A DNA stretch of 59,832 nt, counting the filler, from Fonticula-like sp. SCN 57-25 (lineage: Eukaryota), in NCBI GenBank assembly GCA_001724245.1. It is 9 parts of 9 records of this genome, joined end to end, with 100 filler letters (N's around TTAATTAATTAA, not from the genome) between each part and the next. Parts side by side here need not be neighbours in the genome. Positions count along the whole stretch, not along the records: positions 13,401 to 19,980 come from MEDX01000433.1; 8 more parts are not named here. One strand, written 5' to 3'. A model generated the notes under the pieces. That model searched no databases. It saw nothing but the letters and a program-made list of their open reading frames with translations, and had not been told where the DNA came from. A program made the translations under genes and the position numbers. Position 1 is the stretch's first letter; every line of letters begins with the position of its first letter. Positions 1-59,832 of this stretch are shown here, piece after piece.

Positions 1-1521
1 AAACCCTAGACGTTTATTCATTGTTGCTCACATTTGATTATGCAGGCAAAATATCTTGCCTTTTCACGCGACGGGAATCTGCTTGCTGTTGGCAATACGA
101 GTCACATACACGTTTATAAAATGACCAATGGCAATTGGACACAAGTATATCTTCTGATGTACAGATCTAGTAAGGTGCGATACTTGCTTTTGCTGCTACA
201 GCGTCTAACTGTCACTAGGATAAGGATAATGCATTGTGCTTCAGTCCCTCTGGGCGCATGATATTGGCCTCAGGCTCAGTCAATATTCTCTACATTATGA
301 ATGTTCAATCCGGTCCCTCAAAGTCATCCACTCATCACGTGACACTCAAGGGACACACGGGTGGTGTCACTGGCGCCGCCTTTCTCGGCGACGAGTCGCA
401 CGTGATCACTGGGTCGCTGGATAGCTCCCTCCGCGTTTGGCGCACCGCTGATGGAGTGCAAACTGCAAAATACGACTGTCACGAAATGGTGTGTCACCGT
501 TCCTATTAATATCACGCTGACTTTTGCTGTGCAGGTGCTGTCGTTGTCGTATCATGCTGCGTCTGGCAACATTGCAGTCGGTCTTGATAATGGCCAAGTT
601 GAAATATGGCAAACTGCTCTTCGAATTGCACCTGCCCCTCAAGCAGCGCTGCCTGTCCACGTGTGCGTTCGACAGCGGCTGACGGTCGCACAGACACAGG
701 CGGACGCGATCCAAACAGTGCTCAGCAAGGCGGACGATGGACTGCGTATGCGTGTGTCACGTGAGCAGGAACTGAAGCGATCCATTGCCGACCTCGAGAC
801 TAAACGTACGCATATTACAGTGTTATTAAAAGAGAAACAAGACGTTTATTAATGCCACTGCGTAGTGGCGAGCGAAAAAAAGGCGCTTCAGGAATTGCAA
901 ACTGCCGAATCACGCGAGTTTATCGAGCTGATGGAGCGACGTTTGAGTCTGTTGGGCATTATAAATGGCTGTATGCAGACACTCGACAGCTTGGCAGACT
1001 GCTTGTCGGTGTCTGGCTTGGAAGATCTCCGCGGTGACGCCTTTAAAGAGTGGCTGTGTGACATTGGACTGGGCAAACTGGGGACTGTACTGAAAGACAC
1101 GGATGGGCGCACGCTGACGATGCTCAGCGTGAGTGACGTTATCGACCATGGTGTGTCATTCACCGATGCCGCCGCTCTTCAACTGCGTGGCTACATTGCG
1201 CACTACAAATTGAGCGATGATAAGGAATTCTCGCCGCCCATTGGGAGTGTGCTGTCGTGGACAGTCGCGCAAACAGCAATATGGATCAAGACACTAGGTG
1301 CGCAGTATGCGACGCTTGCGTCTGCTGGCTGGCATGGCGCGGCGCTGTGCTCGCTGTCGCCGCCGCGTGTGGTGGAGGCTGCCAAGGGCGCGCTCAAGGC
1401 GTCCGACGCAGTAAAGTTCATAGGACTGGTGCGCGCGAAACGGGGTGAAACGGATGGCGACAAGGACGCGTGGGTGGCAAAGTGGAGTGGGGTAAGCACT
1501 ATCGACTTGCAGGCACTGTAG
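1..1521 (+). CDS. WD40 repeat + coiled-coil + two SAM-like domain protein (5' partial, spliced)
   Basis: WD40 motifs (LAFSRDGNLLAVG; TLKGHTGGVTGAAF...LITGSLDSSLRVW), heptad region (EQELKRSIADLETKR), SAM-like segments (FKEWLCDIGLGK...DGRTLTML; VLSWTVAQTAIWIKTLG...WHGAALCSL); GT..AG introns; stop TAG at 1519-1521. Confidence 0.7.
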
Positions 1522-3870
1522 TGCAGTGCTTCTCGTTCGTTGCACGGTTGCTCAATGCTTGGGTCGTTTGTAATTTTGTTGTACATTGTATAGAGCATAC
1601 ATTACATGTAAATAGACTGAAACATTAGACACTGCATGTTGTATGGCCATTCGGTACACCCGTTCATTCAAACAGTGTCCGACTGTTGTCGCTGACTGTG
1701 GCTGCAGAGCACATTGCTGTTTCAAACCGAGTGAGAGTGTTGCCATTCGACTATGGAGGTAAATGAGGGTATTCATTCGCAGACGATGTCCACAATACAG
1801 ACGACACCAAAGCTGTGTGCAGTGTATGCTCTGCTGTGTGTGGAAAACAGTATGCAGGCAGGCCGAAGACTCTGTAGAACAGTGATGTGGTGCACACTCG
1901 ACTGTATGAGCGCTTCTTGTACGCCATCCGCTGTCCGGTTTGAACGTTGTGAAAGGACGTATCATACGTAGTCAGTGCACGTTGCGCAGGATTATGCAGC
2001 TGGGTAAACCATGAACAAGTATTTCGATGTGGGTGCTTTTTGCTTCTAGTTCGACACAATTGCACACTACGCCTGGATGCTCAGAACCTGTTTGAAATTT
2101 GCAAGACAGTCTGCCCCTATTGTGCAATAAAGGAAAGAACACAAAAGAACGGTGCCACGATTTAGATTCCACGGTATAGGGCTCCACCAGGCGGAGATAA
2201 GCTGAATGGCGTGTACGTTGTCCTATTCGTGTGGGCGTCCTGCCAGTCAGCTATAATGGGCGCTACTGACTCTTCTGCGCGTGAACGTCCTGATAAGCGT
2301 GGCACTTTTGTGGGTCGGCAATAGTGTTGACTCGATCGAGAGGCGTCGTCTCGGCCGACGATGGTCGTCCGCGAAGGGATCGGACGGCGATTCCTGATGA
2401 TCGCATATATCGGGTTCTCGTACCTCCGCGAATGCGTGCCGTAGAGCGATGGCTCGGTATGCGTTCGAGAGCTCGCGAGGAGACGAGTCGAGTGATGCCA
2501 TTCAGGGGGACGATGCGTGCGGTGCAGGAGAGCGTGGCAGTGGCGGTAATCGTGGTCCCTGACATTCAGCTCGTTTTTGGAACTGGAACTGAATCTGTGA
2601 ATGGTGTTGTGATACGTATCACCGTCAATACTCGAGCGTGCCGCAGTCGACGTCATAGACTAGGCCACCCAAACTGCATGTGTCAGGCAAGCCAAAAGTG
2701 ATGATAAAGGACATGCAAATGGCAACGAGGCCTTCTTCGCAGCCGAGGCAAATCAACCGCTCGAGAGTATATAGCAGGGACTCTTTCTATGTCCGAAAAA
2801 AACAGGTAACTGGTGACGCGGCGTAAATATGGGTCAAGGGAGAGAAGAGAACGCAGACGTACTTGCCATGTCGCCCCTTACTCGTCTCAAAGCGCGCAAT
2901 GAATGCACCCCCTATGCGTCGGCCTGCCTCGTTGCTACAAATTTTTCCCAATTTGTGTTGGATGGATCATTGCGTCTTTTACGAATCAAAGGGTGTTGGA
3001 ACCAATCGAATCATGAATAAAGTATTGGAGATCTCCGCGTGCCACTTGATTGGTTGATGAGTGGTATAAAATATGACTACATATTCACCTATAATTCACC
3101 GTAGGTGCAAGAGACACAGACCGAGCATACATTTCCGTGATACAGCAGAGCAACATATTTTTTTCGTGTTGAAGCGCTCCATCGACAATGTGCAGGCCTT
3201 CTTCAATTTTTATTCCCGACTATTCCTTGACTGACAGCTGCCTGCTCTTGGGAAGTTGTAATTCTCTTGGTCCTATTCGCTACTACCTCTTGTGCGTTGA
3301 CTGCGAACAAAGAATGCACCCTCACTTCGTACACCAAGGCGAGGGCAAGGCCGAAGGATAACCAGACGGCCATCGAAAAGGAACTTGCCGAATGTGAAAG
3401 ATGACTTTGTGGTCGACGGAGTTCGGAAGTCCGCATCGGATAATGTAGAAACGGTACCAGGAACAACACCACACCTACCGCGGGTCCTTTCCCTCACGCA
3501 CCGCTTGTAAGTGATACCGCTGGACTATGTGACGACATCATTCGACTTGTGACGATTGTATGTAAGGATGACACCCCTTACCTATTCACTCTTCTCTATT
3601 GGAACACATCCTGCTTTCCCGCAAATTGTCTTTGTATCCTTTCCTCAGATAAGTCCTGTCTCCTGATTGGTCCTCTACACATTCTATTCCCATATTAGGC
3701 AATGCCTCTCCTGTCCGACGAGTGTATCAGCCTTTCCCTCCCTGAAAATATATGCTTTTTCCCTTTCCTCTGGGATGCCCCGCTCGGTCCATTGGCCGCA
3801 CAGCCGTAACATATAAGTAACGCTCACTGGACACCAGCTGCTCCAACGAGTGACGCGTTACATAACCGAA

Positions 3871-4052
3871 GTACTGTACTGTACTGTACTGTATTGTCTG
3901 TGACCTACAGTACAGTACTGAACTGTACTATACTGTACAGTGTGTTACTGTGCGGTATGAATAATTCTGTATTCAGTCCTGTTCTTACTGTACTGTACTG
4001 TACAGATGGCATGTAAGCTACTGCAGTATACTGTACTTTACTGTACTGTACT
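3871..4052. repeat. degenerate (GTACT)n pentanucleotide array, both orientations
   Basis: gtactgtactgtactgtact at 3871-3890, then many tactg/cagta copies to about 4050. Confidence 0.8.
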
Positions 4053-4395
4053 TTCCTGTGCCATAATTTTCCATAAAGTTCGGCAATACAGTAGTCACAT
4101 GGTCGATGTGAATGAAGGAATCCGATAAAGCGAACAATAATCGAATATGCACTGTACAACATTTCATGTCCTGCGAAACGAAAGAGAGATGTTGGCCAAA
4201 GCAGTCACTTTATAAGGCTTGATACACCAAAAATACACCCCTGTCTCCCCTTATCGATACTATGAGGATCGATGTAATTTTGGGTAATTATGATCTAGGC
4301 ACAATGCAAACAGTAGGTACTGAAAAACATAGGATAGATAATATTATTAAGAGAATACGACGTAAACCACACTTTCCTTAATGCTTGTTCGCCCT

Positions 4396-6618
4396 TCAAA
4401 TTGCAATGGGATCAAGGTTCGTGCCTTTCGACATTTTGTAGTCGAGCCCTAGAAGCCACACGGCGGCGTTCGTGACGTAGCGCGCGGTGCCGGCCGAATC
4501 GAAATCACAATAGAGCTTTGTAAATCCAGTATCCGCGATGACGCGACCGTGCCTTGACGGGAAGGTCCCGCCCACATGTCCGTTGTCGTCGGAGGGCGCG
4601 CCAGCGAGAACGCACGGCCTATTGGCTACATGTACATATAAGTAAACGTAGGCATTTGAGATGAAACGTACTTGAAGAGAAGGAAATGGGCTGCAGCTTG
4701 CCGTTGGAGTCTGAGTAGCAAATGGTGACACCCTCATAGATGCTGTTGAGACCTGTCGTAAGAAGATGGTCCTTAAACGTGAGCGTTGTGTCTCTCTGGC
4801 CGGGAGTTTGGCGTTCCGCGATCTTTTGCCCGGAGTCATTTCCTTTGAATGTTACCTGAAATGCAGAAAATTAGATCACATAATGCCTGTGACGAGCATC
4901 GCGTACACCCATGGAGCGGAGGATTTGATTGGCATGTATGTAGAACGGATCGTTGTCACCAAAAAGCAATACTCCGCCTCCAGCGCGGTGAAACGTTAGC
5001 ACGCATCGCTCAAACTCTGTGACAAGCGACGAGTTGTCCCATTTGTAGAAAGATATCACCCACAGCTGATGGTAAGCGCCAGACTTGAGCTCGGTCAAAA
5101 ATTGCTGCATCGAGGCCGCCCATTTTACGCGGAATCCCTTCTGTTGCAGTGCTACTCCCGCGTTCGCCCTTTTAAAAATGCGCGTTAAAAAACGTTATTC
5201 CAGGGTGTGGCACGCACATGGATAGCTGCTTAGCGTTCTCCATGCGGTGGAAGAAGCCGATGAGAATACTAAAATCGCTGAATGCGCCGTCGCGTCCCAG
5301 GTCGTTCTTTGCTCCGATCGGGTTCTTGTATTGATCCAAGTCGGATGTATCCAGAGAAGTCATGCCAACTAATAAAACCTGTGTGAGTATGCGACAGTCT
5401 CCCGCACTATTCGTGCGTACCAACTTTGTTGTAGTACTGCATGATGCGCCGGTCCGTAGTGAGCTTGTTGTAATACTTCATCTGCTCCTGGACGTCCATT
5501 TCAATGCGCTCCTCAATGTTCGCGCTCGCCAGAGTGGGCGGCGGTACATCAAACGCGGCCTGGAGGCGCTCACGAAGAGACGATGGTCCAATCTTGATTT
5601 GCTCCTTGACCGCCACTCGCTCGAGCGCATCCTGGCGATGCCTGTCAATACAAACAACAATATATCAACCAACTGAACGTACCCCAAGCATGGCAGCGCA
5701 TTGGGCTGGCTCCAGCGGCGCAACTACTGAACTTTCCATCAGTCTCATTTGCCAGCCCAGCGGGATCTTCCCCTCTTTGATAGCAAACAGCCCCGCCACG
5801 AACGCGTCGCTCTCCATCACGTTGACCTCCTGCAGCAAGTAAATATGGTCTAGCAGCAGGCACGCTTGGCTGTAGGTTGCCGAGGCGTGCAGCATCGCAA
5901 TGAGAGCGTTCAAGACCGGCGGCCAATCGCCCACGCCCGTCGAACGCTCCGTGGCCAGCTGCAGAACCACGCTGGGGTGAACCGCGCTTCGCTCGCCGTT
6001 GGCCGCTTCGACCACGAGCAGCTTGGCAAAGCATCGCTCCCATAACTGCGCCAGTTTGCCACGGTTGCGACGCCTTTTTATCTCGCTTCCGGGCGCTTCG
6101 ATCGCCTCGACCAGGCGCCGCGACGCGCGATTGAGCGCAACCACAAGCCGCCCAGTGAGCTCCGCGCTATCGACGTGAGGAGCGACGTCGCGGAAAGTGG
6201 CTGCATATTTGGATGCCCAAAGTAGGAGCTCCAGCGACAACTTTTCATCGTCGTCGCCTAGCTTGCCGCTGCGAAATAGGTGCCACAATGCCACGTGTAT
6301 GGGCGACGAAGGCGCGTCGTCGTGCGCAGGCGGAAGATAAGCAATGCAGTTATGGGAGAAGGTATCGTCGAGCGTCGTTGAGATAAGCTGGACGATGTTG
6401 GCGGGGTGCAGCGCGGCAATACACGCAGCGGGCTCCTGTGGGTTCATTAAAATAAGCAGTTAGAAAGAACAATTGTATCTCGCGTACGGGACAGACGCTA
6501 ATGAGTCCGTTCAGGGCGCTGACATCGCTAATAAACTTGTTCGCCCACGTTTCCTTGACTGACGCCCAGTCCACAGCATACCCGTGCTGGACCGTGCTCG
6601 TCAGCCATGAAATGGACG
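4396..6618 (-). CDS. uncharacterised protein: helical N-terminus fused to a conserved C-terminal alpha/beta (GATase-I-like?) domain (5' partial, multi-exon)
   Basis: ORF pieces join through GTACG..AG introns; C-terminal blocks DQYKNPxGxxxDLGRDGAF, ALQQKGF, QLWVIS, GGGVLLFGDNDPF, HLLTTG..YEGVTI, DTGFTKLY, AGTARYVTNAAVWL; stop at 4396. Confidence 0.7.
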
Positions 6619-6718
6619 NNNNNNNNNNNNNNNNNNNNNNNNNNNNNNNNNNNNNNNNNNNNTTAATTAATTAANNNNNNNNNNNNNNNNNNNNNNNNNN
6701 NNNNNNNNNNNNNNNNNN
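6619..6718. other. artificial contig spacer
   Basis: 100 nt: N run, TTAATTAATTAA (stops in six frames), N run. Confidence 0.99.
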
Positions 6719-8149
6719 CGAGGGCATGTTCTTGCTGTTCCAGCTCAGGCGGATGCGCGACTTTGCGGCAGCGCAGGCGCGCAGCGCTGATCTGAGCATG
6801 GAGGAACGCCGCGAGGCCTTCCAGGGGGCACTACAGCTGAGCGGCTCGGACATGAACGCCTTTCTCTCATCGTGGTTCCACAATGCGCCCATCGAGGACA
6901 TTTACCGCGAGAACCTTGTCGAGTGGCTTGCGTGGGCCTTTTTTTCGCAGTCGACCGAGTCCGTCTCCTCGGAGGGCATCGTGCGCCTTTTCGCGCCCCT
7001 TTTTACCTTTATTGACGCTGTGTAAATCCCCTCTTAGCGCGAGCTGCACCGCCAGGTTGCCGTGATCGAAGAGCTCCGCGGCGCACAGTTCACCGCCGGC
7101 TACAATGTGAATGTAAAGTCGATGCGACTGACGATCGACCCCGGCATCACGCGCCTCCGCCCTTTTTTCGTCTACGTGGCCATCGCCGCTGCACGAGCGG
7201 TCGTCGGCCTCGGCCTCTGGTACATTGGCTTTGAGCGCCGCACGATCGGCCTCCTGTCGTACTATGTGTGGCAGCCGGCCAAGCGCGCCGAGGGCGCCAT
7301 CCCCGTTGTGTTCGTCCACGGCATCGGCGTCGGCGTACTTCCGTACGTCGCCCTCATTGCGCGCATCCGTCGCGTTATGCTTGACGCGCCCATGTGCGGC
7401 GCCATTTTCCTGCCCGAGATGCCGTACGTGTCAATGACCTTCACCGACAAGCACACGCCCACGCCCACCGAGATCGTCCGCGACATGGACGACATGCTGC
7501 GCATCCACGGCTACTCGCGCGCCATCTTTGGCGGGCACAGCCTCGGCACCAGTACGCATGATTTTTTGTTTGGCTATCGCTCACCCGCCGCGCAGCCCAC
7601 GTCGCGTTCATGATGAAGCAGCGGCCCGAGCGCGTGGCCGGCGCCTTCTTCATCGACCCCATCGTGTTCCTCCTCTGCCGCGTCGACGTCACCTTCAACT
7701 TTCTGTACCGCAAGCCGGCGCGCTGGAACGAAGAGTTTATCCAGTACTTTGCGTCGTCCGAGGTGGGCATTGCGCGCACGCTGCGCCACCACTTTTGCTG
7801 GATTTCCAGCTCGCTGTGGCCGAGGCACATTACGGTGCCCACCGTCGTCGCGCTCTCGTCCAATGACGGTATCGTCCCGTCGCCGCACGTGAAAGAGTAC
7901 CTCGGCGACATCAACACGGGCGGTCTCCTAAAGACAATCTACATGGAGGGGCTCCACCACGCGGGCTTTCTCGGATCGTACGCAGAGAACATTGGGGCCA
8001 CGTGACACTAACACGCTCTGTGCAGGTCAAAGTACATGGACCAGATTGTGAACCACTTTAGGGCGCTGCTCGTCGACGCGCAGTACACGGGCGCGGGTCG
8101 GCCGGCGGAGCGCGTGCTCTCGGCAGCGGCCATCAGCAGGGCCGCCTAG
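6719..8149 (+). CDS. alpha/beta hydrolase (5' partial, spliced)
   Basis: PVVFVHGIGVG oxyanion motif, GHSLG nucleophile elbow, FFIDP, DGIVP acid, HAGFL histidine; stop TAG at 8147-8149. Confidence 0.85.
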
Positions 8150-8305
8150 ACGTATTTATACTACTTTAGAGTGCCGGCGATAAAGCCGATTTGCCATTTC
8201 CCTTTGTGCAAAAGTGTGTGATATTTGGTGTACTGTATGGGTGTCTGTCACAGTTTGTTGTAAAAGTTGAATAAAATCGTTTTACTGTTTATTCCTTGTG
8301 ATGGA

Positions 8306-9368
8306 TCAGTCGCGGCCGAGGACGCGCATGGCCATCTCAAAGGCGAAAAAGGTGCCGGCGTTGACGGGGGCGGCACGAATCATGCACGGGGCAAAGCCGC
8401 GGAAGAAGCCCGCGACGCCCTCTGTCCGCATGGTGATCTTGGCGCAGTCAATAATGCCCTTGTACTTTGCGTCCTTGCCAAAGCCGTCCGTCTGGAGCTT
8501 TGACTTTATCGAGTCGATCGGGTAGATCGTCAGCCACATGGTGTACCCACCGGCAGCGCCGCAAGCCATGACCTAGCGGATATATTAGCAAAGCGAGCGA
8601 GAGAAGTGTAGAGCGTACCGTGAGCGGATTGAGGTCCTGCACCTTCTGGCCGGGCTTGAGGAACGCGTGGACGGCGGCCTCGTAGCCAAGGAAGTAGGCG
8701 CCGTAGCCCTGGAACTCACTGTGGCAGCGCGTCAGCAGCGCGACACAAACGCGACGGGCAGCACACGTACCGAAGGATGGTGGCGACCTGGCCCTTGAAG
8801 ATGCCGGCGATGCCGTTGCGCTTGTAGATCTGCGAGAGGGCGTCCATGGGGCCCTTGAAGGCGACCTCGCCGGCGCGCTGCACCTGCAGGCGCGTACGAA
8901 GGTGCTCGACAGGGCCGGACACGACGCTGTTGGCAACGCCGGCAAAGGCGCCCGACATGTAGTGCTGCGACCATGTGAGCGGCACCACAGAGCCGTCCGC
9001 ATTCCGCGTCGTAAAAAAGCTCTTGGCCTGCTCCACGGCGGCGAACTGGATCGCGACGCAGAGGCCGACACCGAGCAGCGGCGGGACAGTGCCCTTGTAG
9101 AACGCGCCGAGGCCCTCGGACTTGATCGTCTGGCGGACGCAGTCCATCATGCCGGTGTAGAGCGGTGGCTGGCCGGGGGCGGGCGTCGGCATCGACTGGA
9201 GGCGCACCTTGACAGTGTCAAAGGGCTGGCCGCTGCCACGCGAGATCGGTCAGCGACACAGGCACAGGATCGACAGAGCAAGGCGCACATGAGGACCTGT
9301 GTCACGCCGCCAAAGGTGCCGGCGGCAAAGTTCTTGATCGGATTGGGCTCGGCCTTTTCTGCGCTCAT
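8306..9368 (-). CDS. mitochondrial carrier (SLC25; carnitine/acylcarnitine or Ymc1-like)
   Basis: Three carrier signatures (PFDTVKVRLQ, PVEHLRTRLQ, PIDSIKSKLQ), IRAAPVNAGTF; three short introns. Confidence 0.9.
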
Positions 9369-9508
9369 GGTTGCTATGCGGCGCCGGCTACGGATCACGT
9401 TGCGGACGCGTGTAAAAGCAGGCTCCTGCAAACTGAATTCAGGGTTAGTCAAATAGGATCAACCATACGATAAACCCTAAAATCCAGTTTGCCTCCGGAT
9501 TGCCCGCC

Positions 9509-10454
9509 ATGCAGGCACCGATCGATGTTGCACGGCGCGCCGCGGGCACGCTGGTCTGGCTTGCGCGGTACGAGGAGCGGCCGCCAAAGTATTGCTAATA
9601 TACATTAGATGCGAGTTGGAGCGCCGTCCGGTCGGCAGCAACGCGGCCTCGCTCGCAGCCGCAAAGGACATGTTCGCCAGAATCGTCGACCCCGCTGCCG
9701 GCTTGGCAGACCTCGAGGATGCGGTGCGGGTGATTGTCGTGCATGCATGGCCGCTCACAGTACTGCTAGGATCTCAAGCTGATGCAGCAGCCCGACGCCT
9801 GGGCACCCGAGACGGTGCAGCGGACAGCGACAGAGGCGGGCCGCCAGTGGGAGATGGTCGGTGCGTTGGGCCTCGTTGTCAGCGCATCGCGACTGACTTT
9901 TTGTGGCAGACACGCTCGCGTCGCTGCTTCGCGGCACGCCCGTGCGGCCATACTGGGAGAGCGTTAATAACATGCAGCTATTGCAGTCGCTTTTGGCTGG
10001 CGGCAATTTCGAGAGTGCTGTCCGAGCGCTGCAGGCGTCGCCTCGCCTTCCGTCGGAGGCCGATGTCACACTCCGCTGCTCGATCGCCGAGGCGTGGCAC
10101 TGGCGGGCCCGCGCCGCCATGCTGGCCAACACGGTGGGCGACAACCCGGATTCGTCGCGCGTGCCGGCCGCGCTGCTCAGCATGACGCGGCGCCTGCCCA
10201 CCGCCGTCGGCCTCGCCGCCCAGCAGGCCAAGCTGAGGGGGTACATCGACAACGTTGTCGACAGCGACTTTGGCGTAGAAGGCGCGGCGTTTGGAGCACG
10301 CCGCGACATTCATAATAGGACGCTCGCCGTGGCGTCGGCCCGCCTGGCGGCCCTCGGGTGGGTTCTCAAGCGCTACCCGTGGAACATGCCCGAGGAGCTC
10401 TTGACATATGCGACACCGGTGCCGCCGCTTTTTGCCCCCGAATCCGAAAAATAA
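9509..10454 (+). CDS. hypothetical alpha-helical protein (3 introns)
   Basis: ATG at 9509 in GCCATG context; three GT..AG introns join the ORF pieces into one frame ending TAA at 10454. Confidence 0.65.
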
Positions 10455-10626
10455 CTTTATTTTGTACTATAAGACATGCTGTATTGAATTTGAAACATAA
10501 AATATATAGATACTGTTATTATTAGCCCCCACCCGCTTGCTATACTCGTCCTCCAAATCTTCATGGCAGTGCAATCTGAATTCAGTTTGCATCGAGTGTT
10601 GGCGCCAATTTTTCTGGCGGCGCACC

Positions 10627-12033
10627 ATGAAGGCCCCACGGATAGATGACCTCGTCCAGGACGAGCGGCTGGCTTCGCAGTACCTGGTAGCAGATTTTAT
10701 GCGCTATTCCATAGGTATTTTTTGTCATTGTGCGTTGCTGATTGGTATCTGACTTTTGGTGGCGCCGCAGTGGAACGCCCGCTTTTGGACGATGAGGTGC
10801 TCGACATCCTGACCAAAGTGCACGCATCGGTGGAGCGCCAGTCGACCGAGTTTCAATGGGACACAGTTTCAAAGCCGTCGGGTACGTTTTTTCACTATCT
10901 TTGCGTTTAACTCACGTTGCGCGTCTATTCGCAGGCGGAACAACGTTTGTGTGTCTTTTGCCCAAGGGATCGCCTCCCTCGCTCGCCCCTGACGGGTACG
11001 CGTGGCCGTCGCCGCCGTCGGTCCAGATGCCCATGTCGGAGAGCGCCGCCGGCAAGGTGCGACCGCCCTTTATCGTTGCCATTTTTTCTCTAACCTCCGC
11101 TGAGCAGCAAGTGTGCCTGGCCGTGTTCAAGTCGGGCGGGTTGCTCAAGAACGTCTACTGGCTCCTTGCCGACGCGTGGCCTGTGCACATTGTGCACTAC
11201 CTGGCCACCGCGGAAGGCGGCGCCCAGCCGCTCCCCAGCACGCCGCAGCGCAGCCAGCCTCTGACCGCGCCCGCCGTGCAGCCCGCGCCGCTCCCGACCG
11301 TCCAGCCCACGCCGCCTCGCGTAAAGCAAACGCCGACGCCCATGGCCGCCCCGCAGACGCCGCAGTACCGCAAGCCCATGCCAACGCAGGAGCAGTATTA
11401 CCAGCAACAACAGCAACAGCAGCAGCAGTTTGCTCAGCAGCAGCAGTACTACCAGCAGCAGCAACAGCAGCAGCAGCAGCAGCAGTATGCCCAGCAGCAG
11501 CAGGTCCAGCAGCATCTGCCTGCCGATCCGCCGGGCGCGTTCGAGCCGGACGACGACGAAGTTGTCACTCAGCGCGAGCTTGCGCTGCTTCGCTACAAGC
11601 GCAACAAAGAGTTTATGGACGGACTTCTATTGACGCCGATCATCCCCCGTACGCGATCCTTTTTGCTATCCCTTTCGCTGACCGCCTTGCAGAGCCGTAC
11701 CAGGTCGCCCCCGCGACGCACCCCGTCGAATACTATGCCAATGATATTGAAAACACGCGCAAGCGCAAGGCCGCCGTCGCTGAGGAAGTGGAAAATTTGC
11801 AGCGCAGGTACGCCGAGCAGCTCGCGTCGACAAAGGCCACCAGCGAGCGCACGTCACTGCTGCTGCGCGTGCTTGAGGGGACCCTGCGGCCAGAGGACGA
11901 CGCGTCATTGACAAAGGCCGACGCCGAGCGCGAGCTGGCAAGCCTGCTCAACGTGCAGTTCACCACAAAAAAGGCGGGCATTGCCCGGGAAGTGACGGGA
12001 AACCTTGGGCTCGCGGACGCAAGCACAGTATGA
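10627..12033 (+). CDS. SSR4: SWI/SNF-RSC subunit Ssr4-like (DUF1750) with polyQ tract
   Basis: FQWDTVSKPSGGT...PDGYAW N-terminal block and DDEVVTQRELALLRYKRNKEFMDGLL C-terminal block resemble Ssr4; (CAG/CAA)n at about 11390-11510. Confidence 0.75.
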
Positions 12034-12239
12034 CACGACATCCTTCTAGCGCTCTGTGATATTATCCTATAAATGTATAATGTTTTATCTTTCTCTTCTT
12101 GTTTTTTGGAATACAAAGCAAGTATGCAAACGTGCAGGCGCAGTTCAGTACAGTTTTGTATCAACCAGTTCAAAATTGAACGTGCAGAGACATGCTGCCC
12201 CTCCAGTAATCCTTGATCCCTGCCCCTCAAGTAGCGTTC

Positions 12240-12590
12240 ATGGCGGCAGAACCGACGCGGATACGCCGCGTTGCGCCCCACGCGGCAGTGCTCGAGACGG
12301 ACATTTACGTTGCGTCGGGGAGTACTTTTCGTGCTCAGGTACAGCGCGCCGAGTCGCTGCTGAGGGACAAGAAGACGGTCAAGATCCACGGCCTGGGTCG
12401 CATGCTGCCTCGCGCCATCGATCTCGCCCTTGCGGTGCAGCATCGCATGGGCAGCAAGGTACAGTGCCGCGTGACAACGGAGACGGTGGAAGTGGTAGAC
12501 GACCTCGAGCCGGAGGACCCGGAGGAGGACGTGGCGACGCAGACAAGAAGCAAGTCCGCGGTCCACATCACGATCTTTCCTGTTGCCTAA
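12240..12590 (+). CDS. POP7: RNase P/MRP subunit Rpp20/Pop7 (Alba fold)
   Basis: DIYVASGSTFRAQVQR, VKIHGLG..LPRAIDLAL, TETVEVVDDLEP, RSKSAVHITI; intronless, 116 aa. Confidence 0.88.
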   Translation: MAAEPTRIRRVAPHAAVLETDIYVASGSTFRAQVQRAESLLRDKKTVKIHGLGRMLPRAIDLALAVQHRMGSKVQCRVTTETVEVVDDLEPEDPEEDVATQTRSKSAVHITIFPVA

Positions 12591-12813
12591 GCGGTTATGC
12601 GAAATTTAGGGATCCGCTAGACTTGTTCATACATGTACTACTATGCTTTTGCTATCGTTTTGTACAATACATTTGACTTGAATCACGCTTGCTATCCCGT
12701 GACTTTGTCCTTACCTGTCGGAAGACGCCCAAGCTTCATTTTGCATCTTGGGAAGAATTGCTACCAGTTGGCCCAAAATGTCACCGATAAGTAAACACCG
12801 CTATGAGTTTGTA

Positions 12814-12883
12814 CAGTAGCAATTCGAATATTGTGACTATGGCGAATATGGTGACTATCGCGAATATTGCGACTATTGTGACT
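12814..12883. mobile_element. possible terminal end of a Tc1/mariner/pogo-like DNA element with 18-bp subterminal repeats
   Basis: TA|CAGTAG start followed by about three copies of CGAATATtGtGACTAT; the other end is not on this contig. Confidence 0.35.
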
Positions 12884-13300
12884 CTGTTTGAAGTGCGGTT
12901 GTTCGAATACGATGCGCATGTATTTGATAAATATGCTGCCATTTTTCAATGTACACCTTGCGTCATATCAAAATAGTTTGACCTGTATAACATTACGAAC
13001 GTTTCTTGTGCGTTTCCTCTGCCCTGCAGCCGTCTCGGGCTGCTATCGGCGCGCATCGTCGCCCTGCTCCTGAAATCGTCTCAACGCACCAACGATTTTG
13101 TTTTGGATCTGTTTCTATTGATATGCCGCCAAATCCAATGTTGAGACGAAATCTGCCACATTCTTGTGAGATGCCTGCCACAGTATTGTGGTCGTTTTTT
13201 TGCTCGATCATACCCAACAGCGGTTCCCCTCGCCCATCTCGCAGAGTGTGTGTGTGATTCTGCATTGTGTAGCAACGGAAATGGCCGCGCCCAAGGAGCC

Positions 13301-13400
13301 NNNNNNNNNNNNNNNNNNNNNNNNNNNNNNNNNNNNNNNNNNNNTTAATTAATTAANNNNNNNNNNNNNNNNNNNNNNNNNNNNNNNNNNNNNNNNNNNN
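13301..13400. other. artificial contig spacer
   Basis: N run, TTAATTAATTAA, N run. Confidence 0.99.
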
Positions 13401-13651
13401 TGGTTGGGATCCACCACACTCAAGACTGCTTATAGATAGAAAGGCGGGAAAAACGACTCGGGCCGCGCGCCAATGGGTCGTGCACTGCAAGTCCCATTCA
13501 GCGGCGGAAGAGAGATATATGTGGCGGCAGCGTGCGGCGAGGCGAGCCAGGCCGTGACGCAATGAAAAAAGGAAAAAAAGTAAATATCAAGGGAAATATC
13601 CCCTGAATCCTAGCGGACTGTCAGATATCGTGTACTTGCAAATCACCTCTA

Positions 13652-16600
13652 CTAGGCAGACGCGCGGACGGCGCGGTGCACGACGAGCGGCAGGTTCGGC
13701 AGCGCCTCAAAGAGCACCGCCAGCGCGCCCGGAACAAACATGGTCAAGTCCCAGAAAGGCGCCCACGTGGGCCCGTCGGAGTCGCGCGAGACCGCCGCGG
13801 CGGCCACGAACGCGTCGCGCACCGCAGGGTCGATCGCCATCGCCTTGTCGGCGAGCGCCGTCGCACAGCGGAGAATGCCGAGCGGGTCGGTGCCAATGTC
13901 GGCGGGCAGGCCGAGCGAGCCAATCAGATCGTCGAACGCGACAGTCGGGACGGCGGCCGCGACGGCGGCGGTCCAATCGCCGTCGACGCCGTCGACGCCC
14001 TCCTTGAGCGCGGCGCGGATCGCGTCCTGGCGGTCGGCGGGCAGCCACAGGGCAGCGTTGAACGCATCCATGGTCCCCTGCGCAGAGCAGAAGAACGGGT
14101 GCGCGAGAACGTCGGCGAGCGACGGCCGCTTTTCCGGGTCGCGTGCAATCATGGCGCAGACGAGGTCCTGCGCGAGCGGCATTGCGCAGAGGCGCGACAG
14201 GTCGTGCAGGCCGTCCATGATGTTTGCCTCGCGCTTGAGCTTGCCGCCCGTCTCGAACGGGTGGAAGCCGCCAGTGAGGATGTAGTACGCGAGGCAGCCC
14301 GCGGCAAACACGTCCACCTTGACCGTCTTGCGCTCGCCGGCGAGCACTTCGGGCGCAAAGTAGCCGCCGAGGCCGGACGGGACGGCGCCAGTGTTGTCGC
14401 CGCTGCGGAAGGAGAAAGAGTGCTGGCCGTCGGAGAGGGCAAGGGCGAGGCCCATGTCGGCGATCTTGACCTTGTAGTCGGCGGTCAGGAGGACATTGCC
14501 GGGCTTGAGGTCGTTGTGCACAATGCTGTTCTCGTGGAGGAACTGGACGCCGAGCAGGACAGAGCGAAGCAGCTCGCGGGAAGGCGCGCGCGGAAGCCAA
14601 ATGACCGTCTCGTAAAGCGGGCCGGCAAACTGCTGCAGCTTGGCGTCGTCCATGCCGGCGATGCCGGGGCAGCTGTAGTACATGCGCAGCTGCGACAGCT
14701 GCGAGCGGCACTGGTGCACGAGCTTTTGCAGCGTGAGGTGCATGCGCTCCATCGCAAGGAAGCAAAAGTCTTCATTCTCCTCCTTGCCATAGTAGCGCAC
14801 AACGTGCTCGCTGCCCGACTTGCCGGTATCGTCCGCGTCGAGCATCGACAGCAGCAGCTTGATCTCGGCGTCGATCGCCGACGACGTCTCCATCTTTGGG
14901 ATGCGCTTGATGGCAGCGGGGACGCCGCCGTAAAAGCCCTCGTAGACGAGTGTGCCGTGGCTGCCGCTGCCGAGACGCACGCTCTTGTTGTACGTGATCT
15001 TGCCAATGCTCGTGATGCGGCGGTCCTGCGACATCTGCGCCGAGGCGGGCGTCGCGCCGGCCGCCTTCTTGGGCTTGCGGGCGGCGCCGGGCGGGGGGCC
15101 CTGCTGCTGCTGCATCATCATCATCGGCTGCGACTGCACCGGCGACGGCTGCATGTGCATCATGCCGCCGACGAGGCCGCCAGGGACGGACCCGGCAGCG
15201 ATGGCTGCAGCAATGGCCGCGGGGCTTGGCAGCATCGACGGCGGCGGTGCGACAGACAGGTCCATGAGCGGCGCCGCCACAGCCGCCGCGCCCGTGGTGA
15301 GGTTGGCCATGCGCATGGCGAGGACGTTGTCCGGGATGGTGCGCGAGAGGCTCTCGATGACGCGCGCGACCTTGTCGAGGCGCTGCATGCGCGCGAGGTC
15401 GGCCGCGGTCTTGCCGTTGACGGTGCGCAGGTGCGGGTTGGCGTTGTACTGCATGAGCAGCTCAATGACGTTGATGCGGCCGCCCGTCGCGGCGAGCATG
15501 AGCGCCGTGGCGCCGTTGGACACGCCCGCAATGTTGGGGTTGGCGCCGTGCGACAGCAGCAGCGACGCGCTTGCGTAGAGGCCGCGGCCGGCGGCAAACA
15601 TGAGCGCAGTCCAGCCGTTCTCGTCGCGCGCGTTGAGAATGTAGGAAATGTCGACGACATGGCGGCGCGCCTCCTGGATGAGCAGGAGGATGCAGTCCTC
15701 GCGGCCGTTCATGGCGGCGGCCAGGAGCGGCGTGACGGGGCGGAACGCCGACGGCTTGTCGAGCGAGGCGCCGTGCGCGAGCAGCATCGCGACAATACCG
15801 ACGGCGCCCATGCTGCACGCGACGAGCAGCGGCGAGCCCGACCGCATCGAGTCGACATTGACGGCCGCGCGGCGCGACAGCAGCACGCGAACAACGTCCT
15901 CGCGCGCGGTGCGGCACGCGTAGATGAGCGCGCTCTCGCCATTGTTATCCTGCGCGTTGACGTCGGCACCGCCAACGTCAATGAGCCACTCGACGACGGC
16001 GCGGCGGCCGTTCTCTGCCGCCTGCATCAGCGCGGTCGCGCCCTGCGGGTCGCGGCACATGTTGGCGCTAACGCCCCAGCCAATAAGGAGCGACACGACG
16101 CTCAGGTGACCGTGCGATGCCGCCACGTGCACGGCGGGCGTGGGCGTGCCGAGCTTTTCGAGCGGCGTCGCGTAGGCAAGCATGTTTGGCGTGTGCGGCA
16201 TCATGACGCCGAGCTGCACCTTGGCGGCAGCGGCGAGCGCCTCGCAGAGGGCGGGCTTGCCGCGCGCCGCGGCGTACGTCAGCGCGGTGCAGTCGTCAGA
16301 CGACACGGCGCGAACGTCGGCGCCGCGCGCGAGCAGCATGCGAAAGGCCAGCTCGCTGCCCGTGTTGGCCGCGTACATGAGCGACGTTTCCTGCTTCCAG
16401 TTGCGCGCATTCACGTCAACGCCAGCGTCGAGCAGCACCTGCACTACAGCGTCCTGGCCGCCAATCGTCGCCATCATGAGCGGCGTAAAGCCGTCGGAAG
16501 GGTTCTGGTAGTCACCCTTGGCGCCGGCGTCGAGCAGCGCGCGCGTCGTGATCGGGTTGCACGAGACGACGGCGTACTGCAGCGCAGACATGCCCATCTT

Positions 16601-17228
16601 GTCGCGCGCGTTCACGTCGGCGCCGTGCTCGACAAGGTACGAAACGACGGGCGCGTGCGAGTTGACCAGCGCCGCCATCAGAGGGGTGCGGCCGTACGCG
16701 TCGCTGCGGTTGACAACGGAAGACGACGGGCGGCGGGTAAAGATCGACTCCATGCCAAAGGGGGTGGAGAACAGGGAGCCGTTCGGCGTGTCCTCGGAAG
16801 GCTGCTGGCCGACAAGGGCATCCACGGCGTGGAGGTCGCCGCGCGCGCACGCCTCAAAGAGAGGGTCACCGGTAAAGTCGATCGACATGACGCCTTGACC
16901 GGCGACGATCGAGCGGAAGCCAGCGGCATCGGTGGACGATGGCGAAAATAGCTCCGCATCAGAGGCGTACTGGTGCTCGTCCGCCTCCAAAAATTGCTCA
17001 GAATCGCTCTGCTCGTTAGACGAGGGATCTACAGGCAGAAAAAGGTCAGCAAAAGAGAGTAAAAGATTCGGCTCGAATCGTACCTGACTGGCGGCGGCCG
17101 ACGCCGATAGGGGGCGGCCGCGGCGCATCGAGAGGGGACGAGCCAAAAAGGAACGGAACCTCGGTCGGGTCCGGCGGCGACGAGCTCATCCGCGGAAAGG
17201 ACTGACTGGGAGGAGGCATTGTGTACAT
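13652..17228 (-). CDS. ankyrin-repeat IRE1-family kinase with degenerate C-terminal KEN-like domain (RNase L-like architecture)
   Basis: About 14 ANK repeats; kinase LGSGSHGTLVYEG, AAIKR, HVVRYYG, HNDLKPGN, DMG, GQHSFSFRSG, FAPE, HPFF; ATG at 17228 with one intron near 17030-17083. Confidence 0.9.
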
Positions 17229-17893
17229 TGTGATGTAGCAAACGAAAGCGAAAGAAGAAGGGGGCCGGTCGTCAGGCGCTTAATGATCAAGCGGCTTTAA
17301 ACTCAACGGGCCTGTAGAGCAAAACGCGCGTCAGAAAAAATGAAAATAAAAGAGGTAACATGCAACTTGAAAACGAATTTATAGAAAATATTTGCGCGGC
17401 AGCATGCTCGCGTTGAGCGCATGCCGCGAGCATGGCCACTTTAGCGCGCAATCGCTGACCGCCACCTACCCTGCAGACAAATCTCCTACGCCCAAGAGAC
17501 GCACCTTTCAAGTTTCGGGGATCCGATGCTACAATCGCAGTCGCGCCAGAGCGGCGCGCACGCGGGTATACTGCAGCGGGCGCCAGGAAAGAGATCCCAC
17601 GGACGGGGAACTGTCTCGGCCTGTTGCAAGGTGGGTGCAGCAAAAGAACTTCTCTACTCGAAACCGAATCGGCCCGCAAGCATCGCTATCGCGTCGGCTT
17701 CAAGCGTACTCTTGCCTGATCCGGATCCAAAGTTCCTGATTGGCCTTCGGCGACTTTGGTATGTCCACGTGGTTATCGGGGTTGCGTTAATCAACGGGTA
17801 CGTGGCCATATATTGATAACCACGTGGGGGTACACGAGATTTTCATCGATAAAGATGATCGGAACAGAGTCTGGGGTGGACAAAAATCAGGAC

Positions 17894-19980
17894 TTAGGCC
17901 CGCCGAGAGGGCGGCTGCGGCTGCCACACATTAACATCTTCGTCGGCGTCATCTTCGGCGTCCACAATAGCGCGCGCTAGCGACTCGCCCACAGAAAAGG
18001 CAGCGGCTTCGCTTGGCAATGAAGCCGACCAGAGGCTGCCGCCCAGGCTGCTGCCCGTCCACGACGACCACCCGTCGCGCTCGACAGGCGGGGCCGACGA
18101 GGCCGACCATATCTGTGACGAGGCGGCCGGCGCGCTCCCAATAGTAGAAAAGGACCACGACGAGGCGCCGGGAAGGCCGCCGGAAAAGATGCCAAACTCA
18201 GAGTAGGACGGCGTGGGCGCGGCAGAGGCCTGTTGTGGAAGCTGCTCCGGCGCGAGCGCGGCCGCCGACAGCACCGGCGCGACCACTGGCGCGACCACTG
18301 GGATCGAGGCGCTGCCGTACATTGGAGGGCGATAGCCGGTCGCCGTGTTGAGCGCGGGGCGCACAAAGGGAAAGGCAGGGCCGGTTGTAGGCGGCGGGGC
18401 GGGCCGCGCGGCAAAGGCGCCTGACGATGGCGGTGGCCGCGACATCAGCGAAGGCCGCACAGATGGCCGCACGGGGGCCTCTACAAAGGCGGGCGCGGCG
18501 GCGGGCATCTGCACGGGAAGAGCTGCTGGTGGTGCAAAAGATGGCGCCTGCTGCTGGATCGGCGGCTGAAACGGCTGCTGACTCGGCAAAGCGGCGGGGA
18601 TGGGAGCGGGTTGCGCGTCGGCCTGCGATGCGCTCGCCGCTTCCGCCGCCTGGCGCCGACGCCGACGCCGCGCCTTGCTGTCCAATACCTCACCATCATT
18701 CTCGGTAGGCGGCGTGGGCGCAGCAGCGGGTGCAGCGGCGGGAACCGTCGCCTTTTTGGCCGGCGCAGCCGCCGACTTTTGCAATGAAGCCTGCTGCTGT
18801 TGCTTCTTGGCAAGTGCCTGGCGCTCCGCAGCTTCCTGCTTTTGCCGCTCGACCTCTTGCCGTTGCCGCTCGGCCTCCTGCTTTTGCCGCTCGGCCTCCT
18901 GCTTTTGCCGCTCGGCCTCCTGCTTTTGCCGCTCGGCCTCCAGCTTTTGACGTTCGGCCTCTTTCCGCGCCTTGGCCGCCTCGGCCGCCTTGAAGAGCGC
19001 CTCTTCCTCTGCGCGCCGCTTCATCTCAGCCATTTCAAGCCTCTTTTGCCTCGCCTCGTCCTCTGCCTTGCGCTTGAGCTGCTCAGCCTCTTCCTGCTTC
19101 CGCTTCTCCTCCTCCTTTTGCTTGGCCTCCTGCTCGCGCTTCTGCTGCAAGGCGAGGCGCTTTCGCTCATTCTTGTCCTGCTTCCTCTGCTTCTTGTCGC
19201 GCTCCTGTCGCTCCTTTTCCTCCTCCTCTTCGATCAGAGCGCGCTGACGAGCCTCGGCGATCGCCGTCCTGTACGCGGCCATGACGCGCCCCTCAAACAT
19301 CATGGCCGCCAGCGACTGGAACATGCGGCGGCCTTCTTCCAGCTGCATCTCCTCTGCCCGCTCGTCCTCGTCCTGATCGTCGATCGCGTCGTCCTCCTCA
19401 TTATAATCCTCGTACTCGTCCTCGTCAATCTGGTCGCGCTGCCGCTGAGAGGCTAGCTGGTCCATCAGCTCCATAAAGCGGTGCCCATCGTTTCGAAGAA
19501 GATCGTCTGCAACGGTGAGAACGCCGCCTCGGACGGTGAAATTGCTCGTTAAAAGTGCGTCGGCGCCGTCGTCGGCCGAGTACGGGAAGAGCGACCGCGC
19601 GCTCGAGCCGGCGTCGGCAGACGCCTCCACTTGGTCATTGTAGTGGTCAAACAAGCTCTCAAGCTCCTCTTCTACCAAAATTCTATAAATATAGGGTTAG
19701 ACAGTGCATCCAATTGCGCGCGCCGTTCGTACCGCTGCGAGCCGCACTCGGCGCAGGTGCACCCAAACTTTTTCTGCTCGCGCATCTTGCGAAAAATGGC
19801 GTCCTTTTCGATGCGCAGCAACGACCGCCGCTCGCTCTCCTGCAACGACTGCCAAAACTCTTCTAGCCGCGTGCGGTCAACATTGTCCACATCCTCCTTC
19901 CAAATGTCCACCTTGCTCGAGCGGCCCTTGCTCTTTTCGCGCGAGGACGCGGCCGGCTGCGCGCTAACCGGCGCCGACAG
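17894..19980 (-). CDS. NST1: stress response protein Nst1 (5' partial)
   Basis: [77 protein letters not shown]; long charged coiled coil. Confidence 0.9.
18830..18958 (-). repeat. 21-bp coding tandem repeat (QKQEAER)n in Nst1
   Basis: gcttttgccgctcggcctcct repeated. Confidence 0.85.
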
Positions 19981-20080
19981 NNNNNNNNNNNNNNNNNNNN
20001 NNNNNNNNNNNNNNNNNNNNNNNNTTAATTAATTAANNNNNNNNNNNNNNNNNNNNNNNNNNNNNNNNNNNNNNNNNNNN
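19981..20080. other. artificial contig spacer
   Basis: N run, TTAATTAATTAA, N run. Confidence 0.99.
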
Positions 20081-20137
20081 TTTTTTCGTCGTACTTTTGG
20101 CGTCTTTTTCGCTGATCCCCTTTTCTTTCGTCTCTAG

Positions 20138-20860
20138 AGCGCCAGTTCCAGCAGATGTTCACGTCGCGCGGCTACGACATTGATGTCGACAACGTCGCCA
20201 TTGGTGGCACCACTGCCGAGTACTGGGCGCGCAACCCCAACTCTCTCCTGAACCGCGTGAACGACAACCCCGACGCCCAGTGGGTCTGGCTCTCGATTGG
20301 CGGCAACGATGGCATCTATGGCCTCAGCGCCGGCGAGGACATTGAGGTCGTGATCGCCCGCACCATCAACAACACCCGCACCTTCCTTGACCCCCTCTTT
20401 GCCGCGCACCCCAACATCCAGGTCGTCCAGTTCGGCTACGACATTGTTGACTTTGGCCACTCGAACTCGTGCCGCGATCTCGGCAACGATCTCTTCCCGT
20501 GGTGCGAGGGCGACACTGCTTGCCAGAACAACGAGATGTTTGCCCTTCAGTTTGACTATGTCGACGTACGTTTATTTATTTGTTTCTTTGCATTCTTATA
20601 TGCTTTTACTGACACAATTCTGCGTGCAGGAGCTCTCCAAGTACTACGACAACCACATTGCCCTCAACGTGCTCGGCACTCTCCAGGCCGCCAAGCCCGA
20701 GGAGGTCCCCGCGCCGTACCCGAACGTCGACTACAACTCGCCCAAGAGCCTCATGAGCGACTGCATCCACCCCAACGACGAGGGCTTCACCATCATCTTT
20801 GACGAGATGTGGGAGCAGTACTGGGCGGGCCAGATCAACAAGCTCCGCCGCTTCAAGTAG
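20138..20860 (+). CDS. SGNH/GDSL hydrolase (5' partial)
   Basis: NVAIGG (block II), LSIGGND (block III), DCIHP (block V); one internal intron; stop TAG at 20860. Confidence 0.85.
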
Positions 20861-21250
20861 AGAGGTGTCGCAGACATCCGGGCAAGGCGCTCGCTGGCCA
20901 GCCAGCTCTGCCGCCGCCCCGTTGATATTACAATATACGTGAATTTGCAGTGCTGAGCATGACGTTTATTTTTCACAATTATATATAATTCTTGCGCGCT
21001 CATGAGAGAGGGCGGCATCATGCACAAACGATCCACAAGAAAGCAACACACACAAATACAGATAGCCGACGAAATGGTTTTTGTTATAAATACATAGCGA
21101 ACGCAGAGCACGAGGCTCTGCCACAGGCACGAAAAGCACGAAAAGCATAAAAGGGGGACAAAGAGGCAACGCGAAAACAAAATAGGCGATTTTTAGATCG
21201 GCTTGCTGCTACCACTACTACGACTCTTTCATCGATCGTCCTCGACACGG

Positions 21251-21430
21251 CTACTCGTCGTCGCCATCGTCCTCCACCGACACAAACAGCACGGCAGAGC
21301 GCTTCTTGGCAAACGCGTTGAGCTTGACGAGCTCCTGCGGCGGGAAACCGCCAGCAGTGCTGGGCTCAAACTCGAGGTAGTAGCCGTTCTTGAAGCACAC
21401 ACACGCGCGGCAGTAGACAGGGCGGGCCAT
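21251..21430 (-). CDS. 59-aa microprotein with N-terminal CxxCxC motif and acidic tail
   Basis: MARPVYCRACVCFKNGYYLEFEPSTAGGFPPQELVKLNAFAKKRSAVLFVSVEDDGDDE*; GC3-biased codons like the neighbouring genes, GCAATGG start context, two consensus introns upstream, AATAAA near 20966. Confidence 0.7.
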   Translation of the reverse strand: MARPVYCRACVCFKNGYYLEFEPSTAGGFPPQELVKLNAFAKKRSAVLFVSVEDDGDDE

Positions 21431-22346
21431 TGCTGATCCTCAAACTCGTGCTGACACGTGAAGCAAGGACTATGAACAGTGTGTTAGCCATCGTCGCGGG
21501 ATCTGCGCTCGCGGACGTACGCAAAGCTGCGGGGGACGGAGAAGGCGACGCTTGGCAAGAGGCGCTGCGTCGAGGATCGAGGGAAGGGTAGAGGGACGTT
21601 GGTCGCAAAGCCGGTCGCCCGCGATGTTCCGCCTCTGGTAAGCTCGGCCGATCTGCCTTGAGGATCACCTGCGCTTCAGCAAGGGATACAGTCGCAAAAG
21701 AGGAGAAGGCGTTGGGCGAAAAGAGAAAGGGGCAGCTGTCGGTTGAGATGTCGAGCACGGGGAGACAAGGCAACTACAGGTATACAATGATCACCCTGGC
21801 TTTTACCTCAACGGAAAGGAAACGTGCGCGCCAAAATGTTGCGGAACGCACGATTAGGGGGGATGGATCGTCCACCCCCCGCTTGATTGTTCTTTCGATC
21901 CGGGGCAAAATTTGTGATCCAGGTAGGACACCACCGAAAGTTGTTTGACGTGTGGTAGATTCAACTGCTCCCATTGGACAATCGCGGTCAAAAAGGGGCC
22001 AACTTTTCGGTGGCCGATGGCGTTGCCAGGTCACGATTGTGGCGGGAACATCAAAATTGCCGCGTTTCTCCGTACTACCAATAGCAACATTTTCATAATT
22101 CGACGCAGGCGTGAACGCAGGCGTGAACGCAAGCGGCTTTTAACTGAGCCCTATTAACTGTGAATAATTTTCCGGTTTGGAAGCCCGCCCTGGAAGAGTC
22201 CCACTTTCATGGCTTCCTCCATGATACTAAGCTCGTCATCTCGGTGACTCCTCTATTCTGATTGGATGACACAGTTTTGCAAATTTTCCTTTTCAATCGC
22301 AGATTGACTCATCACAAACACGGGGGACTGTGGGTTTGTCGTCAGG

Positions 22347-25022
22347 ATGGGAGGCGGCAGGCCGCAACTGCTCCTTCTTCTCTGTGCACTATTTCTCGGT
22401 GCAACACTAGTAAACGGAGGCGGCTTTGACGGTGCACATGACGACGACGTTTTAGTTGCGCTATCGCTGGATGGCCAGCTTACAGGATTCGGGTACGTAT
22501 GCCAACCCGTCGTTCAAGATTACTGACCGGCCGCAGGCTTGACGGTGTAAGGCGGTGGAGCTTCCATGGCGGCTATCTTTCGCACACGCCGACGTACCAG
22601 GAAATGGACCCTGACGCCACCACAATCCTGATTCCCGGCCTCGCGTCGGGCGAGCTCATCAACGTCACTGCTGGTCAACCTCCGGTGCTCATGGAGCAGG
22701 GGATAGCCGAGCTCATGGGCGCGGCGCATCTTTTAAGCACGCCCACGGTCAAGGCGACCTCCTTCCTCCGCTCGACCGACCTCACGATAGATATGGACTT
22801 GGGTTTTGTTTCGAGCCACGTGGATTGCCTTTCCGACGATGACGATTGCGGCGCCGAGGTCCCGGGCACGCAGGGCGATGCGTACGTCGTCGAGGGCGAG
22901 TACGAGGACGACGAGGAAATGGACAGAGTTACTGCCACCTATTCAGGAATGCGTCTCCCGACAAAGCGCCACTTTGAGCTGCGCCGCATCGAGTACACCA
23001 TCGCCTTCCAGAAGAAGCGTCAGACAACGTGCGAACCCTTTTTTCCTTTCTCTTTCCGCCCACTGACGCGCGCCGCAGGTGGTCTACGCGCTTTGTCCTG
23101 TACGAGCCCATGGTGCCGAACGACCCCCCCGCCTACCAGCGCGCCCTCATCGACCACGCTCTCGGCAAGGTGAGCAACGATCTCCCCGCGCCCGTGCACT
23201 CCATCTACTACGTCGCCAATGGCAACGTGTCAAAGCACCAGCTGATCACCTCGCTGCACGACGAGGCGGTAGACGGCGCTTTATCGATGGACCTGTCCAG
23301 CGCATCGACTGTGCTGCTGCAGAACAGCGCCACTTCCGGACTGTCTTTTCTTCCGCGGTCTGCCCTTGCCCGGCTCCCTGGCCCGCTCTCGCTGGAGGAC
23401 GGCGCCGACGCCGACGGCGACAAGACGACGACCGCCGTGCAGCTGCTGGACGCGCCGTCCTTTTGGTCCGCCGCCGGGAAACCCGAGATGTCCCTCGCGA
23501 ACCGCTTTTCGCGCAGCGCGCTCGTCGCGGTCACGCGCGCCGTCTCGCTGGCGGAGATCAACGCGCCGCCCGCCTCGTCGCACCAAGGCTCGCTCATGGC
23601 GGGAGTCGTCATTGGCCTGCTCGCGTCCATGTCGCTGCTCGCGGCGGCCCTCGGTATAGCAACCGTGCGGCGCAGGGCGCGCACTTACGAAGGCAGCGTC
23701 CCGCTCACCGACGACCCGCACAACCCGCTCGTGTACTTTCCGGAAAAAGTTCTCGGTACGCGGCGATCGACACCGTCGTAACACTGACTCATCGTTTTGT
23801 TTTTTAAGGGAGCGGGAGCGAAGGCGTTGTGTTTGAAGGTATGCTGAGCGACCGCAAAGTTGCCGTGAAGCGCCTCCCCGTGCATGCGTGGCCGCGAGCC
23901 GATCATGAGATCAAGATACTTCAAAAGATCGACGGGAGCAACGACATTATTCGGTACTTTGCGCAAGTAAAGACGCCCGAATTTATCTTTGTTGCGATCG
24001 AGCTGTGCCACAAGTCGCTGTTTGACCTTATTCACAGCCCGGTTCCCCCCAATGCGCCTCTCCACTGGAACGGCGAGCGCCTCGTCGTTAATGACAAGCT
24101 TAGCCTCGGCGCGCGCGAGCTGCTGCTCCCCATCATGCGCGCGCTCGTCGCGCTGCACGAGAGGTCCATGGTCCACCGCGACGTCAAGCCGCACAACATC
24201 CTCGTCGACGTCAACGGCAAGGTGGTTCTGTCCGACTTTGGGCTGAGCCGCACGCTGCGGCAGGGCGAGGCGGCGCACAAGACGACCGCGCGGGCAGGTA
24301 GCTTCGCGTGGCGCGCGCCGGAAGTGGCCGCCGCGGTCGGCGACGTGAAGGTGTCCGTCTCGCTCGCGTCCGACATTTTCAGCATGGGCTGCGTGATACA
24401 CTACGTGGCGACGAACGGCGTTCACGCATTTGGGGAGGCGGCCATGATGGGCATCATTGAAGAAAGGAATCGCGTTAGGGACGGCGCCGCCGAGAGCGCG
24501 GCCTACAGGAGGACGGCCGACGTCGTGCGGCGGATGACGGCGTGGCAGCCCGGCGGGCGCATCAACGCAGCGGAGGCGCTCGAGCACCCGTTTTTCTGGA
24601 CCGACAAGGGGAGGCTCGACTTCCTGGTTGAGGCGAGTGCGTTCCTAAACAGCAAGCCAGAGACAGTGGCGAGCAAGCTGGCGTTTGATGAGGTAGACAA
24701 GCGCAACCGGGCCATTGTGGGCGACGACTGGAGCCAAAAAATTCACCCTTTGCTTTGGGAAAACTTGAGGGGACCAAAGGGGCGTGGGTACAATATTAAA
24801 TCCACGTCGCAGCTCGTGGCGGCGATCAGGAACAAGAGCGCGCACTATCACGAGCTGCCAGAGGAAATCGTGGCGCTGTTTACGCCGCACGGGTTGCTGT
24901 ACTACTTTGAGGAGCGGTTTCCTTTGCTGTTCATGCAAGTGTACAATGTGATGTTGACGTGCGCGCCAACCGACGTGTCGACAAGATTGCTGAACGCAGG
25001 ATTGGGATTGCCGAATCAGTGA
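22347..25022 (+). CDS. IRE1: IRE1 ER-stress sensor kinase/endoribonuclease
   Basis: Signal peptide, luminal LSLDGQLTG..G.RRWSF motif, TM helix, kinase (GSGSEG, VAVKR, HRDVKPHN, DFG, WRAPE), KEN with IRNKSAHY and RFPLL; three introns. Confidence 0.92.
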
Positions 25023-25228
25023 TCTTTGGAATGCGTTTCCTGTGTACATATTGTTATTCTTTTGCATTCATGTCAATAAAGCATACTCATCCATATTCCT
25101 TTATTGATCCCATCCCTGTCTGCTACCCTCGTCTGCCCCTGGGGTTTGCTGCAAAAGTTGCTTTTCGTGTTTTGATGGTTGACCCCAGCCGACTCTGCCC
25201 CTGACTTTTTGTTTGTTGGGAGATCAGG

Positions 25229-26659
25229 ATGGCGCCGGGCGCCCCACCCGCGGGTCTCCCGCCGCCCTTGCGGCCCGGGATCGACGAGCAGGTGGCCGAA
25301 CTGTCCTCTGTATTTCCATTGATACCCGCGGACATTATTCGCCAAGTCTGCGCCGTCACACGGGCGGACGACATTCCATTTGCTCTCATTGAGGTTCAGC
25401 GGATTGCCCTGGAAGCGGGCCAGGACCTGAACGGTGTGCTGTCGGGCGGCGCCCCCGCCCCTCAAAAGTCGCCGCCCACGCCGCGCAAGCCCGCCTCGTC
25501 GCCAGTTTCTGCGGCATCTATTCCTCCGCCCATTGGCGCGCCGGCATCCGCGTCGGCAACATCCCGCCTGCCGCCGCTGCCCCGCCAAGTCCGGCCGTCG
25601 ATACCAGCGGTGCGCCCGTCCTATGTGTTCCGTCCGCCGACGGGCGCTGCGCCGGTCAGCGACGACCGCGTTATCATGTCCGTGATGACAGACCCGAACG
25701 AGCCGGCGTCCTCATCGCGCGGGCCCATGATGGTGCGGCCCCGCAGCATGCCCAAGGCCGCCCCACAGCCGCTACCGACCGTCGAGGTCGAGCCGCCGCC
25801 GGAGGCATCTGTCGAAGAAAGCCCTCAAAAGACGCCGCCGCCGATTCCGACGTCGTCGCGCGGCGCGGCGCTCAAGGCCGCCGCCCTGCGCGTGTTCCAG
25901 CCGCGCCCTCCCCGCGGCGGCGCCCCCGAGCCCGAGCCCGCCGCCTCTTCCTCCTCGTCGTCGTCGGCGACCGCGCCGCCCGAAGCGTCATCGAGCGGCC
26001 TCGCGCAGCCGATGAGCGGCCCCTTCCGCTTCTTCACCGACTTTCGCCTCCAGCACGCGCAGCGCGGCGGCGCCGACGCGCAGTCCAACTGGTGGAAAGT
26101 CAACGACGGCGTCGAGCGCGAGGCGCCGTCCGAGAGCCGCGAGCCGTCGCCAATCCCATTCGGCGACTCGGACGACGACGAAGCGGCCGACCCCAAGCAG
26201 CCGCCGTCGCCTTCTTCTGCTGCTTCGTCGCAGTTTCTTCCGCCGCTGCCGACGCAGGCACCAAAGGTCCGCGACGCCGTTCGTCGCCTCACCGCGGTGG
26301 TCGACTCGTTCCGCAAGCAGCTTGAGAAGCTTGCCATGTCGGAAAACAAGCTGCGGTCGACGCTCGCGTCCGACATGGCGCAGCTCGACCTCAACGTGTG
26401 GACGGACCTGCTTGGGCGACTCCGCCGCGACGTGTTTTTCGCAGACATGAACGTTGTGCGCATCCAGCGCGCTCGGCTCCAGTGGACGGTCGGCATCGTC
26501 CAGCGGCAGATTGACGAGATTTCGCGCGCGCTCGATGAGTCGAACCCGACGCTGGTGCCGGCGAAGCTCCTGCTCAACGAGCGCGACTTGCTCGACACGC
26601 AGGGAAGGGCGGCCATCTGGAAAAAGGGCGAGCTCGCGCTAAAGGTGCGCAAACTACAG
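25229..26659 (+). CDS. CUE-like domain, proline-rich and coiled-coil protein (3' partial)
   Basis: EQVAELSSVFPLIPADIIRQV resembles CUE; long open frame running into the spacer. Confidence 0.65.
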
Positions 26660-26759
26660 NNNNNNNNNNNNNNNNNNNNNNNNNNNNNNNNNNNNNNNNN
26701 NNNTTAATTAATTAANNNNNNNNNNNNNNNNNNNNNNNNNNNNNNNNNNNNNNNNNNNN
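26660..26759. other. artificial contig spacer
   Basis: N run, TTAATTAATTAA, N run. Confidence 0.99.
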
Positions 26760-27033
26760 CGACTAGACGTCAATCACTGTATGCTGTTCTGCGGGTTGGA
26801 CTCGCGTCATTGTATGGTTCGTCTTGCGAGCACTACTTTAATAAAGCCATTAAAAGATACACAATATTATAGTGGAAGGAAAGCGCTCGGCCCCGGCACT
26901 GAATTGAACACAATGCGGTTCGCCTTGCATCATCGAGGCAGTTTTGCGTTCCGTTGCATTTTTTATGATTTATTTTCTCGAATATTCGACCAATCACGTG
27001 CAGCCGCGTACGCTCGCTGACGCTGACGAAACG

Positions 27034-28208
27034 ATGGCGGCGCCGTTCGAGGATTGGTACCGCTCGGTCCCTCCAGTGACTCGCTTTTACGCGACCGGCG
27101 CGGTGATCACTACACTGGCATGCGTACGAGCATTCATATCGTTAAACGTTATATTGACCGGTGCTTAGCATATCAAAGTAATTTCGCCGTTTGATCTCTA
27201 CCTCAATGCGAATCTCGTATGGAGCCAGCATCAGGTGCGCCCTGCCGCTCTGCCGATTGGCGCAACGCTCACCCTGCGCTTTACAGTACTGGAGATTGAT
27301 CACCAATTTTTTCTTCCTAGGCACGTTGAATGTCGACTTTCTGTTTCATCTCTTTTTCTTGTGCGTCACTGCCATCACCCGCCGCTCGGCTAACGCGTGC
27401 ATGCAGCGTGCGGTATAGCCGAGATTTAGAAGAGGGGACGTTTAGGAACCGAACGTCCGACTTTGTATTTATGATTATGTTTGGTTGTACTCTAATGACG
27501 GTGCGCCTCTGCCCTTGGCTTGTTGCGCGATCTGATGTAATTGCAGCTGATCGCGTTCGCCCAAGTCGTCAATCTCATGTTCCTCAGCCACTCGCTCACC
27601 TTTATGCTCGTCTATCTCTGGTCCAAGAAGAACCCGAACGCGCCAGTACGAATATATATCTTTTGGTATGCTTTGCTAAGATATTGGCGTGCTTAGATCA
27701 GCTTCCTCGGCATGTTCCAGTTCACCGCCAAGTGGCTGCCTTGGGCGCTCCTCCTGCTCACCATGACGTTCAATAACACTGTGCCCACGACCGGTACGCC
27801 GCTCGTCAATATTATACCTTTATATTGACGCGATTTCAGACTTGGTTGGCATTTTGGTGGGCGGCGTCTACTTTTACTGCGCCGAGGTGCACCCTCGTCG
27901 CTACAACCGCGTCATGCTCCGCACGCCGCGCATCCTGTACGTGCATGTTCTTCTCGCGCAATGTGCTAATATATGTGCCTTCTTTGCAGGAAGCGCCTTT
28001 TCGACGCGCCCGAGGACGACTTTGTGGCCGAGCCGGTGGCGGCCAACCCGGGCGGCTTTGGTTGGGGTGCGCATTGCGCACTTTCACGGCGTTGCACTAA
28101 CATGCGCGCTTAGGCAATGGGCAGCCGGCGGACGAAGACGCGCCGCTCAACATGGATGCTGCGCAGCCCGCGCCGCAGCACGACAACAACTCGGACAACG
28201 AGGACTAG
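27034..28208 (+). CDS. DER1: derlin (ERAD rhomboid pseudoprotease), about 8 introns
   Basis: WYRSVPPVTRFY, QYWRLITNFFFLG, RYSRDLEEGTFRNRTSDF, YLWSKKNP, LPWALL, DLVGILVG, LRTPRIL. Confidence 0.92.
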
Positions 28209-28279
28209 AAACCCTTTTGTAAAGCAATGCTGGCTCCAATAATATTTACAATAAACAACAATGACGAAAGAGTGGGTGG

Positions 28280-29113
28280 TCATTCGTCGTCGAGAAGTCC
28301 GAGCGACTCGCCCGCTTCGCCGTCCGCGGCAGATTCGAGGAGGGCCGGGGGCGCCGTCGAGGGCATGGTGGGAATGGCATCACCTTCGTCCTCAAAGAGC
28401 GCGGCTTCGAGCTCGCGATCGATGAGCTCGGCCTCTTCGGCCTGACGACGGCGGCGCTCTTCCAGGCGCGCGAGGGCCATTTCGCGGTTGGCACGAGCAA
28501 CCTCACTGAGCTCTTGCGTATTGGCGGCGAGATCAACCGCCTGCATCGGGACGCGTTAGTGACCTAGTATATTGAATCGAAAAATACGAACCATAAAGTC
28601 GGCGGCGGCATCGCTGGGCGGCGGCGGAAGGGGATCGTCATCTGCAAGCGACGTGTCCACAAGTTCCTCTGAAATGTACACAAGATCGTCGGGCTTGTTG
28701 CGCCACCGGCTAATGTGGATGCGCATGCGCTTTTGCGCGCAGACCGTCTCTGTTTGGAGGCAAAAGTCGCGCAGGGGAAGCTTGGGGTACAGCTGATGCG
28801 CCCAGTCGCCGTAGAATTGAAGGATCTGGCGCAAGTCGCTCACTTCGTGGCCCTTTCCTTTAAAGCGCAGCGTTTTCACGTTGCGGCAGAGGTACTTGAA
28901 CCCGTTCGCAGAGAGGAGCCGGTTGGAATCGAGTTTGGGGCGGGGCTTGATCCGCCGGCGAGGAGCCGCTTCCACCGCATCCGCATTGCTCTCGGCGTCT
29001 CCCTTATTCTTCAACGTCCTGTCGGGCTCTTCCTCGGCCTCGCTGGCTGAGCCGCTGTAGTCGGTCCCGTAGCCGTCGTAGGCCGGGCTCGGCGATCGCC
29101 CGCGCACCGACAT
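28280..29113 (-). CDS. CSM3: replication fork protection subunit TIPIN/Csm3/Swi3
   Basis: PKLDSNRLLSANG, FKGKGHEVSDL..ILQFYGDWAHQLYPKL, C-terminal RANREMALARLEERR; one intron. Confidence 0.92.
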
Positions 29114-29127
29114 GATGGTGAATTTGG

Positions 29128-29141
29128 TTTTGGCGCCAAAA
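29128..29141. promoter_or_regulatory. E2F-like palindrome TTTTGGCGCCAAAA, with CCAATCAG box near 29186
   Basis: Perfect 14-bp palindrome about 15 nt upstream of the TIPIN/Csm3 ATG. Confidence 0.5.
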
Positions 29142-29526
29142 GTTACAAATCTGCCCCGGATTTCAGGTAGGATTAATGCGTGGAGCCAATCAGGGCATTC
29201 AATTGAGGGCCAGTCTGTATTAACAGGCATGGAGAAGAGGTACTGTGTCCAGAACTGAGCATACTACAATAGAAAATACAAGTACTCGTGGTAATATCTC
29301 TCCGTTATCAAATTGCAATGAATTAAAACTCGACAACAACATTAACTAGAACGACCTCAAACTGCAATGGTACTACAAAACACATCAATATCGAGATACT
29401 AACAAAAACATTAACGATTGTACTGGAAGTAACACTTTATAAACACTTGTAACAACACATTTCAACATTTGTAAGAATATGGTATGACTCGAAAAGAAAC
29501 GAGAGATGTGCCGGCAGCATCGCCGA

Positions 29527-30730
29527 TCAGCCGGCGACCGAGAGAACCATGAGAAGGGCGCATGTCATGGCGACGATCGTCTTGAGCCCAATGTACAAGG
29601 CCAGCCGGCCAATGCAGCGGTCCAGCACGAGAGGCAGGAACACAAAGAAAAACGCCAACCCGACCAGCACCGTTAGCCACGTCGTCATGGTAAAGTACTG
29701 CAACACGAGCAGTCCCCACCACAAAATCTTTATGGAAAAAAGCGTATCGAGAACGCGGTAGACAAGCGGAGCGCGCAGCGTGGAAAGCAGCGTCTCGTTG
29801 CACAGCGGCGGTATGTGCGTGCACACGATCGCAACCGGCGTCAGGTGCGGCTCGCCAAAGCGGTTCAGCCACAAGAAAATCCGCCATGTGTATACATGAT
29901 CGCCCGCATACGTCTTGTCGTGGACCTGCTGCAGCATGTCGTCGGTCTCGGGATCGCCGACATGCTAATGAAACGAGTGTCAGGAGCTGCGGGAATACAA
30001 CAGTGAATGGTCGTACTCTAACGAGGCCGAGCGGCGCCATTTCCAGGCCAAAGTACCACGCCCAGATCTGGTCGAGCCCCTCGAAAGATTTGCTGTCGTC
30101 GAGCAGGCGCAATGGGAGGATGTTGACGAACGCGACAAGAGCCGAGCGAGGGACCATCACGTTGGTCATGAAGAAGCGGTACACCGTGGGGTACATGAGA
30201 CGCACGCTACGCTGCTTCAAGTCGATGCCGACGGGATAGCAGTCATTGTCCATCAGCAAAACGGTTTCGCTCTGCGTGTGCTCGAGCAGCAGGGCGAGGG
30301 CGCGATTCATCTGAAAGGCATCCGACTCGACCCGCAACAGTTTGAAATCGACCTGGAGAACAATGCAAAATATAAGTACAACAATACAATTAGCAAGTGC
30401 GCGAACCTTGGGCTGAGTGGCTGTGGTGTTGAGGGGCGCCAATGGCGGGTTGCTTCCCATGTCGATGACGATGGCGTGATCAACCCCCGGGGTTAGCTTT
30501 TGCATAAACAGGGGCATTGTCACGAGGTAGTCCGGCCTGTTGCGCACAAGCATGCCAATCGTCAACGCGCCTGGAACGTCACTGACGGATGTCGGAACCG
30601 TGTTGCTCGGGGAATTATCTTCGAGCAGGCTGTTCATCAACCCCATGGCCAACAGAAAGTTGACGAATAGCAGGGAAGCGGCAAGCACGCGCCATGGCCG
30701 CCAGGACGAGGCGGGCAACCGATTCAGCAT
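29527..30730 (-). CDS. GT-A-fold glycosyltransferase-like protein with C-terminal TM helices
   Basis: N-terminal anchor, VRNRPDYL, IVIDMGS, RALALL..TQSETVLLMDND (DxD); hydrophobic C-terminus; two introns. Confidence 0.6.
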
Positions 30731-31511
30731 GTAAAAATGAAATCAAGAAAGGAAATGGGCGGCTTCTCAGGAAGCGCAAACTCTTGCGTCTAATTCGATG
30801 CCGCCGAGCAAACCCGCACGCACAAGCCCCCTGTCAAAACTCCGGAGAAGGTATCCCGGAAGGGAGTGGTGCAATGTGTCTAATGCAAGCCTCCGTCTCA
30901 AAACAAACGGATATGTCACACTCGCTCACCAAAACATAAAAATAACTCGCCGAAGCGCCGGCGAACGCCCAGGGCAGCGGCAGAGCAGCCGGCGATCAAA
31001 GGGCGACGCTGCGGTGCTGCGCGGAAGCAATGTCCACGTGGCCGTCCACTCGAAGTGGGTCCTGAAAGGCAGGAATCTGGGGCTGATTACCATTGACGAT
31101 GTGCCAAGGCTCCCGCTCGCGCAGGCCTTCTGTGGCGGCGGCTCTCTCGAGCGCCCCGCCATAGGAAGAGGCGCTGGTGTCCATATATTTTTACGACATG
31201 TGCTATTTTGAGTTGGATTTAGCGCGCGCTGCGTTTTAATGGAGGCAAGCCATCGGTGCTTTCTTTCTATAGGTATCATCAACATCACGCCCGAGCACTT
31301 TTCAACGTGTTACTTGTGACGTTTAAATGACGTGCGCATGGTAAGGTATGAATGGAATTTTCTTTTGCCATTAAACTGATTCGTGTTTACGCAGTCAGTG
31401 TCGCTATGGCTCCGCCTTTCTGCGACGGGTTTATGTGTTTTTTGGTTGCGCCGGTCCGAAACGAGCGGTATCCCAACGTCCACTCGCGAACGCCCTGTGG
31501 CTAATCAATCT

Positions 31512-32010
31512 CTACTTTGCGCACCCACGCGCATACTGCGGCCAGTGCTCCCTCTCTATATACTTGAGGTAAACATTGTGGAGATCCTTGATCTTTTTAG
31601 GGACCCCGGGCTTTGCGATGCCCGTCACAGGCTGCAAAGGCTCGCCTGTGGGCATCACCGTCTGCTGAAACCCCTCGTCACCGATATTCGTCCTCTTCCT
31701 CTCCAGCACGATGTTGCCGGCATCGTCCTTGCGGGCCCGGATTCACCGATCCTCTCGGATGCCGGCCACCTCCCTATAGCGGTCGTCCAGCGCGGCCTTC
31801 CACTGCTTGATATGGGTCGCCTTCACCTCCTCCACGGCGATGCGGCCCGGGTCAAGTGCGCTGGCCACAATTCTGCGCAAGCCCTCGACGTCAAAGACGT
31901 CGGCGGGCCTGTACTTGGCCGAGATGCACGAGAATAGACGGTCGGGCGCAATCTTGGTGTGCCCCGGCAGCATGAGCGAGCAGCGCACCACTGCAGGGTG
32001 TTCCTGTGGT
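31512..32010 (-). pseudogene. decayed transposase-like fragment (GHTK-x-x-PD-x-x-F family)
   Basis: MLPGHTKIAPDRLFS..., in-frame TGA at 31743-31745, then same frame to KIKDLHNVYLKYI; N-terminus missing. Confidence 0.55.
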
Positions 32011-32696
32011 ACTCGCTGGCACTTCTTTTCTGTGCGCGAGCCTGTTGCTCGTTTGCACCGAGAAAGGCGGACTCCAATTGGACGCTTCCCGCGCTTTGAC
32101 CTATGTGACGGCGGCTTCATTTTGTTTTGCTCTTGTGAATAAAGGGTTAAAACTATAGTATAGTGTTTTTTCCAATTCAATTGTTACTCTTTATGATATG
32201 AAATAGTAAATACTCATTTGCACCGTAAAGCTCGTCAAAGCTTCTGGATGGCCCTCTGGTAAAAAGGGGCAAACGGATTACGAGACAACTTAAAATTCAT
32301 TCGCGAATGCCAAGCAGTGTGTAGATCAGTAGCAACCATGTCCCATAGAACATGTCCATACCTGTATCATCTCCCGCTTCCAAAACCTTTCGCGCAGCTT
32401 TCGCGCGCGCGTGCCGCAACTTCTTTCGTGGAGGCTGCGTGGAGGCCCCCCTGGCCCTCCCCGGCGAAATGCCATTGTCAGCAATCGAGATCGATCGTTT
32501 TTCGATCGTTTTTGATGAAATAATTACCTTCCTTTGCCTTTTTCGTTCGAGATTTGATGTTGATTGGGCTACCAGCGATCGTGGTATTTTTTTATGCGCG
32601 GCATTCATTGGACGAGCCGACCAATTGGCAGGCGATACCCCGCCGAACGACACGAGACTCGGAAAAGACCGCGCAGCTGACCGCCAGCGTCACAAC

Positions 32697-33337
32697 ATGG
32701 GGCGATGGAGGGCCGCGCTAGCGGTGCTGGCCGCAGTTTTACTCTGCGGTACGAATTGCGCCGCTCGCATCCCGCCGTCCTTTTCAACGCATGTCGTCCA
32801 TCTAGTTCTAACACGTGGTCGCATGCGCATTTCTAGTAAGCAGCGTGAATGACAGCAGAGCGTACGAGGTTTTCGGCGACTATGTATCCCTTGCAAATCA
32901 GTATAGCAACCTCAATCCCACCAGTACGTTGGAATCCCTTTTCGTTTGGCTCGGTCTAAAGTGTCGCATGATAAATAGAGAACGGGGGTTATTATGAAGC
33001 GCACGGAGATGGTTATGCAGCGAGATCTATCATGTATCTTGCTTTCGACTTTTCAAGTTTGGTGGTATGCTGAAATCCGAAAGGTTTGGAGAGCTAAGGT
33101 CGAGTTCCCCTTTACTTTATAGCCAGCCGGGCAGCCTGGGCGTTTCTGCGCGATCGGTACTCCGACCTTCAACATCATGCCCCAAAATCCGTCCACGTTG
33201 CATCGCACTTTCTCTCGACTTGAGCTTGACGCGCCGACTGTGACACTGGGGAAAAGCCTCTTTATTGTGGCCGTCTGGCCCTTTACATACGAACCCTTCT
33301 TGGGCCAATAGAAACAGAGAAACACTACACGTGCTAA
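32697..33337 (+). CDS. putative secreted protein, first exons only; downstream structure unclear
   Basis: ATG plus signal-peptide-like MGRWRAALAVLAAVLLC, GTACGA..TTCTAAC..TAG intron, second GTACGT donor at 32924. Confidence 0.35.
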
Positions 33338-33437
33338 NNNNNNNNNNNNNNNNNNNNNNNNNNNNNNNNNNNNNNNNNNNNTTAATTAATTAANNNNNNN
33401 NNNNNNNNNNNNNNNNNNNNNNNNNNNNNNNNNNNNN
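33338..33437. other. artificial contig spacer
   Basis: N run, TTAATTAATTAA, N run. Confidence 0.99.
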
Positions 33438-35426
33438 CGGGGACGCTGCGAAGCCACGGCTCAGCGTTTAGCGTCGCCTCCGAGACGGGGCCCGGGCGAG
33501 GCCACTGGACGGGCTCGGCAGCGGCGGCCGACGGAGCGGGCGCCGACGCCAACGGTGCACTCACAGGCACAGAGGCCGCTGCCGAAGAAGCGGACGACGA
33601 AGCAGGAGACGAAGCAGACGAAGCAGACGAAGATGCAGCAGCAACGGCGGGCGCAGTGGGCGCCGGTGACGCGACAACTGGCTCAACATTTGATGAAAAC
33701 GAAACATGCGACGCCGGCGTGGAAGCAGATTCAGGTGCGTTCTGCTGCTGCGGCTGCTGCTGGTTCAAAAGCTGCCGGAGGAGCGCCTCGGTCTGACGAT
33801 TCGACTCGGCGAGCGCTGTAGATAAACAAGTAAGCAAAAGGGAAGCGGCTGAAGGCGGAGTACCATTCAACTGGCGCTGGATCTCGGCCATATCTGCCTG
33901 CTGTACGGGCTGTGCAGGCTGCTGCTGTTGCAGAGGTTGTTGAGTCTGCTGCAGAGGTTGCTGAGGCTGCTGTTGCTGAGGATGAGGCTGATGAGGCTGT
34001 TGCTGGTGGTGATGCGAGTGCCGCTGGTACATGTGCCAGTTGTGGGCAACGAGCGACACGGCCGGCGCCGAGTAGTTGACCTGCGGCGTGCTCGGATGCG
34101 CGGCAACCTGCACCTCATTCCGCGGCTGCGGCGCGCGTCAGTCGCCGTCCCAATAAACCAAAAAAGAGGCGCACTGTCACGCGGATGTGGTTGGCGATTT
34201 CCGAGGCGCGAAGCGTAGCGTCGGCAGACAGGCGGCCGATAATGTGGAGGCGGCCGAGCCTCGTCTGCATCGCAGCGCCCTCCTGCTCGCCCTGCAGTGT
34301 GCGCCAGTTGGACACGAGGTTGGCACACGCCTCGAACTCGTCCGCCACGCGGCGCTGCATGCCGGCGGCGGCGCGCATGCCGTCCGCAACCGCCTGCGTG
34401 ACGCCGTCGCGGTCCGTCTCTGCAAATCGGCGCCGTACATCAGAAAAAAATTACGGCAAAAGCGGCGCAAGACTGCGTACGAAAGTGCTGCGGCTGCGGC
34501 TGGACGATAATGCCCGCCAGCGGGACCTGAGGGTCGAGAGCGCGGCCCAGGTGCTGCACCGTCGCCTGGAGGTTGGATACGTCGTGCAACTGCAGGCAAG
34601 CCGCGCGTCAGCAAAAAGGGCCGTGCATTGTCGCATGTGCGTACAAAGGTGCGCAGGAGGTTCACTCCCTGAAGCGACGGGGGCGCCTGCTGGGCGGGCA
34701 CCGGGCGGACGCCGCCGGCGACCTGCGGCTGCTGCTGTTGAGGTTGCGGCTGCGGCGGAGGGACACCCGGTGGCTGCGGCGGGATCGCCCCCTGCGTCAG
34801 GTTGCCAACAACGTTCATCATCATTTGCCCGACGTTGGCGAGCGCGGAAGGGTCCAGCTGGAAGCGCAGCACGTTCGGCGCGCCGGGCTGAGCGGTAGGC
34901 GGCGGGGGCTGCGCGGCGGCAGGCGCCTCGGGCGCGGTGGGACGCGGCTGCTCGGCACGCACAACGTGAACGGCGTGGCCGTGCTGGATGCCTGTGCACG
35001 GGTGAGCGAGGCGCGGGAGGAAGTGGGGGGCGCACCATAGTCCGACAGGAGCTTGTCATCGCGGAGGACGCGGCCTTGGTAGATGATGCGGATCGCGTCG
35101 CGGCTCTGGCCCTGGAAAGGAAAAGGGGTGAGCATGGCAGGCTGCGCAAAGGAAAAAAAGCCACGTACAGTTGCGGCCTCGATGGCTTCGCGCAGTTGAG
35201 GAACAGAAGCCTGGCGATGAGGTGAGTACAAGGCGGTAAAGCGACCTGTTTGCGTACATCGGCGGGCACGCGGACCTTGCTCGACTCGCCCTCCATGCGC
35301 TTCACGGCAATCTCCATAAGTCCGTCGCTAAACAAGGCATCACTGGTAAGCATACAGCATAGGGTACAGCATAGTGGAAAGCAGCAGCGCGTGCCTTTGA
35401 CCCTGCGGGTCCGTCGACGACGACAT
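33438..35426 (-). CDS. N-terminal ubiquitin-like domain protein, BAG6-like (3' partial)
   Basis: MEIAVKRMEG..., SVPQLREAIE, IRIIYQGRVLRDDKLLSDY, HAVHVV; then Pro/Gln/Ala-rich regions; RSVP at contig edge. Confidence 0.7.
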
Positions 35427-35734
35427 GGCAGCGGTGGCTTCCGGGTGGCTTTGTTTGGCGAAGTAATAATTGATAGATCCACCATACATCTCGAGTCATC
35501 TGAGCACAGCCAAAGTGATGCAAAACAAGGAATGTGGGCTAAATACGGCAAGTACACAGCCGGTACATTGAATACTGTATAGACCCGGTGACTCTTTGCT
35601 TTGTGGACAAGTATCAATGAACACAGGTATCCACTAAACATGAAATGTATTAGACATATGCTAGTATGATTAAAAAAAATTAAAAAATGGAAAGCGCCCA
35701 AGCCCATGAGGCGGAAAGAGCTACCAAAGGGTCG

Positions 35735-37038
35735 CTATAAGGGTTTCTTCTGGCTACTATAGTGACAATAGAGAAGGGAGTAGTGTCCAAAGTGGTGGCA
35801 CGACTTGTCGTTGCGGATATAACCGCCGATCTTGCGGCCGTCAAAGAGCTTGTCAGCGCGTTCCTCGCTCTTCTCGCAGTGCGCAGCAAAGAGAGTCACC
35901 TGAGCATTGGGTTAGCCGTTGCCCACAACTATGCGAGGGTGCGTACAGTGAACCGTCCGGGCTTGAAGATCTCAAGCACCTGCTGGACCAGCTGGTTGTA
36001 CGTCTTGGAGTTGACCGGGACGTTGGTCTCAAAGCTGGCGTAGGAGCACTCGGGCTGCGGCGTGACGTGGATAGTGAAATAGTGATCGTTGGTCAGCGCG
36101 TTGGCCGAGTATCCACACGGGTCAAATACGAGGTCGTCAATGTGCGCGCCGGGGACGAGCGCCGCAACACCGCTTGCCTGCAAACAAGCGCGTTAGATCC
36201 ACGATAAAATGTATCAAGCTAAAATAACGTACAATGGTGCTAGCGTTGGAGCTCTTAAAGTCCTCGCGGCGGTAAAAGTGGCGCACTGCATCCTGGTCGA
36301 GGTCGTGCATGAGCACCTCGAGCGTGACGTCGCCGGCCGGGACCACCTTGGTGTCCGGGGACGGCTCCACGATGAAGAGGTTCCAGTGGTCGCCGTTGAC
36401 GCGTCCGAGCGTGTGCGCGCGGCCCTTTCCAAACACGTCCTCGAGGAACTTGATCTCGTCCTCAAAGGTGCTGTGCGGGTAGAGCTGACGGGTGGGCTCG
36501 AGGAAATTCTTGCGCGAGTAGAACGCAGCGGCAACATCCGGGAAGCCGTGGGACGCCGCGATCTCGAGCAGGCGCTTCAGGCCAAGCAGCAGCGTGATCG
36601 AGCCGCACGTCTTGATCATGACGCGGTTCGGGTAAATGAACATGCTGCTCTCGCTGCGGGACCACGCGGGTTAGCAATGTGTGTGCGTGGCAGTGCGCGC
36701 AGCGGCGTACCTCAGCAGGAACGCGTCCACACCGGGGCTGGTGATGGTGCTGACGATTTCGCAGCCCACATCTACCAGCATGGCGGACCATTCCTCGCGC
36801 GGGACGCAACGGAGGCCCGAGCGGCCGTCGGCGTTGCGACGGTAGTACTCTTCATGTCCATCAAAGATGACTTCGAGGAGCTTCTCGGGACCTTCGAAAA
36901 AGCCCGGAAGAAGGATATCCGACTTGTCGTTCAACAGAACATCAGCGGATTCGATGACCCTACATGTCGACGTGTCAGTATCACTTGGCGCTGTGTAAGC
37001 AACTCGGGGGCGCACTCGTCGTTCACGGCACCGGTCAT
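35735..37038 (-). CDS. SPE2: S-adenosylmethionine decarboxylase proenzyme
   Basis: FFEGPEKLLEV, LSESSMF cleavage site (split by an intron), KTCG, FDPCGYSAN, TIHVTPQPECSYASFETN; ATG at 37038 joined by a first intron. Confidence 0.96.
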
Positions 37039-37722
37039 TCGCAACAAGAAAAGCGATACTACCGACTTTCTCGGCGGGTTTGAAACAAAAAAGATTAAAA
37101 ACAACTAACCACTCGCGCTCTTATGTTACCAATGTAACAAGCGACTTAAAAGTTCGGGCGGTAGGTTTTGCGAGAACACTAACTAGTTCACGACTACCAC
37201 CGCTACTCTTTCCAGCAAACTGCGGTAAGAGAAAGCGCCCGCGCGGGAATGTTCCGTAGAACTCGTCGGCCCGCGCGGCTGCCGGTGGCGCGAGGGCCAA
37301 CGGGTGGGAAAAAAGGTAAAGGAGCGAGGGGCGACCCTCAAACGTTTCGAGTGCGGAGAACCGCGCGAAAGCAAGGGAAAGGCAAAGAAAAAAAGAGAAA
37401 AATCGGAGCCACATGCAATTGCGGGTCAACCAATCAGCGTTCGATGAGGCGGATTGAATCGGGATCACTTATCAGTTAATCGGGATTCTCCCGTCTGGAT
37501 CCGGATCGGATGGTTTGCTCCACGGAAATTTCAAGGTTGTGTCATCAACAGTGGAGTCTGGAACGCGATTGTTCAGAGTGGAATCGGAAGCAGATTGTCT
37601 GGGGCAGAGTCTGGAAGTATTTGTTTGGGGTGGATTCAGAATAAATTTGTTTGGGGTGGAATCGGATCTCAGTGCAGGGATCAAGCCTTGGTTTCCCCGG
37701 GTTCGTGTGAGGAACAAGCAGC

Positions 37723-39083
37723 ATGGTGCACTTTGATCTCGAGTGGCTCAAGCAGATTAAGGTGAAGGATGTGCCCGTGCGGAGAAAGGGACGCGTGATG
37801 GTCCTTAGCAGCACCGATACGGTCGTTAAGGCGCTTTCGGTACGCGCCTCTTTTGCCACCCTTGCTGCCGTGGCACCAACACACACTGTAGCTCCTAGAG
37901 TCCCACGACATTCTGTCGGCGCCCGTGTGGGATGACGCGACGGAAAGCTTTATTGGAAGCATGGTACGAAGGCCTTATTGAACATTAAAACACGTGGCCT
38001 AACGTGTCTCTCTCTCTCTTCAGGATCTTCACCACATTATCCACCTGATTGCCAAACACTTTCCTCAGGAGGAGTTGTCGCACTTTAAGACGGCCGACTC
38101 GCTTATCGCAAAGCAGGCGCTCTTTACCAAGAGCCCCATCAAGGAAATTTTTGGTTCGCGTCTCTAAGTTTGCGCGCAACACTATGCTAATGCAGTATTA
38201 GACTTTTCAAAGCGCAACCCTGTTCACCAGACCTACGAGTCGTCCAACATGTTTGACGTGATCACCGAGATGTCTGGCAAGCACTATATCCGCCGTGCGC
38301 TCGTCTTCAAGGACGGCTGCGAGAAGCACGACAAGGACTCGTGCGCACCCCCCGTGCCATTTTTTTTCCTATTTCTAACGGCGAATGCCTTAGCCTTGTC
38401 TCGCTTCTGTCGCAGACGGCGATCCTGAGCTTCCTCGGCCAGAACGTTCGCAAGCTGGGCGCCGACGTGAATACGCCGCTCGAGACGGCTGTCCGTCAGG
38501 TGAATTGGGAAGAGAGCAAGGCGCGCGTCGTGTCTATCCAATCTACCGAGCGCGTCGCCCAGGCTTTCACCGTCATGGCCTCCAAAGACGTGAGCGGGCT
38601 GGCCGTGCTCGATGAGTACGCCATGCTCGCCGGCACATTGGGAATCCGCGACGTCCGCGTACGACTAGAGGCCCCTTTTGATGCAGCCCCGCTGACTCGC
38701 GCGCGCCATAGGGCCTCATCTCCAATGACAAGCTCGATCTCGCGCGCCTGCAGATTAGCGTCCGCGAGTTCATCAACATTGTCCGCTCGCTCTCCGTCAT
38801 GGTACACATTCAGCCCGCTGTATTTGCTTGCTTTGCTGACGTGGCGCCGTGCAGGAGCGCCACCCCGCCATCTCGGTCCGCAAGAGCGACTCCATGGCGA
38901 CCCTCATCCTGAAGCTCGCCTCAACGTCCGTTCACCGGTACGCCGCCCGTGCTTTGAAAGATGGCGCGCTTCTAACCCCGCCGCAGTATTTTTGTCATTG
39001 ACGAGCATGGCGTTGCCGTCGGCGTTCTGGGCCCCGTGGATGTGCTCCGCGCGCTCCTGAACGGCTCGGGCGACGCTCAGTAA
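37723..39083 (+). CDS. CBS-domain protein (four CBS; Sds23/AMPK-gamma-like)
   Basis: ILSAPVWD...FIGS.DL, LLSQTAIL.FL, VSGLAVLDE...LAGTLGIRDV, VHRIFVIDEHG..VGVL; many introns; stop TAA at 39083. Confidence 0.82.
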
Positions 39084-39384
39084 GTGGAGCGCATCGTTGG
39101 AGGAATCCTCTTTCCCCCGCACGTGTGCTTGCCGCTTTGAACCCAACTTTGACATGTGGCCCTTCCGTGATTACGCTTGATTGATGTATTTCATTTTTTG
39201 ACTTTTTTTTTTTGTCTGTATCCAATCGCCGAGTCGCAATGCATGGACGTCCCTTGAGTGCCCTGGGTCTTACTTTTATTAACGGATGGAACGCGATGGG
39301 GGAGGGAAACACAAAAGGAAACGACAGCTGGAACCATTGCCCGCGCTAATATGTACAAAATGCTGGTTATTTTTTTGATGTTGG

Positions 39385-39966
39385 TCAGTGCGTGTGCTGC
39401 GGCGGGGGCGGGGAGCCGCGGCGGTCGCGCGGTGGGCTGCGGTAGCGGTCGCGCGCCGGCGGCGGCGAACGGCTGCGGTAGCGATCACGCGAGCGGCTGC
39501 GGTGGCGCCTCGGCGGCGAACGGCTGCGGCTGCGGTAACGGCGCGGCGGCGAGCGGCGGCGTGGCGAGCGGCTGCGGCTGCGAGGGCGACTGATCAAAAG
39601 ATTAGTTAGAACGATCCACTGCACGCGCGTCTGCGACGGCGCCAAAAGCAGAAACGCACCGGCGATCAACGGTGACACGAATGACGGCCTCCTCGCCTGT
39701 GTGTGAGCGGAAGCGCGAGTCGTTCAGCTTGTCGACGGCGCGGTACATGTCGTCCGAGCGGAAAAATTCGACGGTGCCGGTCCCGTCGCGGTGGGTCGCG
39801 GTGTAGCAGACATCGCCCGCGGTGCGGAACAGGTCCTAGCAAGACGGTCATCAGCGTCAATACAAGTCCGAGGCGATTGGGGAGCGCATACCTTGAGATC
39901 CTGCCAGCTGCCGCTCGGGGGGAGATTGCTGACAATCACGCGGTAGTCGGTGCGCTTCTGCGCCGG
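39385..39966 (-). CDS. SRSF1: SR splicing factor SRSF1/ASF-like (5' partial)
   Basis: [19 protein letters not shown] pseudo-RRM, FRSHTGE, RS/SP-rich tail. Confidence 0.85.
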
Positions 39967-40066
39967 NNNNNNNNNNNNNNNNNNNNNNNNNNNNNNNNNN
40001 NNNNNNNNNNTTAATTAATTAANNNNNNNNNNNNNNNNNNNNNNNNNNNNNNNNNNNNNNNNNNNN
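39967..40066. other. artificial contig spacer
   Basis: N run, TTAATTAATTAA, N run. Confidence 0.99.
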
Positions 40067-40864
40067 GTGATTGTGCCTCCTTGTCAGACAATCTTCTCCA
40101 CTTTTTGCTCTCCGAATAAATGCGAGTCACCTCATCAACACCCATTAGCTGCACATAATTCTCAAAGAACGTCTGATACACAGAGTTTCTAACAAAAGAG
40201 AGACCATTTCCAGTTCCAGCAGTAGCAGCTGGATTTTCCTTGCGCCTCTTGGCCAATGGGCGCATCTCCTCTGCTTCCTCCTCTTGTCCGCACGCGTTGC
40301 GATAGTCATCGCGCAGCACTGCAGTGACGTTGCACAGGAGCTCCCAGTGGGGGTTGAAGCTCCTTGCGCTCGGTGCGTAAATGTGCAGCGAGTGGTCCGA
40401 GAAGCAAACGGCGAGCAGATTGCGAATGGGCAGAGGGAGCGCAGGGCTCCAGTCGACGCAGCGGCACGTGCGGTTCGCAAGACGCTGGAAGATCACGGGA
40501 TGGAGGGAGGAGCGGTCCTTGAGGAACGGGTGGAGCTGCTTTCCGTCCGGCGAGTAGACCAATTTGTTCACGTTCCACAGTTCCTCTTGATTGCATGTGA
40601 TCGTGTTCTGCTCCTGATTGAAAATGTTCTGCGCGTTCATTCATCAGTTGTGGGCTGTACGGTGAGAATGGTGGCTGGTCAGTTTTAAAAATGCGTGCGC
40701 ACCTCTACACAGTAAAATGTGTTGGTTGTTTGGAGAATTATGGAATTATTGGAGAAGCTCCAGGCCAGTGAGTTTGGTGAGGAAGGCGTGTTTATGCGGA
40801 ACGTTGCCTTGACAGAGTGTTTCAATGTCGTGCTTCCTTGTTGTTGTTGTTCCTCCAGTTCCAT
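40067..40864 (-). CDS. TFIIIC delta (GTF3C4/Tfc8)-like WD40 N-terminus (3' partial)
   Basis: PSSPNSLAWS, CVDWSP...NLLAVCFSDHSLHIYAP...W. Confidence 0.55.
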
Positions 40865-41100
40865 GGTTTCGCTACTTGAAATGAAAATAGTCAACTGAAG
40901 ATTTCCAGCAAACAAGTTTTGTTCGTAGAGTTGTGCCAAACAGTTGTTTGGTTGTGTTTCTTGGTTTCTCCTCAAAGTTGAAATGAACTGAAATTTGTGT
41001 TCCAACTATTCAAAATTGGTCAACTTTTTTGACAGGGAGTTGTACCAAGAGACCATCATGGAGCGGGAATTTCTCCAGTTGACTTTTAAAATACATTGAC

Positions 41101-42421
41101 ATGAGTGAGACACCGGCTTGCAGATGCGTAATTGTTGGAGACGGTGGGGTGTTTAAGACCTCCCTACTTATAACCTATGCGCAAAACAAATTCCCATCAG
41201 AGTACGTAAGATGAGTGTTGTTGCCATGTGCATCAAAGAAGAGAGCCAACCCCTAACCTCGCTCCTTTTCTTTGCACAGAACTATTCCCCCATTATTTGA
41301 AAATTTTGAGCAGATCGTGAAAAGCAACAAGCGCAATGTCAAACTCCAACTGGTTGACACTGCGGGTCAAGAGGAGTACGATAAGGTATGAGTGAGGGTG
41401 GGAGTTGCAGTTTGCTGAAACAATCTGATTCCGGACACACAACTTGAAGGCCAGACAAGTGCACTATGCGAGCGCGCATGTGATCCTCATGTGCTTCTCT
41501 GTTGTAAATAGAACCAGTTTTGAGAACATTAAGGCAAAAGTGCGTTAATTTTGTGAATGAGGCACACACTTATTGACTCTTCTTGCAGTGGGTGCGCGAG
41601 ACAGACTTGTACGCACTTGGAACGCCGTTTATACTTGTGGGCACTGGTGTGGAGTTAAGAAGTAACGAAAAGGTGCTCAGGGATATGCGCCAGAAGAGCG
41701 AACAAGTAATCACCCACGAGCAAGGTGAGACTCTGGCCAAGGAGATCAATGCAGTTTGCTACAGTACGTAATTTGGAATGTGGGACAACCGCATTTGGGT
41801 TTACCAAGGTTTACAGTGGAATGTTCGGTGATCAATAATGTGGGAGTGCGAGAGGTGATGGACAGGGCAATTGAGGTTGCACTCGGAAATCCGAAACGCA
41901 AGTTCAATATCTCGAAATTGAAGCAATCGTTGCAAATCAAAAAACGAGATTCAGAAACTATACAAAAGATAAAAAGAGTGAACTCTTCGGGCACATCAAC
42001 GGAACGACGATTTGGATATAATCTGGACGATGTCAATGAGCTCATGGAGAACGACTTGGATCTCGGGTCCCAATCTCTGGTTTTTGAAGATGATACCCCG
42101 CTCTCAAAGAAAGTGAACAAGATGACCAAATTGATTGAGCGTAACCATGTGTTTGCAAGGTTTTTGAAGCATGGAGAGTACCTGGTGCTCGTGGATTTTA
42201 AGCAGCGTAAAAGACGTCTCAATTTGGCAAACATTGTAGATGTGGACAATCTGAGAAACGAACTATTCCAAGCCATGGGAATTGCAGTTCCTGACAGATC
42301 AAAGTGCATTGTAGAGTATTTTGATGAGTTGTTTCATGATTTTTGTGAACTGGAAACACTCGATACAGTTACCAGGATACTCAAGATTCGAATTGTGCAG
42401 CACCCTTTAGCTAACCAATAA
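41101..42421 (+). CDS. atypical Rho-family GTPase-like protein with C-terminal PB1/ubiquitin-like domain
   Basis: [57 protein letters not shown]; four introns; no CAAX. Confidence 0.85.
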
Positions 42422-42659
42422 CAAGTCAAGTTGACCATCATTTACGATTTTATCATTTTTTTGGGGGGTTTCTCTCCTTGGCAAAAATGATGTTACTTGT
42501 TGCTGGGATCGAATCTTGCAGTGCACGTGGTTGATTATCATTGTGATCAAGAGTGTTGGTTTATTTTAAAAACTTGTGTGCGAATTCCAACTTCCAAGAT
42601 ACAACAGTGTACGATTGGCTTCGTGACGTACAATAGTCAACTATTTCAAGCGCGAAGCG

Positions 42660-43458
42660 ATGATGAAACCACTCGCAAACTTTTCTCTCTCGGCACAAAC
42701 ACCCTCTTCCTTTAGCAAGTCAGACGGTGATGATATTCTTGAATTTGCTACAACCGAAAATGATCAATTCTCGCAAGTTCCTCTAGAAGATGTGCCACCA
42801 AAGCAAACAATCGCCTTGACTTCTGTTCACATAACAACAATGAAAATGAGCCAAGCCATATTGCGTTTGTGTGTAAAGTTGCGCAACTTGTTGTGGATTC
42901 TCCACGGGGGTTGGCTTATTTTTGTGCAGTACATGCTAGCGAGTGTCATGTACGCTTGGGTTTGCTCAAGGAGCAAATCAAAGGGAGAGAGGACGCACGA
43001 TGCACGCATCCTTCGCGAATTTGCCTTCAGCTCAGGCCTTTACGTTTGTATCGGTGTGCACCACACGTGCACCTTCTCACCTGTTTGTTCAGCCGTTTGA
43101 CGAGGAGAGGGGTTCGGTGCACAGGGGCACTAAAGGTGTGACAAATGTTGCGCGGGGGCTGGCAACCTTCCTGAAACCGCGGGACCAAGAGAGCCAACTG
43201 GGCGATGTTTTGCGCTCGGATGAGTTCAGGCAAAATATCATATGGGCATTGGTACGAGAGTTTTTGCAAACAAACCACCACACTGTTTTACACGACTCTT
43301 CTGTCATCTAGTTCTTTGGATGGTCAATTGCCCTCTCACGCGTCATTTTGGCTCTCTTATGTGCAGTGACTGTTGTTGGTGTCCCATTTGCGATGCGTCA
43401 CCTGCGCGAAATTCCTAATACTCTTGCCCCCTTTCAAGAAAATGACAAATCCCTGTAG
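42660..43458 (+). CDS. YccF-like two-repeat membrane protein
   Basis: NLLWILHGGW...QPF and NIIWALFFGWSIAL...TVVGVPFA...LAPF repeats; two introns. Confidence 0.7.
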
Positions 43459-43821
43459 CCCATTGTTTTTCATTCAGATTGTCACTCACACTCCAATGAA
43501 TTAAGTTGTCCTTGCAGTAAGCAAAATACTGCATGGATATACCTCCAGTTGTTAAAAACAACAACTTGTGCACTTCAAAGCGAAACATCTATTTTTTACA
43601 CACATTTCTCTTTTGATATTCTAAGAAATGCAGAGCCTCTGGATGTAGCTGAAGATGCTTTGACTTTATTGACAGAAACCAAATGTGCATCTTGTAACCA
43701 AATTGTTGTTTCAAATTTCCCAGATTGCTGACCATTAAATCCAATTTGGTTGTAATAAACAGTGCAACCTGTGTATTGTAAGCGCAATCCAACCCAGTTG
43801 ACCTTTATTGTTGGCGCTTCG

Positions 43822-45482
43822 ATGCTCTCCAAGGACAATGAGTACAGGATTAAAAGCACGATCTCTGGATTTGCATCGGGAGCTGCAACACAGTTTGTGC
43901 TTCACCCAATAGATTCCATAAAAACCAGACTACAAGGTCAGTTCTACAACAATTGGGTTTTAACCATCTTCTTCCCTGTAACTGTGCATGTTTACTTGCA
44001 TAATATGTGAAAATGTGTTGTGTTCCAATGTTTGCAACAATGTGTGAAATGTGATGGCTTGTGATTATAACTTGTGATTATACCTTGTGTAAAAACTTTT
44101 GTGATAACTTTTGTGAAACTGTGTTGTGCAACAATTTGTGTGAAACCGTGCTGTGTGAAAACTTTTCAATTCCTTGTGTGTCCAGCGCAGGGCCGAGGAG
44201 AGCGCGCACATGTGGGTGTGCGAGCGTCATACCGCTCCCTTTCCCACATTTTGCAGCAGGAGGGCTGGCGCGCGCTGTACCAGGGTGTCGGACCAGCGTC
44301 GTTTGCAGGTTCTCTCTCCTGGGGCCTCTACTTCACCGTCTACAATTCGTCCAAGACTGCATATGCCAGAATGTACTTTGGTGGTTCTGGTAGTGGTGGT
44401 AGTGGTGGTTCTGCTAATGGTGCTGGTGGTTCTGCTAATGGTTCTGGTTCTGCTGGTGGTGAGAATCGCAAGGAGGATATCCCTAGTGTGTACTTGCTGC
44501 TTGCCGGGCTGAAGGCTGGAGTGGCCACACTTGCAGTCACTCACCCTCTGTGGCTCATCAAGCTGCGCATGCAGTTGCAGCAGAGGAACTTGAGTAGCAG
44601 CAGCAGCAGTGACACGGCTCATCTCACTTGCTATAGGAACACATTTGGTATGCGAGTTAACTGGTGCAGTTTGTGGTGGGTGTTGTCATTACTGGTGTTA
44701 TTGCTGTTTCTATTGTTTCTATTGTTGTTATTGTTGTTAGGGTAGTATATGTCTTTAATCTATTGCAATTGCTGTTGTTATTACTGGTGTTGTTGCTATT
44801 GATGCTGTTGTTCGGGTAGTAATTTTGTAATCTATTGTGATTGTTGTTGTTATTACTAGTATTGTTACTGGTATTGTTGCTACTGTTGTTGTTATTATTG
44901 TTACTATTATTATTGGTATTTCCTGCTTACTGCTAAAAAACTGTACAGATGGGTTCAAGCAAATTGTTCAGAAAGAGGGATTCAAGGGTCTCTACGTTGG
45001 TATTGTACCAGCACTTTGGCTCACCTCTCATGGCGCCATTCACTTTGTCTCCTATGATAAGCTCAAAAGTTTCTATACTCGCAGTTTCAGTCCTCGCAAT
45101 TCTTCTGCACAATTGGTAGGTAGATGGAGATGTTTGAACACATTTGCTCATCTGTTGCACACTTTGGTACTTCACCTAGAATCCAGCAGAATCTCTCATC
45201 ATTGGTGGGGTTACCAAGATACTGGCAGCAGTTGTCACATATCCACTACAAGTGATCAAAACTCGTCTGCAAGATGAGCGTAATAAGTATGGAAAGATTA
45301 GATACAGCGGAATGATTGATGCCATACACCAAATGTTCAAAATGGAGGGCGTAGGAGCGTTCTTCCGTGGTATCATCCCACACGCACTTCGTGTGACACC
45401 ACAAGCTGCTGTCACACTCATGCTCTACGAGCAGGTGATGAAGACACTGAACAATGTGACACCAGAAGAGTTTTTTGAGTAG
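43822..45482 (+). CDS. mitochondrial folate/FAD carrier-like (SLC25A32/Flx1 type)
   Basis: HPIDSIKTRLQ, SWGLYF..Y, THPLWLIKLRMQLQ, SHGAIHFVSYDKLK, YPLQVIKTRLQ, RVTPQAAVT; Gly/Ser insertion; GT-rich introns. Confidence 0.85.
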
Positions 45483-45523
45483 TTGCGAGTGGAACGGGAG
45501 AACTTTTTGTTTTTTTTGTTAGG

Positions 45524-46591
45524 TTACACAGACTCGTGAATCAAATAGGAAGCCTCTGTGGAATCCTCTCGCGTGGGACGAGATTTTGGTTTGAACTCCT
45601 TTGCAAAAATCTTCTTCATCCCCTTGCCAAACTGGAACATAACAACCACTAACCATACAAGCACAGCCAAACGACAGAAGATTGCGCTTCCAGCTGTTAT
45701 GTTTCATGTTTCGACAAGTAAAAAGGAAAGGGGAGATGATTAGCCCCAGTTTCTTTCAATCACACTCGTGCAAACATACCGACTGCAGTTAGCACAGACT
45801 TCACACGTGTCCTGTACTCTTCTGGGTCTTCAGGCTTACCAATGTGTGCATAGCCAAGCCACACCACGACAATCTTGTATACCAGGTAGGCTGGCTCAAG
45901 CAAACTCCAGATAAAGAAGAGCACACACACCCAGATCTTCTCCTTGCGCACACCTGCTATCACAACAATCAATGAGAACACAATGGTTCCAAGGAGACCC
46001 CCAGATAACCAGATGTAGGACAGTTTCTGGTCGAATGGGACAAAGAAGATACCCATCTGTATGTCATTTGTTGTGGGTCAGAGGGGACGAGAGACTGTCA
46101 CACACCACACACGTACAACGAATACATGGACCACAAACACGACATCCAGTTTGATCAACGTCAAAAAGATGTTGTATGTGCGATACATGTCTGCACATGT
46201 GTCAGTTGTTGTTCACTAGTGAAGCTGTGCAGTCACTTACTAATGAGCCTTGGATTTGTGCCTATGAGCTTGAATGCTCTCCACCCAAAATTACGCACAG
46301 TAGGTATAACTGGAACACACACATTTTTTAGAGAAAGTGAGAGTGAGAACACATATATATTAGAGAAGGAAGAGAGAAAGAATACACATATATGTTAGAG
46401 AGAATGAATGCACACATATGTTAGAGAATAAGTGTGCACAAAAATATTAGAGAGAGAATGAGGGAGTGGTTGGTTAATAAGCTTACCGAGAATGAGAAGA
46501 ATAATGTTCACAAAAACCAACACTTTTGCAAAGGGTTTCCATATCTATTAGCAACAAAAGATTGTGGTAACATCCTGGAGCCAGTCACAAT
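45524..46591 (-). CDS. multi-pass membrane protein (5' partial)
   Basis: Several TM segments; GVRKEK..., EPAYLVYK, QFGKGMK motif; multi-exon; stop TAA at 45524. Confidence 0.65.
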
Positions 46592-46691
46592 NNNNNNNNN
46601 NNNNNNNNNNNNNNNNNNNNNNNNNNNNNNNNNNNTTAATTAATTAANNNNNNNNNNNNNNNNNNNNNNNNNNNNNNNNNNNNNNNNNNNN
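46592..46691. other. artificial contig spacer
   Basis: N run, TTAATTAATTAA, N run. Confidence 0.99.
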
Positions 46692-46941
46692 GAAGGGGTA
46701 CGGTAGTATGGAACAGGAACAAAGCCGAGCGATTATTTGTATTACTCTACGTTTATTGACCCTACAAACTAGTTCTCGAAAATATTCGCATTCTCTGCAA
46801 GCGCCGCAGCCAGGGATGATCTCTACTGCAAGGCATATTGATACACAATGACATTCATCACTACACAAATTACGCGTTCAACTCGCTGTTAACTCGTCAG
46901 CCCTTTGAAAAAAAACACTAAAAGCCCATTCACTGCTCTAT

Positions 46942-47526
46942 CTACGCCGTCATGGGCCCGCAAACATAGTCGTGGAGCGAGAGGTACTTTGGCGTTTGGC
47001 CGCTAGCCTCGGCGTAAACGATCAAGTCCTTGTAGTTGCTCTCGAAGACGCTGGTGAGCTCGACCGAGGTGGACGACGTGTGCGTCAGGAGCGTTGTGGC
47101 AAAGCGAGGGGTCATGGTTGACCCCGATACAAGCGAGCCATCCGAAGCGAGGTAATACAGAAGCGAGCCCCTAGGGTGCGCCAGCGTGACGGCAAACGCC
47201 GCGACATTCTTGAACGAAGTGTCAATGATGTTGTCGCTGCCGTTCGGAAGAGTGGCGTTGCACGAAAAGAACGAGTCGGAGCGCGAGTTGCACGTCATCG
47301 TCAGGTTCACGTTCGAGTAGTCAGTCGTGATCAGATCCACCTGCATCGAGGTGAACCCCGAGCGACCAACAGTGGAAGGAAAGAGAGAAAAACGGCCTGA
47401 TTGGATGACGCGCGTCGATGTGGGAAGGGGCAAATCGGCCGCGGGAGGGAAAGGGTGTCCCAGCGCAGGCGCACTCAGGAGAAGCGCGCCGAAAAGAGCC
47501 GCAAACACAGCGTGCATTCCAGGCAT
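46942..47526 (-). CDS. hypothetical secreted protein
   Basis: Signal peptide MPGMHAVFAALFGALLLSAPALG, N-glycosylation sequons (NLT, NAT, NGS), intronless. Confidence 0.65.
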   Translation of the reverse strand: MPGMHAVFAALFGALLLSAPALGHPFPPAADLPLPTSTRVIQSGRFSLFPSTVGRSGFTSMQVDLITTDYSNVNLTMTCNSRSDSFFSCNATLPNGSDNIIDTSFKNVAAFAVTLAHPRGSLLYYLASDGSLVSGSTMTPRFATTLLTHTSSTSVELTSVFESNYKDLIVYAEASGQTPKYLSLHDYVCGPMTA

Positions 47527-47858
47527 CTTGACACAGCGGTGCGGCGGTGCAGAGTCAAAGCGCGGTTGTGACGTCACACTTTTGAGATTGTTCAAGCGTT
47601 GTGATTGGTCGATTCATCACAGGCTGCAAAAGCTTGTTTGACAGATAGACAGCTGTACTTTGGCCATATTTTTCGTATGTAAAAGTCCAACGCTATGTCG
47701 ACAAAATAATTTACAATACCCTTATTTGATAATTTGTAATATTCATCTCCTAAGCGGTGGGCCTAACGACTTTTATTCCTTATACTACATGATAACCTAC
47801 CAAAAAATATGCAAAAGCACTGTACGTATTCTAATAAATAAATATACATGCAAAATAT

Positions 47859-49499
47859 TCACTCAACTGAACCCGCCAACCTGATCTGCTTTTTCACAAT
47901 CCCCACCATTCTCGACCACTCCACCTCCTCTGCCCGTCTCTTCCTCCCCGCCTGCTCCTGATCCGACTCGATCATTACACTCCCCTTGTACCTCTCAAAC
48001 ATTTCATCGGCCTCGCTCGCCGTCGGGCTCTCACTCCACACGCCGTCCGCGCGCGCCGCCCCCTCCAACCGCTTCATCAGAAAGGAAAGTTTGTTGAGCT
48101 GCCTTCGCACGTTGACCGTCGGCATGTCATAAGACTTGAGGAACCGGAAGGGAAGGTAGCCGCGGGCGGGGTCGCCGCAGCACCAGTTCCGCCACAGGGC
48201 GCGCGTGCTGCCACGTGGCAGCTCAAAGTCGGCCGGCACAAGATGAAGTTTGTCGCCCCACGTGTGCGTCGTAACCGGTATGCATACCGGAGGCGGCAGC
48301 GGCGGCTCTGTTGATGGCGCTGCTGCTGGTTCTGCTGCTACAGGGCGCCTTTGCTCAAGGGCAGCTGTAATATTGGCAAGACGCTGAAGATCGATTCTTG
48401 GCATGACCTCCTGAAGACACTCCGTTAAGATCGTCCTGAAGTCATGCAGTGTGACCGGCCGCGTGTTCTCTGTGACCGGCCGCGTGTGCTCTGCGACCCG
48501 CCGCGTGTGCTCTTCAATGACATCAGCGACGCGCTTGACCAGGTCGTCCGCCATGGCAAGCACTTGCTTCTCTATTTGGCGCAAACCCTGAAGTGTGGTG
48601 AGGATGTACGGCGGTATGCCTGTGGCGGCAATGGCGTCGCCGGGCTTGCTCGCGCGGCAGACGACGGCGGCCTTGAGGTCGGCCAGCAGCACAGCATCAC
48701 TAAAGAGGGTAGATGTAAAGAGCGCGTGGTCGGCGGGAAGTGTGCGGCGCAGATAGTCAGAGTGAAACACGACCGATGCCAGCACGTGCTCGCCCAGCCG
48801 GCGGGAAGCGGCAGCAAGTCGTGGAAAGCACGACTCGACGGCGCGGTCGACGAGGGGCGAGCGCGGTTCAAACATGGGTGGAAGGAGCAGAAACTCTTCA
48901 TATGCCGGGGATATGCCGGCGGCAATGCGCCCGAGGCACATGTCACCCTCGGCGTTGTAGTGGAACATTAAGGCCTGCGCGCCGACGAACGGCCGGCCGG
49001 CTCGAAGGTGAACGGCGGCGGGAGAGGGGATACATGTCACCTCGGCAAAATCGGCAGCGCCGCTCCGCATTGCCTCGGCGTCAATGGCATCGCTCGACAG
49101 GCGGCGGCGATCCAGCTCTGCTTGGCCCTGCTCGCTGGACAGGACGCGGTCGAGGATCCGCTGGAAGCGATCCTGCTGATTGCCTCCGGGAAACACATTG
49201 ACGGATGTCGGGTCGATGGGGACGCTCAAGAGATAGATACCTAACGAAAGAATGGGGCATACTTCCGGCATGACTGGGTTGGCGTAAACGTGCCAAGGAC
49301 CCCGCTCGCCATTGTGCGCAAGGCGGACGGCCAGGGCATCGTCCTTCAACTCGAGGTCAGACCATCGAATCGACGTCGCGCTTTCCGCTCGGCACATGAG
49401 ATTCCAGCAGAGGATCATGACCGTGTGAGCAAATACATATTCATCGTTTGCCTCGCTGAGCAGGAGCTCACAGATGCGCCGGAATAAACTAAACTCCAT
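47859..49499 (-). CDS. Crypton-type tyrosine-recombinase-derived protein, catalytically degenerate
   Basis: LCWNLMCRAES, HVYANPVMPEVCPILSLGIY, VFPG.NQ..RF, LRAG, GD..LGR..AG, C-terminal VPADFELP...LW..WCCGD; intact 546-aa ORF. Confidence 0.75.
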   Translation of the reverse strand: MEFSLFRRICELLLSEANDEYVFAHTVMILCWNLMCRAESATSIRWSDLELKDDALAVRLAHNGERGPWHVYANPVMPEVCPILSLGIYLLSVPIDPTSVNVFPGGNQQDRFQRILDRVLSSEQGQAELDRRRLSSDAIDAEAMRSGAADFAEVTCIPSPAAVHLRAGRPFVGAQALMFHYNAEGDMCLGRIAAGISPAYEEFLLLPPMFEPRSPLVDRAVESCFPRLAAASRRLGEHVLASVVFHSDYLRRTLPADHALFTSTLFSDAVLLADLKAAVVCRASKPGDAIAATGIPPYILTTLQGLRQIEKQVLAMADDLVKRVADVIEEHTRRVAEHTRPVTENTRPVTLHDFRTILTECLQEVMPRIDLQRLANITAALEQRRPVAAEPAAAPSTEPPLPPPVCIPVTTHTWGDKLHLVPADFELPRGSTRALWRNWCCGDPARGYLPFRFLKSYDMPTVNVRRQLNKLSFLMKRLEGAARADGVWSESPTASEADEMFERYKGSVMIESDQEQAGRKRRAEEVEWSRMVGIVKKQIRLAGSVE

Positions 49500-49762
49500 C
49501 GCATCCTCCCCCTGCCAGGCCCTGTCACTCTGTCACCGTTACCTCTGATTCACCCCCGGATTCCTGTCAGCAGTGATGTCATCATTGCGCAGTCATGGCG
49601 TAAATCCAAAAAATACTGAAAAAATACCATACTTATGTGAAAGTGGCAAAGTGGCAATTAAAAGTGTGCTAAACCCATAATATATTCACGTCATTCTGCA
49701 TTATTCTTATTTGCCGTATGATAAATTCTGTATTAAAAACTGCTCGTTCAATTTTGGCCCCT

Positions 49763-52700
49763 CTACAAACCGGTTGGCTTTGCGACGGACGTATCGTACA
49801 ACTTCATGAGGTCCGCCTGCCCGCCGTCGTTCTGCGAAAAAGCGTACCCCCTCGACCTCTTCTCTCTCTGCGCGACGCGAATCTTGCGCAGCCTCTGCGT
49901 AAACAGCTGCGCCTGCTTCTTCCCCGGCCTCGGATCGCGCAGGTTGTAGCTCTGGATCTCTTGCACGATGACGTGCGGCATCGGGTGGTACATTCTCGTA
50001 TAGTACTTCCACGCGTACGGCCGCAGCATGCACATGAGCGGGATGAGCGGCATGGTGAACCAGTACACTGCCGAGCCGTAGAGCTGAAAGTGGACGCCGT
50101 ACGCCTCTGAAAAGTACTTGAAAAGCGGCCACAGGCTTGCGTAGATTGGCACAAACACGACCCAGGCGAGCGCCGACCCCCACACGGTGACCTGCGTGTG
50201 CAGCGGCCAATAGTCAATCATGAGCGCCGCCTTGAGCGTGACCGTGAGGACGACCATCGTGTACGCGAGGAAGCCCTGGAACCAGTGGCCCGCCATGAGG
50301 CCGTTGCCGAGCTGCAGGTCGCCGACAAACATAAAGTAGAGGCTGAAGAAGATGATGAGCGAGTGCAGGAACGCCTCGAGGACAAAGGCGGTGAAGCTTC
50401 TAAAGTTGAAGGAGCGCTGCTGCTGGCCGTACGAGTACAGCTCTGGGTAGTTGTAGAGCATCTTGTCCGACACAAACTGGTCAAACACGCCGAGCATGAT
50501 GGCCGGCAAAAAGGTAAAGATGACATTGTACATCGAGATGGTCCACTGCTCGTACAGAATCATGCCAGAGTACCCGTTAAAGAACGCAAACCAAAACTGC
50601 ACCATGTAGAGTGCAATGTTCTTGTAGAGCGAGTAGAGAATCGTCTTTGACATGCGGCGGTACGACCACGAGCCGTGCACGAGCAGCAGCCGCTTGAGGA
50701 AGCGGAACTGCGCAATGGCAAAGTCGGCCGCGCGCGCAGCCTGCAGGCCCTCCTGCCCGCTGATGCCGACGCCGACGTGCGCCGCCTGAATCATGCTGAC
50801 GTCATTGGCGCCGTCGCCAATGGCCAGCGTGATCGAGTTGAGGTGCGTGCGCGCCATCTTGACGACGAGCGCCTTTTGCAGCGGCGAGACGCGGCAGCAG
50901 ATGACCGCCTTGCACTCCTTGGCGAGGCTCACAAACGTCGGCTGCAAGCTTTCTTCAAGCGCAAAGCCGAGCGTCTTTCCGTCGATGATGAGCGCGAGCT
51001 CGAGCCTGTGCGAGTCGCCTTCGGCGAGCTGCTCGGTGCGCTTGCCCGCCGTCACCGCCTGCAGCTGCTCCTCAAGGTACTCGCGGCACGCCTCCATCGT
51101 CGGCTCATTGCAGACGAGCAGCGTCGAGTCGTCGTTGAGCACGCGGCAAGAGTAGCCAATATTGATCGCCGTCTCCTGGCGATCGCCGGTGAGCACCCAC
51201 AGCTTGATGTTGGCCTCGCGCAGCTGCTGGATCGTCTCGGGCACGCCCGCCTGCAGGCGGTCCTCAATCGCCGTCGCGCCAAGAAGGAAAAGGTTCTGCT
51301 CAATCAGCTCGGCAGAGTCCATGATCATCTGGTCGCGGTCGACGAGCGACGTCGACGCCTTGTGGTGCTGCACGGCCCACGCGTCGTACTCGGCCTGGTC
51401 AACCTCGCGGTAGCCGAGGCACAGCGTGCGCAGACCGTCAGCGGCATAGTCCTCAAGGTGTTCCTCGGTGACCGCCACGAACTCCTGGCGCGGCGCGAGG
51501 CGCTCAAGAATGACAGTGTCGGCGCCCTTGCAGTACAGGCGGATGCGGCCGTCGGGGCCGCGGCAGATGACAGACATGCGCTTGCGCGTCGAGTTGAACT
51601 CGAGCACGGCGAGGATCTCGTACGTGCACTGCTGGCCGAGCACGTCAACGGTAATGTTTTTGGGGCGGCGGACAAGGAAGCGGTAGCCGAGCGCGACGGC
51701 GCCCTGCACGAGCGCGTTCTCGTCGGGCGAGGAGGCCTGGTAGTGAACGTCGCCGGTCTCTTCATTCACCTCGGGGATGACCGTGTGGCACACGGCGAGC
51801 AGAGTCAAAAACTCGTGAATGTACTTTGCGTTCGGCTCGCGCGTCTGCATGCGCGCCAGGAGGCGCTCAAAGCTCTCCTCGGTGCGCTGAAAGTTGGCGG
51901 AATCGGACGACGCGCCGGCGGCCGTCAGCGGGCGCATCTCCATATTGGCGTCGCCGCCAAAGTCGCCAAACCCGCCGTACTCGCCGCCACCGTTGCTGTA
52001 CACGGCAGCCTCGTCGACGGAAAAGGTGGCGGCCACGGGCGCGTTGAACTTGCCCGTCTGCAGGTCGTGCGTCATGTCCATGCAGTACTGCATGCCGGCG
52101 ACGCTCGCCTTTTTAAACTCCATAATGTTTTCGGTGAGCGTGCCGGTCTTGTCGGAAAAGATGTGGTGAATCGTGCCGAGCTCCTCGATGAGGTTGCTGG
52201 TGCGCGCGCGGGCAGGCGTGTCCGACTCTGCGTGGTAGAGCTGCAGGTCGTTGTTGATGAGCATGGCGAGGTTGAGCTTGACAATTTCGAGCGTCACAAT
52301 GAGACTGATCGGGATCAGGTTGACAAACAGAATGATAAAGGTCAGGAAGTTCAGGCCGAAGCTCGACGACAGCGACGAAATGTTTTCGGGCGTGTACCGC
52401 ATATACCACATGCGGCCGTCGCTCGCGTTCTCGCGCATCCAAATAAGGTTCGCCGTCGTGCAAAAGAGCGACATGACGACGAGGATAATTGAAAGGACAA
52501 TCATCTGGTGGTTGGTCACGCGCTCGACCGACGTCTGCTTGGTCGGGGCGGGGCTCGAGTTGCGGAACAGCTTGGTGTCGCGGCCAGTATTGAGCACCAT
52601 GCCGTACACCCACGGCGTGTTGCGCAGCTGGCAGCCGCGCAGCAGAATCTGCGTCGGGCCAAGCGCGAGCTCCTCAGAGTTGGTTTCCATGCGCCACGTG

Positions 52701-53219
52701 CCCTCAAACGTGTACAGGCTGTTGTTGGGGCGCTCGCAGCGGATCAGGCCAGACAGCTTCAGGGCGGCCTGCGGCGTCAGCACGTGGCTCGTGTCGGGAA
52801 GGCCCTGCTTCACCTTGAGGTTTGTCTCGCCGTCAAGGTTGGCCGTCTCGACGTAGCAAATCGCGTCGGGCTCGGACGAGGAGAGCAGCAAAAGATCGGC
52901 GGGAAAGTATTCATTGTTCTCGAGGCGGACAATGTCGCCCACTTTGGTTTCGCTCCAGCGGATCTGGAAAAAGGAGCCGTCCGCATTTAGCCGCTTTACT
53001 GGGCGGTTATTCACTGTGAAGATAAAAAACAAGGCGCGATCGCGTCAGAGAAACCCAAAAATAAACACCTTCGGCGTACGCTCGTGATCCATGCGGTGGC
53101 GCTTGGTGTCCTCGAGCACCTCCTTGATGCACGACGCGCTGAGCACGATGACGAGCGGCAGGATGGTCGTGTAGGGACTTGTCGGCGACACGCCCGGGAT
53201 CTGCTGGATGCACGCGATG
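49763..53219 (-). CDS. DRS2: P4-ATPase phospholipid flippase, Drs2/ATP8A type (5' partial)
   Basis: LDGETNLK, IPISL, DKTGTLT, SPDE, KGAD, TGDRQET, GDGAND, C-terminal RGYAFSQ autoinhibitory motif. Confidence 0.96.
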
Positions 53220-53319
53220 NNNNNNNNNNNNNNNNNNNNNNNNNNNNNNNNNNNNNNNNNNNNTTAATTAATTAANNNNNNNNNNNNNNNNNNNNNNNNN
53301 NNNNNNNNNNNNNNNNNNN
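53220..53319. other. artificial contig spacer
   Basis: N run, TTAATTAATTAA, N run. Confidence 0.99.
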
Positions 53320-56249
53320 TGGCCGGCGTCGCCTTCGTAATTGGCGTCGCCTTCGTAATTGGCGTCGCCTTCGTAATTGGCGCCGGCGTGGTTATCGGCA
53401 CTGGCGTGGTCATTGCTGGGGCAATAGTCGGCACTGGCATCGTTATGGGCACTGGCGTTGTTATCGGAGTCGTGCTCGGCGCCCTCTTAGTAATCGGAGT
53501 TGCACTCGACTCTTTGGCAATAGCCTGCATCGCCAACGACAGCGACTCCTCTGATAACCCTACACCCGCCAAGGCCTCCGCAAGCGTAGCGGACATAGAG
53601 TTGGTCGCTGAAAAGCACTTGTTAGTAAAGCCGCTGTGAGGATGGCCAAAGCAACGCACGCTTTACAGATTGTGTCGTGATAGGTTTCGAAGCAGTGACT
53701 GGAGTGGACGATGCCGACTTGGCTCTCGATTTGCGAGGCTTCTTTACGGTCGACGGGAGAGGGCTGTTGGGGATCACGACACCGGGAGTTGCAGAATTTC
53801 CTTCGTTTGAACTTGGCGTCAGCGTCGCCGCATCTGATGCTGGTGTCGCTGTGAGCGCGGCGGCAGGGCTCGATGTGACCGACTTGGCCCGTGATTTACG
53901 TGGTTTTTTGGCAGGAGGCGCCGCTCCTGCGTCAGTGCCAGGAGCCGTTGCCCCGGCATCAGTGCCAGGAGTCGAGGCGCCCACTTTAGATGATGCAGGC
54001 CTTGGTCGCTTGGGCGTCGCCGGCTTGGGCGTTTTCACTGGCGACTTGGACAGCGCAGCTGCAGAGGCGACAGCTGATGCGGCACTAACGGGAAGTTTGA
54101 CTGGGGACATAGTGGCGACAGACGGCAGCTCGTTCAAGATTGGAACTGGCTGTGTCATCGATCCGGCAATGGGGACATTGGTCAGCTCGATTACCATCGT
54201 CGGGGTGGCCGTCGGTGTCACTGAGAGGGGGGAATCGGAAGATGGAGCGGGTGTGACAATCGCCTTCAGCTTTGTGCTGGGGCGCTTGCGCTTCGGGCTG
54301 GAGGGTGGGACCGATGCGTCGCCCGCAGCTTCCTTCTCGGTCTTTCGTTTCCGAACCTGCTTGGCCTTGACTGGGGTAGCGGTTTCCTTGTCGCCCTTGT
54401 CGCCTGTGCTGGCGGGCAAACTTGAGAGTGACTGCGTGGCGTCCGAATGGAGAAGAGGGGTTCCACTGGCCGGTCGTGACGCAACTGCATCAAGGATACC
54501 TTCTGCCGCAACGCCTGTCGGTGCTGTGGTTGAAGGGATCGCTGCGCCCGAAACGGGCGCGCTCTCCGGCGCTGACTCAACGGCGGGAGCTGTGGAAGCA
54601 GAGGCAGAAGCAGAGACGACAGACGGCTTCTTCTCCCTCTTCCTCCTCTTTACTGGCGTCGTGGTGCTTGTCGCTGTGCCCTGCTCTGCTTTGTTGATGC
54701 GCTTGATCAGATGGGCAATGGAGTTGCCTTTGCTAAAAGGTTGCAGGTAAATGGTCAGGTCCGGCGGACATGAGGAAACGATAACACCCTTGATCTGTTC
54801 GAACGGCATTAGAACTGGCTACAGGCAGAATCACAACGCACCGTGACCGTCAGCTTTTTAATAAACTTGTCAAAAATAATATTTCCTTTTTTCTTCTTTC
54901 CCGTCAACGCCCTACGAGCTGCATTAGAAAATATTTGCAGAATGTCGCATCGTACTGGAGTTGCTCCGACGCCTCAACAAGATGCTGCGCACAGTCGGCA
55001 ACTTCAATGAGAGCAGCACGCGCATCCGTGGCCTGATTCCACTCAAAACACAGAATAGGTTCCCAGCCGGTGGGCACAGTCGACACCTGGGAAGAAGGGA
55101 CATCCGACGTTGGCGGCACATCCCCGCTCTCAGGTGCGCGTGCTGATGAGGCCGGAAGGTCAGTTTCCGTGCCGTTAGGAGCGACTTGAGACCCGCTTTC
55201 CGCCTGCTGGCTCTCCGCAGCGGCAGCCAAGCGCTTTGCTTCCTCGGCATCGCGCTTGAGAACCGCTTCGTCAAACTGAGCGCGCCATCGTGCAACAAAA
55301 ATATCCCGGACTGCATCGCCTGCCAGCTTTTGGAGCTTTTCCTGAGAGGCTGCGAGGTTCTCTGTAAAGCGGGTGTGCAGCTTTGTCCAGACGGCAGTGC
55401 GCACGTGGTCCGTCCGGAAGGGCAGAAAGGCAAGGAGATCGGTAAAAAAGTCGTCGGCTAGCGCGAGCGGTTTCCCGCGGCGCTTCTTGCTAACGTAGCG
55501 GTACGCCAATTCACCCAACGGTGCGAGCATTTCCGGCGGCACATTCTTTACATTCTTTGGAACTATAGCCGTGCGTGTTAGCATGGGAGGCCTTTCATCA
55601 GAAACGCGTACTCTTGGAGGCCATGGCACTCAAGGTATTAATGTGTTCCCTAAATTCCGCATCCTGCGACGCCAGCGCACTTGAGCGCGTGGAAGCTGAC
55701 ATGAGCTTCGAGTTCTTGCGGAGCGGCGCCGCGCTCTTCTCGGGAGATGAGTCACTGTCCTCGACGTTGGAGGCGGACGCGGCAGCAGGACTACCTGCAG
55801 GCTTACCCTTCTTCGCGCGCCCCTTCTTCACTTGCGGCTCCTCTTCGGTTGGCCAAAAAAACTCGTTAATGTTGGTACCACGGAAAACAACAAAGCCGTG
55901 GCCGTGTGGGAGTGGATCCGTGTGAACATCAATGAGGATTTCTTCATCATCAATAAACGGATCGTCGTAGTCATACTCGTCGTCACCTTCGCGATCTGCC
56001 GCACCGTCCGCTTCGTCGTCGTCGTCGGCCTCAACATCTTCGCCTACGTCCTCTTCATCCGTCGCATTCGTTGGCTAGCGCATACAGAGGTCAGCAACAC
56101 TCGGCTCGATGTCCAAGAAACCGCACCAATGCCGTTTGCGTCGCAGCTGCCGCACTAGCAGACGCTTCAGCTAATATTGGCGGCGAGGTTGAAGTAGACA
56201 CTGGCGCAGATAGAGCATCAACCACCAATTTATCTGCAACGTCGCCCAT
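53320..56249 (-). CDS. ubinuclein/Hpc2-like HIRA-complex subunit (3' partial)
   Basis: HUN/HRD motif EYDYDDPFIDDEE...GFVVFRG; helical middle domain; long S/T/P/K low-complexity tail with PITKAT repeats; four introns. Confidence 0.8.
53325..53470 (-). repeat. 18-bp coding tandem repeat (PITKAT/PITTPV)
   Basis: ggcgtcgccttcgtaatt three times, then degenerate copies. Confidence 0.8.
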
Positions 56250-56426
56250 TTCTTACCGGCTGTCTCACGATTGACGCGCTCGCCCTGTGCGTTTATGCGG
56301 CCGACCCGTCGGACGCACTGCCACAGCGGCTGGCGCCAATTTTTGAATGACCGACTTCGATGATCAGTTTGCAAATTGCATCTTGTGGTGACGGTGACTG
56401 GACCGGACCTGTCTACGCCGCCCGCC

Positions 56427-57133
56427 ATGCCTCTAGCACTATACACGCGCATGCTTCATTCGCGCCCCATTCTGACCCAAAGCGTCATGACTGGCGCTCT
56501 AATGGCAGTTGGCGACGTGGCCGCCCAGCAGATTGTGGAGAAGCGGGGCATTGCAGACCACGACATCATGCGAACCATGCGCCTCAGCGGCTACGGCCTC
56601 TTCTTTGCGGTTCGCGCGGCTGACTAGTGATCCGAAGGGAGAGTCTCACGCTGCATTTTAGGGGCCTGTAATCGCCCAGTGGTACCGCATTCTTGACGCC
56701 CGGTTGCGCCTGGCCCACCCTGTTCGACGTGCGTACTACTCCCTCCACGTGGACCACGTACGTCACCGCTTACAAACGATGCAGAGGCACTTGCAAGAAT
56801 GGTCATCGACCAAGCCATTGCAGCACCGTCGTTGCTCGCCGCCTTTCTTGCTATTACGTCTTTCACGCGTAGAGGGTCGATCGAGGACGTTAAAACGTCG
56901 ATCCGTGAAGTGCGCATTTTTAAAGGCTCTCTTGACCGACTAACTCTGCACAGAATTATGCTCCAATTCTAATCAACAATTATCGCGTCTGGCCCATTGT
57001 CAATTTTGCCAACTTTTACTATGTGCCGCTGCATCATCGTTTGCTGGTGGGCAACACTGTATCCCTCTTCTGGAATACCTACGTTTCATACATGTCGAAC
57101 CGCAAGGTGAAGGCAGCCGAAAATTTGCCTTGA
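56427..57133 (+). CDS. SYM1: Mpv17/PMP22 family protein
   Basis: [69 protein letters not shown]. Confidence 0.9.
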
Positions 57134-57297
57134 GTACAGGTGAAACTCGTACTTAAAGCATATACACCAATTTTGTGAAGTTGTATTATTTTCATTGTGG
57201 TTTGAACGAAAAAAAAACAATTTTTACTCGACCATCCATGGAAACTGTCTGGCCAAAGCGAGGACGCAATCTTCAAATCATCATTGACGGGCAAAGT

Positions 57298-59003
57298 CTA
57301 GTTGAACGTGCGAACAACATGGATGTTGTTTCCCTGAACAGTGATGGTACGGTTACGGGCGAGAACTTTGCACACAAGGGTTAGCTGGATGCAAAAGGAG
57401 ACGTGAGACGCGTACTGTTGACATCGCCATCGAAGATGACAAGCTTGGACGAGGCGACGGGGGCCTGGCTGTACGAGCCATTGCTGGTCGGGGCAGAGGC
57501 CGGCACCTTGGTGGGGTCAAACTCGCGGGAAGGGCGCGCGTAGTCAATACGAACGCTGAGCCCGTGCAGCTGAGCACCGTAAAGGCCCTTGTACGCGGCC
57601 TGCGTGGTGGTGGCATCGTCGTACTGGATGTAACCGATGCTGGATGAAGAAGGTTAGCAAACATCAAAAGCACTTTAAAGGCCAGCTGTTGCGCACCCCT
57701 TGGCAAGGCCAGTGTCGCGGTCGCGAGGGATCCGAGCGCTGACGACCATGCCAAACGGCTCACCGAGTGCCCGGAGATCCTCCTCGGTCGCCTCGTCGGG
57801 CAACGAACCAACAAAGATGGTATCCGTGTTGGACTTCTCGCCAAGGCCGGCGCTTCCGCCAGCTGAGGCGCCGCCACGAGGGCCCAAGCTGCCGGCAGGC
57901 ATCTGCTTACTCGTGGCGTAGTCGAGACGGATCGAGCGGCCGTCGAGGTCTTGACCGTTGGCTGCGAACGCCGCCGTCGCACTCTCGATAGCGGCGAACT
58001 GAACATATCCAAAGCCCTTGGGCTTGCCAGTGTCGCGGTCGGTAGCAAGACGCGTGCCGATGATCTCGCCATACTGAGAGAAAAAGTTGGCGAGCGACTC
58101 CTCGGTCGACTTGAACGAAAGTCCACCAACAAAAAGCGTATCGGTAGCGGGCTTGTCCGTCGAGTACTACCCCAAACATTAGCGATACACGCATTACGAC
58201 AATGAAAGATTGCGTACAGAGGACTCAATCGCGGGCGCGGAAGAAGCCCACTCGTCAACCTCGGCGGCAGGGGCCGTCGGCTCGGCAGTGGTGACCACGG
58301 AAGTAACAGAAGCGGTCGCCACCGGCGCGGCGGCGGGGGTAGCGGCGGAGCCCGCCAGCGGCCTCAGGAACTGGTCCTCTGTCTCCTCCTGGTTGCCGTA
58401 CTCGGTGTACGTCACAACATACCTGCCCTCACCAAGCACCTCAGAGATGCGAGCCTTGTACCACTCGTTATCCTCAGAGTACTGGCCCTCGCACTCGTCG
58501 CCGACCTTCCACTTGCTAGCAGGGGCAGCAGCTTGGACAGCAACCGGGGTCGCCTCAACAACAGCAACGGGTGCGGCAACGGGCTCGGCAACGGGTGCAG
58601 CAACGGGCTCGGCGACGGGTGCCGCAGCGGGCTCAGCAGCAGGAGCAGGGGCGGCGGCGGCAGCACCAGGAAGGGGACGCAAGAACTGATCTTCGGTCTC
58701 TTCCTGGTTACCGTACTCTGTGTATGTCACCAAGTAGTGACCAGGGCTCAGCACCTTCTCGATGCGCGCCTTGTACCACTCATTGTCCTCAGAATACTGA
58801 CCTTCGCAAAGATCGCCAACCTTCCACTGCAAAATAAAGAATCAGTAACCACTTCGGACAGGAAGAAAACAAAATAAATAAAAAAGCGAGCAGTAAAACA
58901 ATAATTTTAAAGAACACCACCTCGCAAAAAGACCGAGGACTTGGTCTTTTCCCGCCTACCCACTTCATTTCACTCTGCCGCCTCCAATTCGTACCGCGGC
59001 CAT
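57298..59003 (-). CDS. Tudor-Tudor-RRM-RRM protein
   Basis: Two SMN-like Tudors (WKVGD.C...YSED..WY.ARI...VTYTEYGNQEE); two RRMs (LFVGGL/KGFGYVQF; IFVGSL/KG.GYIQY); MAA first exon at 59003. Confidence 0.85.
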
Positions 59004-59376
59004 GGTTGCTGGCAGAAGAACTTTCACAAAATTTGCCAATTTGCCCTGACCAATCATTCATGAGCAGATGGTGATTTGTAGGATTTATAGGGAGGCTACT
59101 ACCTACATCTGCAACAATGTTGCAATGTGCAAATAGCCGCACTGACATAAGAGCCAATGGACATTATCTATGCGTTGATATTATTATGGTATTATAGCTG
59201 TGGCTTTCCATCGATACGGATGAATATGAATATGAGCGGATTCGAGAGGCATGAAATTTAGGACGTCGGGTACAAACGATTCTAGCATTATTACAGGACA
59301 TACTGTATAAATAAATGAATATAACAAAATTATGATATTGTACAAGATTCAGTGTGCTTCGCAATAAACATGCACG

Positions 59377-59832
59377 TCATTTGTCCCCGTCGCCCGCTCC
59401 TTGCTTCGGCACAAGATTCAAGACGCCATCGTCCGCGAGCGAGATGCGCGTCACTTTGTTGTCTCCCTCGATATCCTCAATCGTCCACCCCTTCTTCTCG
59501 TTGATCCACCCAAGGTGGTCGGCCACCAAATGATTGACTTGGCAGCCGCTGCACCTCATGATCACGACTCCTTTCTCATATGCAAGCTTTGATATTAGAC
59601 CAGAGGTACGAGCGTGGCATTTGCTGCACTTGAACTGGAGATAGTATTGACCACCTGCAGGAGACTTGGGCAAGCTCTCACTTGACGGACCAGTTGCTGG
59701 CGAAGAACTAAAAGGACGCGTATACAGATTCGGAACCGGAAACACTCGGCAGTGCGGGCGAGGTCTTGCAGCAGCATTCCCGACCAAACTGGTGGTACGA
59801 ACACATGCCGACCGCACAACAAATGAACAGCG
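59377..59832 (-). CDS. ZIM17: DNL-type zinc finger Zim17/Hep1 (5' partial)
   Basis: LQFKCSKC..R....ISKLAYEKGVVIMRCSGC...HLVADHLGW. Confidence 0.92.
   Translation of the reverse strand, partial: RCSFVVRSACVRTTSLVGNAAARPRPHCRVFPVPNLYTRPFSSSPATGPSSESLPKSPAGGQYYLQFKCSKCHARTSGLISKLAYEKGVVIMRCSGCQVNHLVADHLGWINEKKGWTIEDIEGDNKVTRISLADDGVLNLVPKQGAGDGDK

Follow-up and report, generated by a model that had tools for sequence, protein, structure and literature searches.

The kinase fold and the KEN domain of IRE1 and RNase L act as a single allosteric unit. RNase L is the case of a dead kinase with a living RNase, and its ankyrin (ANK) repeats number nine. It has been dated to the jawed vertebrates, other ANK fusions being independent gains (PMC10400998), and fusions of ankyrin repeats to a kinase plus KEN occur outside RNase L (PMC10400998, PMC3710099). 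Dictyostelium has soluble paralogues of the IRE family, and all seven of its IRE members carry RNase(L) domains (PMC1420674). The catalytic motif (Rx4-6H) is missing in about 5% of KEN domains, and RNA-binding roles have been proposed for motif-less HEPN domains (PMC3710099). In the literature we found no description of ankyrin repeats combined with an active IRE kinase and a dead KEN, which the supplementary tables of PMC10400998 and PMC3710099 may nonetheless list, and no tested function for the soluble IRE paralogues of amoebae or unicellular opisthokonts. The class of architecture considered here is partly described already, in the form of soluble IRE paralogues, ANK-kinase+KEN fusions and motif-less KEN domains.

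The ANK-kinase protein reported here is a new form of these known soluble IRE1 relatives. It is encoded in a 59,832-nucleotide stretch of DNA (the window; nine parts joined end to end) from Fonticula-like sp. SCN 57-25. The evidence supports an IRE1-family derivative without a membrane anchor, in which the kinase residues are complete and the RNase motif is gone. Its features are collected in Table 1 together with the IRE1 of the same window, the presence of which the earlier note had reported correctly. The P4-ATPase of the source organism shares 50-53% identity with its counterparts in many early-diverging fungi; the lineage looks non-animal, as had been proposed, from this identity, which reflects the best hits of one gene and is not a phylogeny.

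Table 1. Features of the ANK-kinase gene and the IRE1 gene of the window (positions count along the window)
Feature	Coordinates	Strand	Basis and remarks
Whole coding sequence, P0001	13652..17128	minus	1158 codons + stop; ORF list, translation
N-terminal 85 residues	16874..17128	minus	Low complexity; no Pfam domain
Ankyrin-repeat region, residues 86-600	15329..16873	minus	Pfam Ank_2 E 6.1e-75, Ank E 1.3e-62
Linker, residues 601-708	15005..15328	minus	Rich in Ala, Pro, Met, Gln
IRE-family protein kinase, residues 709-1013	14090..15004	minus	Pfam Pkinase E 4.7e-33 (residues 713-1013)
C-terminal tail, residues 1014-1158	13655..14089	minus	Predicted all-alpha, ~8 helices; KEN position of relatives
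True IRE1 of the window	23808-25022	plus	Pkinase 7.1e-36, Ribonuc_2-5A 6.1e-22

The gene starts at an ATG at 17128 and stops at 13652-13654, within a stop-to-stop open frame spanning 13652-17185 on the same strand; the product has 1158 aa. The earlier note had placed its end at 17228, which is out of frame, although the motifs quoted there are all found in the ANK-kinase protein and in the IRE1 of the window. Contigs from four other metagenome runs provided 40 variant sites in the gene, of which 35 are synonymous in the ORF frame; codon position 3 of the minus-strand frame likewise holds 35 of the 40. By domain, synonymous and nonsynonymous variants number 14 and 1 in the kinase, and 6 and 0 in the linker, while in the tail four of five are synonymous, a figure based on five sites in low-depth contigs. 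The frame is under purifying selection. The metagenome origin of the window raises the question of an artefact, be it a decaying pseudogene, a chimeric assembly or a chance frame in GC-rich DNA: the 18 runs with the stretch are all metagenomes save one with a coded organism name, and the opposite strand also has an open frame, of 1114 codons. This explanation is already largely refuted by the variant pattern and by the contigs of the four other studies, which reach parts of all domains, and we regard it as extremely unlikely. Two more near-identical full-length proteins in the collection searched (P0269 and P0270) also speak against it; they are too alike to the query to inform on conservation. 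No RNA data for the stretch are listed among 21 runs.

The N-terminal 85 residues have no signal-peptide-like hydrophobic core, and none of the eight top hydropathy windows falls there. The ankyrin repeats that follow fall into two blocks, interrupted around residues 300-330. A regular expression recovered 12 cores at a spacing of 33-34 residues, and inspection by eye added two degenerate ones (around residues 88 and 330), giving 14 in all; with the Pfam ANK families, this matches the count of about 14 made previously. The linker (A 20%, P 14%, M 11%) is probably disordered. Among 19-residue windows hydropathy peaks at 2.24, in an ANK repeat, and goes no higher than 1.56 in the linker; the scan returned no convincing transmembrane (TM) segment outside the ANK helix, in agreement with the earlier reading of a protein with neither signal peptide nor TM helix. 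In contrast to canonical IRE1 (ERN1/Ire1p), a luminal sensor and TM segment N-terminal to the kinase are therefore absent by Pfam and the hydropathy scan, and ankyrin repeats stand in that place.

The kinase domain retains K741, E755, H871-N-D873, N878, D891-M-G and E927 (APE). The VAIK Lys, alphaC Glu, HxD Asp, catalytic-loop Asn, DxG Asp and APE occupy columns that vary little or not at all across 99 aligned sequences, which with the key-site table bears out the claim that the kinase Lys, the catalytic Asp of HND and the DMG Asp are kept. The catalytic loop reads HND where canonical IRE1 has HRD, and the kinase contains an insert of ~45 residues in the interval 805 to 850. The activation loop is Ser-rich (GQHSFSFRSG) and is close to that of human IRE1, GRHSFSRRSG, which the earlier note had quoted and which is seen in the PDB match alignment. 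As in canonical IRE1, the kinase closes with HPFF and a helical domain comes next. A phmmer search of the PDB gave IRE1 chains for all of the best 16 matches (E 9.5e-40 to 5.2e-33), followed by PLK1 (9.6e-24); the query and the IRE1 of the window, members of the same kinase family, are 29% identical (E 6e-32). Judged by its residues, the domain is complete for phosphotransfer and apparently active. The change of the HRD Arg to Asn could instead mean that both catalytic domains are dead, a non-RD kinase binding nucleotide without phosphate transfer and the protein serving as a scaffold; P0202, a possible sister, is a clear pseudokinase (HNN, DLV), and RNase L provides an IRE-type kinase fold that works without catalysis (PMC10400998). 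We think this improbable, since the Lys, Glu, catalytic Asp, Asn and Mg-binding DxG Asp are all retained, HND is found in 19 of 25 members of a clade that otherwise keeps its catalytic residues, and the kinase variants are overwhelmingly synonymous, at the ratio given above.

In an exhaustive search, the top matches after the query itself are IRE-like: Ribonuc_2-5A is present at E <= 0.001 in 23 of the 29 top relatives scanned, and our own KEN profile matches 128 of 150 search hits at E <= 1e-3. Kinase trees were built with FastTree and IQ-TREE and rooted with seven non-IRE kinases; no RNase L sequence was included. The split between IRE-like sequences and the outgroup has a UFBoot value of 88, and in both trees the query is nested on the IRE-like side, among kinase+KEN proteins. 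The proposed IRE1-type identity of the kinase holds both in these trees and in the PDB search, where IRE1 is nearest. The query groups with its sole orthologue in the collections, P0121 (FastTree 0.96, UFBoot 100), a 434-residue fragment whose sequence stops shortly past the kinase; conservation of the ankyrin fusion and of the tail is seen among near-identical alleles only. With moderate support (FastTree 0.83, UFBoot 80), this pair lies inside a 25-tip clade whose named members are dictyostelids, another amoebozoan and the animal relative Pigoraptor. A non-RD loop is found in all 25 members, compared with HRD in 111 of the 115 other IRE-like sequences. An N-terminal hydropathy window of at least 2.2 occurs in one of the 25, where it is the query's own ANK helix, versus 61 of the 85 other IRE-like proteins with >300 residues before the kinase. 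These features assign the kinase to an IRE subfamily that is non-RD and free of membrane anchors.

With the soluble paralogues of dictyostelids, Amoebozoa and Pigoraptor, the query shares the lack of a membrane anchor, the HND loop and a place in the same clade of both trees. It differs from the dictyostelid proteins in its 14 ankyrin repeats, of which only one Acytostelium member (P0152) gives a weak signal, and in having no detectable KEN or RNase motif, whereas the Dictyostelium paralogues all have an RNase(L) domain (PMC1420674).

RNase L has the same order of domains: ankyrin repeats, an IRE-type kinase fold and, at the position of KEN, a helical C-terminal domain (PMC10400998). The catalytic logic is reversed, however: RNase L combines a pseudokinase with an active KEN RNase, whereas here the canonical kinase residues are all present in the sequence and it is the RNase residues that are gone, with neither a PF06479 match nor an R-N-x4-H motif. 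The repeats differ too, with two to four Pfam ANK hits in RNase L (PMC10400998) versus ~14 repeats here. Of the 2299 PDB matches to the query, IRE1 chains come first and no RNase L chain occurs in the top 60, so the close kinship with RNase L implied by the earlier note is not supported, and the protein appears not to be an RNase L relative. The same applies to the ligand-sensing, stress or antiviral role suggested for it: a scan of 51 other ORFs of the window turned up no enzyme of the OAS/cGAS type. A functional gene cluster was also considered and rejected, these 51 ORFs being ordinary housekeeping genes or without a Pfam match.

The 145-residue tail contains no R-N-x4-H motif; in a MAFFT placement that has no statistical support, T1090, A1091 and K1095 occupy the R, N and H positions of KEN, and the stretch aligned with the conserved upstream KEN Tyr has no Tyr. 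The RNase residues are lost, as had been claimed. The by-eye alignment of the tail with KEN fared less well, its likeness not exceeding chance. Pfam gave no PF06479 (Ribonuc_2-5A) match in the tail even at E <= 1, our KEN HMM from 61 relatives scored -2.4 bits, and hhalign of tail against KEN returned a probability of 0.2%, with shuffled tails reaching the observed score 55 times in 200 in global mode and 60 times in 200 in local mode. BLASTP against the IRE1 of the window gave E 0.5, and phmmer against the tails of 133 relatives a best E of 0.022. A clade-specific HMM scored 1.4 bits, with hhalign at 4.8% covering just HPFF and the first helix. A tail-only word search of proteins of 81-261 aa found nothing at E <= 1, and of 313 matches to tail patterns in JGI metagenome contigs none was upheld by tblastn.

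Structure prediction, which had been proposed as a check, depended on the alignment supplied. With KEN-bearing relatives in the alignment, AlphaFold gave a confident KEN-like tail; in a control with seven KEN-less relatives the tail pLDDT was 34-54, and in that model it aligned to the KEN of IRE1 no further than about model residues 327-361. Because the control gives no confident tail, the KEN-like model was perhaps inherited from the alignment. Both runs placed eight helices in the tail, at almost identical boundaries. In the ESM Atlas, the cluster nearest to residues 1010-1158 (score 0.88) has PF06479 on 48% of its members, and PF06479 was again the top cluster for residues 1032-1158 (score 0.78); by the tool's own calibration both scores are leads only, and for the second query just 3 of the 10 best family-bearing hits agree with the top family, which the tool takes to mean that the family is probably wrong. 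On these models, a KEN fold for the tail is only plausible.

An alternative that we consider unlikely, while giving it real weight, is that an unrelated Ala-rich helical extension has replaced a lost KEN, leaving an ANK-kinase with an orphan C-terminal domain. Every sequence test is negative, shuffled tails score equally well, the AlphaFold control does not recover the fold, and at 23% Ala a helix prediction comes cheaply. Set against this, the tail has the same place and length as the KEN of the 128 relatives matched by our profile, MAFFT lays it collinear with KEN, its helix boundaries agree with KEN threading in both models, and a PF06479 cluster tops both Atlas queries, albeit with weak scores. 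Intermediate stages of KEN decay also exist among relatives, the clade members P0133, P0209 and P0248 being without the KEN motif and P0237 retaining it. The opposite proposal, an active RNase with a non-canonical active site, could draw on the rapid divergence of HEPN domains (PMC3710099) and on nothing from this analysis; the R, N, H and upstream Tyr are missing at the aligned positions, and KEN needs its R and H according to mutagenesis cited in PMC3710099, making this reading very improbable. The tail is most likely a degenerate KEN unable to cut RNA. With non-catalytic HEPN/KEN domains it would share a lost Rx4-6H and a retained helical domain, its homology to them being unproven.

Taken together, we favour a soluble, non-RD IRE1 paralogue in which ankyrin repeats replace the sensor and anchor, the kinase keeps the residues for phosphotransfer and the KEN tail is degenerate and non-cutting, and we consider this account probable. 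The fourteen repeats would stand in for the luminal sensor and membrane anchor, presumably as a platform that binds a partner protein or ligand. Binding may bring kinase domains together, by analogy with IRE1 and RNase L, allowing them to phosphorylate the IRE1-like activation-loop serines in trans, and the output would be substrate phosphorylation instead of RNA cleavage. The dead KEN remnant might have a part in dimerisation or regulation, or bind RNA without catalysis. A homodimer prediction for kinase plus tail, run without a custom alignment, gave no answer, scoring 0.00 in each of two runs where the mark is 0.32. Nothing in this analysis points to a ligand, partner or substrate.

The metagenomic protein P0202 offers a counterpart. 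It too has ankyrin repeats N-terminal to an IRE-type kinase, but with the opposite decay: the kinase reads HNN and DLV, and the KEN retains RNxxxxH. Among solved structures it comes closest to IRE1 chains (yeast Ire1, E 7e-46), with RNase L not among the 60 matches listed. IQ-TREE places it as sister to the query and P0121 (UFBoot 85), a relation that FastTree did not recover. Conceivably, though we would not expect it, the query and P0202 go back to a single ANK-fused IRE paralogue in unicellular relatives of fungi or animals and decayed in opposite directions, within an ankyrin-gated cytosolic sensing system independent of the vertebrate OAS-RNase L pathway and with the query as its phosphorylation-output arm. 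If true, P0202, having kept the RNase and lost the kinase, would have reached the RNase L solution independently, and the query the reverse.

The case is built from the sequences of one gene of an uncultured organism and one fragmentary orthologue. A protein with the domain order of RNase L and the reverse loss would offer a useful contrast for studying the mutual dependence of the kinase and KEN halves, and would bear on how pseudoenzyme domains persist as scaffolds. It would also enlarge the set of soluble IRE paralogues in amoebae and unicellular opisthokonts, a group that has been little studied.

The gene for the ankyrin (ANK)-kinase protein is read on the minus strand (ORF list and translation; see the table). 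An earlier note had placed its upper end at 17228, which is out of frame and meets stops. The opposite strand carries a 1114-codon frame, a shadow frame of the kind commonly seen opposite GC-rich genes. None of the eight pairs of 44-base N blocks that recur in the window every ~6.6 kb (6619-6718, 13301-13400, 19981-20080 and so on; 704 N) falls inside the ORF; the blocks look intentionally masked rather than like gaps in the assembly. Onto the gene we aligned contigs from four further metagenome runs, belonging to four different studies; this gave 40 listed single-base differences and one more unlisted. Of the 40, 35 were synonymous, and 35 fell at the third codon position of the minus-strand frame. 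The pattern shows purifying selection on the reading frame and rules out both a pseudogene in decay and a frame left open by chance because the DNA is GC-rich. The five variant sites in the tail are too few for a separate selection test. The sole nonsynonymous tail variant seen, C1088F, came from one low-depth contig and adjoins the Arg of an L-R pair that MAFFT aligns with the conserved LLR of the KEN RNase domain (PF06479, Ribonuc_2-5A). No RNA run containing the gene is on record among the listed runs, which is uninformative on expression.

Features of the ANK-kinase gene and of the window, with variant counts by region
Feature	Position	Strand	Content	Synonymous	Nonsynonymous
ANK-kinase ORF	13652-17128	-	1158 codons, ATG 17128, stop 13652-13654; frame open from stop to stop over 13652-17185 only		
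N-terminus				1	1
ANK region			residues about 90-590; ankyrin families, Ank_2 E 6.1e-75 (Pfam)	10	2
Linker			108 residues, rich in Ala, Pro, Met, Gln	6	0
Kinase			residues 713-1013; Pkinase E 4.7e-33 (Pfam)	14	1
Tail			residues 1014-1158	4	1
C1088F	13866	-	codon 1088		
Low-complexity protein	17894-19474	-	526 aa; tandem EAERQKQ-type repeats, Pro/Ala-rich tail		
Frames upstream of IRE1	22442-23781		three open frames		
IRE1	23808-25022	+	kinase and Ribonuc_2-5A, RNxxxxH intact		
Der1-like (ERAD) fragment	27330-27776	+			
Mitochondrial carrier	44071-45277	+	repeats divided between two open frames		
Low-GC stretch	40-48 kb		43-45% GC, much below rest of window		

Twelve ANK cores, spaced by 33-34 residues, were found by regular expression. 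Inspection by eye adds two degenerate repeats, near residues 88 and 330, for a total of 14, in two blocks, in agreement with the 'about 14' counted previously. The top 19-residue hydropathy window (2.24) lies within an ANK repeat, the linker maximum (1.56) is in a stretch that includes Gly and Pro, and the N-terminus is absent from the eight most hydrophobic windows. By hydropathy, the protein has no convincing membrane segment, and its N-terminus shows no hydrophobic core of the signal-peptide kind.

The kinase retains K741, E755, H871-N-D873, N878, D891-M-G and the APE Glu, each at a column that varies little or not at all in a 99-sequence alignment, so that the Lys, catalytic Asp and DMG Asp reported by the earlier note are indeed present. 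The catalytic loop is HND, not HRD, and the activation loop GQHSFSFRSG aligns with GRHSFSRRSG of human IRE1.

The earlier note had also aligned the tail by eye with KEN, an alignment that found no support in sequence comparison: PF06479 had no match to the last 182 residues even at E <= 1, our own KEN HMM scored -2.4 bits on the tail, hhalign against KEN gave a probability of 0.2%, and BLASTP against the window's IRE1 gave E 0.5. The observed hhalign score was reached by 55 (global) and 60 (local) of 200 composition-preserving shuffled tails, and a clade-specific tail profile covered only HPFF and the first helix. MAFFT placed the tail collinear with KEN, with the HPFF end, a Trp, the L-R pair, a Pro and a hydrophobic FxxLPxL in order. 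In this placement T1090, A1091 and K1095 stand at the catalytic R, N and H, and the upstream Tyr position has no Tyr. According to PMC3710099, about 95% of KEN domains keep the catalytic motif.

AlphaFold2 with the 99-row alignment gave a mean pLDDT of 85.4 (79-97 over most of the tail, falling to 55-63 at model residues 411-430), and the best structural matches of this model in the PDB were all IRE1, from E 2.1e-21 (Foldseek). Because rows of that alignment carry KEN, we ran a control with only seven relatives that end at or just past the kinase. Its mean pLDDT was 66.7 (tail 34-54), and superposition of the tail on KEN was limited to about residues 327-361. The KEN-like model therefore stands only where KEN rows are supplied, and the tertiary fold of the tail is without alignment-independent support. 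Both models have eight tail helices with nearly equal boundaries. In the first model these are 316-327, 331-344, 352-359, 363-371, 382-394, 401-414, 431-442 and 446-457, and the control departs from them by a few residues at most. An ESM Atlas feature search with residues 1010-1158 ranked first a cluster in which 48% of members carry PF06479 (score 0.88) and third another PF06479 cluster (0.86); with residues 1032-1158 the former cluster again came first (0.78), with a top ten that disagree on family. Scores of this size are rated by the tool as leads only. Given its position, length and helix pattern and these leads on one side, and the null sequence tests and failed control on the other, we consider a KEN origin of the tail fairly probable.

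Residues 691-1158, searched exhaustively with HMMER against 1.84 billion representatives, retrieved 227 proteins at E <= 1e-30. Among 29 high-ranking relatives scanned with Pfam, 23 had Ribonuc_2-5A at E <= 0.001 and none had ankyrin repeats. We derived our KEN profile from 61 of the proteins retrieved; 128 of 150 relatives matched it at E <= 1e-3, and the other 22 are mostly truncated or multi-kinase. The only orthologue found, P0121, is a 434-residue fragment (52% identity) that carries HND and DMG and stops eight residues past the kinase; two more collection proteins are near-identical alleles. The window's own IRE1 is only 29% identical in the kinase, which marks the two, at sequence level, as old paralogues.

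For phylogeny, kinase domains were aligned to a profile, leaving out 11 proteins with <200 profile positions. FastTree (152 sequences, 259 columns, rooted on seven non-IRE kinases) joined our protein to P0121 (support 0.96), then to relatives P0248, P0237 and P0209 (0.86), within a 25-tip clade (0.83). IQ-TREE (LG+G4, 1000 ultrafast bootstraps) used 66 sequences: all 25 clade members, 24 random others, six chosen canonical ones unless already drawn, and 12 from the outgroup clade. It gave 100 for the pair with P0121, 85 with metagenomic P0202 added, 80 for the 25-tip clade and 88 for IRE-like sequences versus outgroups. The kinase thus falls among IRE-like sequences in both trees, which disagree on its immediate sister.

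All 25 clade members are non-RD (19 HND, 2 HGD, 2 HCD, 1 HAD, 1 HNN); HRD is found in 111 of 115 other IRE-like sequences. N-terminal hydropathy exceeds 2.2 in the clade only in our protein's ANK helix, and in 61 of 85 other IRE-like proteins with >300 residues before the kinase. Named members come from Acytostelium, Tieghemostelium, Clastostelium and Pigoraptor vietnamica. This character agrees with the Dictyostelium kinome as described in PMC1420674, where the IRE family has grown to seven, all with RNase(L) domains and IreA alone membrane-bound. P0127 and P0133 combine WW with an IRE-type kinase, and P0209 combines TPR with one; these three and P0248 are membrane-free and non-RD and have lost the KEN motif, which P0237 retains. 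P0133, P0209 and P0248, set beside P0237, illustrate successive degrees of KEN decay among clade relatives. Such differing N-terminal modules and motif-less tails suggest that within the clade sensor modules were exchanged, and the RNase lost, more than once.

The domain order is shared with RNase L, as the earlier note had pointed out. In the PDB, IRE1 chains take the 16 top places (E 9.5e-40 to 5.2e-33), followed by PLK1 (9.6e-24), and the best 60 of 2299 matches include no RNase L; nothing in these comparisons links the two by descent. PMC10400998 dates RNase L to jawed vertebrates and reports ANK repeats, probably gained independently, in several other proteins; as described there, that survey searched with PF06479, so a protein like ours would escape it. 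Only P0202 of 276 collected proteins matched our ANK region. It has 696 aa (7 cluster members) and joins ANK repeats to a kinase that is dead (HNN, DLV) and a KEN whose RNxxxxH is intact. Its kinase and KEN best match IRE1 (yeast Ire1, E 7e-46), with no RNase L among the 60 PDB matches listed. In our view P0202 is another RNase-L-like design, independent of the first, and it may be the sister of our protein (bootstrap 85). The start of its gene call falls inside an ANK repeat, so the N-terminus may be truncated. A further relative, P0002 (993 aa), is a canonical IRE1 with a PQQ-type luminal domain, kinase and KEN, then a C-terminal CCCH zinc finger, a fusion that PMC3710099 mentions.

The gene, whole or in part, occurs in 18 listed runs from 17 studies, all but one metagenomes (bioreactor, aquatic, wastewater, 'fungus', soil), the other having a coded organism name. 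The window's P4-ATPase is 50-53% identical to many early-diverging fungi, none close, and from the best matches of this one gene the source is probably a fungus-like opisthokont. The 51 other ORFs scanned in the window include housekeeping genes and the true IRE1, about 6.7 kb along the window from its ANK paralogue and on the opposite strand. The IRE1 kinase begins at the very start of its open frame, so the luminal and transmembrane part has to be encoded further upstream, in a different exon or frame; no significant Pfam match came from the three frames there. The Der1-like fragment lies about 2.3 kb downstream of IRE1 along the window, and the adjacency of these two ER quality-control genes is probably coincidental. 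The split carrier repeats in the low-GC stretch suggest intron-bearing genes there. Upstream of the ANK-kinase gene, the low-complexity protein had no match in the Pfam scan.

The earlier note was thus partly confirmed in what it observed and partly supported in how it read it. Its ligand-sensing or antiviral role drew no pointer, to ligand, partner or antiviral function, from any result here, and no OAS/cGAS-type enzyme was found among the 51 other ORFs. Most likely the protein is a kinase of the IRE family located in the cytosol, with ankyrin repeats in place of the luminal sensor. In such a scheme dimerisation would lead to trans-autophosphorylation, by analogy with IRE1 and RNase L, the output would be phosphorylation by a kinase predicted to be active, and the former RNase domain would persist as a non-catalytic module. 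The protein belongs to a branch of the IRE family that is known but unstudied, and within that branch it is a variant not described before.
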